This document shows, one piece after another, positions 1 through 64,000 of a stretch of 64,000 nucleotides of DNA. The stretch spans positions 5,952,001 through 6,016,000 of the forward strand of contig CP075497.1 in the NCBI GenBank assembly GCA_021613535.1, given 5' to 3'. Under the pieces are notes generated by a model, which did no database searches, had not been told where the DNA came from, and worked only from the letters and a program-made list of their open reading frames with translations. This DNA comes from Adineta vaga. Taxonomy: Eukaryota > Animalia > Rotifera. Position 1 is the first letter of the stretch, and each line of letters begins with the position of its first letter. The translations under genes and the position numbers were made by a program.

Positions 1-1137
1 ATTAGCCATTAAATGAAGTTCATTTCGGTGGTTATTGTACATAATTGAGAATGCACGATTTTCCTGAAAAATATGAAAACGGAACATTCGTGAATAGATT
101 GATCAAATTTTTGAATATATACATACATCGGTCTGTTTAATACGACGATTCTTGAGAAGTTGACCAAACGTATTACAACGAAAACCAGATCGTACTTCAT
201 CAATATCTTTGATGTTGTCTGAACAAAATAATGTAAACAAATCTCAATGTATACGACAATGTAAGACGGTATAAAATTATCTTTTTTCTTTATCAGCAAT
301 GATTATTTTTCGTAATAACTTATATTCACTGTTTATGGTTTTCGCTACTTCACCTTTCGGATTGTTACTTTTCGTCGATTTTTTTATCGAGACAGTGATT
401 TCAATTTTACGGCAACTTCTGCTATATCTTCTGAAGATCAGTTTGATCAAAAAAAGAAAAATATAAATCGAGAAGGATCATTTATTGGGTACATTGGGTT
501 AAATTCAAGTTAGATTGTGTTCGAGACGAAGATGTCATATTTGTTTCTATCCATAAGTTTCTTCTCACGTACGTATTTACAAAAAGACAAACGTGTCTTA
601 TATCTAGTAGACGGCAATCAAATAAGTACCAAAAATGTCACATACAAATCTTTTCCTTTCTCATGGGTACGAAAGAAAACTTGACAACAATAAATTAACT
701 GATCAAACAATACCATACACTAATCATTTGCTAGAACATTTAATTCTTAATGATTTTTGCGGAAAAATATATATTAATAACTGACAATTTCAATGAATCT
801 TTGTTTCTCGCTATAACAGTTGAATAGAACTCATCGATTTGGATCAGAAGAATTGATTGCTTAGCTTTTAGCAAATTAAAAAAATTTGTCTGATTCTATG
901 AAAACATTTATTTCATCTACAATAGATCTATTTTCATACATGAGAATATTTCATCGAGTGGAAATTATGAACAGCTTGAGGGTTAAAAGAAATTCATTAG
1001 GCAATCCTTCACAATATTTTTCTATTCTCTTCCGAATATTTTATATCTAATATTTATTAGGCTATCATTGAGACAGTTGGAATGTATCTAATACCTACTT
1101 AAACGTTCGACATGTCAAGTTATTCTGTATTACTTAC

Positions 1138-1312
1138 ATATATGAGGATGTCCAAAGATTCGACGTGATTTTTCATATGATATAAAGTCTTCATCTTCAC
1201 TGAGGAAAAATCGACGAGAATATTTCTTTCCATTGATTTTTCGTTTAATTAAAATAACGCCCGATTTTAATTGAGTTAAATGATCTACAATGTGCTTTTC
1301 GTCGTTGTTCAT
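1138..1312 (-). CDS. First coding exon of a phospholipase C-like protein (N-terminal PH domain); gene continues beyond the left edge
   Basis: MNNDEKHIVDHLTQLKSGVILIKRKINGKKYSRRFFLSEDEDFISYEKSRR resembles the start of PLC-family PH domains (L..G..L.K....K.Y.R.F.L..D...I.Y). Ends at a GTAAGT donor at 1137. Confidence 0.55.
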
Positions 1313-2203
1313 AGACGCAGTTGTTCTTTTTCTACAATAATACTCGTATTGTGCTTTCCTGATTAGAGAAAGAATGAGAAGAAAAAAAACAGAACCTATT
1401 GTAATAATCAGTTGATCATCATCGCCAATCACGTATCGTTCGTTAATAAGCTGTACTTTTACCTTTGTATAGATGATTATAAAAAATAGAATCGCGACAA
1501 TCAGAATTTTCTTTGTCAATTTTCTTAAAACAAATGTCTACCAAGCTTTTCTCGTTTATGTTATGGAAAAATAACTGAAGAATAATGTCGCAGAAATGCA
1601 AACTATTCTTCAGAAACAAAAAACCTAATTCTTTTCTTTTCTTTGCTGTTCTCTGTCAATATTACTCGCAAGCATCAATTTATTTAATGAAATTTATTTA
1701 GACAAGATATTTGATATTCTATTCACGAAATTTTACTATGTTAAGAAATTAGAAATACACTAAGGAATTATATATATATATATTTCCATCATGAAATCTT
1801 CCTATATCATCGGATGATTGTTATCTATCTAATAAAAAGAAAGGTATCTTTTATAATGCTTATTATTTGTCATTATTCAGAAAAGATTAGCATATCAATA
1901 GTACAAAACAATGAATTGAGGAATTAATCATTACACAATTGTTTAAATAAATCAGCTTTCAATCTTCAATTGTTAATGAATAGGAAAAAAAATATTTAGG
2001 TAAATATTGAGTTTTATTTGTATACAAATCTCAATAGGAAAAGCATTGTCCTAGGAGACAAAAACCTTTTTTTCATATTTACATTGAAAGCAATGAATTA
2101 AAGTTAACAATCAAAATAAAAGCCTATAATATGTCTACAATGTTCTTTAAAACAACCATTCTGTTTAGGCACATGATGCGTTCAATCGTACTACTTTTAT
2201 TTT

Positions 2204-4246
2204 TTATACACATCGTTGAGGAATAGAAAAATATCGTTGTGGTAATACTGTACAATGTTTAGAATCAAATATAATTAAATATTGATCAATTAAAAAAATA
2301 GCAAAACATTTTCGTTTTTCAAGGGAAAAAGATTCACCTAAACAAGGAAAAAACAAACAATGAAATTGTATATTTATACTTATTTTCAATTCGATACAAA
2401 CCAAATTTACATGGATAAAATGCAATAGGATTGTCTGACTGATATTCATCAATTTCAATTTGTAAATTATCTGAACAATAGATATCAATTAATATTTGTC
2501 GTTGTTTTCTATTCGATAAAAGATATTGTTGTAAAAGTGATAGTGTTTCATCGCCAGTCTTATAGATACAAGGATAACGATATGGTAAAATTTCAAGTAG
2601 GATTGTATTCACGCGATTTGTTTCTGGTTGATTTGGAATAAGATTCATTATTTCATCGTAGGTACGACGAATAAGATAGAATGGACCATGATACGATTGA
2701 AGAAGTTGAATGTTGTTCAGATTAAAATAATATCGGATAGTTGTTTGAACAAGTTTGGTTGTGAATAATGGCATCTGACGTTGGACTAATGGGAGAATAT
2801 CATCAAATATAGCGTCAAGTATAAGACCACGAATATTTTGATAATTTACTGCTGTCCAACATGCGGAATAACCACCTATTGACCAAGCATATAAAAGGAT
2901 TTGATCGATAGGAAATTGAAGTTCTTCAGTAACATAACGCATGATACTATCAATTGCATTTATTTCTGAAAGTACACTTGGACAACCCTAAAGAATAACA
3001 ATTTTGATTGATATCTATAGAGATTGGAATGTGTATTTGAGAGAGAGAGAAAGAGGATCAACGAACAAATTGCAATCAAGAAAATCGTCTTATATAATAC
3101 AAATCTATACTCTTTATGTTCATGAAAGATACATATATGTAACTCACCGAACTTTCACCAAATCCTGGTCTATTCCATCCAAATACTGAATAATTGCTTC
3201 TAATTGCTGTCATCATGCAACCTACTTCATAGAAACCTGCATTACCTTCACATGTAATCACTAATATTTGACCCGTATTTGATGGACGACGATCAAGAAA
3301 AATTGTGTCGATATGATTTCCATCGGCTGTTCGTAAGAGACAACGTTTACCACGATAAGATACTATTAAATTTATTCTACCATCAAGTAAATGACGATGT
3401 CTAGTATAACGAATAATCTGTAAACTTCCAGGAAAGATCAAACGACGACCAATTATAGTAATACCGATATAACCAAGTAAAAGAATCAGACGATGAAAGA
3501 TTCGTTCAATTAATGTCAATTTGACTTCTGTAATAGACACTTTAGGTAACTGATGAACAACTGATGAATCAATGATATAATCTGGTTTCCAGTGTAAAAG
3601 AGAGAAATCATATTTCGATAGGAAATTCTATTAAAGAAAGCATTTAAAATAAAAAACACTGTTTCATTTTTCTTTATACGTAAAAATACTTGTCGTATTT
3701 CTCTTGTTGAATTCATTTTTACTTGTAAAAATTCTCTCGCAAAATTCTCATACGATGGATTTATATACCGACTGTATCCTATAATAGCAATATCAATACT
3801 TTCATCAGATTATAATTATCAAGGAAATCAACAGACCACGTATTAACATAAAATACATCGCTATAATTGTAAGACAAATAACATGTCCAAGAAATGATAT
3901 TCCATTGTCATAAATTAAAGCATCATTTTGATAATAATACCATAAACACAATGGCCAAACAACTCGAAATATTCCAAAGCATAGTTTTAGCTAAATAAAA
4001 TTTCATGAAAATTTTAAAAGACAATCAAAAACAAATAAACATCTTACGCAAAGAAGAACACTATCACTAACAATTTCTGCGAGATTTTTTATGTAAAGAT
4101 GAGTAAACTAGATTATATGAAATAGAAAATGTCATAAAAATTTCATTGATCTATACTTGCTGATCCTGCGGAAGTAGATTTGGATATGTTTGATAGAGTT
4201 TTGGACCAACAACACATTGCCAGAATACTGAAGATGATTGTATCAT
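2204..4246 (-). CDS. ABHD16A: ABHD16A/BAT5-like alpha/beta hydrolase (phosphatidylserine lipase family), multi-exon
   Basis: N-terminal FWQCVVGPKLY, ITCEGNAGFYEVG, GWNRPGFGES, nucleophile elbow YAWSIGG and C-terminal FDSKHCTVLP all match ABHD16A hallmarks. Confidence 0.9.
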
Positions 4247-4561
4247 CCTTGAAAAGGAAACGTTCAAGGACAATAGAAAAGTAGTATATATTCAATAAAG
4301 GTTATCTGAGTACTCAAGTATAGATACAGTTGTTATAGGCGTTCGTTTACTTACTTGCTAAGGCAATTCAAACAAAAATAAGAAGATGGCGCTGTGACAC
4401 AGAATAAACGAAAATTTCGTTTTTCGATTCATATGAAATTTGTTTACTCATTTTTTTTTCTCTATATATTATTCAAATTATTTTATTAGAATAAAGTTTA
4501 ATTTTGAATAAATAACATTAGCACACACGGATACAAGAAAGGCAAGAATTACTCATAATCG

Positions 4562-5624
4562 TTAAATTTTTCTATTAAGTGGTATTCCAAGTTGCGAAGC
4601 AGCCATACTCATACGCCTCATTCGACTAACTTTTTCTTCAAATTCTTGTTCATGTTCATCTTTTTCTAAACAAACTGATACTATACGATATGTTTGAAAA
4701 ACCAAAATAAGAAAATTTTTAAATGTAAAAAAATACGTTAGAAACGAACGAACATGATAAACAATAATAGCTGTTAAACGAACACCAAAAAATGGGCCAT
4801 CTTGTAAAGCTAAGGTGACGAGAATGGACCAGATTTCTGAACGAATAAATTTTGATGATCGACTTTGAACGAAAAATTTTACACTTTCACTAACAGATTT
4901 CTTTCGTGGTGATTTTTTAAGACGAGAAGAATTTTGATAGGATGACGATTGAAGAGAACTCAATGAGACAGTCGATGGACGAGGATTTAATAATCGTTGT
5001 TCTAAATATAGGAAACGATATATTCAACGAGAAAAATCGTTTTTTCCTACCTAAATTTCTCGGTATTAGTTGTAATTCTTTTCTATTTGTCGCTTCTATA
5101 TTTTTAAAAATTGTATCCGGTGGACTGATACTTATTGCTGTTGTCACTGGTCGCATACGAATCATTTGTGGATTACTGATTGTTGCTGATCGAGTTGTTG
5201 GCGTCGATTGTGTTCGTGATAGAATTTTTGATAAAAATTGTCGATGTCGCGGTTGGGATTTCGCTATTGTTGATATTGATGTTTGGGATGGTGCAGATTG
5301 ATGTATTTCAATTTCTGTTTGATCAAATTCGGCACGAAATGATCGACCACGTGTAGCTGTTAAATTCAATGCAAATTGAAACATACACAAAGAAAAAACT
5401 GTTAAAACTAAATAAACCATTGATAGACTCGATTGAATTTCGTGTTCATTAAATAACGTTAATAAATCTAATATATCCGATGCAAGTGATAAATAAACAA
5501 GTAATAATTGAGATAGAGCACTATGAGATATATCTCCTTTAGGTAAAATCCATCGTCCAAGAATAATAATAAACATAAAAGTTATTTCAACAATCATAGC
5601 ATCTTCAACGCCCCATTCTTGAAT
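4562..5624 (-). CDS. TMEM26-like alternative 3' half (isoform B), two exons 5624-5051 and 5001-4562
   Basis: Paralogous GRWILPKGDISHSALSQLLLVYLSLASDILDL...QDGPFFGVR...FFTFKN. Phase-0 acceptor at 5625. A 49-bp intron (5002-5050) restores frame. There is no room for its own 5' exons. Confidence 0.75.
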
Positions 5625-5737
5625 CTAAATACATAGAATACTCTTAACATACATAATAGATCGATGCATATATACAAGACATTTATAAATATTAATAGAA
5701 TGAAGTTCATGCAATTGGTAAAAACACTGAAATCATG

Positions 5738-7610
5738 CTAAATAAGCTGGGTATCGAGTGATTCTTTTAAAGGTTCAATACGTTGTGTCATGGGTGATGA
5801 ATCTTTATCAACTGGATTTTCTTGATCAACATGTTCCATACAAATTGACCATAAACGATAAAATTGTAAAAATAGAATAAAAAGATTTTTACACGTGAAA
5901 AATATTGTTGTATATGATTGAACTTCAAAATGAACGACAGCAATAATACGAAGTATAAGAAAAGGTAAATCTTGCATGAGAATAGTTATAAATATCGATG
6001 GAAGTTCACTACTACATATTTTTAGACACACGATTGGAACTAATTGAGATTCATTACGACGTATTGATTCTTTTGGAATCGTTGGAATATCTAGACTAGG
6101 TGGATCAGGTTCAGCACGAAAATTTCTTCCACGTGTCGCAACAAGATTAAGACTGAATTGAAATGTTGACCAAGAAAACACCGCAAGAATTGAATAAACC
6201 ATTTTTGTATTACTAATCACTTTATCTTCTTGAAAAATTGATAATAAATCAATCATATCTGATGCTAATGACAAATAAACAAGCAATAATTGTGATAAAG
6301 CTGATCGACTTATTTTCCCTTTTGGTAACAACCAACGACCGACAATAATTGACATTAGAAAGGTTACTTCAATTGCTACTACCCAATCATCAGCTGATAA
6401 GTTAGGTAATTTCTAAAACATGCAAAATTCTAATCAAATTTCAAAACACATGCACATTCAATTTCAGTTTTCATATTCTAATGAAAGTCTTTATTTTCTG
6501 GAATGTTTTCTGTGACATTCTTTTTCATACTTGTTAACGACCTTGTTTAGATGAAATATGGCACATTTCCTGAAAGGTTTAATTATAGGACTGAATGATT
6601 GATTAGTAATTTATACATTCGAGAAAAACAATGTTTATTTAAAATCTACTTTCTGACTTGTTTACTTAGGGAAAGTTTTCACTGAAATATATCAGTACGA
6701 GAAATCTGTTCGCTTTTCTTTTTTCAAAATGATAAATATCATCATCACAGTTTTACGTGTATGTCGAACCGGAACTATTTTCCTTTGACATACTCCAGAA
6801 TCGGAAATCGATTTACGACAGATTTTTCTTTCTTATTCAAATCTTTTAACTTTCATCGAGGAAGAAAAACATATTATCGTCTACTTTAGTGCATGGGATA
6901 ATGATGCATGGCAATTCTCTCAATGATTAATGAAACCATTGAAATAAAAATATTATCAAGTCATCATCATTCTCATGCATCATGCAATGCTTTCTTTTTT
7001 CATTTGCTCACCTTTCGCATTACTAAATCCTACATAATTTATATGTGTATGGGAATAATAAGAAAAAGAAACTTCAAGAAAACAAACCGTTTTATCGTTA
7101 AGATTGGTTTTGGATATAAGACCTTTTTCAATCATTGATGTTAATTCATCTCCTTCGGTTTGATTCATTGGTGCTATACCAAGTTTAATATTTATACGAT
7201 TGATTTCAAGAAACCAAATAGGTGGAATCATCGTACATATATAAAGAAAAAAACAAGGTGAAAACCTGAAAAATAAAGTTAGAAAACTTCCATTCTTTTC
7301 TCTTCGTTTTAATTAATTTTACCATTTGGGTTCTTTTCCTAAACAAAACAAATGAGTACATCTTTCAGTTCAAATGAAATTCGAACGAACCTTTGCGTTT
7401 AACAATTGTAATAATCAATTCAATGAGTAGAAAATTAACTCCACACATATTCAATAAATACCAATAATCACCTTTTGTTATCACAATTCTTGCGATTGCT
7501 ATCGTTGCATGAAGTGCAAAAATAAGACGCATTAGAATCGCTTTTAATATATCAAACGAATGGCATATCCATCGACCACATTCACGTAAGGTTTCTTCCG
7601 TTTTCGACAT
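5738..7610 (-). CDS. TMEM26: TMEM26-like multipass membrane protein, isoform A (shared 5' exons plus terminal exon 6412-5738)
   Basis: KAILMRLIFALHA, FSPCFFLYICTMIPPIWFLE, GRWLLPKGKISRSALSQLLLVYLSLASDMIDL, QDLPFLILR and FFTCKN are TMEM26-family motifs. Phase-0 donor at 7087 and phase-0 acceptor at 6413. Confidence 0.85.
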
Positions 7611-8229
7611 AATAGAAACTGAAAATGATAATTGTTTTATTGTAAAGTTTAGAAACTAGAGAACGTAGTAATCGTTCGTGTAAAAATATCAACAATACGT
7701 CAACAAACAAGAGATTAATAATAAAGCATTGAGACCATAAATCGATCTCTTTTGTCTCTTCCTGCGAGAAGGACGTACCAGAAAGAGAGAGAGAGAGACT
7801 AATTACTTGGAATGTCAAACTATGTGAAAAGGACGACAAAAAAACTAATACTTCAAACAAAACTCAACAGACAAAGAAGACGAAGACGAAGAAAAAAAGA
7901 TCAATTATTATTTTTGAATCCCTTGACTCCACGAGTGAAGTACAAAATATATCTTAACATGTGAGCAATAATAGAGCTTCTGGTTACAATCATTTGTTCA
8001 TTTTTTATTTCTAGCATTCAGTTCTAGACGAGTTATTCTAATCAATAATAACAAACTGTAACTATTTGACATGTTCGAGAGAAAAAAAACAATGGAACAC
8101 GTAGATGGTCGCTTTTCAATATCCATAGAGCAGTTATGTGTATTATTGACAATCAATTAAGATAACAAATCGACATTAGGATGTTTTATATACGAAATAA
8201 CACAAAATCAATGAGGAAAAAAAGAGAGT

Positions 8230-10715
8230 TTAGTTTAATGAACGTATTGAATAACCATATACAAGAGATGATTGAGAATTTTGTTGTTGGACAGGACGTT
8301 TTCTTCCTCGCGAATAACTTGCTCCAGGTGAACGATAATTCGATTGTCGAGTTGAACCCTTATTAGACGTTGTTTGAGAACGATGAAATCTATATCTTGA
8401 ACTTGCACGACTATATCGAGATTCTGTTAATGAACAACAATCTCCACCATTTAATCTATCTGGCGATGTTCCCGTTAAATGATTACATCCACATGTTTGT
8501 CTATATATAAAACAAGACAGAATTTATTTATATTTTTATTAGAACTGACAATCCAGGGTAAAAGAATATTCTTTTCTTTGTTTATATTCACAAGTCTATT
8601 ATCTACGATTACTGATCATGTAAATATAAGCATCGAATTGATTTTCGTTTTTCATTACCTGCATCGAAAACAAAAATTTGTTTCAAATAACCAATAAATA
8701 AGTGGATTCGCTAATGAATTCATATAACATAATGATGATGTTACTCGAATAAGAAAATAGTTTTGAATCAAATCGAGTGTATTCATAATCATTAGAAAAA
8801 AATATGGCGACCAACATGCCGTAAATGCTAAAATAACACAAAATATGTTAATCTTTTCAAAGGTTAAAATTTCACATATCCGAAGATACTATCTCATTCG
8901 AAAGAATTTTGTTTATCATGATTAGATCTAAGTTACAGCTGTTTGAAAAATTCTCTTTCTCCATAAGTTACTCTTACGATTATTGCATTTCTGAGAAATA
9001 ATCTATCCTATGGGAAATTCTCGAAAAATTAACCTTGTATTTAGTAGAAGCAAGAAATGCATAATTTGTAATCTCTCAAGTAACATCTATACTACAAAGA
9101 AAGTTGACTAACCGATAACAATGACTAATGTCATTTTAACTGTTTTTATTTTTGCTCGAGGTATAACTCCAAGTGATCGTACATTACGAATGCTTGATTC
9201 CATTTGATGATTATCTAAAATTTATTAATTTAAATGCCTGAAATTTATATGAATAAAGAAAGATTCAAACCATTCGTGTGTGATCGTTTCAACGAGACTA
9301 ATCGACGAAATCTTGATCGATCCGTTGTTTCAGATTTGCTATGTAAGGAACTTTTTTTCCATATTATTATAATTATAATCACATAGGAAACAGTCATGAT
9401 AAATAACGGAAAAAGATAGAGAGAAATAAAAAGAAAATAAACATAAGCCTAAATAAGAAAACAACAATTTCTTCATAAAGATTCTTTGCTTTGTTCAATT
9501 TATGAACATTACATTCCAATTTACACCATGAGATCGATTTCCGCATATTGGCATATCACGTATTAATTCAATATCTCGTAGATAAAGTTGAGCAGATGCA
9601 AATGTCATTGCTATCACCCATGATGCTAGAAGAGATTTCAAGATAAAATTCAATAATCAACAATTGAAATATCTTTACCAACAATCATGGAATACCGAAA
9701 TGCTAAAACATATCAAATGAAGAAAATAATCTCTATGAAAATAGAAAAAGACAATGAAAATTTACTTGAAGATGCTGTTCGAACATCCATTGGTCGAATG
9801 ATTGCATAGAGCCGATCGATTGAAACACAAACAAGTACATAACTAGATTGTGATAAGTTTATAAAATAGGAAAACAAAGAGAAAAGTTCTTTACCATGAA
9901 TTGTAGGCTATTGTTCCCTAAAAAAAACAAAATAACAATTAGTTTTCGAATCGATCAATAATTTCTTTTCTCGTTCGAATTCTCCTTGGAATATTCTTAT
10001 CTGTGAGATGAATTTTAATACACGAAACCAAAACATACTTGTATGAAACTTGTTAATCGACAACCGAGAGATCCCAATCCAAATGGAATACAACTTTTTT
10101 CAATTATATCACGTGTAACAATGATAATTCCAACAAATAAATCTAAATTCAAATACTTTTGTTTTTCTATAAATTCTCTTTTGTCGATAATTAATTATTT
10201 CTATATAGCAGAAAAAGCAATGTCCATCTCTGTTTTCTCTTTACAGATCTATAATTATATTCATGATTATACCAATCGTACATATATATATATAAGAATA
10301 AGTTCGGAAAAATAAAATAGGTCAACATACCCGCATAAGCAAGATTTAATAAGAAAAAATTCATTCGAGTTCGACGTTTTTTTGAACAAGTTAAATGGAA
10401 AATAACCGAAATATTTGCCGAAACAATCAAGACAAATATAATACATAGGAAAACGATGAGCTAAAAAAGAATAATTTAATCAAGATTTTTTCACGCTTTT
10501 CTGTCTGTAACTGTGAAGAAAATCTTCTCTCAAGGGTATAACAAGCAAAGATGGATGAATATATTTATTTGAATTGATAATCATGACAACAAACTTACAT
10601 GAAAATTTTTACATACATCATCTAAAGATGAGCACCATTTGTTGTTATATTTTCGTCCATTAAGAGAGTTCCCGTCGGAACTGTTCTGTTATACAATCGA
10701 TGTGTTTCATTCATT
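8230..10715 (-). CDS. Rhodopsin-family neuropeptide GPCR, CCAP/neuropeptide-S/vasopressin-receptor group (start uncertain)
   Basis: RTRMNFFLLNLAYADLFVG (TM2), SSYVLVCVSIDRLYAI (TM3), GVIPRAKIKTVKMTLVIV (ICL3/TM6, typical of CCAP-R/NPSR), CWSPYF and NSLANPLIY (TM7). Confidence 0.85.
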
Positions 10716-11663
10716 GTTAGCAATGGTTAATATAAGCATTGTCATATGTGCTTGACACTCGTCAGTTGTAATAAAGCAATCTAGAAAGGAACTAAAATAA
10801 GAATAGAAAAAACATCGAAGATTACAAGAAAGAAGAAAAGAAGTTTTAAGAGTTACTTCAGATAAATCATGATTTATCTATTGATATATGTATATGTTTA
10901 CTTATCTTGAACGTTTGAGTGATGATCATTTCCTGAACAATCCTTCTTTATTCTTTTGTCAATGTTTCTGTTCGAAGAAAGAGATTTCTGTTTTTATTGC
11001 ATAGTTTCTATTAATTGAAGGTAACACACTAAAGAAAGAGAAAAAAGGATTTCTGAAGTCGAATATACGGAAATGAGATAGAGATACAATCTCCGCATAA
11101 CAATAGTAGCATGATGATTTTATGTATGTTTTCTTTTTTCTTTCGATTGTCTATAATTGTCCTACTAACTTCTTGATAAGAAGATGAAGATAATATTCTA
11201 GTTTGGATGCGTAAAGAAATAAGCAGATAAACTTGTTTTTCTTTGTCTTCTATCGATGAAATGTCAATAGAGAAACAACAGTACGATATGTGACATATCT
11301 GAAAATGCCGAGGTGACAATCCTATACTTAAACACTTATTACGAAAAATGATCTGAACCGAAACGCGATTATTTCTTACCCATATGATTATCTAGATTAA
11401 TGTAAATGAATAAATGTTCTTTTTTTCCCGTTTTCTCTTTAATCGGTTCTCTTCTTCGTTCTTTGTCAAATCTATTTCTTTTAGATCGAGTCACGAATTC
11501 GTGCTAACAACACATACTTAACTAATACACAATACGAACAACAATATAAATTCTGTTTCTACGCGTATTGAATTTTAGTACGCTTATTCTCAGAACGTTC
11601 GAGTAGTAATGACGAATATGTGTGTGTATGCATGTTCTGTTTTTTTCTTCTCTTGTTCTATCC

Positions 11664-11701
<38 letters not shown>

Positions 11702-11702
11702 A
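11664..11702. repeat. (ATCT)n tetranucleotide microsatellite
   Basis: About nine perfect ATCT units visible directly. Confidence 0.95.
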
Positions 11703-13067
11703 AGATAATCAAAGGAAACAACAGAAACTTGTATCTGTTCTAACATTAAAGTCTAAGACAAGTATCAACACTGATAATTTTGTCGTCTATTGCAAATGGT
11801 AACAGTTATTCTGTGAAATGAATCGTTTATATAACTACCAGATGACATTTCTCAATTATTTTATTATGCGACATATATATCTACTAGAAAGAGAGAGAGA
11901 GAGAGTTGCTGATGATTTAAGAAAGATGTTTCTTTGTTTTTCTATTTCGTAGATTAGTTGCTGAAAAGAAGAATAACAATCTTAATGTATTAATGATGAA
12001 TGTGCAATTGATTTGTTTGCTGGAATGTTGTAAGAGCTTGTCGTAAATAGATATTTAGTGCTAAAATTGGTAAAGCACAAAGTAAAAGAAGAATTAGACT
12101 ATAGATTAGGAAACATGTTGATGATATTGGATCAAAATATTCAATAGTAGGAATAATAATTGTCGAGATTTTTTCATTCGAAGTTTGTTTTGAACGATCC
12201 TCACGAGATTTAATACCGAAAAGTGTATGTTGAAAACTATATACAGATGAAATATATTGAATTTCATCATTCGTATCTCAACTTACTTTGGAAAATTTGT
12301 CGATCGATGCATTTGATTATATTCGATAGGTCCCAAAATGGGCCACATAGTATTCAATCACAATATACAATAAAGAATATGATCATATTTTCTAGCTAAA
12401 TTTTCTTTTTCTTTATTTGATCAAATTGCGGGAAAAAAATTTATTGTTTTCCATTCAAAGTGCTAAAAAGATTCGAGCAATACTGGAAGCTTTCGTTAGT
12501 TTTTCTCTGTTTGAAATTATCGTTTTGTTTTCATTGCATATATGTCTCACATTATTTTGTTGGTTTTTCTTCTCCGAAGAAAGTAAAAAAGAATCGACAA
12601 ATAAGAACAGAGAAAAATGTCCTTCAATTCGAAATACGTCACTGAGTACATGCAGCCTACTCATCACCTTCATTTTTAACATGAATCACAGTTTCGATGG
12701 TATTTTCCCGTTTTATTTTTAGCGATCATATTTCATTGAAAGAGATTTCTTCTATGATGCCAATCAAAAATGATGGATACTCTTACAGATAAACTATCCA
12801 ATTTACACATTATTTAATAACATACGTATTTTTTTCTACTACTAAGAAAACAATCATGCTGCTTAGTTGTCCTTCGTTTCATACACATCTAACGTTTTCA
12901 TTACAATTACAAATGGAGCTTTTTCACCTGGTTTTTTCCAAGTCGGAAAGGCGGCTTTTTCCAAGTGAATCACATATAATAAGAACAACATGTAAAAAAT
13001 CAATGATTATTTATCATCTATACATTCTCACAGACGATATATCAAAGTATTAATAATTTATTACAAG

Positions 13068-14596
13068 ATGATGACAGATAATGGATCAATATCGATGATA
13101 GTTCATTGGAAAAAACAGAGTAGATCGATTGACATCAAAACTACTGATAATATTAGTGCTATTGAAAAAGTAATTGTAGAAGCCTTCGAATTAAATCAAA
13201 ATACAAGTCTTTCAAAATATCAAATTCAATTCTATGATAGTAATTATCAAACATATATGGATCTCTATCCTAAAATATTACCTTCATTTCAAGCAATTCT
13301 ATGTAAACTTTTATCACAAGATGCACCAGCTCGATCAGATAAAGCTTGGTCTCTACGAATTGTTTCTAAAATCGATCAAGCTATAGGTAAGTAGCATCAT
13401 TTTAATACTTTTCTTAGTTGTCTTTCTACATGTATAGATCAATCATTCCATGGATCGATTACTGATGATACATATACATATCAACAAGTAAATGATTCAA
13501 CACAAATACCTGCAAATGAAGAATTATCACTTTCAATTTGTAATTCAACAAATGATCTTCCATCTGTTCGTTCATTGAGTGAAACAAGTAAACTTTGTTT
13601 TCTTCATTTTTCTCATAAATAGTTTTAGACGTTATTACTTAGTATCTAGCATTCCACACAATTTATCTAGAAATAGGGAAGAAAACACATCTGAACATCC
13701 ATATCGATTTCGTTTTCAATCTCATCTTGGAGATGACCAACGAAAACAATACGAAAGTGAAATGATTCGTACAGATTCTTCGAAGTAAGTTATTTATTTG
13801 TTTCTCTACTTCAAATTATCGATTCACATCTATTTTAGTAATAAAACATCACTTGCCGGTGTTCTTCTATGTACAAAAACAAATTCGCATCCAATTCTTC
13901 TTGTAATAAATTCTGATTATGATACAAGAATTCAATAGTTTAATAATCTTTTTAGTTTCACATTCCAGCTGAAGAAATTAATCTTGCTTGGTCCATTGAT
14001 ATTTATATATTGACTGAAGCGGATGATAATGGTACTCATTATTTACATGCATCAAAAGGTATTTTTCGGCATGATCCAAAATCTTCAGAGGATGCTAGTT
14101 GCAGTCAAACGGGTAAAATAGTAAATCCACATAATATTAAATTAAATTCCAATGATCTTCGAGATGGCAAATATGAGTAAATAAGTTTCATTTTTCTGAA
14201 TATAATCGATAATTTTTATTTTCGATCGGAAAATTAGGATGCATATCAAAGTATGCAATATTAGAGGTCAAAATACATTACGAAAAGAAATATTAAAAGA
14301 ATTTCCTGGATCAAAAAAGACGAATACTGTCTCACAAAGAACGACGAATAATTTACGATTTGATAGTGAGAAATATCATGTTGGATGTGTTCTTGTTCAG
14401 GAAGAAAAACCATGTGACCACTGTATATCTAGTTCAACGTTGCTAGTAAGTGAAATATTTGGAATAAATCAATATGTGTAATTAGGAATCCTTTTTTTTT
14501 CTAGTTCGAAAACGAAATGATACTGATAGATCAAGAGAAGAAGAAGACAAAAATCATGGAAATTCAGAAGGCAAAAAAATACGAAAATGTGTCTAA
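13068..14596 (+). CDS. Uncharacterised protein: N-terminal ubiquitin-like/PB1-like module plus C-terminal divergent Rel-homology-like domain (last exon frame uncertain; stop at 14596 or about 14657)
   Basis: Spliceable multi-exon ORF with GT-AG introns. The N-terminus ISMIVHWKKQSRSIDI...YQIQFYD...YMDL has a beta-grasp pattern. The C-terminus FRFQSHLGDDQRKQYESE...WSIDIYILT...HYLH...NPHNIKL...KYHVGCVL...ISSSTL aligns by eye with the C-terminus of the gene at 37519. Confidence 0.6.
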
Positions 14597-15319
14597 GAAA
14601 AATAGGAACAAAGCTTCATGTCGATACAATGGATTGAATTCCTCGTTTCGTGATTGATGAAACTCAAGGATCAATGAAAATAAGTGATACATGATGCATC
14701 AGACTTATATTCCGTCCAGAAATACATTTAAACAAGAGTAATTATTCAGTGGATGTTATGTTTTGAACGATTGAAATTTGTAATAAATCCTTACGGTGAT
14801 AGTCGATCATTTTAAAATAATAAAAAAATCTAGGAAACAGGTCATAGTTAATATGAACTGAGCAGAAGTTCATTGGTTTGCATTATATTATTGACATATT
14901 CAATGATCACAATATACTATTGGTTTTTGATTTTATGTTTTAGCACAATATTAGGTTTCTTTCCTATTCTCTTACATACTCTTCGAACTCTCGAGATGTA
15001 TCGAATTACCTAGAAGATCATACTTATTTTCATATTGGTTATGACATTTCATTTGTTTCACTTTTACTTGCTTAATCTATTTGTTCATCGGAAACATACG
15101 AAAATCAGCTTCTTATTCTCATTGTAAGGACACAGATGAGAGTAAAATCAGGTTGATACTTTATTCATTTCTTTTTATGAGATCTGAATAATATTTAAGA
15201 TTATTTTTTTTCAGAAAAATTATACTGACTTTATAAATATATATATATACGTTACATAATACAAAACAATAGTAATAAATAAAACTGACAAGGAAGACAT
15301 TTGGTATCTATTTTGTGTA

Positions 15320-16047
15320 TCAACATAAAATAAAACTAAGCATTGCAGCTAAACATATGACTAGAAATAATTTGATCAAATTTGGTCGTTCAATGTTAGT
15401 TGAACTGGCATTTCTATTATTGATTTTCATTTGTTTTTTTCTTTCTTTCAATGAAATACTACTACCATAATCATCCGAAAAACACGATGAAGAATTATGA
15501 ACATCGCTGATTTCAAAACGACGTGAAAGACAAAATTCGCGTCCATTTGCATATAATTCACTAACAGGTATACCTTTCATTAATGCTGTTGCACATGCTG
15601 TATACATTCGATCACAATAAGATAAACATACATGTAAACGTTCACTTCGATAAAATCTATATTGCCATGGTGAACATACATAACACATTAAAATATTTAG
15701 AAATTGACTACATTCAGCAGAGGAACCAATTAATGGACGAACCTAAATACAAAACTTTGAAATTCCTTTGACGAATAATGTCTGATACAGACCTGAGAAA
15801 AAATATGACGAACTTCATTTTCTCGACAACAACTATTCTCTTGAAACCATGTACAATTCGTTAATCCTGGTTGAGGACTTGGTGCACGATTGGAAAAAAA
15901 TGAACAATAAGGTGCAGTATTTGAAGTTGATATAGAAACAGTATACAATGAGTTATTCGTTGTCGATATCGATGAGAATACAAAACAGAAAAGAAAAACG
16001 AGAGTTAAAAGAAACTCTTGTGAAGTACGTAATGGAATCGATAACAT
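15320..16047 (-). CDS. Folate receptor / riboflavin-binding protein family Cys-rich membrane protein
   Basis: Signal peptide, CSFFSNRAPSPQPGLTNCTWFQENSCC...LMCYVCSPWQ...LHVCLSYCDRMYTAC...EFC cysteine pattern, and a hydrophobic C-terminus. Confidence 0.75.
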
Positions 16048-16298
16048 ATCAGACGAAGCCAATGAATATTTTCATCTAAAATAGAAAAGCCAAAACAAGA
16101 TGACATTATTTGCTTTGAAATACATGATTTCTAAACAGACGCACAGATGTTTAGTTAAACAACATCGTTTTACATCTCTTTGTACAGACATACACAACCC
16201 AAGAAAAAAATATTAACAGGATTTTTCAAATAAAATGAAGAAAAAGAAAACAACATCGAGTAACAAATAAATATCACTGAATGAGAACTTTTAACTGT

Positions 16299-19142
<2,844 letters not shown>

Positions 19143-19546
19143 CTAAAAGAGCAATTTAATACTCATCAACTGCAGAAAGAATTAGTAGTTTTCATATTTA
19201 TGAACCAAGGTCAATAAAATCATTTCAATAAACAACAAATCATCAATCAATGAATAGATAGATAGAAACGACACGACACAACCAACTAAATGCTACTCAA
19301 TATATCTCAACCAACCATGATCGAACAAGTTTATAACCAATCAGAAATGAATCATGTTGATCGCAGAGGACGCTTTAGAATAATTGAATTAAAAATAATA
19401 AATATGTATTTAAAAGAAAAACTGAGAAAAAAAAAACTTTGAACATTAACTAGATAAATTTGAACAACTACCGAACGGCAAAGTAGACTAAACACAGAAA
19501 GTATTGTAAAAATTAATGTATAATAATTGAGAATAATTTATCTTAT

Positions 19547-20998
19547 TTACAACGGAAGTTGATATGTATAAACACGATAATCTTTTGATGCTAAATGAAG
19601 AATATTTTGATTTGGTTCTATTGCAACATCGAGAATTTGTGAATGACAAATACGAGCTGTATAAGCACCTAAACGTTTCTTTTGTTCATATTCATCATAA
19701 ACTGTGATGTTTAATCCTTGATGATTATCAATTGCAATCAATTGTCCCTTAGAATTCAATTTAATATTCGTTGGATATGTTATATAATTTGATTCTTTGA
19801 TTTCTCGAATCAATTGTCCACTGTATGAAAAGACTTTGATTGTATGTAAATGATTATCTGAGATAAAGATTTCATAGTTATTTGAACAAATCGATGTGGG
19901 AAATTGTAATTGTGCATTTAAATGAAATAATGAAAGAACTTTGCCATCTAATGAAAAGATATGTAATTTTTGTACTTGTGATTCGATGACAATGATTCGA
20001 TGTGATTGATCAACTGTTAATGCACGTGGTTTTTCTAAATGTTGACCGAATCGTCGAATGAATTCGCCTTGAGCATTGAAAACATGAATTTGTGGTCGTG
20101 GATGACGTTGAATAACAACAAGTTGATCACTTCCACCAGGTACCACAGCAATACGATATGGATAAAGAAGATTTTGACATCCTAATGTTCGTCCTCGACC
20201 AAATGAATATTCGAATTGACCTGTTTCACTATGGAAAACTTTGATACAATGAGCATTAGTGTCGACAACAGCTAGTTTGCCTGATTCAAGCCAAGCAACA
20301 CTATTTGGTTCACGAAATGCATTGTTCCCATCACCATATTGACCTAATGATCGGATCCATTTTAAAACTTGACGAAATGAACCATTCTTATAACGAGTTT
20401 CAGAATGGACTACAGCTAAATGAGAATAAATGAATAGAGAATATAATTCGATCGATTATATTCTTACGAGCAATTCGAGATTCTTGTGTTGGAGTAAGAT
20501 GAACACGATCTAAGTCAAGTGAAGACCATGCTAGAAATAGAAAATCTTGATGAAGTAAATGTAAATCACACTCTTCGAAACTTACTATCAACTGGTTTAA
20601 GTGCAAAAAAATCTGGAGATGAATATGGTACTAAAATAGAAATTACATATATATTTAATTTCAGTTATACGATCATGAAATCATTTTACAATCTACTCAT
20701 TAACCTTTGACTATGTAAATAGATAAAATAATAAAATTATACTTACAAATATTTTCATTTGTATTAAATAGATTAGGATCATTTATTACTGATTCCAAAG
20801 CACGGCGTGGTTGTTTGACTGCTACACCAAAATCATTTCTAATAGAAAAAATACAAACAAAATAGTCCTTTGATGATTTCTAATCGTTGTATTTGTTACT
20901 CACACATCTATTCCTAACAGTGAAGACCAAACATTTTCTTGATTAGATATTCCTAATGGTCGCTTTCGTGACATTCCACCAAACGAATTACTTAACAT
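19547..20998 (-). CDS. Brat/NCL-1-like NHL-repeat protein lacking B-box and coiled-coil
   Basis: LLYPYRIAV, FIRRFGQHLEKPRALTVD, EIFISDNH, IAIDNH and LASKDYRVYTY parallel the Brat NHL propeller. The N-terminus is short. Confidence 0.8.
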
Positions 20999-21520
20999 TT
21001 TTTTGAAACTTTTTTTAATAAACAATTAAATCAAATTCTTGCTTGAATAAGTTAGAATGACTGGGTACCAAAACAAACCCCTTGATAATATGTACACAAA
21101 TGTCGTCGTTGTTGCTCGTTTAACGATGTTGACGAAAGAAAATATATACCATGACTATTTATATAGATACAGTTAAATACAAAGATAAAGGCGAAAGATA
21201 TATATATATACATATACATATAACATAATCGAAAGAAAGAAAAAGTCTTTTCTAGGTGTGTGTAGAATGTGAATATACTGATGCGATCTTCGTCGTTTAT
21301 TTGACAATTGTAAGTGCAAAAAGCGTCCGCTGTTGAAAGAATATGATCGATTTCTAATTCCGTCGAATATTCTCATACTGAACTATGAAAATCGATGTCA
21401 ATGAGAATAAAGAAAATGCTTTGTTATGAAATGTGATTCTCATTTAACTGAATAGATTTCATTCAATAAGCTTTTATTATATGAAAAAGAAAACAAATAA
21501 AATCTAGTTTAGTTTTTGTT

Positions 21521-23173
21521 TTACATTCTTTCAACTAAAGGTATAGAAAGAAGTGATAGTACTCGTCGAAACAATGTAAGAATACGTTCAATCAATTCTA
21601 AACGAGCAAACATTGTTGATAATAAATGACTTTGATTTTCCTAGAAGAAACGAAGAAATGTCAATAGACGATTTTGAAGGTCAAACAGTTTTTTTCTTAT
21701 TTACAGTTAATATGCGAACTTTTGAATAGTATGGACTTAAACGACGAGAGAATAGAATCAATTCTTGAAAAATCTAAAATAAAAATCATTTCGTTTATCC
21801 AATCGTACAATTTTTCAAGCTACCTTATCAATATTTATCTGTATTTTATTCCCATCATTTATTGAAATAAGTAGAAAACGAGATTCAAATGAATTTATCC
21901 ATTTGAGAAATTCTTGTTCATCCTATTAACATATAAAATAGTTGATATTCCCTCAAATTGTAAATCTTACTTTATTCGTTAACATATCTTCAAGTCTATT
22001 CTCAAACATTTCTCGCACTGGATAGAATCCTAAAAATTACGTAGACATATAATCTTATTTTCAACGAATTTTATTCATTTAAAAACATACCACTTTGATA
22101 TTTTGTTTGATAATTATTCAAAATAGATATTAATCGTGCACCTGTATATAGTAAAAACAAAGTATCATGATTTGTTTCAACATTTGATCGTAAATGCACC
22201 TAAAACAGATACAAAATTGGTTTGAAAAAGAAATTTCTCTTTTTCTTTTTCTTTTACAATCGAATTTTGTTTTCGACACATTAAATGTAATTTGAAAACG
22301 GTCATTGGAATGAATGAACTAGCAGATGTACGTTCATTAACACTATTGGCCAACACCTCTCTCAAACAAAACGATTTCACATTAACTATGAATCGATGTC
22401 GAGTATGAATAATCATATGTTGATTACTTACTTCGTGTATTTTTCAACCGATAAATCATCATATTTCGTTGATGGTCTATCATCACCAATTACCGCAGGT
22501 GCCAATGTAAGAAATGACTAAATAGATGATTTAATATCGATAAATGTTGAAAAGAGAAAACAAGATTGACGAACTTGTTTTAAATGAGAATATTTTGTAT
22601 AAATAATCTTAGATAGAATAACGAATAATTCACATTGATATTGAAATTGAAAATCACAGAGATGGATGATATGAATGTCGCTGTCTTGATATTTTTCTAA
22701 AATTTTTTCGAATGAATATAATTTATCGAATAAACGAGGATCATCTGGAAATCGAACTAAATAGAAAAGAAGATTTTTTATATTCACTATTAATATTGAT
22801 CATGCATACTTGAAGTTTCATTTGAAGATTTGATTAGATAATCTCTATCGACATGTTCAATATTGATTGTGATTCGATTATCATCATCAAATGAAATTGA
22901 ATGTGAATTTTTAAGAAGATTTTCAATGATTTGTTGTTGCTCATTCGAAGATATTTGTAGAAAATCTTGTTCTTCATTATCATTCATTAGATGAAGTTTA
23001 TTAATCAAATCAATAAAGGAATGATTGGTATCGAAATCAAACATCATAAGAAATGAATTTTTCGATTGATGAAGAAGTTTATTCAATACATTCGACCAAA
23101 AAAGAATTCTTAATGAAGTAAATACTTTCTCAATCGGTTTTTCACCTAACCAAATAACAAATAAATAATTCAT
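21521..23173 (-). CDS. Hypothetical multi-exon protein, no recognised family
   Basis: A chain of exons with GT-AG short introns (ORFs 22790-23173, 22518-22787, 22177-22416 and downstream), ending PLVERM-stop at 21521. Confidence 0.6.
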
Positions 23174-23679
23174 CTAAAGACAAAATAAGGCATATATAAC
23201 ATCTATGCTTAATTCAAATTTCAGTCGTTTTATTGATGTTAATGCTGTTATTCAATCCATAAATATTGATATAATCCACTGATGCTTTTCAGATTAAGAA
23301 ATGAAAAGATTTTATAGAACATTCATACGTATATATTTTTTAATTTTATCTCAAAATCATATTTCTCTGTTTGTAACAACAAGCACACGGACATATTTGA
23401 GAAAGAAACTAAATAGCAACAGGATACACATTGTGTGAACAGATCAAAAACATTGAAAATCACACATAAAATATATATATATACACAGACCGTTTTTCTA
23501 TTTGAAATAAAGAGAGATTTCAATATAAGTTTTTTGTCTTCAAAAAACAAAAGAAAGAAGATACGGGATAAAGGTCACCGGAGTGTTTGTCTGTCTGAGA
23601 AAAGAAAGTCAACTTGATACATCGTTTGATTAGAAGGAAAATTAGTCATTTTATGTACATTGTCAACTATTGTATAAGT

Positions 23680-26345
23680 TTATAATCGTTGAGAGATTGT
23701 CGAATGATGAGAATTACTGTTGATTAAGATTGACTGATCATCATTCTAAAAACAAAAAAGAAGCAAAATGAGTATCATAGTGTTATATGAAGACTTGGAT
23801 TGTATGCTGTGATAAATATCATAGAAACATTTAACGTCCTTTCTCATAAGTAGTTATCTTGCATAAAGCAGTGACATTGACGATAAAAAGGCAAATCGTG
23901 ACATGTGTCATTAGAAAAAGTCTCAACTGACAGGTTGACATCACTAAAAGAAATACACTCAAATTGTTTTTATTAATGATCAGTATAATAACTTCTTATG
24001 TCAAAGATTAACGTATGACGTAATCTACGTACAGAATTAGTTTGTTGAATTTCATGTGGTTTTTCCCAAATAGTAATAATTCCATCTTGTGATGAAGTAA
24101 AAAAACAATTTTCATCAAAATAAATTCCATTCAAACGTTCATTTGATATTAATTCAGTTACAATAGGTTCAATTATTTGTATTTCATCTAATCGTGGACA
24201 TAATTGAGTACCGAATATACTCTTTGTTAAATCAAAATTCGTTCGACGTGATAATAAACTATTTGTTGATACAGTTGATAAAGAACTATAATTCGAATCA
24301 TTGGATACTGATGTATTTGCTGAAACTAATGATGATGATCCTGTAGATTTTGAACTACTGATTGTATGCGAAAGCAATGGGAGTTTACGTGTTTTTTTCG
24401 ATGAACCATTTGAGAGTTTTGTTAATGATGTATCAGGAGTATCATCAATAGATTTATGAACTTTATTTGAATTACGTGTAAATGATAAACGTGCTGTTAG
24501 CGATGAAAATGATGATTTTGTTGTTGATAATGATGAATTTGTTGATGATATTGTTGTTGTATCAGAAAGAAAAGATGAATAACCATTCGATGAAATTAAA
24601 TGATTTGATGAATTACGTTTCGATAGATTAGAATTGCTAGTTTTTGAATGAATTTTATGAATTCGAAGTATATCTTCTGTTATATCCCAAAAACATAAAC
24701 GATTATCTTGTCCAACAGATGCAATTCGATAAAATATCGAAGGAATATTCATATCAAAACACGATGAATTACTTTGTGAACATGAAATTGATTTTCTTAT
24801 TTGTTTATTATTATTATCATCATCATTGAATGATATCGATGATGGTCGTTGAGTAAATGATGAATAATATGTTTTTGCATTCATATATGGATCAAATGAA
24901 ATTGCACTTATCCAAGATGTATGTCCGTGACCACGACAGACAACATGAGTTGAATGTTCTTCAGAATTTAGTGAAAATAATGTCATAAAATCATCTTCAC
25001 CACCGGTTGCAAGATATTTCCCATCAGGGGACCAACATACCTGAAAACAACAATTTCATATTGATTCAAACTATTTCTATCAATAAAAAGATCAAGATAC
25101 TTACACAGAGAAGACCACCAAAATAACTTTTCATATGAGCAATTAATTCCATTTTCTCATAGTTGAATATTCTTAAAAATCCATCTTGTGAGACAATAGC
25201 CATAAGAGTATAATCAGGTGAAAAAGCAAATTCATTGATACTTCCACTTCCAATTGACCATCTTGATACCGGATTTCGTGCTTGTTTTGATTTATTCTAA
25301 ATAAAGATTAAATAGAACTTTCTTTGTTCGATTCTTATCATCAAACAAACCTTTAAATAGGAGATTGTGAAATTGTTTTCATCGTCTTTAATTATTGCAT
25401 AAGTTGTTTGAATATTTGTATCACGTTGATGATTAAGTTGTTCATCGAATACATATAGATTTCCACTCGAATAAGATGCTGCAAAATGTGTTCGAGGTGA
25501 CGATAACCATTTTATACATGTTACTTTTGTTTTATCCAAATAACTCTAGTTAAACAGATGATTTCTTCATGATTTTTATTCAATTAACTAGAGAAACTTA
25601 CAGCTTCATTAAAAACTTTCTGTTCTTTGGTTTGCATATTGATATATTGAATTTGTCCTTTAGAAAAACCAACAAGTACATGTAATGTATTTGTATCCAG
25701 ATTTTGAATAATATCGTGACATGTTGGTTGATGATTTTGTTTATAGATACGATGATCAATTGGTTCACCAAAATTTGCCTAAAGATTTCATAAAGAACAA
25801 TTAATATTTCTTTTTTATTGAAAAGAAAGAAAAAGAACCTGTGTTGCTTCATTAAATTCATACATGATCAATTCTCTTCCAATATTGAATGCTAATAATT
25901 CACTCGTAATCACATTTTCACTTTGTTCATTTCCTTCAATTCCATTAGAAACTGCCGAATGTTTTCTTCCGTCAAATTGCTGGTCATTTGATGGATTTTC
26001 TAAACTTGGTGGTATAGATTGACGATTATTATTTATTGTTAATGATGAATGCAGTGAACTTGTTTCACTATTCGATTCATTCAATGATTGTAATCGTGTT
26101 ATTAATGTTAATCTAACCGGCTCATTTAAACATGTATTGCTACCAGATTTACCAAGATTATCGATGAATGATGAAACTTTATATGTACCTTCACGTGAGA
26201 TAAATTCTGTTTTGATATTATCATTACGTTGATTGGGATCTTTGGATAGATTTGTTTGATTAATTGTAGAACGTGTTGTAATTGTCGAAGCCAGACCGAA
26301 AATTGATGGCGGATGGCTAAAATTGGATGGTTCGGTTCGAGCCAT
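23680..26345 (-). CDS. WDR20: WDR20/DMWD-like WD40 protein (USP12/46 cofactor family)
   Basis: IKTEFISREGTYK, FNIGREL, DKTKVTCIKW, MKSYFGGLLCVCWSPDGKY, GHGHTSWISAISFDPY, SVGQDNRLCFWD and LCPRLDE. Confidence 0.9.
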
Positions 26346-27274
26346 TGAAATCGTCGTTTAATCGACGGATTGATAAAGATAATTTATATTTAGAAAATTG
26401 AGACTTCATTCGAGAGAATTACTTGAAGAAAAGCGTGACATTTTAAGTTTTTTTCTCTCTAGTATATGATGAATATTTCTGATTAGTTTCTAATGAATCA
26501 GTCGCCATTTTGTTTTTTCCTGTTCTGTATCATTCTAATTGGATGAGACATGAACGAATGAAGAAAAAGCGATTGATTCTTTCTTAGATTGATTTGGACT
26601 TCATTTCATAAAACAAATATTAAAATCATTGAAAAAGAATTCTCTATCCAGAATATTTCTCATGATATGAAGATCTTGTCAAATTATCATGAAAAAAGTT
26701 TAATTGAAAATCATTTCAAACTCGTATTATCTGTTTGATTATTAAGACTTGTATATCTCCGTGACCGTACTTATCGTTAGGCTTTCCGAAATGTATGAAA
26801 AGTTTGAATGATTGAAAAAACACGTACAAACTTATTTCATACTTTAATAATTATTTCGAAAACAAGAGACATGAATTTACGAAAAAATGAAAATGTATAT
26901 TCTTTTTAAGGAATTTTATTTTGCAAATAAAATAAATAGTTAATTCAAATTAGAATGATTCATGACAGACGTCAGATAAATTGATTGAGAATAATGAAAT
27001 ATAAAAATCCACTCAATGTCTTCAAAGAATACTTCAAGTGAATTCCATAGTTTTCAAAAGTAGCAGGGTGTTGATGTCGATTGCTTCAATACGAAAGAAT
27101 AATTTTAAAAAACGTCTGACTGATTGTTTTTCTTTTTTGTCACGTATTTGAAAATAATGTTACATAACACATTCAGCTACCAAGGGAAACAAACGCAAAA
27201 GACTTTCAATAGAATCAACATCAAATATGACGCCATAAGTTTTTGGATGAATAATTTTTGTTTAAATCGACATT

Positions 27275-27696
27275 ATGGCTATGCAAAGACGTACTAATGG
27301 TCGTTTACCATCTGAAATTAATCGTATTCTATACGTTCGAAATCTTCCCTATAAAATAACTGCAGAAGATATATATGATATATTCGGTAAATATGGTGCT
27401 ATTCGACAAATTCGTGTTGGTAATACACCTGATACACAAGGTAAGGACAGTTCTAGTTCCTTTTCTTTCATAATAGTTTTTCTTTTTTCGTTATTGAATT
27501 AGGTACTGCATTCATTGCTTATGAAGATATATTCGATGCAAAGAATGCTTGCGATCATTTGTCAGGATTTAATGTTTGTAATCGTTATTTAGTAGTGCTT
27601 TATTATCAAGCAAACAAAGCACATGATAAAATGAATTTAAACAAAGAAAAAGAAAAATTAACAAAAACGCAAGCAAGATTTGGATTAAATACATAA
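27275..27696 (+). CDS. SF3B6: Splicing factor 3B subunit 6 (p14), two exons
   Basis: [42 protein letters not shown]...[36 protein letters not shown] is near-identical to SF3B6. Confidence 0.97.
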
Positions 27697-29128
27697 AAAA
27701 AACTGTTCTTATCAATATCTCAATTAGTTTTTCTTTTTCTGTTTGTTGTATCTTGCATAAATACATGATATATGTATTAATCAGTTGAATGAAAGATTAG
27801 AAGGCTAAATATTGAAATTTTCATATATCGGATAAGATTTAAAAGAAATATTTTCGTTCCATTTTGATAGAAAGAAAAAGAAATCTTTTGCCAAGAGAAA
27901 AGAAATGAAGAATTTTTCTTCTATTTACAACCTTACGATATATTGACTTTGAATATCAAGCAATTTGTTCTTCTGTATGTTTATTCCTCTTCATCAATCT
28001 TCTTCTTGGCTGCTGTGCTGTACATAAAAATCGAACTGTCACGAACATTTGTACTCATTATTGATAAGCATGAGAGCAAGAAGAAGAAGAAGGAAAGGTA
28101 AGAGAACTTCTCGTTCTTTTTTCAGTTTTACGTAATATATAATAAGCTTCAATATGAGACAAACGAGAGATTGTGCATAAGGGAGCGAGAGGAATTTGAG
28201 CGACCTTGAAAATCTCGTTCTGACATGACAAGATGAGAGACATATGAAAGATTAGTTATACTGTTATAAAAAAACAACCAATATCAAATATCCATTTCTA
28301 ACAATATTCATTTTCTTTTTCAACGATATTAATCCAATTTTACGGCCAGTGAATTCTTATTTCTTTCACACATTTTTCAAGTTTGTTCATTCTTTTCTAT
28401 GTGATATAAACATACGATATTTAAGTGTAGTCATTTGAAATGGTACTCACCGATAGTCTTGTTACTTTTTTCGATGGTATTATATAATATTTCAAAACGC
28501 AAAAGTTAAAATGTTCAACCACATCGTTGTCATGTTTACATCAAACATTCATTCAATTGATCAATGATGAAACAAACAGTAATGTACTTAGAAGTTCTAT
28601 TTTTTATTTTTATTTTGATATAATGATTTATTTATTTCCTAGTTCTGTTTTCTAAGTTGAAAATTCGTAAGTATCAGCGAAGAAGCGAATTTATATCATA
28701 TTCATAAATCAAAATCTTGTCTTAAATGACAACTTATTCATCTTGATAATAGAAAAAAAGAAAGCCTTGGTTTATACAATAGGATACGTGCTGAGAAATA
28801 AAAATAATCTTAGTCTACGATTCATAGAAAGAGACTTCTATTGAAAAATAAACATATTTACTTAGACTTGGAAAAAACCTTGTGTACTCAAAGCATAATA
28901 CTAGGAATATGTTCTATGTATCCTAGATTTACTTTTATTTATTTGTTTCAATGTAATCATTTAGATATAGTATTGACATTGTGCATGATTAACCTTTTCT
29001 TTTATAAATAATATACACATTTTTTTTTGTATAGTAGATAATATATTCATTGAAATTATATTTGAATAATAGATTACTTCATAGGAACTAAATTAACGTG
29101 TTGATTGATAATTTTTAGATTACGAAAT

Positions 29129-32100
29129 ATGAATTATCAATACGAAAATCAACAGTACAGTCGACAATTACTCAATATTGTCGCATGGTACTATTGAACA
29201 ACTTTTTGTAAGTAAAAAGTGATTTTTGTTTTTCATGAAAGATCATCTTTGTTTGTTTTTTTTTGAAGATATTTCTACAAGGATTTCATCGAATACCTTT
29301 TCATAATTTAACTGATGTGATATCATATGAAGGAGTTATTGATGATCAAATTGATTTTATTGATTGCACAGGTACAAGATATGATGTTACACCATTGATT
29401 ATAGCAGCTGGAAAAGGTAAAAGAAGAAGATATTTTGCTTAGTTCATTATTCAAAAAATGATAATCGATAGGTTCATATGAAAAAACGAAAATTCTTCTT
29501 GTTCATGGAGCTAATCCAAATAAACAATGTGCAACTGGGTAGGCAAAGACAAATGATTACTATGGTATTTGAATCTGTTTTTCTTTCTCTAGCGATACAG
29601 CATTGAATTTAGCTGTGCATCGTCATAAATTTCCAATTGTTGATTTACTTCTTCACTATCGTGCAAATCCAAATCTTTATAATCACTCTGGTAAAACAGC
29701 ATTGCATCGAGCTGCTGTTTCATATGCCAACGAAGATCTTCGACATCTTCGAGCATTACTTGATGTAAGTTATGTGTGTTATCAATAGATTATTCGATTT
29801 GTTCTTTCATCAATAATCTTAGTAGATATATATTGTTTTTAATGTTTGTTTTTCTATTGTTACAATTCAAAATTGAGTAGTAAAAAAGAAGATGATTACT
29901 TATTTTTAAAGGCTGGAGCTGATCCAAATATTGAAGATCGAAATCAACGATTACCACTCGATGAAGCGATTATTATGAATAAACCAGGTAGAAAACAAGA
30001 ATATCACTGAATATTTTCACAAAATTTACTTTATTTATTAGAAATTGTGGAGATATTCTTAATCTATGATCCAACATTAATTCATCGAGCATATCGAGCA
30101 GCTGCCATTGCTTCTCGTCTAGGTAAATTTCATTTCTTTTTTTCTTTTTCGTCCAAATATTTCAATATAGGTTATGATGAATGTTTATTAACATTATTGA
30201 ATTATGGTATGGATCCAAATATTACTGATCAAACACGAACAACACCATTACATATAGCGTATGTAAAAACATATTTCTTAGAAATATCAAAAGACAAATT
30301 CATTTTCTTTTTCAGTGTTCGTGCAACGAAATTATCTACAGTTCAACTCTTAGTTGCACATGGTGCTGATCAAAATTTATCTAATAATCGAGGTGAAACA
30401 CCTTTGAGTATAGCGGAATTTCTACCATTAGATCAACAACAGAATTTTATTAACGTTCTCATTGGTATGAAATTGCCAGATCAAGTTTACACACTCATCA
30501 TTTTATCTCTATTTTTTTTTCAGAAACACCACAAGCAATACCATCGAAATTGCAAACATACACAACAGATACAGGTGTGTGTAACTGTTTTCACGAAGAA
30601 ATATAAGATTAAATTGTTTATTTAGAAAATTTCGTTCCGCATATATATCCACTACTTAGTAATCAGTCAAATTGGACATTTGATAATAATGAATATCGTA
30701 GTCAAACAGCAGAAAATTCTTCTGTACTTAATCTACTTGATGGTAAATGAATGATTGTATATCTTAAAAATGAAGAATCTTTGGATTTTGTAGATTCTAA
30801 TGAAACATATTGGTGTTGTACACAATCAAAAAATGCTTGGATTATATTTGATCTGAAATATGAACATCATATCAATGGTTTGAAAATAACTGGATGGTAA
30901 AGTTTAAGATTAGGAAAAACAAGAAATTGATCAAATTTTATTTCTAGTGGTAATTATTCGGCACCTAGAAATGGATATTTAGATGTATCGAATTCTGTTA
31001 GTGGACCTTGGCTTAAAGTAACAAATTTTACTTGTTTAATATCTCGTAAGATATCAAGAATCTGGATAAGATGAAAAGATTTTTGTATTGATTGTAGAAG
31101 GAAATACGATGGAAATCTTTTTTCCATCATTAGAAACTCGTTTTCTTCGAGTTTTTATTCTGGATAATTATGGTGGTGATGATATTCAAATACAAAATCT
31201 TGCTTTTTTTGGTGTTGATATGCGTTTAGTTCATTTAATACGAGAATATGGATTAGAAAATAGTCTAAACACATTACTAGAGAATGTAAATATAATAGAC
31301 ATTTCAATAAATATTGAATGATTTCAATTCATTCTATTTCAGGGTATCAATGACTTAGACAAATTAGCTGAAAATCTTGACGAAATTTTAAACTCATCGG
31401 TAAGTATATAAAGTTAAAATTGTACTATTCATTTTTGAATGATCATATTGTTTATTGTTCTATATGCTTTCTTTTAGGATAAATATCTTCATGTAAATGA
31501 TCATTTTCAATTTATACGCTTAACTGAATCATTGAAATGTGAGTGCCGAAATTTAATCATTTATAAATTTATATTTCTTCATTTATTTTAGCACTACAAT
31601 TAACTTTTCTTGAATGGTGTATACCTCCTCAAACAACAGCTATTGTTGGTGAAAAATTAAAAACATTCAGTGTTGAAGGCAATAGTGGTGTTACTGATCG
31701 AGTTAAATTAGAAGAAAAACGTATGTTCGATTTTTACAAGAATGATGATTTTAATATATTATTTATCATAGTTGAAAATAATTCACAGATCAACACCGCA
31801 CTAGTGAAAGATCTTGAACCAATACATAGTCGATCATTAGCAGATTTTTCGGATTATATCATCAAGTATCGTACGTATAGAAATAAAACTTATATATATA
31901 TTACACTAATCTAAATTATATCAATAAAATTCTCAATTTATTATGGAGGGAAATTCAGAAATCGAATATTTGATGTTTTTGTTTAGCTGGTCGACACAAA
32001 ATTCGAATTGCTAGTGTTCAAAATTCTCACATTCATACGTCATGGCAAGAAATTGTTGTGGGTAAGGTTATCTCTTCCGATTTTCAACTACGTCGTTCAC

Positions 32101-35100
32101 CACTGATTTGATTCAAACTAAGATAATTTTACCACATTCTTTTTCTTTTCTATTTGCTTTTGAGATATCTATTTGCCTTTAGTCTATCATATACTCATAA
32201 AAAAAGTATCAAGTTCGTGTGCTGCCTCTTCTCTGTTGTTGTTTTTCATCAAATTTTATTTCGCATTCTCCGTAAGTTTGATACTCTGCTGTAAATACTC
32301 CTATCAACAATATAATTTTGTTTTCCGCTAAAAAAATCGATGTGTAATGGTTCTATATGATCGTTTTCTTTTTCTCATTCTCTTATCGGATTTTATTGCG
32401 ACTAATCATAAATAATACCGCAAGAGAATGCGCATTGCTGCTGCTACTATTATTTTTCTTTTTTATTTATCATGATTGACGTTTGACGAATCTATTTACT
32501 GTTGTATTGTTGGTATTACTTTATTCTTTCGACGATTAAAAATATAAAATATGATTATTGGCTTTTAATATAATTTAATCGAATAATTTATCTTACCATG
32601 ATTCGTGAGTACCGCTTATCTTTAACTCGAAAAAGAAAACATAAATTGCTGGTTATTCATCATCATCTTCTTCTTCTTCTTCATTGTCATTCGTTCGTCG
32701 ACATTTATTTCGCATTCTTTTCATTTTTCTTGTTGCATTTCTGTAGGTCCTACCTTATATCATTCATCTAAACTAAACAAAGCAACAGACGAAAATTCTC
32801 ACTTTACATCAACAACTTTCTCTCGCGCTATCACTGCCACAAGTGATAAAGAGAAGACACTAGTTTCTCTACAGAAACCAACAACAATAAGTGAAGATAA
32901 AAGAGAAAATCGCGCGTTTATCACTAAAGTTTACGAAAGTGAAGAAGAAGACAACGACGACGACGACAATACTGAAGCCGATACATATCTAACTTCACTA
33001 AAATCAATTGAAGATTCACCATATCATTTTCCAGTTACAAACATGTCACATACAGCTCCAAATCTACGAATGAATCATGATCAATACCCTGAAGATCAGA
33101 TGGAACAGGGTATACAAACTAATTCTGGTACATATAACGATCACAGAACGAATGCTGATGAATTGGGTGATATTGATGGTAATTATCAGCCAAATTCAAT
33201 AACAAGACAAGGTAGAGCTTTAACATCAACAAATCGTCAATATGATAAACGTCGACGACTATCGGATACTCATCCAATGAATGATGTTAGTAATCGAGGA
33301 CAATCATTTGGCAATGACGAATTTCAAGAAAATAAAAAAGAAAGATCTCTTACACCAAAAAAATATCGGCTTCTGAAAAAACGTCTTGACCAACTACGTC
33401 GACAAGAAGAGCAAGCATATGAACAGGATGAACGAGAAAATCGTCCTTCACATCTTGCTAATGGTCATCGGCAAGAATCACAATATCCATCATCGCCACA
33501 AAGACCATATCACCAGTCGAACTTAACATCAACATCGAAACAACATGAATCATCAAATTCTCGCGATCAGAATGATCAAAAGTTTCCGTCAAAAGAGCGC
33601 GATGATGTTCATCAGGCTGGCCCATCAAAGAATCAGACTACATATAGCGCATCAAACTCATCCCCACCAGGAACGCCACCACAGAAAATATATGAACGAA
33701 CAGATCGTCATGATGAACAACGTACTGGTCAATCGGCAACGCATAATCAATATCGTTCTGAAAAGGACATAACATCAACAGGAGCGCAAAATCAATCATC
33801 ACAGTTACCAACACAATCATCAGATTCGTCAAGACGATCACAACAAACTCCTAATCAATATCAGATCAAATCAGGTACTCTAGAAATAAGAGAAAGTCCA
33901 TCTAGCAATAGTTTATATGCTCGTGATCCTAACAATACAGAAATGGAAATGATTTTCAAAACTAAATTTCAAGGTGCTGATGATCATGAACGAGTAAAAC
34001 AATTCATACAAACAACAATAGGCAATCAAAGCGATAATCTTCCGCCAGCCAATATCAAAGAACAACAACATACTAACCGCTATCCACCTATTAACGATAA
34101 TAAAGATAATGATAAATTAACAACATCGGATAGATTTACACCATCAGGTGGAACTGGAGTTCATTCAAATAAGTATGATCAAGAAGGAGATCCTTCATCA
34201 GACCATTCTCCTTCTAGACCATCTCAAGCTCACGGACGTCAACCAACACAGACGATATTAACGCCTGATTCATCTGTACTAGTTACACCTCACCAATCGT
34301 TAACACAACCGCGAAACAAAAAACTATACTTTTTCGGTTCTAATGATCAGAATAAAGGTTCTTATTACGACAGTGATGATGATGAAGGTGCTTGTTTAAC
34401 ATTTGGTCATGGTACGCAGACAACATCTCCTACAGATAATAGTAGCAAATTATATCATGGCACATCTCGAAACGCTGATTTGATACCAGAACGAGACGCC
34501 GCAACAAATACTAGTGTTTCACTAGCACCATATGCAACAAAAGATCGAGAAAATCGCATGCAACAACAAAAATCTGGTCGACCCTACGGATCACCAACTG
34601 ATGAAAATGATTATGCATATGTATCCGACGTAAACACTTCGACTAGTTTGAATCAAAGTATTCCACGAAATACGAGTGGAAATCAAGTTTCTAATCAGAA
34701 AGGTTTTCCTCGTGGATATGACGATGATGATGATGAAGTGGGCAATAACGGTAATATGTACGGAAATGCATATGGTAATGACAATCCCCGTCAACCTTCA
34801 CATCGTTCGGATGAAGTGAAAGGTTCTGGAAACAACGACCAACGTAATCGTAGAACAAATCCAGCTCAACCCATCCATACAGACAGATACCGTACAAATA
34901 GCGATATGAGCGAAAGTGGTCATCAAGTATAAAACAAAAGAAAATAACTGATTGAAATAAGAACATATCGTGTTTAAAAGATAAACCATCATAATGTTCG
35001 ATTGTATTCGAAATAGATTAATCATGTCTGTTTTTTTTCAAAGTTCATTTACAATTGATTTTATTTAAGAAATTTCCATTCTCTTTTAGTTTCTCTAGAT

Positions 35101-37004
35101 TCTTTCTCTATCGTATTTTAATTCGTTTTTTTTCATTTACGTTATGGATAAATTGTTTTTTTGTGTCTGGTGTTTTATTGAAAGTAAAGAGTTATAACAA
35201 ATGAATATAAAATGTAAAGAAGGTCGTTACTTGTTGTGAAAAATGTCAATAGAAAAGAGAGAGACACATCAGACTTGATAAAACATTGGAATGTATATAC
35301 GTAGGTGTATGGTATGTTTGGATAGAAAGTATTCTTATCTCTTTAAAATAAAAAAAAGATATATACATACATACATATATACTTGTAAACTACTTTTGCT
35401 TTTTTTCGTATTTATTTACAGGTAAAAAACCGCTTGAGATAACTGTTCGGACTACTGCGGGACCATATTTGTATACATCTGGCATTATACCACCAAGACC
35501 ACATTCATCACCAACAACTGATAAAACTGATGACATAATCGAAAAAGAATCATTTGTGAAACAACAAACTCTTTTTCACACACCAGATTCATATTTCTAT
35601 AATTCGCGTGATAATAACGAAGAACAACAAGAAAAAAACGTTGCTGCAATGCATAGCGTACGAAAACACAATCAATCTGCGAAAGAGTCAGCAACAAAAC
35701 CAGTTCGAGATCATGGTACACAATCAGAAGTAACCAAACGTACTATCGGAACAATGTGTGGTCCAGTTGCAATACGTCATTTCAATAATGAAACAGAATC
35801 ACAACCACCACCACCACCAACAACAACACAGATTTCAAGCTCACGCCATCAGCAGCAATCACCACAAAGATCATTACATGACATAGAACGAGATTATCAA
35901 AGACATGAAACGCAATATCGACCCCAAACACCGAGACGTAACACTAGGGCCGATGATAAGCATGATGAAGAACAACTATCACCATCTTTTGAACGTCAAC
36001 GTCCACCATCTAGATACGACACGAATACTAATACTCGATTGCCTCCAGCAGCTAATCAATCTGAGGATTTAACATCGAATCGACATCCCCAACCAAGTTC
36101 AACATCAAAAGATGATCAATGCGGTCCTGCTCAATCATACGACAATCATTCGCCTTCTTCGTTCTCAACATCAAATAATTATTCATCGAAAAAAAAACAT
36201 CAACCAGCCAAAACTTCAGTTGAAACAGATACTAGGTACGATGGTATGAAACCTCAAAGAGATCAAGGTGTTCAATCAGAAACACGTTCAGTAAGACATA
36301 ATGGGACATCAACAAATACAGAAGAAAAACCTCGACACCCAGATCCATTGAACAGACCAACCCGTCCAGTGGTAGTGAAACCTCAAGATGGTTGTATTCT
36401 GTTGACATGTGATCCACCACGACCGAAACCGGGAGTTATTCCTCTTCATCCTGAGAAAAATGATGGTTATGTTGGCAACTACGATCCAGTTGACAACGGA
36501 AATGGTTCAAATAATCAATCAAATACGTCGACAATATATGGCGATAAAATTTATATCGATCAAAAACCAAAGCCGACTATAGTTCCACTTAGTTATGGTC
36601 ATCAGCATAAGACACCACCGATGCGAGAATCACCTACATTAAATATTGGCACTGAAAATTTTATTCGAGAATCACCCGATAATGAATTTACAACTCCACT
36701 GGAAAGAGATTACATTGAAGATCCTAATCGATCATTTCATATAGATAATCGAAATGATCCGACATCCCACAAGAAACGTGTCGTCTTATTACGTGTTCTT
36801 AATTCAGCGCAAACATATGTTTTCGAACAACAACCATCATCAAACAAAAATGTTCATCAATCACGAACAAATAAAAATTTCTTATTAGCATCATCACCAA
36901 CAATGCAATCATTTAATTCACCAGCTCGAATTCACGATTCTCGTACAAATCAAACAAGTTCAAATGATTTTACTGGCCGACATTTAGCTTCCCAAAATGC
37001 CTAA
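29129..37004 (+). CDS. Ankyrin-repeat + discoidin (F5/8-like) + possible SAM-like protein with long disordered C-terminal exon(s); start uncertain
   Basis: Ankyrin motifs (TPLIIAAGKG, TALNLAV, GKTALHRAA, TTPLHIA, GETPLSIA). Discoidin-like NLLD...YW...WIIFDL...TRFLRVFILDNYGG. The phase-1 donor at 32062 joins in frame to exon 32747-34932 or to exon 35422-37004. Confidence 0.75.
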
Positions 37005-37518
37005 TTTTCTTTTTGATTTATTTTCATTTTTTTTATAACGCTTTAAAATTCTTTTACTGAATGATTTTTGTATTAAAAAAAATATTCACGAACAATAAAT
37101 ATTCTATTTGACTATTTCTAATAAATTCATTTCTTTTTTTCAAACGTACTGATGGTTGATGACATTGTTCAAGGTATCGTATGAAAGAAACCAAACATAA
37201 TGGATATCACTAGTTCAAAAAATTGAAACTATTCAATGTTATTACATCATCGTTATGAAATGGAAGAACGATCCTACATCATATTACTATTGCATTAAAA
37301 GATATTCAGTAAATATGTGGAAAACAATTGCTATTAAAAAATATAAATAATGTCTTTTTTCTCGCTTGTTTACGTCGATGTCTTTTTTCCTCTTATATTT
37401 TTCGCCTGCGAATGACGCCATGAGCAGAACGCAAAGCTGGTTTTCATTATAGACGAAGAAAAAAGATAGAGATCGGCAAGACAAACTTTTGTTACTTTCT
37501 TTTCTATTCTAAACAACT

Positions 37519-40500
37519 ATGATGAAGGCTGCACCCGCAATTACAAATGGACTTCAAAGGGTACAAACTGATCAGAATAATTCATCTTTATGTCCAATTG
37601 AGGAAACTGATGCTTTGTTCGATATAGATTGTCAGGAACTATTAAATCCTGAAGAAAAAGGTAAAAATTAATAAACATTATTCTTTTATCAAATACGTTT
37701 CTTTGTTGTATATATTTAGAGGAATTTCAAAATTTTTTGTTATATACCGATCAAATGAAAGAGAACCCATTTGGTAAGAATACAACACATCTATTCTAGA
37801 TCTAATTTAGAAAAGTAGATGAAACGACTATTCCATCGCTCACTTTTTCTGTTGTGTTTTCATCTCGAAAACAACCTTCATTCATTTCCTAAACCAAGAG
37901 ATGTCATACTGTCCATTGTTTTTTCACCAAAACGAGTAATATAAATAAAAAAAACAAAGCTTTGACAACAAAGGTAAAGAAACTTAGGACAATATTTTTA
38001 TTTACTAATCAAATATAATCAACACGTGTAGTCGATTTTAACACACGTGAAAAGTTCGTTTAAAACATGAATCTGTTCTACTAATTGAATTTTTGTTCAG
38101 TATATAGTCTTTCGAAATTGTTCATATCGTTCACTTTTTATTTATCTATTATTTAATAAATTCAATTCATTTCTTAGAATGGCGACAATTGTTCGATACG
38201 GCGACCAATACATTTAGATCGAAATATGAATTTCGTCTATGTGAAGTAAATAATGATAATCTATCTTTATATTCATCTGTTCTCTGTGGATTGGATCGTG
38301 TGGATGAAATTGTTCCTAAACGTTTATGTAGAAAGGTTATTGGTCATATTATTGAATCATCTGAATCCAGAGTCTCTTATCGTTCACACGAAATCGATGG
38401 AGAATATTGTACAAATATCGAAGAAGATCTCGAAGTAGTTGGTGAACCTGAACTTCATGCTTTAGCATCGCTGTATCCAAAATATTTATTCTGTGTTATT
38501 TCGGCAATTTGCAATGGTAATGAGATCGTTTCTACAATAATTTACAAATATGTTAAAGATATCAAAGCATATGACAAATGCATTTTTGTATTATACGATG
38601 GTGGAACTCGTCAATATCAACCTTTATATTTATATAACAAAATAGATGGTGAAGAAGAAAAAACCAGTTTAAATATCATGATACAGATGAGAGAACTTCT
38701 TTGTGAATTTATTGAAGAAAATTTACATTGTAAGTAAATTCTTGAATTATAGCAGACAATAAAAGTGAATTATCTTTTAATCTGTGTGCAGATTATGGTG
38801 CCGTGAAATTCGAAGAGGTAGAAACGTCCGATGAAAATTGTATATTGATTGAAAACGAAAGTAAGCAAAATGTTATATTTCATACATGTTTTGTTCAATA
38901 ATTTTCTTTTTCTCGTAATTTCCAGATGATGGTAGTGATAGATGTAAATCCATCAAAAACAATAATCTCTTAGAATCAGGTATTGATCCATTATAAATTA
39001 CATTCTTGAATTTGTCTTTTTTTTTCTTCAAATTCTTCATAAAATAGAAATAAACGATGATGATTCAATGGATCTCTACACCGGTGGCACAAAAATCTCA
39101 GCATCAACTATGAATAAAGGTTTGTTAGAAAGGTTTTGTATTTAGATTCAATATGAGTACAGTCATCTTTCGTGTACAATCCATTCTAAATTAGAGCTAA
39201 TCGAATAGTATCAGTTCGTTTGAACAAGAGATCTTAGTTTCGTCTAGTTAATGAAAAATGAAGTAGTTGATCGATAGGAAAGCTCGAACATACCTACAAG
39301 TCATTTTAATGTGTTTTTTTCGTTCTAACAGGTGCCAATATATCATTGAAAATCAAGCAACGTAATTTTGAACAAGCATATGAATTTGTTAAAAAATCTG
39401 TTCTTGGTGATGGTCACTGTTTATTTTCATCATTGATCAATGTACTACATCCTTTAAAAGCTACAACTTACGAAAGTTTGAGAAAAGAGGCTGCAGATTT
39501 TATCCGTCAATCAGATCAAATTGACGATAATGTGTTGCACAGTGAAACTGGGCTTACTCGTGAGGCTTATTGTTACAAAATCGAACACACGAATACGTAC
39601 GGTGGTGAATTAGAATTATGGGCTATCGGCAAACTATATAAGACAATAATTCGTGTAGTCAGTGTGGTAAAAGGGAATCATGAAGTACCATCTGTGTCTA
39701 TCACAGAATTTCCGAAGGATGAGCCGTTATTTGAAAATACGGTTTACATTCTATATGGTGAAGAACAAAAGCATTATGAATCGTTACATTTAACGGATGT
39801 TACATATCAGCGTGAAAATTGGACCGCGTTTCACCGTGATGATGAGACAGTACCATATCTTCTTTTGGAATTTATTCGAGACAAACTTTATTGTAAGCAA
39901 ACATAACTTTTCATTGTACATAAATAACCTCTTGTCTCAAAAGATCCCGAGATATACAATCCATTATTACGAAAGTGGGACAGCAGCAAGATTTGATGGC
40001 TCATATACAATGTAAATACATGTTTATATAATTTCTTTTTCTACAATTTTTCTTATTCAAAATAGCTGTAAACGGTACTACCAATGTTTCCAATTTGCCA
40101 GTGATAAATTCTACAAGTGATTTATCAAGAAAACGAAAATTATCAAGTGAAATCGTTTCATTTCATAAGTTTGTAATTCTTCCTTATATTTATATAGAAG
40201 ATGAACAAAGTCCATTTCCAAATGCTATTGGAAAAAAATTATCATCATCAGAACTGATCACCAATAAAGGTTTGTCATATAGATTTCTGTTAGAAATAAA
40301 AGACTTGAAGTCAAAGTAGAGGAATAGCTACAATACAATTAATTTTACCTTTACATTCTAATCGTCCATGTCTAATGTCAATAAAGAATACATTTATTTA
40401 GGAGACAATGTATTACCTTCGACATCTCATCGTTCAATTCCTGCAAATGATCGAATTTCACCACTTCGTATGTTCAAAACGATTCATTTTAAGTTTTGTT

Positions 40501-41621
40501 TATTCATAGAATGTTGCGTATTTTTCTAGATAATGACAAAGAGTCATCAAACAACGTTGACAACTTCCTTCGAATAGATGCCACACCCTTTCCGCAGCGT
40601 ATGTAGAATTTTGAAAAAGAATTACCTGAATTAACGTTTGAAAAAATTCTAGCTACCTATGATATCGGTACAAAACAAAAACAAAGCAAGAACTTTCCAA
40701 ATGCTTCACTTTCAAGTAAAACAACTCCGCATTATGAAGAAATTCAACCACAAATAAGATTTGAAATCGAACCAGTAGCAGAGTTTCGTGCACGATTGTT
40801 GAGTGATTATATTCCAAAGAGTGAGAAAAAGAAAAATGGAACAGAATCTAAAATAAGACCGCCAACTTATTTTTCTGACCAAAACAATAAGCATTGTCTC
40901 AACTTATTGGTTTGTTATTTCTATACGAAGAATGTAGTATACAATATTTCTTCTAGATTCCAAAAACAATCTTACCTAATGATCCTTCTTCTATTTGGAT
41001 AGAAGTCTGCATAGTGACACGAACAATCAATGGATGGATATATATTAATCCACTGTTTGCATTTTATAAACATGAAACTGATTCGAAATCGATTACTTCG
41101 AATCCGATTCTTATTAAACTAGAAAGCGATGCTGCTTACAAATTAAAGGAATATTCCGAAGAATTAGTAAACTTGCTGTATGTTTATTCATATAGAAAAT
41201 TTCATATGACATTAAAATCAATTTTAGTCTATATCTAGCTGTTATAATGCTTAAAAACGATGAAGTATTACAAAAGCAACCGATACAACAATTTAAATCA
41301 GTAGAATCGAGTATGTTAATATCTTCCGTTCGTCACGATCTTGTCTAATAATTATTTTAATGTCTTAGATGGTATTGTTAATACAACGAAATATGACACA
41401 TCGGATGCTTTAAAAAACGCTTTTCATATGAATGACCTTCGTTTTGCCATCACTCCATGGATTAAAAAAACTCGGGAAGATCCTCACTGTCAATGTCCAG
41501 AGCTTCAATATATTAGCCAAATTTCAAGACAGAATAAAAATGTAATTATAACTCTAATTGTGAATACAGAAAAATCAATTTCTTTTTAATTTAGTTCAAA
41601 GTATCAGAAAAACAAATTTAA
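37519..41621 (+). CDS. Multi-exon protein: acidic N-terminus, inactive OTU domain, intact OTU deubiquitinase domain, basic NLS, divergent Rel-homology-like domain
   Basis: OTU2 (39331-39896) has GDGHCLFSSL, YGGELELWAI and KHYESL. OTU1 (38178-38730) has NNDNLSLYSS, VGEPELHAL and RQYQPL. SRKRKLS lies at about 40125. The C-terminus reads IRFEIEPVAEFRARLLSD...IEVCIVT...MNDLRFAITPW...YISQIS. Confidence 0.75.
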
Positions 41622-42158
41622 AAAAACACGTGATCAAGTCTTGACATTTATCTACATTCTGAAATTTCAATGAATCATCAATGCAGGAATTCAAACAATT
41701 TCCAGATTCTTTCATGATATTGCCTATCTTTTAATAGTTTTATGTTTTTCTTGTTTTCTATTGCATTCTTTTCGGTTATAAAACAAGGCAATCTGTTTCT
41801 ATTTAACACTAAATACACATTCATAATATCATAAGAATAACTGATCATTTTTTTTATACAATACTCGACTTATTATCAACAGGAGATGTCGCTCAACATC
41901 TGAACATATGTATAGAAGAAAACAAGTTAATCAGAAATAAAATAACAAAGCAGACATAAAACGATTCATGCCTCGATCGATAGATGATGAAATTGTATTC
42001 AGAGATATACCTCTTCGTTTGTAAACGTGTACAAACTGATGTTTGTTTGTTTGTTCTAGACGAGAACGAATACATATTACGACATGTATTCGATATCATT
42101 CCTCCTTCTTTTTACGAATTATCGTTGCGTTCATTTTTCTTTTTATCATTAGATTCTA

Positions 42159-45100
42159 ATGTCAGCACCCTATTACCACTATCCATCATCCACAAATAAT
42201 TGTGGAAATCCTGATCGTGGAAGAAAACGTAAATAAATATCTATACATATATTTATTATTTGATTAAAACTTATAAACATCTTTATTTTAGCTCGGTATG
42301 ACACACGTAATAAAGATATTGGTCCATCATCATCTTACATAACACAGAATACACATAATTATTATCGTCGTCCATTATCACCCGTTTCAGTTGGAGATGT
42401 ATGTAATCGTGTTAATAAAGTTTCGTTCGAAACGAATTATAACACACACAACACTCGAATACGTAATCGTTCTGCAGAACCTCGTCATTTGGAGAAACCT
42501 CATGAACATCGTCCACCATCTGTAAATGCTGTTCGTTCTGTTGTACCTGAACGTTCTCAACATGATCAAATCCCTATTTGTTCTCGTCCTGATTCGGGTG
42601 GCACTAAAGGACAATGTATTACACTTTATACAAATCATTTTAAATGTAATCTACCTGAGAATCTCGCTATTGTAAGTATTAAAAATATCATCCATTTACC
42701 TTCTTTACTTCAATTTCTTGATAGAATCAATATACAGTCCATGTCAATGTATTCAAACGTGGAAAGTGGTGTAATGCAAATAAACGTCAACATAATCGCT
42801 TTGAAATTGTTCAAAGAATTCTTGAACGTGAAGCTGACAATCTACCATTCGTTTGGTAGGTAATCATTATTGAAGAATGCCCATATATCATTTATGCTTT
42901 TGATTTCTAAGGTTTGATGATGGTAATTTTCTTTATTCTCGAGAATTATTACTTAACAAAGCTAAAACATATGAAATAACAATTAAAAATCAACTTTATC
43001 AATTAGATATTAAAGATATGTCCGATCGAGTTACTATAGAAGATATGTGGCAATATGTTCGAAGTAAAACACCTTGTAAACGTCCACAAGATTTAATTCG
43101 TATGCTTGAAACATTACTTAAACAAACGGTTCGTTCACGAATGGTTTGTATTCGAAATCAATTCTTTGAAAAAAATCAAACATTATATGAGGGTGGTTCG
43201 TATTTATATATGATTTTGTTCTTCTTCGTTTTTAATTCTTATTGTTTCTTTTTTCGAAGGTCCCTTTCAAAATAGTGGTTTTGCATTAGCTCAAGGTTTT
43301 TATCAAGCTATGTTTGTTACTCAAGCAGGACCAACATTAACATTGGATACAAAATGTTCATGTTTTTATCGAAATATTGATATGCTTTATTTTCTTTCAA
43401 TTTATCTTGGAAGAGATATAACTGTGAAGGGAGGAATATTATCTAATGATGAAAAACGTGCATTGTTACGAACAAAATGTTTAGAAACAATTACAATTGA
43501 AACTCGACATACAGCAAATAAAATGGTTTATAATATTCGAGGTTTTGGTGATAGTTCTGATTGTCATCCAGTTACATTAGATGGACCAGATGGTGATTCA
43601 CGTAAAATGTCTGTCACACAATTTCTTGATGAAAAATATCATATTAAATTAAGATATCCACATTTACCAACATTTGAATGTGTAAATAAAGGTGCACAGA
43701 ATTCCTCATATATACCAATTGAATTATGTTTTGTGGAAGAATGGCAAATTGTTGATCGTTCATTAATGTCAACAGATCAAAATGCTGAAAAATCGAAACG
43801 ATCAATTTTATTACCTGAAGTTCGTTTTAATAAAACAATGAATATTGCGAATGAAAGAAATTTTAATAATGATTCTTATTTAAAACATTTACCATTGACT
43901 ATTGATACGAATGAAATGTTACAAGTAAAAGGACGTGTACTTGAACCACCAAATATTGTCTATCGAAATAATCGAATTGTCTCAGTAACAATCGGAAAAT
44001 GGTTGATGAAAGGAAATCTATTACAACAAACAACACGTGTTCAAAAAGTAGATAATGTTATGATGTTGATTGATAAATGAAATTTTTTTCTAGTGGGAAA
44101 TGATTTTAGTCAAAGATGGTAAACGAGAACCAGGACATATGGATATGCAAAAATTGGATGAATTTTGTAATATGTTACCTGAAGTAAGTGTATTGAATTG
44201 CTGATCAATTGAAATCAAATTTCTATATAGACAACACGTCGATATGGAATTCAAATGAATCCTAATTTCGAAACAAAAATCATATCTCATCATCAAATTC
44301 GTCAATGTATTTATGATCTACATGCAAGTGGTGCTGAATTTGGTTTATTTGTTTTAATTGGTGATTGTCCAGAATCCTATCAAACAATCAAACGTTGTGC
44401 ATTACAAGAATTTGGTATCATTACGCTCTGTAAGTATATCTTCTCTCCAATGACTTGACAAAAAAAATTGATCTTTCATTTCCTAGGTTGTGATTTGGGT
44501 TCTATTCGAAAACAGAACAATCCTGGAAAACTTGTAAGTTCTATCCTATCAAAATTCATTTATTATATTTAGAAATATTTAGAATGCTTATATTGAAAAT
44601 GTTGCTCAAAAAATAAACGCACGATTAGGTGGAATTAATTCGTCAGTTTCATTCAAGAAAATATTTGTTGATCAACCAAAATCCAATGGTGATGTATTTA
44701 TGTTTATTGGCGCCGATGTTTCACATGTCGTAGTTTCGGAACGTAAACCATCGATTGCTGCTGTTGTTGCTAGTGTATCACCAACATCAACACAATATAT
44801 TTGTCGTTCAAGTGAACAACGACCAGTTAAAGATAAGAAATATTCTTTAGAAGTTATCAAAGATTTTCAACCAATGACACGTGATCTTTTACATGTTTTT
44901 GTACAAACAAATAAACAATATCCAACAAAAATCGTCGTTTATCGTGATGGTGTCGATGAAGGACATTTTCAAAAATTATTAGATAATGAAGTTCAAGCAC
45001 TGAAAAATGCTTGTATAGAAGTTTATGGTAATCGTCCACTACCAAAAATTACCTTTGTTGTCATTAAAAAATCACATAATACACGTTTTTTTGCTCCAAA

Positions 45101-45584
45101 TGGTCAACGAATAACAAACATGGCTGCTGGAACAGTTATTGATACAACAATTGTACATCCACGTCAATTTGATTTTTATCTTAATTCACATGCTGGTGCA
45201 TTAGGTACAAATGTTTGTTCTTATTATCATGTTTTATATAACGAAATTGAATTTACAAGTGATGAATTACAACAACTCACATTTTGGGTAAAGACAAATA
45301 GATTTGAACTGAATAAAAGATTGATTTCTTCATTCGTTTAGCTTTGTCATACTGATGTGCGATGTACAAAAGCAGTGAAATGTCCTGCAGCAGCTCGTTA
45401 TGCTCATACAGTTGCTTATCATGCAAGATATTTCGAAAAAGAACCATATCAAACAACATCTCAACATCAAACAAATAATCGTGATCCTTCAGGACCAGGT
45501 GAAGATGATCTTACTCTCGAAGATATCAAAAGTAATTTAATTATGGTCAATAAAAATGTCAAGAACATGATGTGGTTTACTTAG
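42159..45584 (+). CDS. Divergent Argonaute (N, L1, PAZ, MID, PIWI) with complete DEDH tetrad
   Basis: LYTNHF (N domain), KLRYPHLP...YIPIELC (PAZ), GRVLEPP, KINARLGGIN, FIGADVSH, YSLEVI, VYRDGVDEG, LCHTDVRCT...ARYAH, and C-terminal MMWFT. The exon junctions I traced splice in frame. Confidence 0.95.
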
Positions 45585-45976
45585 AGAGAAGAAAAAGATA
45601 TTCATATTTATTTGTTTTTCTTTTGTGTACGTATACTAATTGATTTGATTGAAAACGTTTCATGGATGTATGTTTTCTATTCATTGTCTATTATTGTATC
45701 ACATTTCTATTTACGTTTTTTGTTTCGTTGGATTGATATTTTTATATGATGATACTTTTAGTATACATACGAACTTATAATAAACAAGAAGAAAGAAAAA
45801 CTATATTACATGCGTGAGAATCATTCGATTGTTAAATTCTATGGATGTCGCTCGTAATTCATAGAACGACTGACTGACTGGTAAAACCTTATTCTGAAAG
45901 GTGGAATACAAATCCAATCCTCATACTGATATATGAAGATGCGTAAAATGGAAGAAGAATGTTTGAGTTGATAAGC

Positions 45977-46046
45977 GTGATACGCTGGGAAAAAACCAGA
46001 GTATCACTTGATACGTTGCTTGCAATCCCACAGTATATATACTGTG
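45977..46046 (+). promoter_or_regulatory. Putative defensin promoter with two dyad-symmetric elements
   Basis: GTGATACGCTGG-GAAAAAA-CCAGAGTATCAC (11/12 inverted repeat, 45977-46007) and the perfect palindrome CACAGTATATATACTGTG (46029-46046) containing a TATA-like core, about 70 bp before the ATG. Confidence 0.45.
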
Positions 46047-46113
46047 ATCTTCTGTTTCAGATTTGTGTTAGAAACCCTTAAAGCGTGGTTCATACAAACT
46101 AAACACTATTAAC

Positions 46114-46432
46114 ATGTTATCGAAACTCGATGTTTTCATTATTTTCTCACTTATTGCAATTGGCACTTCAAGTAAACTTTTCTTTATAATTTCGTCTAAC
46201 ATTTGAACACTTCGATCGTTTTTTAGTGAGTATTAGAGAGAAGAAGCAAAACGTTATGGATAGTATATGTTCATTTGGTGGTAATGCTGCATGTGCTTTG
46301 TATTGTTTCAGTACAAAACTTTCAATAACAGGTCATTGTGATGAAAATAATAATTGTATTTGTGATTCAACTTTAACTGCAAACAATAATACTATTATTG
46401 AAGAAGTTGAAGTATTTATCATTAATAAATGA
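46114..46432 (+). CDS. CS-alpha-beta (invertebrate-type) defensin precursor, two exons
   Basis: Signal peptide MLSKLDVFIIFSLIAIGTS, a phase-1 intron, a KK processing site, then ICSFGGNAACALYCFSTKLSITGHCDENNNCIC (C-x7-CxxxC-x8-GxC-x5-CxC). Confidence 0.85.
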
Positions 46433-47688
46433 TCTGTATTATATTTTCTTTTTTTCTCTTTCTCTCTCTCATATATTCTGATGTTATGATCTATTATACT
46501 GTTCGATAGTTTTTCTATGTTGATACAAAAAGAAAACGTTTCAATAAAAAATATTCACAATTCAATTGCTCATTTTGAATGTAACAGATATCTGATCTAC
46601 TTTGAAAGCATTATCATACTCTCTACCGATAATGGTGATGTGTCATATATGAATATTAACACTTGACTTCTTTATCGTGTTAAAATGGCTCATAAACGTC
46701 TCTTCTTCTAACAACATCACATATGAGTACGAGTAAACTAAAAAAATCTTCTGATTCTCTAGATATCTCACTTCTTTGCTACTAAGCACTTTGTATAAAG
46801 ATCACTACTTAATAGAATAGGTATATTTCAATAAAAACGAATTCTATTTCAAGTACATTTGAATTGAAAATATGATTACCAGTTAAAGATCATATTGTTC
46901 TTCATATGTAAGCAAAGTATATGGAAGCATAATCATATTCATTCAATATTCAAACGTACAGTTCTCAGCTATATACTGAAATACTGAATTTTGATTCGCA
47001 TCGATTCAAATTATTAGACATGTTTGAACAGACCCATATCCACTCATATTGCATCATATCATATAACACTTCGAACAGATTGTAGTTTGAGAATCGAAAA
47101 TATTGTCCAATAGAATAGTTGTGATTAAATCGTATTTATTTTTGCACTTCAATATTTATCCATTGATCCTTTCATTTAGAACTATTATTATGTCAGTTTT
47201 TGTTTAAGAAAAAGATGATTATGTATTACATATAAAACATGAACAGATGAATTTTAAAAGTTATTCTTGTTTTCTAACAGTTAACTGGAATAATATTGAC
47301 TGTAGGATAATATGTTAGTAATCGTTTGGAAAAGTACTTCATTTATATTTATGATACAAAATCGCAACTAATATATTCGACAGATTTTCTGAGTAATTAT
47401 ATCTAAATATACAATGTTATGTCATAGTCGACGTCAACCATTCATATTCTGATATTCTCATAATTAAATATGAATAAATCAACCCAATTTTCTTTACATC
47501 ATCTTTACTAAAAGAATCCGAATATTTCTTTTCTATAATAGTTTTTATTTATCTATATATGCAATGAATGGCATAGAATTAGGAAAACAAACGGATGCAC
47601 ACGCATATACACACACACACATACAACAAATATCATAAGCAACTGTGCTGTCACTGAGAGAAATAAACAGAAAAAAAGCACACCGGGC

Positions 47689-47712
47689 AGAGAGAGAGAG
47701 AGAGAGAGAGAG
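47689..47712. repeat. (AG)12 microsatellite
   Basis: Directly visible dinucleotide run in the 3' region of the RBR gene. Confidence 0.9.
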
Positions 47713-47776
47713 TTATAAACACGCGTGCAGGCCAGAAACAAAACGTATATACAATCTTCACAAATGCAAGAAAATA

Positions 47777-49719
47777 TTAATGTTCAGTAGTCATCGAATG
47801 ATGACGATTGAGACTTTGATGAAGATTTGCTGAAAGATTATTTAAACTTTGACTTCGATCTTTTCCTATAGTTGAAGCTGGTGTTGTTGGACAAGTGCGA
47901 TAGTTTAATGGAGAATTACATATTTCATTGAAATCACTAAACAAATGTTCGACATCCATATCAGCAAAAATCGAAAGAGGAAAATCATGATCAATTTCAT
48001 TATCAATATCATCAGGATCATCTTCGTCAAGTGTATGAGTAAATGATAATCCTCCTGAATGTTGTCGAAGTGCACGTAAAATATCTTCAGTAAGATCACC
48101 ATGTAAATCCATATGAAATGCTGCATGTATCATTGCTTGACGTTCACCTAGATCATGTTCGAGCAAAAATGGTTCACCAATTGGAAATGCTGTTTCTATA
48201 TGTGGATGACGACGATTACGTACATGTTTAACTAGTTTATAGATTCCAAAAGGTGGTAAAACAGTTATGGCTGCAGTAACAGCACCAGCAACTATCACTG
48301 GTGATGCAACGACAACACCAGTAGCGATCATACCACGAATAGTTCGACGAAGCCAAGGTTTTTCTGGATAGAAATTATATGGACATCCGAACATACTAGA
48401 AAGCGAAATATTTTACAAAATTGGTTGAGATCAGTAATTGTTTTTCACCTGAATTTATTACTATGTTGACCAATAAATGGAATTTGTACATAACGTCGAC
48501 CACATAAATAACAAAATTCACATGCACATGATTGACAAGTCATATGAGGACAACCTAAACGAAATAGATGAAATAAAACATTGATGAAACAAAATGAAAT
48601 TAAATACCTCCAGCACGTTGAATAAGTGAAGAACATTTTGGACATTTTCGAGCATTCCATTGTTCTTCATTTTTTTGATTGATCCATTTTGATAGAAGTT
48701 TATCACCTTTAATAAATTGTTTGCATGTCATATTTTCATGCCAAGGTGCTGAACAACGAAAACACCAGACAAGTGAACATTCTGAACATTGAACTTGTTT
48801 CGGAATTTTTTTATTATTATTTTGTGTTTTAAATTTTTTTTCTTTTACAATGGGAATGGATTTGACTGTGTCCAACGAATAAAGATGACAACAACGTGGA
48901 CCTAAAGATAATCATTAGAAATCAAATCATTAGATCAAGAAACTATTTACATGTTTTAGCACGTGGATTTTGATTAGCAATTAAATATAATCTTAAATAT
49001 CGTTCATGTAATGGAGGATCATATCGAACAAAATTAACGATCGATTCTCTTGTAAGATACTTATTACATTCATTTGCTACACATGGAATTTTAATTCGTC
49101 CATCGTTGATTGTAGATGATATATGTGCACGCCAACAATTATTACAACACAGAAAATAACAACAGGGAGAAACTTGTAATACTGCTTGTTCTAAACAAAT
49201 AGGACAAGGAGAGCTGACATAATTTGGTGGTGTTGGAAACGATTGAGGATCTAGTGAATCGTCAATAATTGTTTCATCGCCATCATCATCATCATCATCT
49301 TCGTCGTCGTCGTCAACATCATCAAACGTTTTATTATCACCATCACTTAGAGTAACAGTCTTTTCCACATCTGTCAATAAGCCACAAGACTTATTATTAT
49401 CGTTAGGCAGACGTCCTTCATCGATAGGAGTTGTCGTAATCTCAATATTATTCGGTATTGTAGTTGTATTCGTTAATGATTGACGACGACGAAGTGATTG
49501 GGCAACGGAGCCTGTTTCAATACAATAGATCGTCAATGAAGTTGTCGATGATGCTACTGAGGATATTGTCGTTATCGATGATGACGGTGTGACTGTGGAG
49601 ACATCAAGTTTATTTGAAAGTGAATGATGAATAGGTGAATTAACATTCAAAGTATGCGATGGATTGATATCTTTCACGGACGGAATATCATTTGAGCTAG
49701 ATAGACACTGCTCAGCCAT
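47777..49719 (-). CDS. RBR (RING-IBR-RING) E3 ubiquitin ligase, RNF217/RNF144-like
   Basis: RING1 CPICLE...CC...CNNCW...IPCVANEC; IBR KTCPRC...VQCSECSLVWCFRCSAPWH; RING2 CPKC...AGGCPHMTC; hydrophobic segment after FGCPYNFYPEKP. Confidence 0.88.
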
Positions 49720-51846
49720 CTAAAATAACAATACAATCCTTTTTATTTATTCTTAATTTAGTTTTTGAAAAAAAAATTCTAATCAGATGGCTTACAAAAA
49801 GACGCTTAGCTTGTCGGAAATAAAACTAAATCATATTTGAAAAGAAAATGAGTATAGATATTAAAATTAATGATCGAGCAGAACGTCATTAATACTGACA
49901 GTCAATATCGTGAAGAGATAAATTGTATTGATGTAAATCGTCAGTTTCCTTCACTTTCTCTCTCTCTCATCTGTTTTTTGTACATACATTCTCATGTATA
50001 ATGACGATCAGCAGTGAACACGCACGCGCTTACTCGTAAAGGTTTCTATCTTTCTCTCTTTTCTTTTCGCTTTTTTTTATTCTTTCAGTAAGATTGCGTA
50101 TGAATTTGCTCTCCCTCGTTCTTTTTCTTCCCTTTCTTTCATTCTCTCTATGACGGTGTTATATGTTGACGACATTCAACGCAATTTGTTATTCGCTTCA
50201 TCTTGCCATCGGTTACAACAAAAAAAAACCGAAAGGAAAGAAGAAAATCGTCGTCATTTTCTTTTCTCCTTTCTGTTTAATTACGTTTTGCTTCTCGTAA
50301 GAAAAAAAAAGTGTCCCGATATAGTTGTGCAAGGCGTGGGTTGTCGTTTTGTCAGAATAAAGAGAGAAAGAAAAAATGAAGAAATCTATCGAAATACGCC
50401 ACATCACACAAATAAGAATAAGAAGAGGAGGAAAAAAAACGTCCGACGATCATCGCCCTCTTGATAGAATAGTTAAAAAATCGGGCATGAAGAAAAGTTG
50501 TCATCAAAAGTCTTCGACATTTTTTCATTTGTATCACTGATGAGTCTATTATATCATCGTGATCTACGATGACAACTGTAAATCTGATACATTTATTTGC
50601 TGACGATGAATCATACGCATTAGACTTGTTTTACTTCATAGGATATTTAATATTTTGTTTGTTATTATTCTGTCTATTCCATCGAAACTAAGTTGTCAAA
50701 TATAGTTGTTTAAAGGCAAAACTATCTGTATGTGCTGTATTATCTCGATCTATATTTAGACAATAACTTAGCCTTGGCAAAATCATAATAACAGATGAAG
50801 GTTATTTTTTAGCTTATCGTACAGTTTAGAATTTATCGAGGGATTAAGCAATTATGAAATAAAGATCCGTTTTAAAATCATAGAATAGATTATCAATTAT
50901 TTGATCAGGAAGAATATGAGTTTTTATCGGATATTACTGTTGTGTTTTGTAAGTAAGATTATTTGAGATTGATTTGATGTGTGTGACAGCAAACTGACAA
51001 CAAGTCTGATGTTTAGAACAAGAAATATTCAGTTTAAGAAAATCAATCTAATAGTTGTTCAAAAATAGAGCTAAGTATAGTTTCGATATGCATGTAAAAA
51101 AGAAAATATATTTTATTAATTGAGATAAACTTCAAGAAAAAAGGAAAAAAAGTTAAAAAGAATTTAAATTTAATATTATTTAAAGAAAAACAGTTTTAGT
51201 AAATAACTAGAATGATCTTTTCTTGGGAAGGATATTAGTCTTGAAGGAAAGGTGATATATCGTGCGTTTCTGAAACCACTCACAGGAAAACCATAAATAC
51301 AATACAAAAAAAATATCTAGATAATCACAACATGACAAATACAAAACACAACAAAAACGTACAGGTTAGACATGCATCGAATCCGGACGCTGTTCGGAAA
51401 TCCCGGGTTCGATGTACCCGAGATACATTATTGTCGAATGGAAAATACTCCGTCACTACCACTCTCTAATACATCGACATGTTCTCAAAATGATTCTGTT
51501 GTTTTGCCTTTCTGCAATTCACTCAACTTCTCCATTTCAAAGATGCAACTACCGCCTAGAAAAGAAATCATATGGAAACTTTTTCATCCAATTTGAGATA
51601 TCTTAATTCTCAAGTAGTCACAACTGATGATCAAGATTTCATTTTCAGACTTGTCTCGATGTAAAATCCATGAATTACTTCATTGACGATTTTTAATCTT
51701 GGTTCTATTCGAATCGAGGAATGTTCGAACAAGCAATATTCAGTCTCGATACATGTCTAGTGGTTGCATATCAAAGTGACGTTCTACGTTTGTTAAATAG
51801 AAAATGAAAAAAATTGGGACAAATTGAATGAATGAATATAACTGGA

Positions 51847-54800
51847 TTAAGGTAGCGTTCTGCTTATTGTATTAGTTGACTTTAGGATGGGGCCAGCTTG
51901 ATTTGCTACTTGTTGTTGAAATTGAATACGAATATCTTCTTCTTCATTTTCATCAAAACTTGATATCGATCTCAATTGACTGCGTTGATAACGATCGGCA
52001 ACGATGGCAATCAATGCGGCTCCTTTACCACTACCATCATCAGACAATGTTATTTTGAACTAAATAGATAACAAATCAAATTAATTCGGTAATAAAATTA
52101 TCCTGATTAAGAATTCAAAAAAAATAAAAAATAAAAAACAAGCTGGAGCTATATCAGTTCATGCAAATTTTCTTCGTTCTCTGTTACAGTTAATGCTACA
52201 TTCCAAACAGCATCATCTGATAAGTGTAATAGAAAGGAAAGTTACTTTACTATTTCATCATTCAGATACATTTAGGATTTTGTCGATGTTTGATTGGGAA
52301 ATGTTACGAAAAATAGAATGTTTTTTTTACATACCTTGATATTTTTACTGACCAGAGTCTTCATAGATTTCTCCATATTTCTCTTAAATCTTGGATGATA
52401 ACGATAGAGCGAACCATCAACACCAACAGTCACATTTGGTTTATTGATACGATTAATGATGACGGCAAGACCTAAATTTCATTCGTTCATTTAAATTTCC
52501 TTTTTATTGTCATATTTAGAATTGCTCTTTACCTGCGCCAGCTAATCGTGCAGCTCGTTTCGAAACATTTTTGCAAATATGCTGAACAATAGCACAATCA
52601 TCAAATGTTGGATTTCGAATACCCATATCTTCCAAAACACGTCTTGTATTTGCAAAAGCAATTCCTTCATCAGTTTCAACTGTACTAACAAATTTGGTAT
52701 AGAAACCACCACGAGTAAATAATGGTGTACTATAATCTCCATAACCATCCCGTTGACCAATAAATAAGAGATCTTGTTGCATTAAATCAAGAATGATCAA
52801 GCGAACAATTTCACCCATATACATTCCACTGATCATTTTCTCAAAGCTAAAATAAATTCATAGAGAAAATGAAGTAATTATTATTCATCAAATATGCTTC
52901 TTCATTTACATTTGTTTGCCAGGATTGACTGATGAAAGATCAACTTCTTCATCATACTTTGTTCGAATATCGTTTAGACGATTATTATTACCAAATGCGC
53001 CCCATTCCATATTGATAATAACTTGTTTTGGTTCATTATAATCTCCATCCCATGTACCAACCTTGTCTAAACTTTCCATATAACATGCATTAGTACCTGT
53101 ACCTAAGATCAGACCAATTGCTGTATTTGGATCTTTATATGCACATGCCATCAATGTACCAACAGTATCATTGACAAGAGCAACACATTGTACATTTAGT
53201 TTCTAAAGAGACAAAGAGAATTTATAAGTAGAAGTTTATGATTTGATTATCGTACTTTTTCATCAATAGCTGTTTGAAGTAATTTAACAACGTCTTCATT
53301 AACAACACCAGAACATGTAAAACCTTTGGTCCATGTTGATAATCGTGCTGATGCAAGACCTTCTTGTTTACAAGGAAATGAAAATGTGAAACCTAGAGAC
53401 AAATATGTATAATAATCAATATATTATTATTTAAAAAAGTCCTACCTAATGGATAACGAGTGCCAGTCGATAAAAGATTTTCTTTTTTCATAAAATCCAA
53501 AAGACAATCAGCAAGATGACGGAAAAGCTATATAAAATTACTCATTTTCAAAAGTTTTCTTTGTTATCACTCATATAACTTACATTGACACCCTCACCAA
53601 GCATAATTGATTGTGGTATAACGAATATTTTGGATGTTAATTCAAATTTTGATTGGGGCAATAAAGTAACGAGTAAAACACGAAAGTTGGTTCCACCTAA
53701 ATCCAATGCAAGTACTTTGCCAGTTTCCGAACCATCAGCTATAGTTCGAACATAGGTTGCAAACATTTTAACATCTGCATTTTTATGTGTAGCTGGAGAA
53801 AGACCATCATTCATTTCTTTTTCGAGGAATTGCATTATTTGACGCAGTTTTACATCATCAAGCCGTAGTGATTCAAGTACTTTTTCAATCTATGAAAAGA
53901 AAACTTCAGTGCCATCGTCAGAATCGGACTCTATCGTCTGCTGCGAGGTCATCTTTGCTCCTTAATGATGAATCAGAGAGTCAAAAGAACAGCATCACGT
54001 TTACAAACATTGATAGGAAAGAACTAGAATAGATAGTAAAAAATCATTCTAGAGGTTACACACCCACATTCACACACATTCTTTTACGTGACGTTCTGTC
54101 TACGCTAGATGATATCACTTTATCAGATAGTCTTTAATCTTTTGTGCTATCATTTATTTATGATTATAGTTTTATTTGAGTGTAATACTATAAAAATCAG
54201 TACTCATCTATATGACAACTATTGATTATTTCATTATAATTAATTGTGAGAAAGTTTCAGTTACTTTTACTCTTATTTCATTGAAATTTGATCTTAATCA
54301 TTACTAATTATTATCAATATTCCCTAGATATTCTTCGTTTTCTTTTTTTCATCGAAGAAAGAAACAACTTGTCAGTTATTCTTGAAGGAGAAGCACTATT
54401 GATGCAATAAACAAACATAGTCTAAGAAGAAGTAGCAATTTTTCTTTGAGTCTACAATTATTCTTCTCTTTTTCTCTCTTTCTATCATTTTCACCATAGG
54501 TTGGTGATGAATAATATTCAACTGTGATTTTGTCGTTCTGAACGGGGGTGTGTCGACGCTAGATTGCATTAGCTAAAACCTATTTTCTCAACAGACGTCT
54601 CTCACTGTTAGTCAAAGTGACGTTTTATTGCATCATCCAATTTTTTCTCTTGTACTAACAAAGCAAACACAATGGGATATCCTTCATGACTCGTTCTTAT
54701 GACGTCAGAATAAAAAGAACTAACTATTAGTTTATATCTTTATGTACCTGTTCGTTTGATTCTGGATGTCTATTTTGTAAAGTATATGTCTTGTTATTGG

Positions 54801-54927
54801 GTCCTGCCGCTTTATAACCCACATAAGCTGCTAAACCAACGACGGAACAAGCAGCAAGACTGAAAAGGCCAATCCGTAAAGTCGACGACAATGGTTCGTC
54901 GTTAATAAGATTCGCAAGTGATGACAT
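51847..54927 (-). CDS. Single-domain hexokinase with an N-terminal hydrophobic anchor
   Basis: [73 protein letters not shown] and [10 protein letters not shown]. Confidence 0.97.
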
Positions 54928-55873
54928 TAGTCGAGTAATTTTGTATAATCTTTGAGAATTTTAAAACATTATTAATATCCGCGAAACACAGCCGGACAAT
55001 TTTCTTCTTCTTCTTCTTCTTGTACAAATGTTAACGTCGAAAACACAATGATAAATATAATTACGAAGATTTGAGTTGAAACTGTCGAGTAAAATGGTGA
55101 ATAAACGTGTCTTTGATCGTTTAAAATACACACTCGACGGTATAGTCGTTTTTTTGTAAAGAACGACAAAAAAAACTTACTGAACGAAGGAAATTTCTAA
55201 GGAGCAAAATCGTACTTTAGTTTTTGTTCTTTTAGTGTCCTTTCTTGTAGCTGTACGATCGTTTTGTTAGCGTACCCGTATGCGATGCGTAGTAAATGTG
55301 TTCGAGCGTGTGTGTAGTCTGAGTAGGAGTTGCCTCTCTATTCTCGCATTTGCATACAAGCCGTGCCCCTTCTCTCTCTTTTTCATTCTGTCGAACGCGA
55401 TAATATATTTTTCTTTCTTTCTTTCTTTCCATTTTTCCCACGTCTCTCTCACAATTTTCCCTTCATTATATCTGGCACCAAAATAGGTCTTCTTTTCTTT
55501 CTTTCTTTCTTTTTTCTTCTCATATTTTGCTATAACTACTTGATGTCAATGCAAAGAACTATAGAGAAATAATTGCAGACGCTGTCTGGCAGAAAGTAAA
55601 GGAAAACATAGAGAAGGGAAACAATCCATATGGTTACTTTTAATTTTTAATAGAGAAATTCTTATAAGAAATTATGGGTTTTTTTCGCTTGATTAGTTTA
55701 TTAAACATCAACAGGCAAATGATTATAATTATTCGATTCTTTTTTCTTTCATTAACTAAATCGTTGAATTTATCAAATGAAAACAATTACAATAGAAAGA
55801 TTTCAATAAAAGAGAATAGTTGTCAGTTAAATGAGAAGATAACATAGTGTCAAAATTTATATTGCCTTGTTTA

Positions 55874-58550
55874 TTAATATTTCTTTCCTATTGATCTATT
55901 GTTTCCACAATCAGCAAGTTCGACAGGAACGCAATCATTATCTCGAGATGAATATGCTAAGCCATTGTCACATTCCATGACACTATGCCAACCTTTTGAA
56001 GGAAAAGAATATATTAACGATGATTTTCCTAACAAATGAACAGTTAAGAGATATTTCTTACCGGTAGCACAATAATGAAATTTATGACAATGAACAGGAT
56101 CAGCATAGTAACCATTTGTACGGCCTGCACAAGTAAATATTGAAGGTAATCCAAATGGAGCAGCGGTTGTTGCTGCTGCTGTTGTTGTTGTTGTTGTCGT
56201 TGTAGTTTTTACAACAGCGCGTGTAAATGAATGAAACCATTTTCTTTTCGATGATCCTTTAAGAAGATAAGTTCAATATAATAGACAAAGAAAAAAAGGG
56301 TTTCTTTTTTCAAATACCTGTAGGAGGTTCAAATGATTTCGAGCTTTGACAACCAGTAAGATGAGCTGACATACATAAACGTAATAAAGATTCCCACGCA
56401 AGACCAGGTGCACACATGGATCGATAGTCACGTCCGTCAATACAGACATGATAGATACGACAATCTTGTGCGTCACCAAAATACCCATCAGCTATATTAG
56501 AAAGAAAACTTAATGCGTATTAAAAACAAAGAAAAGAAAAAAGAAAATATTGTTTACCTATACAACTGAAACGAGTTGAACGTTGTTTTTTGATTACGCT
56601 AGGATTGTTCGAGAAAATATCCGAAGTTGTAACTAAAATATTCAATCGAAAATAGAACTAATTTTTCGTCATCGTTCATAGAATACAACTACTTTGTTTT
56701 AATTACTATAAAAGCTTTTTCTTAGATTTTAATTGTATTATGCAAACAAGGACGTTTGCAATAGGTTTAGTATATTCACTCATACGAAGTTACAATACAA
56801 TCAATGAGCCTCACAAAAATGTCATCAATAAATTTTTATGCTCGTTCTTTAAGCACATATTTCATATCTTTCATTATTGACTTTGCGTGATTGTTGAAAC
56901 AGACAAAGTCACAAATCATAAAGACATCATTCATTCTTAAAACTAATCATGAAGAATCTTCATATAAATATACATATATATCAAGATGAATATGGTCTGA
57001 TTATGTATTTAGTAATGAATACTCAACGTTTTTAATCAAATTGCTATTTGTTCAAAATAAACTTACATGGTGAGATTGTTGTTGTTGATGTTCCGATTGA
57101 AGATTCAGGTTTTGCACCATGACATTCCGCTTGTTCATAAGATTTACATGTTTTAGTAATACGATCAAATAATAAATTATTTGGACATGTACGTTGTTCT
57201 AAATGTCCATCAACACATTGAACATATTGAGAACAAATAACAGGATCAGCAAAACGCATTTGACTGGAATAATTGGCTGGACAAGAATTTTGACCTAGTT
57301 CAGTAATGAATTTCAATAATTATCAATGCATTCATTCTACATGCTTACATTCAGTTACTTCATGAGGCCAAGCACAACTTTCCATACCTTGAAAAGACAT
57401 TTTATATCGGTAAAGAACTATTTAATACAAGAAGGAATTTTCTTACGTGCACTCCAGATAAGACCAGATGAACAAAGTAAAGAATCGCTTTGAGTTTTGA
57501 CACCTAAGTTTATGGAATACAATATTTTGAGTAGATATAAAGATAATTCCTACCATCACAATAATGAAATACCGAACAATCATAAGGATCAGGAAAATAA
57601 CCTGAACTACCAGTTGCACATTCAATTGGTGAATATGGAGGTGCAATTTGTCCTTCGCCTAAATTCAAATTATATGAAACAATAATGTACATATCAAGAA
57701 AATTAATATGTTCTAACATTCCGCATCTTTTGGCCATAGACAACCATTTGAACTTGCTGAAAAATGTAATCCTGCATTACAACGATGTGTAGATTGTAGT
57801 ACTCCAAGAACACACCAATGATAAATTGAACAGGAACTTGGATCAGCGAAGAATCCTGTTGCACCTGGTCGACATGTATAATTACCTTTATTCAGTTGAG
57901 TATTTGCTGCTGTCGTTGATGTCGATGTTGTTATCACATCTACATACAAATAATACAATGTCATCAATCATTAAGAAATATCTTACCTTCATCTTGACCC
58001 CATTTTTTCCTACCACCAATACATGATGTCGAAGTTTGTGTACTACAACCGATTTTTGTTTCATCCCAAAGCATACCATTTTTACACCAACGAACAGATT
58101 GTGTTCCACCATAACAGACATGAAATTTACGGCAATCATCTCGATCAGCAAAAAAACCATCCTCTAGAATTGAGATCAATCATTCAATTGATGATTTCTT
58201 CTTTTTTTTCATGCTAGATTTTTCTTACCAGCACAACGTGAACCAACTTCAGACATATATTGAATTCCCGATGATTTGTCTTCATTTGTATCTATTTGAA
58301 AAGAAGCATGATTAGTTTTCAAAACTCCAATCGATATTATTCATATACATTTAGCAAGTTTTTTCACTTTAGTTATTGTTGTATTTCGTGATGTAGCTGA
58401 TGATGACGTACTATTCGCTTGATTATAAAATGTTGCGAGTGTTCCACCGATAGTATATAATATCAATGTTACTAAATAATAATAATATAAATATATACAT
58501 ATTATAAAAAGAAGAATCTTACTGAATAGAATCGAATATCTCAAAACCAT
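55874..58550 (-). CDS. Secreted peritrophin-like protein with six CBM14 (peritrophin-A) chitin-binding domains and Thr-rich linkers
   Basis: Six C..GFFAD..C..F/Y..C......C..GL.W/F....C......C units, a signal peptide and poly-Thr spacers. Confidence 0.9.
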
Positions 58551-59354
58551 GTTTTGCGTATCTTTGTTCAGTTTGAATTGTATGTATCGACAAGTAGATG
58601 GTTACTTCGGACAAGTGAATTTGATGAATGAAGCCATTCTTTTATAAAGATTGACAATTTATTCATGTCAATTGACACATAAGAAGACAATATGTCAAGC
58701 ACGTTTCATTCAATTAACAACACTCGTTCTCATACGTAAGAGATTAAAAACGAAAAAGGAATTGTTTTATATTGGCTTATATTGATAAGCTTTGAATAGA
58801 ATAAGGCACGATTAATAAATTACTGAATCGATTGCGTCGCCAGATTGTTTCGATATGGATTGTGAGGATTTTCTAAGACAATAACAAGTTCGTCTTACAC
58901 TATTTGTTTGCATGACGCAAAATATTTGATAAACGCTTGTTCCGTAACATAATATTGATTGTTTACATATTTTATATAGTGACGTCTCGACCTTTGATTT
59001 GTCTTCCACAAAGAAGAATTCTTTAACAAATATGATTCTTCAATTCGAAGTTTCATTTCTCAATACATATGGTCATATTCCTAAACTAAAGATAACATTT
59101 TCATCAGTCACAACTATTGCAAGACAGGTATGAAAACATTATCTTTGTAAACGATTTTACCTTCACTTCGTAAGAGAAAATCACTCGAACCAAAACGAAA
59201 GAAGCATTTATACTAATTAAGTATCAACCTTTCCATGGTCATATTCACATCTGATCGTGACTGATATGTAAAATCAAAATCAATGATGCGTGATAACTGA
59301 TATACAGTCAAAGAAAAAACGTATTCGAAGGTGTTCATCATCACATATCTAACT

Positions 59355-60125
59355 ATGTTCTTTCGTTTTGGTACTATACGTCGTGTCTCATATTTTATTT
59401 TTATATTTATCATTATTTGTTATATGTTAACAAAAGTTCGTCATTTGTATTATGAAGAATATTCTAAAAAATATGATATGCCATCAGAAATCAAATTATA
59501 TATTGATGAAAATGGAACTTTTATTTCACATTTGAAACATGAAATTCTTCAATTTGTGGAAATACCTTTACAAGACGGATTTAGTCAATTCGTTGATTTT
59601 CTTGATCAACAAGCTGAATTGAAAGAATATTTTAGCTTTGTTCCACAAACAGCTTATCATACTACATTAACAATACTTAAAGAAGATACGGCTCTTAAAG
59701 AAGAAACATATCTTTCGGAAGAAACAGTTCATAAAGCAAAATATCTCGATACATTGACTAACGCACAAAAACTACTTGATAAGGCAGAAACATTTACATT
59801 ATGTACTGGTAAACAAATCTCAAGTCTTGATAAAAAAGAAATCCGTTTAGAAATTGAATATCAAAGTGATTTCATGGAAAATATAATTACTGAATATCAA
59901 AATAAATGGACTGAAAGATTTCCACAATTAATTGGAGAACATCGAAAAATGTTCTATATAACATTAGCTTATCAATACAAAACAATACCAAATGAGGAAA
60001 CTTTCAATAGGCTAAATACTACAATACAAAATTGGCAAGATTTTACTTTTGATGTTTATTTAGAACCTATCGAAATATGTTCATATAGTGATTTATTAGC
60101 TTATAAACCTATTCTTCCTGAATGA
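59355..60125 (+). CDS. Intronless DUF1868 / 2H-phosphoesterase-like protein with an N-terminal membrane anchor
   Basis: IDENGTF, FSFVPQTAYHTTL (first HxT motif) and MFYITLAY (second motif, His replaced by Tyr) resemble DUF1868 motifs (F..DG.F; LP.SS.HMT; FHITLAY). Single exon. Confidence 0.6.
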   Translation: MFFRFGTIRRVSYFIFIFIIICYMLTKVRHLYYEEYSKKYDMPSEIKLYIDENGTFISHLKHEILQFVEIPLQDGFSQFVDFLDQQAELKEYFSFVPQTAYHTTLTILKEDTALKEETYLSEETVHKAKYLDTLTNAQKLLDKAETFTLCTGKQISSLDKKEIRLEIEYQSDFMENIITEYQNKWTERFPQLIGEHRKMFYITLAYQYKTIPNEETFNRLNTTIQNWQDFTFDVYLEPIEICSYSDLLAYKPILPE

Positions 60126-60678
60126 TTCGAGAAGTAAAAAGTTCGTTATTTGTTTTATAAATAAAGATTTTATAAATTGTCTGAAGAATAAGACGTCTAA
60201 ATTTGACACTGAGTCGTCACATATTTATTTGTCTTTGAAATGAAATGTATGATTCGTTTTTTTTTCTTACTTCTCCTTTCAAAGAAGAAGAAGAAGAAGA
60301 AGATGATGAAGATGAAATGAAATAATCCGAATAAGAAGAAACAAAAACGAAACATGAGCGCATCATTAATGAGAAAGAAGAATATACAACCAAAAAATAA
60401 ACTGAATAGTAAGTACGAGAAAGAAACCAAGAAGATAAAGTTTTGAGAAAGAGAAAATTGAATAAGAGACAGAGAGAGAGTCTTAGATCCATGCAAATAT
60501 TGCACACAAAACTGTTCGTTCTCGGAGCGGTGTGTCACGAAAACGTCTCTCTTCTCATTTTCTTTTTTTTATACATAGCAAACACACACACACATCAATT
60601 TTACAGCAAAGCTAAAACATGCATACAGAGAGAGAAACAAAAGAAAAATTGAACAGAAAAAAAGATCAATAAACACAA

Positions 60679-63600
60679 TTATTTTTGATGCGAACCAGAA
60701 CCACATGTTCCTTCATCATCATCATCACCACCATCACCACCACCACCACCACCACCATTAGATGACTAAACAGATATGAAAACAACTGACACTGAAAGAC
60801 GAAGAAAAATCACTAAATAATTACTTGATTTGTCTCGTCCATAATCAGATCTTCATCATCACTCATAACGCGAGTTTTACGTCGACTACTTGTGCTATTA
60901 CTACAATTGCCAGATGTACGTGATTGAGTTTGAGATTTCTAAAAATATCAACAGGTTTACTAATATGTGAATATTTTCATTCTTACTTTTTTTGTATTTG
61001 TTTCTTTTTTAACACGTTTTTTCAATGGTTCTAAAATAGGAAATCAATTTTTATAAATAATGATTTTCAGAAAAACTAATAATTACCATCATCATCTGAT
61101 TCTTCTTCTGATTCAGAACTAATTGGAATATCTCCTTTTTCCAATCGTTCTCGTGCGTTTGTAAATACTGATTGAAGAATAATTGAATCTTCATAAATCT
61201 AAATATTTCAATTCATTTTTTTTGAATTTGAATTTCATCAAATATATTAATATTTACATTCGAATTTTCCATATTAAATTCTTGAGCATTTTTACACAAA
61301 AGCATAACATCTGCTTCTAGTTCATCTAAACTTCGATACCGATGTTCACTAAGTTTTTTCTATGAAAAAAAACGAATAAAATCAAAAGAAGCTAATTAGA
61401 TTTATTCAACAAACTTTGATTTTATTAAAATCAACTGGTTGTTTTATTGTTTCATAATATTCAGGTAATTCTTTTTGTGTTGGTAAACGCATAAATGGTT
61501 TACTTAATACTCGATTATCTTCACTACAATTAGAAAACCAAATATAGATATTGAGAAAGAGTTTTATCTTTATTTACTTGTCTCGATATTTGATAACAAA
61601 ATCTAATAAAGTTGTTAATTGTTTGAATAGTTTTGGTGAAACTGGATCATCAGAATATTTCTTATTTGTTTCTTTTAGTTTACGTTTACCAACACGTCTA
61701 CCAGATTTCGATGTTGTTACATCCATATCATTATCGTCTTGTTTACTGTCTGTTTCATCATGTTGTCCATCATCATCATCATCATCAAAATCAATATCAC
61801 GAGTGACATTTCGTTTACCACGACGACGTTTTTTGTCTTGATCAGGTGTACCTAATGTTCCATCTTCAATTGCCTAAAAGAAGAAAAGAAATCTATGCTT
61901 TTTTCTAACATCTTAGTCAAATGTATTTTTATTTACCCTAAGCCATTCTTTGTCAGTTAATGAATCTGAATAATCAACTTCTTTGCGATGTCGAGTTCCA
62001 CGTCCAAATAAATCTAATGCTTCTTGATCAAGTATAGTTTTTTCTAATTCTTTTGGATCTTTGGTTAACCATGCAGGTAATTCTGACATTTCTACAAGTC
62101 GTGGTTTACGATTTACCATTCGAGCTTCTGCATGTCGTCGTTCGCGATCCATTCTCTAAAAACAAAACAAATTCTTCAATTAAATTTTGTTTTTCAAAAT
62201 CAAAATTTTACTGACATTAAATTGATTATATTCATCTTCAGATCGTGCAATCATTTGATTAATAACTTCATCATCTGGTACTTCATCTTCTTCTTCATCA
62301 CCTTCTTCCGTTTCTTGCAAGAGAATTTGTTGTAAAAATTGTCTTCGTTCATTACCCGTTGATTTATTATTGAACATTCCAGCTTGTATGACTTTTTCAT
62401 CAACATTTAATTTATAACGTGCAGCAGCTAAGATTTTCTCTTCGACACTATTAACTGTCATTAAACGAAGAACACGAACTTCATTTACTTGACCAATACG
62501 ATGTGCACGATCTTGTGCTTGTAAATCCTATGAATTGGACGTTAAAATAAAATAAAAGAATAAATTGAAAGATTTACTTGATGAGGATTCCAATCTGAAT
62601 CAAAGATAATAACCGTATCGGCTTTTTGTAGATTTAATCCAAGACCTCCGGCACGTGTAGATAGCAAAAAAATGAAAATATCTGAATTAGCTTCGCTAAA
62701 TTTTGCTAATAAATCGCCACGTTCTTCCGATTTTGTTTGACCATCAAGACGTAAATATGTATAATCTAAATGAAGATTCAAACTTAATTCGTTTCTTCTC
62801 TATTGAAAAACAACTTCAATACATACTTTTATAAGCAAAATAATCTTCCATGATTGTCATTAATGATGTCATTTGACAAAACAGTAAAATACGATGATTT
62901 GTTGCTTTTAGTTTTGGTAATATACGATCGAGTAATTCAAATTTACCCGACGCACGATACAGATCAGCTCTAAATCAATCGAAATTGATTTAATTACATA
63001 GTAAAGATTTCTCTTCGTAAAAAATCAAATTCATACCCATTACAAACACCATTCGTATAATTAAAATGTTGACTAATTTTTTCTTCTAATTCATTGAACA
63101 TAAATGGATGATTACAGATTTTACGCAATTGCATTATAGTATTCATCAATGCTTTTGGATTGCCATTTTTACCATTCTAAAAAAAACAATGTAAATGAGA
63201 AAGTCTTTCATACGAAATTCAATAATTACGTACTCTATCTTCTGTTAGAACAATACCACTAGTCTGCATATGATTATACATGACTCTTTGTAATGCAGAC
63301 ATATCACATTTAATAACATATTCAATCTGAAATAATGTAATATGAGTTTTTCATTCTGTAAACTAAGAGAATAGGTAATTTTACTTTATCTGGTAATTGC
63401 GATTCGACTTCTTTCTTAAGACGACGTAATAAAAATGGTCGTAAAACTTTATGTAAACGTCGAATAATAAGTAAAGTTTCTTCGGGATTAAGTTCAACTT
63501 TTTCACATGTTGTTGCAAATGGTGCATTAAACCATTGTTCAAATGTTGTACATGATTTAAAGATTGATGGTAAAAGAAAATTCAATAATGCCCATAGTTC

Positions 63601-64000
63601 AGGTAATTTATTTTGTAATGGTGTACCCGTTAATAATAAACGATGAGGAGCTATATAATATGTATTAAGTATTTGAGTTAATTTACAATGATGATTTTTC
63701 ATTCGATGACCTTCACTAAAAAACGAAACTAATTATTAAAAACAATGTATTAAGAATATTTTTGAATACGAACTCGATAATCATATAACGCCATTTGATT
63801 TTGGATAAAAGTGCTTTATCTTTGATAATATATTCATAGGTTGTCAATAGAACATTGAATTTTCCATTTCGTAATGTATAACCAAGTGTTTTACGTACTT
63901 GTGGATGGCCTTTGAAAATGATCGTAGAAACAGCCGGTGACCATTTTTCAAATTCATTAACCCAATTTGCTAATGTACTAAAAAAAAGATTTTGATGCAT
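60679..64000 (-). CDS. SMARCA4: SMARCA2/4 (Brahma/BRG1) SWI/SNF ATPase, C-terminal part; gene continues beyond the right edge
   Basis: [64 protein letters not shown], SnAC region [15 protein letters not shown], and a bromodomain. Confidence 0.97.

Follow-up and report, generated by a model that had tools for sequence, protein, structure and literature searches.

Does the Adineta vaga gene at positions 37519–41621 of the window, the whole 64,000-nucleotide stretch of DNA analysed here, join ubiquitin-removing enzymes and a Rel-type domain in a single protein? To our knowledge, in all characterised systems the ubiquitin ligases and deubiquitinases that control NF-κB and NFAT are proteins distinct from them, and a literature search found no description of the layout considered here, in which OTU domains are followed by a Rel-homology domain. 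The product probably consists, in order, of an acidic N-terminus, a dead OTU domain (OTU1), a live OTU domain (OTU2), a K/R-K-R-K motif and a diverged Rel N-terminal subdomain, with no IPT domain after it.

Gene structure and transcripts

Spliced contigs and reading frames together define 17 exons (Table 1), with a predicted product of ~850–870 aa. The contigs come from four public runs of two studies, for which the label "RNA" is a guess by the tool, and they represent an allele or strain 94–99% identical to the window copy. One spliced contig of 2,940 nt covers 37382–41800, and the 3′ untranslated region extends beyond its end. GT..AG ends are present at twelve of the 15 splice joints listed; a further two conform if adjacent mismatches are tolerated. 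The N-terminus encoded by exon 1 is acidic, with 9 Asp/Glu and 3 Lys/Arg within 47 aa, and the linker of exons 4–6 gave no family match. The first-pass annotation had placed the start and stop codons and the RKRK motif correctly. However, it missed exon 8 and overlooked a 51-nt intron (40147–40197) within the exon to which it assigned the motif, and its splice model is overturned on both points by the spliced contigs.

Table 1. Features of the gene in window coordinates, with the evidence for each.
Feature	Position	Strand	Evidence and remarks
5′ untranslated part	37382..37518	+	spliced contig begins at 37382; two short upstream ATG frames inside
Exon 1: start codon (ATG 37519), acidic N-terminus	37519..37660	+	joint 37660/37720, GT..AG
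Exon 2	37720..37773	+	55 letters of contig between 37658 and 38177; reading frame
Exon 3: OTU1 (pseudo-OTU)	38178..38729	+	Pfam; BLASTP to OTU2; AF2 model; site table
Exons 4–6: acidic, low-complexity linker	38792–38860, 38926–38979, 39048–39119 (span 38792..39119)	+	GT..AG joints
Exon 7: OTU2 (intact OTU)	39332..39892	+	Pfam PF02338; PDB sequence matches; site table
Exon 8	39944..40011	+	joints 39892/39944 and 40011/40066; 8 letters between in contigs
Exon 9: RKRK nuclear-localisation-like motif	40066..40146	+	contigs; motif at 40128–40139
Exons 10–12: linker	40198–40269, 40402–40467, 40530–40598 (span 40198..40598)	+	GT..AG joints
Exon 13: Rel-homology-N-like domain, first part	40653..40909	+	family HMM 5–67, E 3.6e-22
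Exon 14: Rel-like domain, second part (IPK..IEVCIVT..NPI)	40957..41177	+	family HMM 62–132, E 2.7e-24
Exon 15: Rel-like domain, third part	41228..41310	+	family HMM 131–161, E 3.4e-6; contig joints
Exon 16: Rel-like domain, final part (MNDLRFAIT, QYISQIS)	41369..41541	+	family HMM 165–223, E 5.6e-17; contig joints
Exon 17: final 8 codons and stop (41619–41621)	41595..41621	+	joint 41541/41595, GT..AG, in four runs

The 2,940-nt contig carries the exons of OTU1, OTU2 and the C-terminal domain together, and the donors of the OTU1 and OTU2 exons are both used in spliced contigs. In runs X1 and X3 a single contig takes in both the OTU and the C-terminal part, and run X2 has contigs that bridge OTU2 to the exon that begins at 40653. 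It is therefore highly improbable that the OTU domains and the C-terminal domain are encoded by two separate neighbouring genes, the more so as annotated proteins of A. ricciae, A. steineri and Rotaria socialis show the fusion in collinear form. The two-gene reading has no positive support, its sole pointer being a break in the reading frame of the window after OTU2. The joining of OTU1, OTU2 and the C-terminal domain in one transcript, as the first-pass annotation had proposed, thus withstood the comparison with spliced contigs.

The break lies in exon 8, which measures 68 nt in the window, one base less than the 69 nt of the contigs; without a change in splicing, translation runs into a TGA at 39994–39996. 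The loss of one base breaks the frame unless splicing omits this exon or uses an acceptor 8 nt further downstream. The window also differs from the contigs by a compensated pair of indels in the OTU1 exon (after 38657 and after 38680). In the contigs, exon 13 extends to 40933 and exon 14 begins at 40999, and at this acceptor the window reads GG instead of AG; the junction 40933/40999 drops the family-conserved IPK segment, which is kept in all relatives. In a partial list of 34 differences between window and contigs, 22 alter a residue, a share that suggests weak constraint on the sequence. We regard it as possible, if somewhat doubtful, that the window copy is a decaying allele, in which the one-base loss truncates the protein 17 codons past OTU2 and leaves at most an OTU-only product, the fusion being made by the other allele or by other strains. 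The shortened exon 8 with its TGA, the compensated indels in the OTU1 tail and the GG at the contigs' acceptor site are consistent with decay, as is run X1, where a contig 99% alike has a depth of 3.3 and one 95% alike a depth of 15.3, although contig depth measures expression poorly. Against decay, two in-frame routes are left: exon 8 can be skipped from phase 1 to phase 1, or the AG at 39950–39951 may serve as an acceptor that gives an in-frame exon 8 of 60 nt. Furthermore, the Rel-like exons downstream are fully open, with family HMM matches of E 1e-17 to 1e-24, and the one-base indel may be an assembly error.

The two OTU domains

OTU2 matches the Pfam OTU family with an E-value of 1.3e-12 (48.8 bits, above the curated cut-off of 23.3). 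Its catalytic residues, the cysteine in GDGHC and the histidine in KHY, line up with the corresponding positions of every relative, and its nearest PDB sequence matches are OTU1/OTUD2, OTUD5 and the viral OTU (vOTU). OTU2 is an intact and presumably active OTU deubiquitinase domain. The Pfam match of OTU1 is much weaker (E 1e-3; 20.1 bits, below the same cut-off), and both catalytic sites are replaced, the cysteine by serine in DNLSLYS and the histidine by glutamine in RQYQ. Serine occupies this cysteine site in every two-OTU bdelloid relative examined (Adineta and Rotaria). An AF2 model of the window's own OTU1 exon (pLDDT 76.4) resembles OTUD2 (4boz_A; Z 14.8, 152 of 158 aa) and yeast Otu1 (Z 14.5), and the best 33 structure matches are all OTU domains; A20 is far more distant (Z 7.7). 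On the evidence of the model, OTU1 is an OTU fold that lacks the catalytic Cys and His, i.e. a pseudo-enzyme. The site table and the model thus bear out the initial description of a catalytically intact OTU2 beside an OTU1 with Cys-to-Ser and His-to-Gln replacements.

The OTU1 exon ends in CAT T/gtaagt (38729) and the OTU2 exon in TAT T/gtaagc (39892); both begin and end in phase 1, and their products are 28% identical (BLASTP E 8e-12). The exon duplication that had been read from these homologous phase-1 donors stands. However, it is ancient and not a recent event, since the identity is 28% and the pair is present in both Rotaria and Adineta. A conserved inactive copy beside an active one is also known from the MPN−/MPN+ pairs (Abraxas–BRCC36) and from the pseudo-OTU FAM105A. 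The pair described here differs from the Abraxas–BRCC36 type in that both copies have the OTU fold and lie in one chain; contact between them is unsupported, as a complex prediction for OTU1 and OTU2 scored 0.05, which gives no verdict either way.

A Rel-like C-terminal domain

The C-terminal exons encode, in this order, the motifs IRFEIEP..FRAR..SD, IEVCIVT, MNDLRFAI and YISQI, all of them where the first-pass annotation had located them. The four Rel-like exons cover positions 5–223 of the family HMM, so the domain is complete in the window. An A. ricciae protein of 870 aa (P0003) is collinear with the window gene and is its orthologue; the two Rel-like domains share 51–58% identity over three exons (51% over exon 13) and 35% over the fourth.

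The fold was modelled on this orthologue (P0003, residues 625–870) in place of the window's own spliced protein, giving an AF2 model with a pLDDT of 80.1 and a pTM of 0.79. In Foldseek, the best 39 matches of this model are all Rel/NFAT structures (prob 1.00), with the NFAT entries 1a66 and 1nfa among the structure matches. VIA-align gave Z-scores of 13.5, 13.1, 12.9, 12.6, 12.1 and 11.6 to p65, p65, p52, RelA–cRel, p50 and TonEBP, respectively, and 155–169 residues are covered in these six Rel/NFAT5 representatives; the rmsd to p65 is 3.0 over 161 aa (p65 residues 19–190). The next folds are Velvet (7.2) and RBPJ (6.5), the N-domains of which are themselves described as Rel-like, and ordinary Ig domains reach ~6. 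Language-model features of the domain also fall into RHD_DNA_bind clusters (score 0.90, with 181 of 256 features shared).

Sequence identity to the Rel structures is as low as 10–17%. With the exons searched one by one, Pfam found no Rel (PF00554) or other domain in the C-terminal exons at E≤10, nor any in the C-terminal part of six full-length relatives at E≤1, and two exon profiles (A1 and A2) matched nothing among PDB sequences at E≤10. A six-frame search of the genome with PF00554 gave no match either, in a run that likewise did not recover its controls. Sequence profiles thus miss this bdelloid branch of the Rel family. The low identity and the missing PF00554 match would fit an unrelated, lineage-specific domain that shares only a β-sandwich with Rel proteins, by convergence or as a generic Ig-like fold. 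We consider this very unlikely, given the separation of Z-scores (11.6–13.5 for Rel/NFAT5, compared to 7.2 and 6.5 for the Rel-like N-domains and ~6 for ordinary Ig domains), the agreement in motif order along the entire domain and the independent choice of RHD_DNA_bind by the language-model features. The C-terminal domain looks like a very diverged N-terminal Rel-homology subdomain, as far as the orthologue's model can tell, and the attempt to refute a Rel-type fold failed (Z 13.5, compared to 7.2 for the next fold).

The likeness does not extend to a whole Rel homology region: the N-terminal, DNA-reading half is retained, but the IPT/dimerisation half is absent after it. No Pfam match to the IPT/TIG dimerisation subdomain (PF16179) was found in the six full-length relatives, and the window protein extends just 13 residues beyond the final N-subdomain strand (5 in exon 16 and the 8 codons of exon 17). 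Without this subdomain, classical Rel-type dimerisation would be impossible. If the model is correct, the gene is evidence that a Rel domain can be maintained in the absence of the dimerisation half.

At the place of the Rel recognition loop RFRYxCEG, as located by sequence order and aligned ranges rather than by residue-level superposition, the window has FRARLLSDY (40784–40810, exon 13). Both arginines are present in every aligned member and an acidic residue in nearly all, whereas Tyr, Cys and Glu of the Rel motif are replaced by Leu, Ser and Asp in the window and the Gly is not kept either. The charge of the window's domain is near neutral (28 Lys/Arg and 27 Asp/Glu), while the domains of relatives are basic (pI 8.8–9.4). 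The basic motif preceding the domain, which had been proposed as a nuclear localisation signal, retains its KRK in relatives (NKRK, KKRK or KKRKR, compared to RKRK in the window).

Compared to the Rel N-terminal subdomain of NF-κB/Rel and NFAT proteins (PF00554; p65 residues 19–190, the NFATc1 core), the window domain is predicted to have the same s-type Ig fold throughout. It shares with them the order of the conserved strands and an NLS-like basic motif in the protein; two arginines and an acidic residue lie in the loop that sequence order places at RFRYxCEG. It differs in the replaced loop residues and in the lack of a detectable sequence match; moreover, it is C-terminal, behind two OTU domains, and the NLS precedes the domain instead of following it.

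Proposed role and family distribution

We favour the view that the gene is an expressed 17-exon fusion of a dead OTU, a live OTU and a Rel-N-like domain, the product of which probably acts as a nuclear, DNA-docked deubiquitinase with putative enzymatic activity and putative DNA binding. The protein would enter the nucleus, where the Rel-N-like domain would dock it on DNA as a monomer in the manner of the NFAT core domain; both loop arginines are retained (FRAR..SD compared to RFRY.CE). OTU2 would then strip ubiquitin from chromatin-bound substrates or from its own protein, and OTU1, similar to a "substrate trap" of the Cys-to-Ser type, may hold ubiquitin without cleaving it. A live OTU, a conserved dead OTU and a Rel-type domain in one expressed chain make the gene a natural system in which to examine deubiquitination targeted to a locus. 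More tentatively, we suggest that bdelloids may have made the base-reading half of NF-κB/NFAT into a monomeric DNA-docking module, to which, in this subfamily, a live deubiquitinase and its dead, ubiquitin-holding counterpart are joined. If true, the protein would be a DNA-sequence-guided eraser of chromatin ubiquitin marks, or a transcription factor that clears the signal for degradation from itself.

It is rather unlikely that the Rel-N-like domain no longer reads DNA and has become a protein-binding module, for example for bdelloid Rel family members or inhibitors, so that the deubiquitinase is aimed at Rel-pathway proteins. The replaced loop residues, the absent dimerisation domain and the non-basic character of the window's domain agree with such a role, and the paralogues that have a dead OTU only, or none (P0027, P0040 and P0175), would supply many potential partners. 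However, both loop arginines and the following acidic residue are conserved in nearly all aligned members, the NLS-like motif is conserved and the relatives' domains have a pI of ~9. In addition, the NFAT Rel-N core binds DNA alone.

The DNA-docked deubiquitinase that we favour has partial counterparts in known systems. Like the window gene, p100/p105 and Drosophila Relish combine a pathway regulator and a Rel domain in one polypeptide, although their regulator is a C-terminal ankyrin inhibitor instead of an N-terminal deubiquitinase pair; we know of no processing site in the window protein. A20/TNFAIP3, OTULIN and Cezanne are likewise OTU cysteine proteases tied to Rel signalling, but they have no Rel domain and work in trans, on proteins further up the signalling pathway.

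The OTU–OTU–Rel-like layout is conserved across Adineta and Rotaria, which argues for an old origin and for maintenance by selection. With the C-terminus of P0003 as query, word-indexed protein searches returned A. ricciae proteins only, or nothing, and a profile search returned only bdelloid or unnamed environmental proteins. Within the searches made, the gene family appears confined to bdelloid rotifers. The analysis provides a functional label for proteins filed as "unnamed protein product" or "Ubiquitin thioesterase OTU", the C-terminal third of which is unannotated.

Bdelloid paralogues share the C-terminal domain family of the window gene (HMM E 1e-55 to 1e-63), as well as the exon breaks that flank the LNLL/IPK junction and the break before the last domain exon. 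None has a catalytic OTU: P0027, P0040 and a locus at ~9.965 Mb of C3 (G000) combine a single pseudo-OTU with a Rel-N-like domain, and P0175 and A. vaga I4U23_026149 consist of the Rel-N-like domain only. The window gene and its orthologues are set apart by the extra, intact OTU between the dead OTU and the Rel-like domain. The C3 locus was considered as a simple ohnologue of the window gene and rejected; it is collinear with P0027 and P0040 and has an active OTU upstream. A second family member had also been suspected at 13068–14596 of the window, where tblastn gave E 3 and the family HMM no match at E≤1, so this kinship is not supported by these methods. An array of Rel-like sequences on C6 near 9.46 Mb gave one weak family HMM match (E 0.0015) and may, at best, be a distant branch of the family.

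Architecture, transcript and condition of the window's allele

The analysis confirmed a domain order seen only in bdelloid rotifers, in which a dead and a live OTU domain precede a Rel-family base-reading domain that is devoid of its dimerisation half. Frames and splice sites were determined by eye and by script, and contigs from four public runs (two studies), whose RNA nature is a guessed label, were then aligned to positions 37300–41800. The contigs omit 16 stretches of 51–404 nt each. Joints are GT..AG in 12 of the 15 listed, and two more fit if mismatches adjacent to the joint are tolerated; the omission of such intron-like stretches identifies the contigs as spliced RNA. Two of them, of 2,940 nt (run X1) and 2,551 nt (run X3), each span OTU1, OTU2 and all C-terminal exons, and these regions therefore belong to one transcript. 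The alternative that the OTU and C-terminal exons are two separate genes, recognised in the first-pass annotation as a possible refutation, is thus scarcely credible.

Identity between contigs and window is 94–99%, so the contigs derive from another allele or strain. They revealed a short exon behind OTU2 and a 51-nt intron, and the final model has 17 exons. In the contig form, the exon lengths sum in frame to 868 codons, by length arithmetic only. The 5′ UTR carries two short upstream ATG frames (3 and 10 codons) ahead of the main start.

Three differences between the window and the contigs affect frame or splicing. In the tail of OTU1, the window is short of a single A after 38657 and of two bases after 38680; the two indels compensate each other and leave eight codons rewritten. 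The short exon lacks one base, and straight read-through would reach a TGA (39994–39996) 17 codons past OTU2; this lesion can be bypassed in frame by exon skipping or by use of the AG at 39950–39951. Finally, GG replaces the contigs' acceptor before 40999. The contig junction 40933/40999 would delete the IPK segment, present in all relatives; junction 40909/40957 retains it and was adopted in the gene model. Among coding differences, 22 of the 34 in a partial list change the residue, a proportion suggestive of weak constraint or of rapid evolution. In X1, a short 99%-alike contig has a depth of 3.3 versus 15.3 for a 95%-alike contig, which, depth being a poor measure, only hints at two unequally expressed alleles. 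Decay of the window's allele is a possible, if doubtful, reading of these lesions, and would be compatible with either a DNA-binding or a protein-recruiting function.

Features of the window and of two paralogous A. vaga loci (locus rows numbered within the locus)
Location	Feature	Position	Strand
Window	Candidate second family member	13068–14596	
Window	Exon of this candidate	13959–14177	
Window	Two low-complexity ORFs	33043–37004	+
Window	5′ UTR of the OTU–Rel gene	37382–37518	+
Window	OTU–Rel gene, ATG 37519 to stop 41619–41621	37519–41621	+
Window	OTU1 exon	38178–38729	+
Window	OTU2 exon	39332–39892	+
Window	Short exon seen in contigs	39944–40011	+
Window	51-nt intron seen in contigs	40147–40197	+
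Window	FRARLLSDY loop	40784–40810	+
Window	Argonaute/PIWI-like exons	42489–45341	+
Window	ORF with RING/IBR-like segment	48943–49719	-
L007 (G000:C3:9961000-9970999)	Paralogous locus	7605–3617	-
L007	Active OTU (SDGAC, IHY)	7605–6916	-
L007	Pseudo-OTU (Ser and Gln at catalytic sites), 3′ of active OTU	5518–4943	-
L007	Four Rel-N-like exons	4432–3617	-
L003 (G000:C5:13119320-13122469)	Rel-N-like-only paralogue P0175	1284–2052	

The OTU pair

OTU2 matches Pfam OTU (E 1.3e-12) and, as first proposed, retains the catalytic Cys (GDGHC) and His (KHY). OTU1 falls slightly below the Pfam OTU cut-off but shares 28% identity with OTU2 (E 8e-12). The window's own OTU1 exon, modelled in AlphaFold with an alignment of 16 relatives, reaches a pLDDT of 76.4, and the model's best 33 structural matches are all OTU domains, including OTUD2 (Z 14.8, 152 of 158 residues) and yeast Otu1 (Z 14.5). 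Both substitutions noted in the first-pass annotation, Ser for Cys and Gln for His, are present at the OTU1 catalytic sites. The two exons are phase 1 at both ends and both donors are used in the contigs, which fits the proposed origin by exon duplication. This duplication is old: all two-OTU relatives from Adineta ricciae, A. steineri, Rotaria socialis and Rotaria sp. carry a first OTU with Ser at the Cys site and a second with both Cys and His. OTU1 is 51% identical to its A. ricciae counterpart, compared to 45% for OTU2; judged by this sequence conservation, it is a maintained pseudo-enzyme and not debris.

The Rel-N-like domain and its family

Pfam gave no family match in the C-terminal region, with either the window exons or full-length relatives, and exon profiles found no match in the PDB. 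An exhaustive search with OTU2 returned bdelloid proteins, including the collinear A. ricciae orthologue P0003 (870 aa), and a local HMM located the C-terminal domain in nine further proteins. The fold was modelled on the orthologue segment P0003:625-870 and not on the window's joined exons, using an alignment (A3) of nine relatives with the exons of the window and two paralogues as separate rows; here the window's four Rel-like exons are 51%, 58%, 52% and 35% identical to P0003. The model (pLDDT 80.1, pTM 0.79) bears out the suspected Rel-type fold. Its first 39 Foldseek matches are all Rel-homology proteins (NFAT1, p50, p52, c-Rel, RelA, TonEBP, Gambif1). An independent aligner superposed it onto p65 residues 19–190 (Z 13.5, rmsd 3.0 over 161 aa) and onto other Rel proteins with Z of 13.1, 12.9, 12.6, 12.1 and 11.6, followed by Velvet (7.2), RBPJ (6.5), CEP-1/p53 (5.9) and STAT (5.7). 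Language-model features of the segment also choose RHD_DNA_bind clusters (score 0.90). Convergence of fold is, beside these matches, a very unlikely source of the Rel resemblance.

Of the proposed Rel-homology domain, the N-terminal base-reading subdomain stands and the IPT/dimerisation half does not, since the protein terminates 13 residues beyond the match. The window exons span family-HMM positions 5–223, gap-free. Judged by sequence order and aligned ranges, the FRARLLSDY loop probably occupies the place of RFRYxCEG in Rel proteins; across the alignment both Arg are invariant and the acidic residue nearly so, and Tyr, Cys and Gly are lost.

In the A. vaga genome (100.8 Mb, six contigs) and among other bdelloids, the Rel-N-like domain occurs in at least four architectures: after a pseudo-OTU and an OTU (the window gene, P0003, P0010), after three OTUs (P0005), after one pseudo-OTU (P0027, P0040 and the C3 locus, L007) and alone (the A. 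vaga protein P0175). All named matches are bdelloid, and we found no description of an OTU–Rel fusion in the literature. To an array of divergent Rel-homology genes in the A. vaga genome the family HMM gave only a weak match (E 0.0015); such arrays are regarded here as a distant branch, and no conclusion draws on them. The pseudo-OTU and Rel-N-like exons of L007 are collinear with P0027 and P0040. P0175 (362 aa; NCBI hypothetical protein I4U23_026149) has the loop YRARYKSDY, nearer to RFRYxCEG than that of the window gene. P0028 (A. steineri, 819 aa) contains a partial OTU-like segment, an active OTU, a middle region with Rel-like motifs and a C-terminal Ulp1/SUMO-protease (Peptidase_C48, E 6.7e-30), and may be a double protease for ubiquitin and SUMO. 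A second RHD-like member proposed elsewhere in the window was not upheld: one exon aligns loosely to the IPK..IVT..NP segment, tblastn gave E 3 (not significant) and the family HMM had no match at E≤1.

Predicted function and neighbourhood

The first-pass sequence observations thus hold, and architecture, single transcript and folds support the structural reading; the functional reading is a plausible prediction. A K/R-K-R-K basic motif, conserved in relatives, suggests nuclear import and would admit the protein to the nucleus. Since the core Rel-N domain of NFAT is monomeric when it binds DNA, docking on DNA is in principle open to a module consisting of Rel-N only. OTU domains mutated from Cys to Ser are classical traps for ubiquitin, and OTU1 may likewise hold ubiquitin. 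Taken as a package, the most likely reading, and a reasonably probable one, is a predicted deubiquitinase that resides in the nucleus and is anchored to DNA or chromatin; any single functional step is much less probable. Recruitment of Rel-pathway proteins, instead of DNA, by the Rel-N-like domain is rather unlikely.

Upstream of the gene, the two intron-free ORFs (629 and 511 aa) are enriched for Ser, Gln, Pro and Asn, with a local GC of 0.33–0.36, above the remainder of the window (about 30% GC overall). Directly 3′, on the same strand, lie exons with PAZ/PIWI-like motifs, recognised by eye only. The ORF 7 kb from the deubiquitinase gene, with its Cys-rich segment CPICLE...C..C, may encode an RBR-type ubiquitin ligase.
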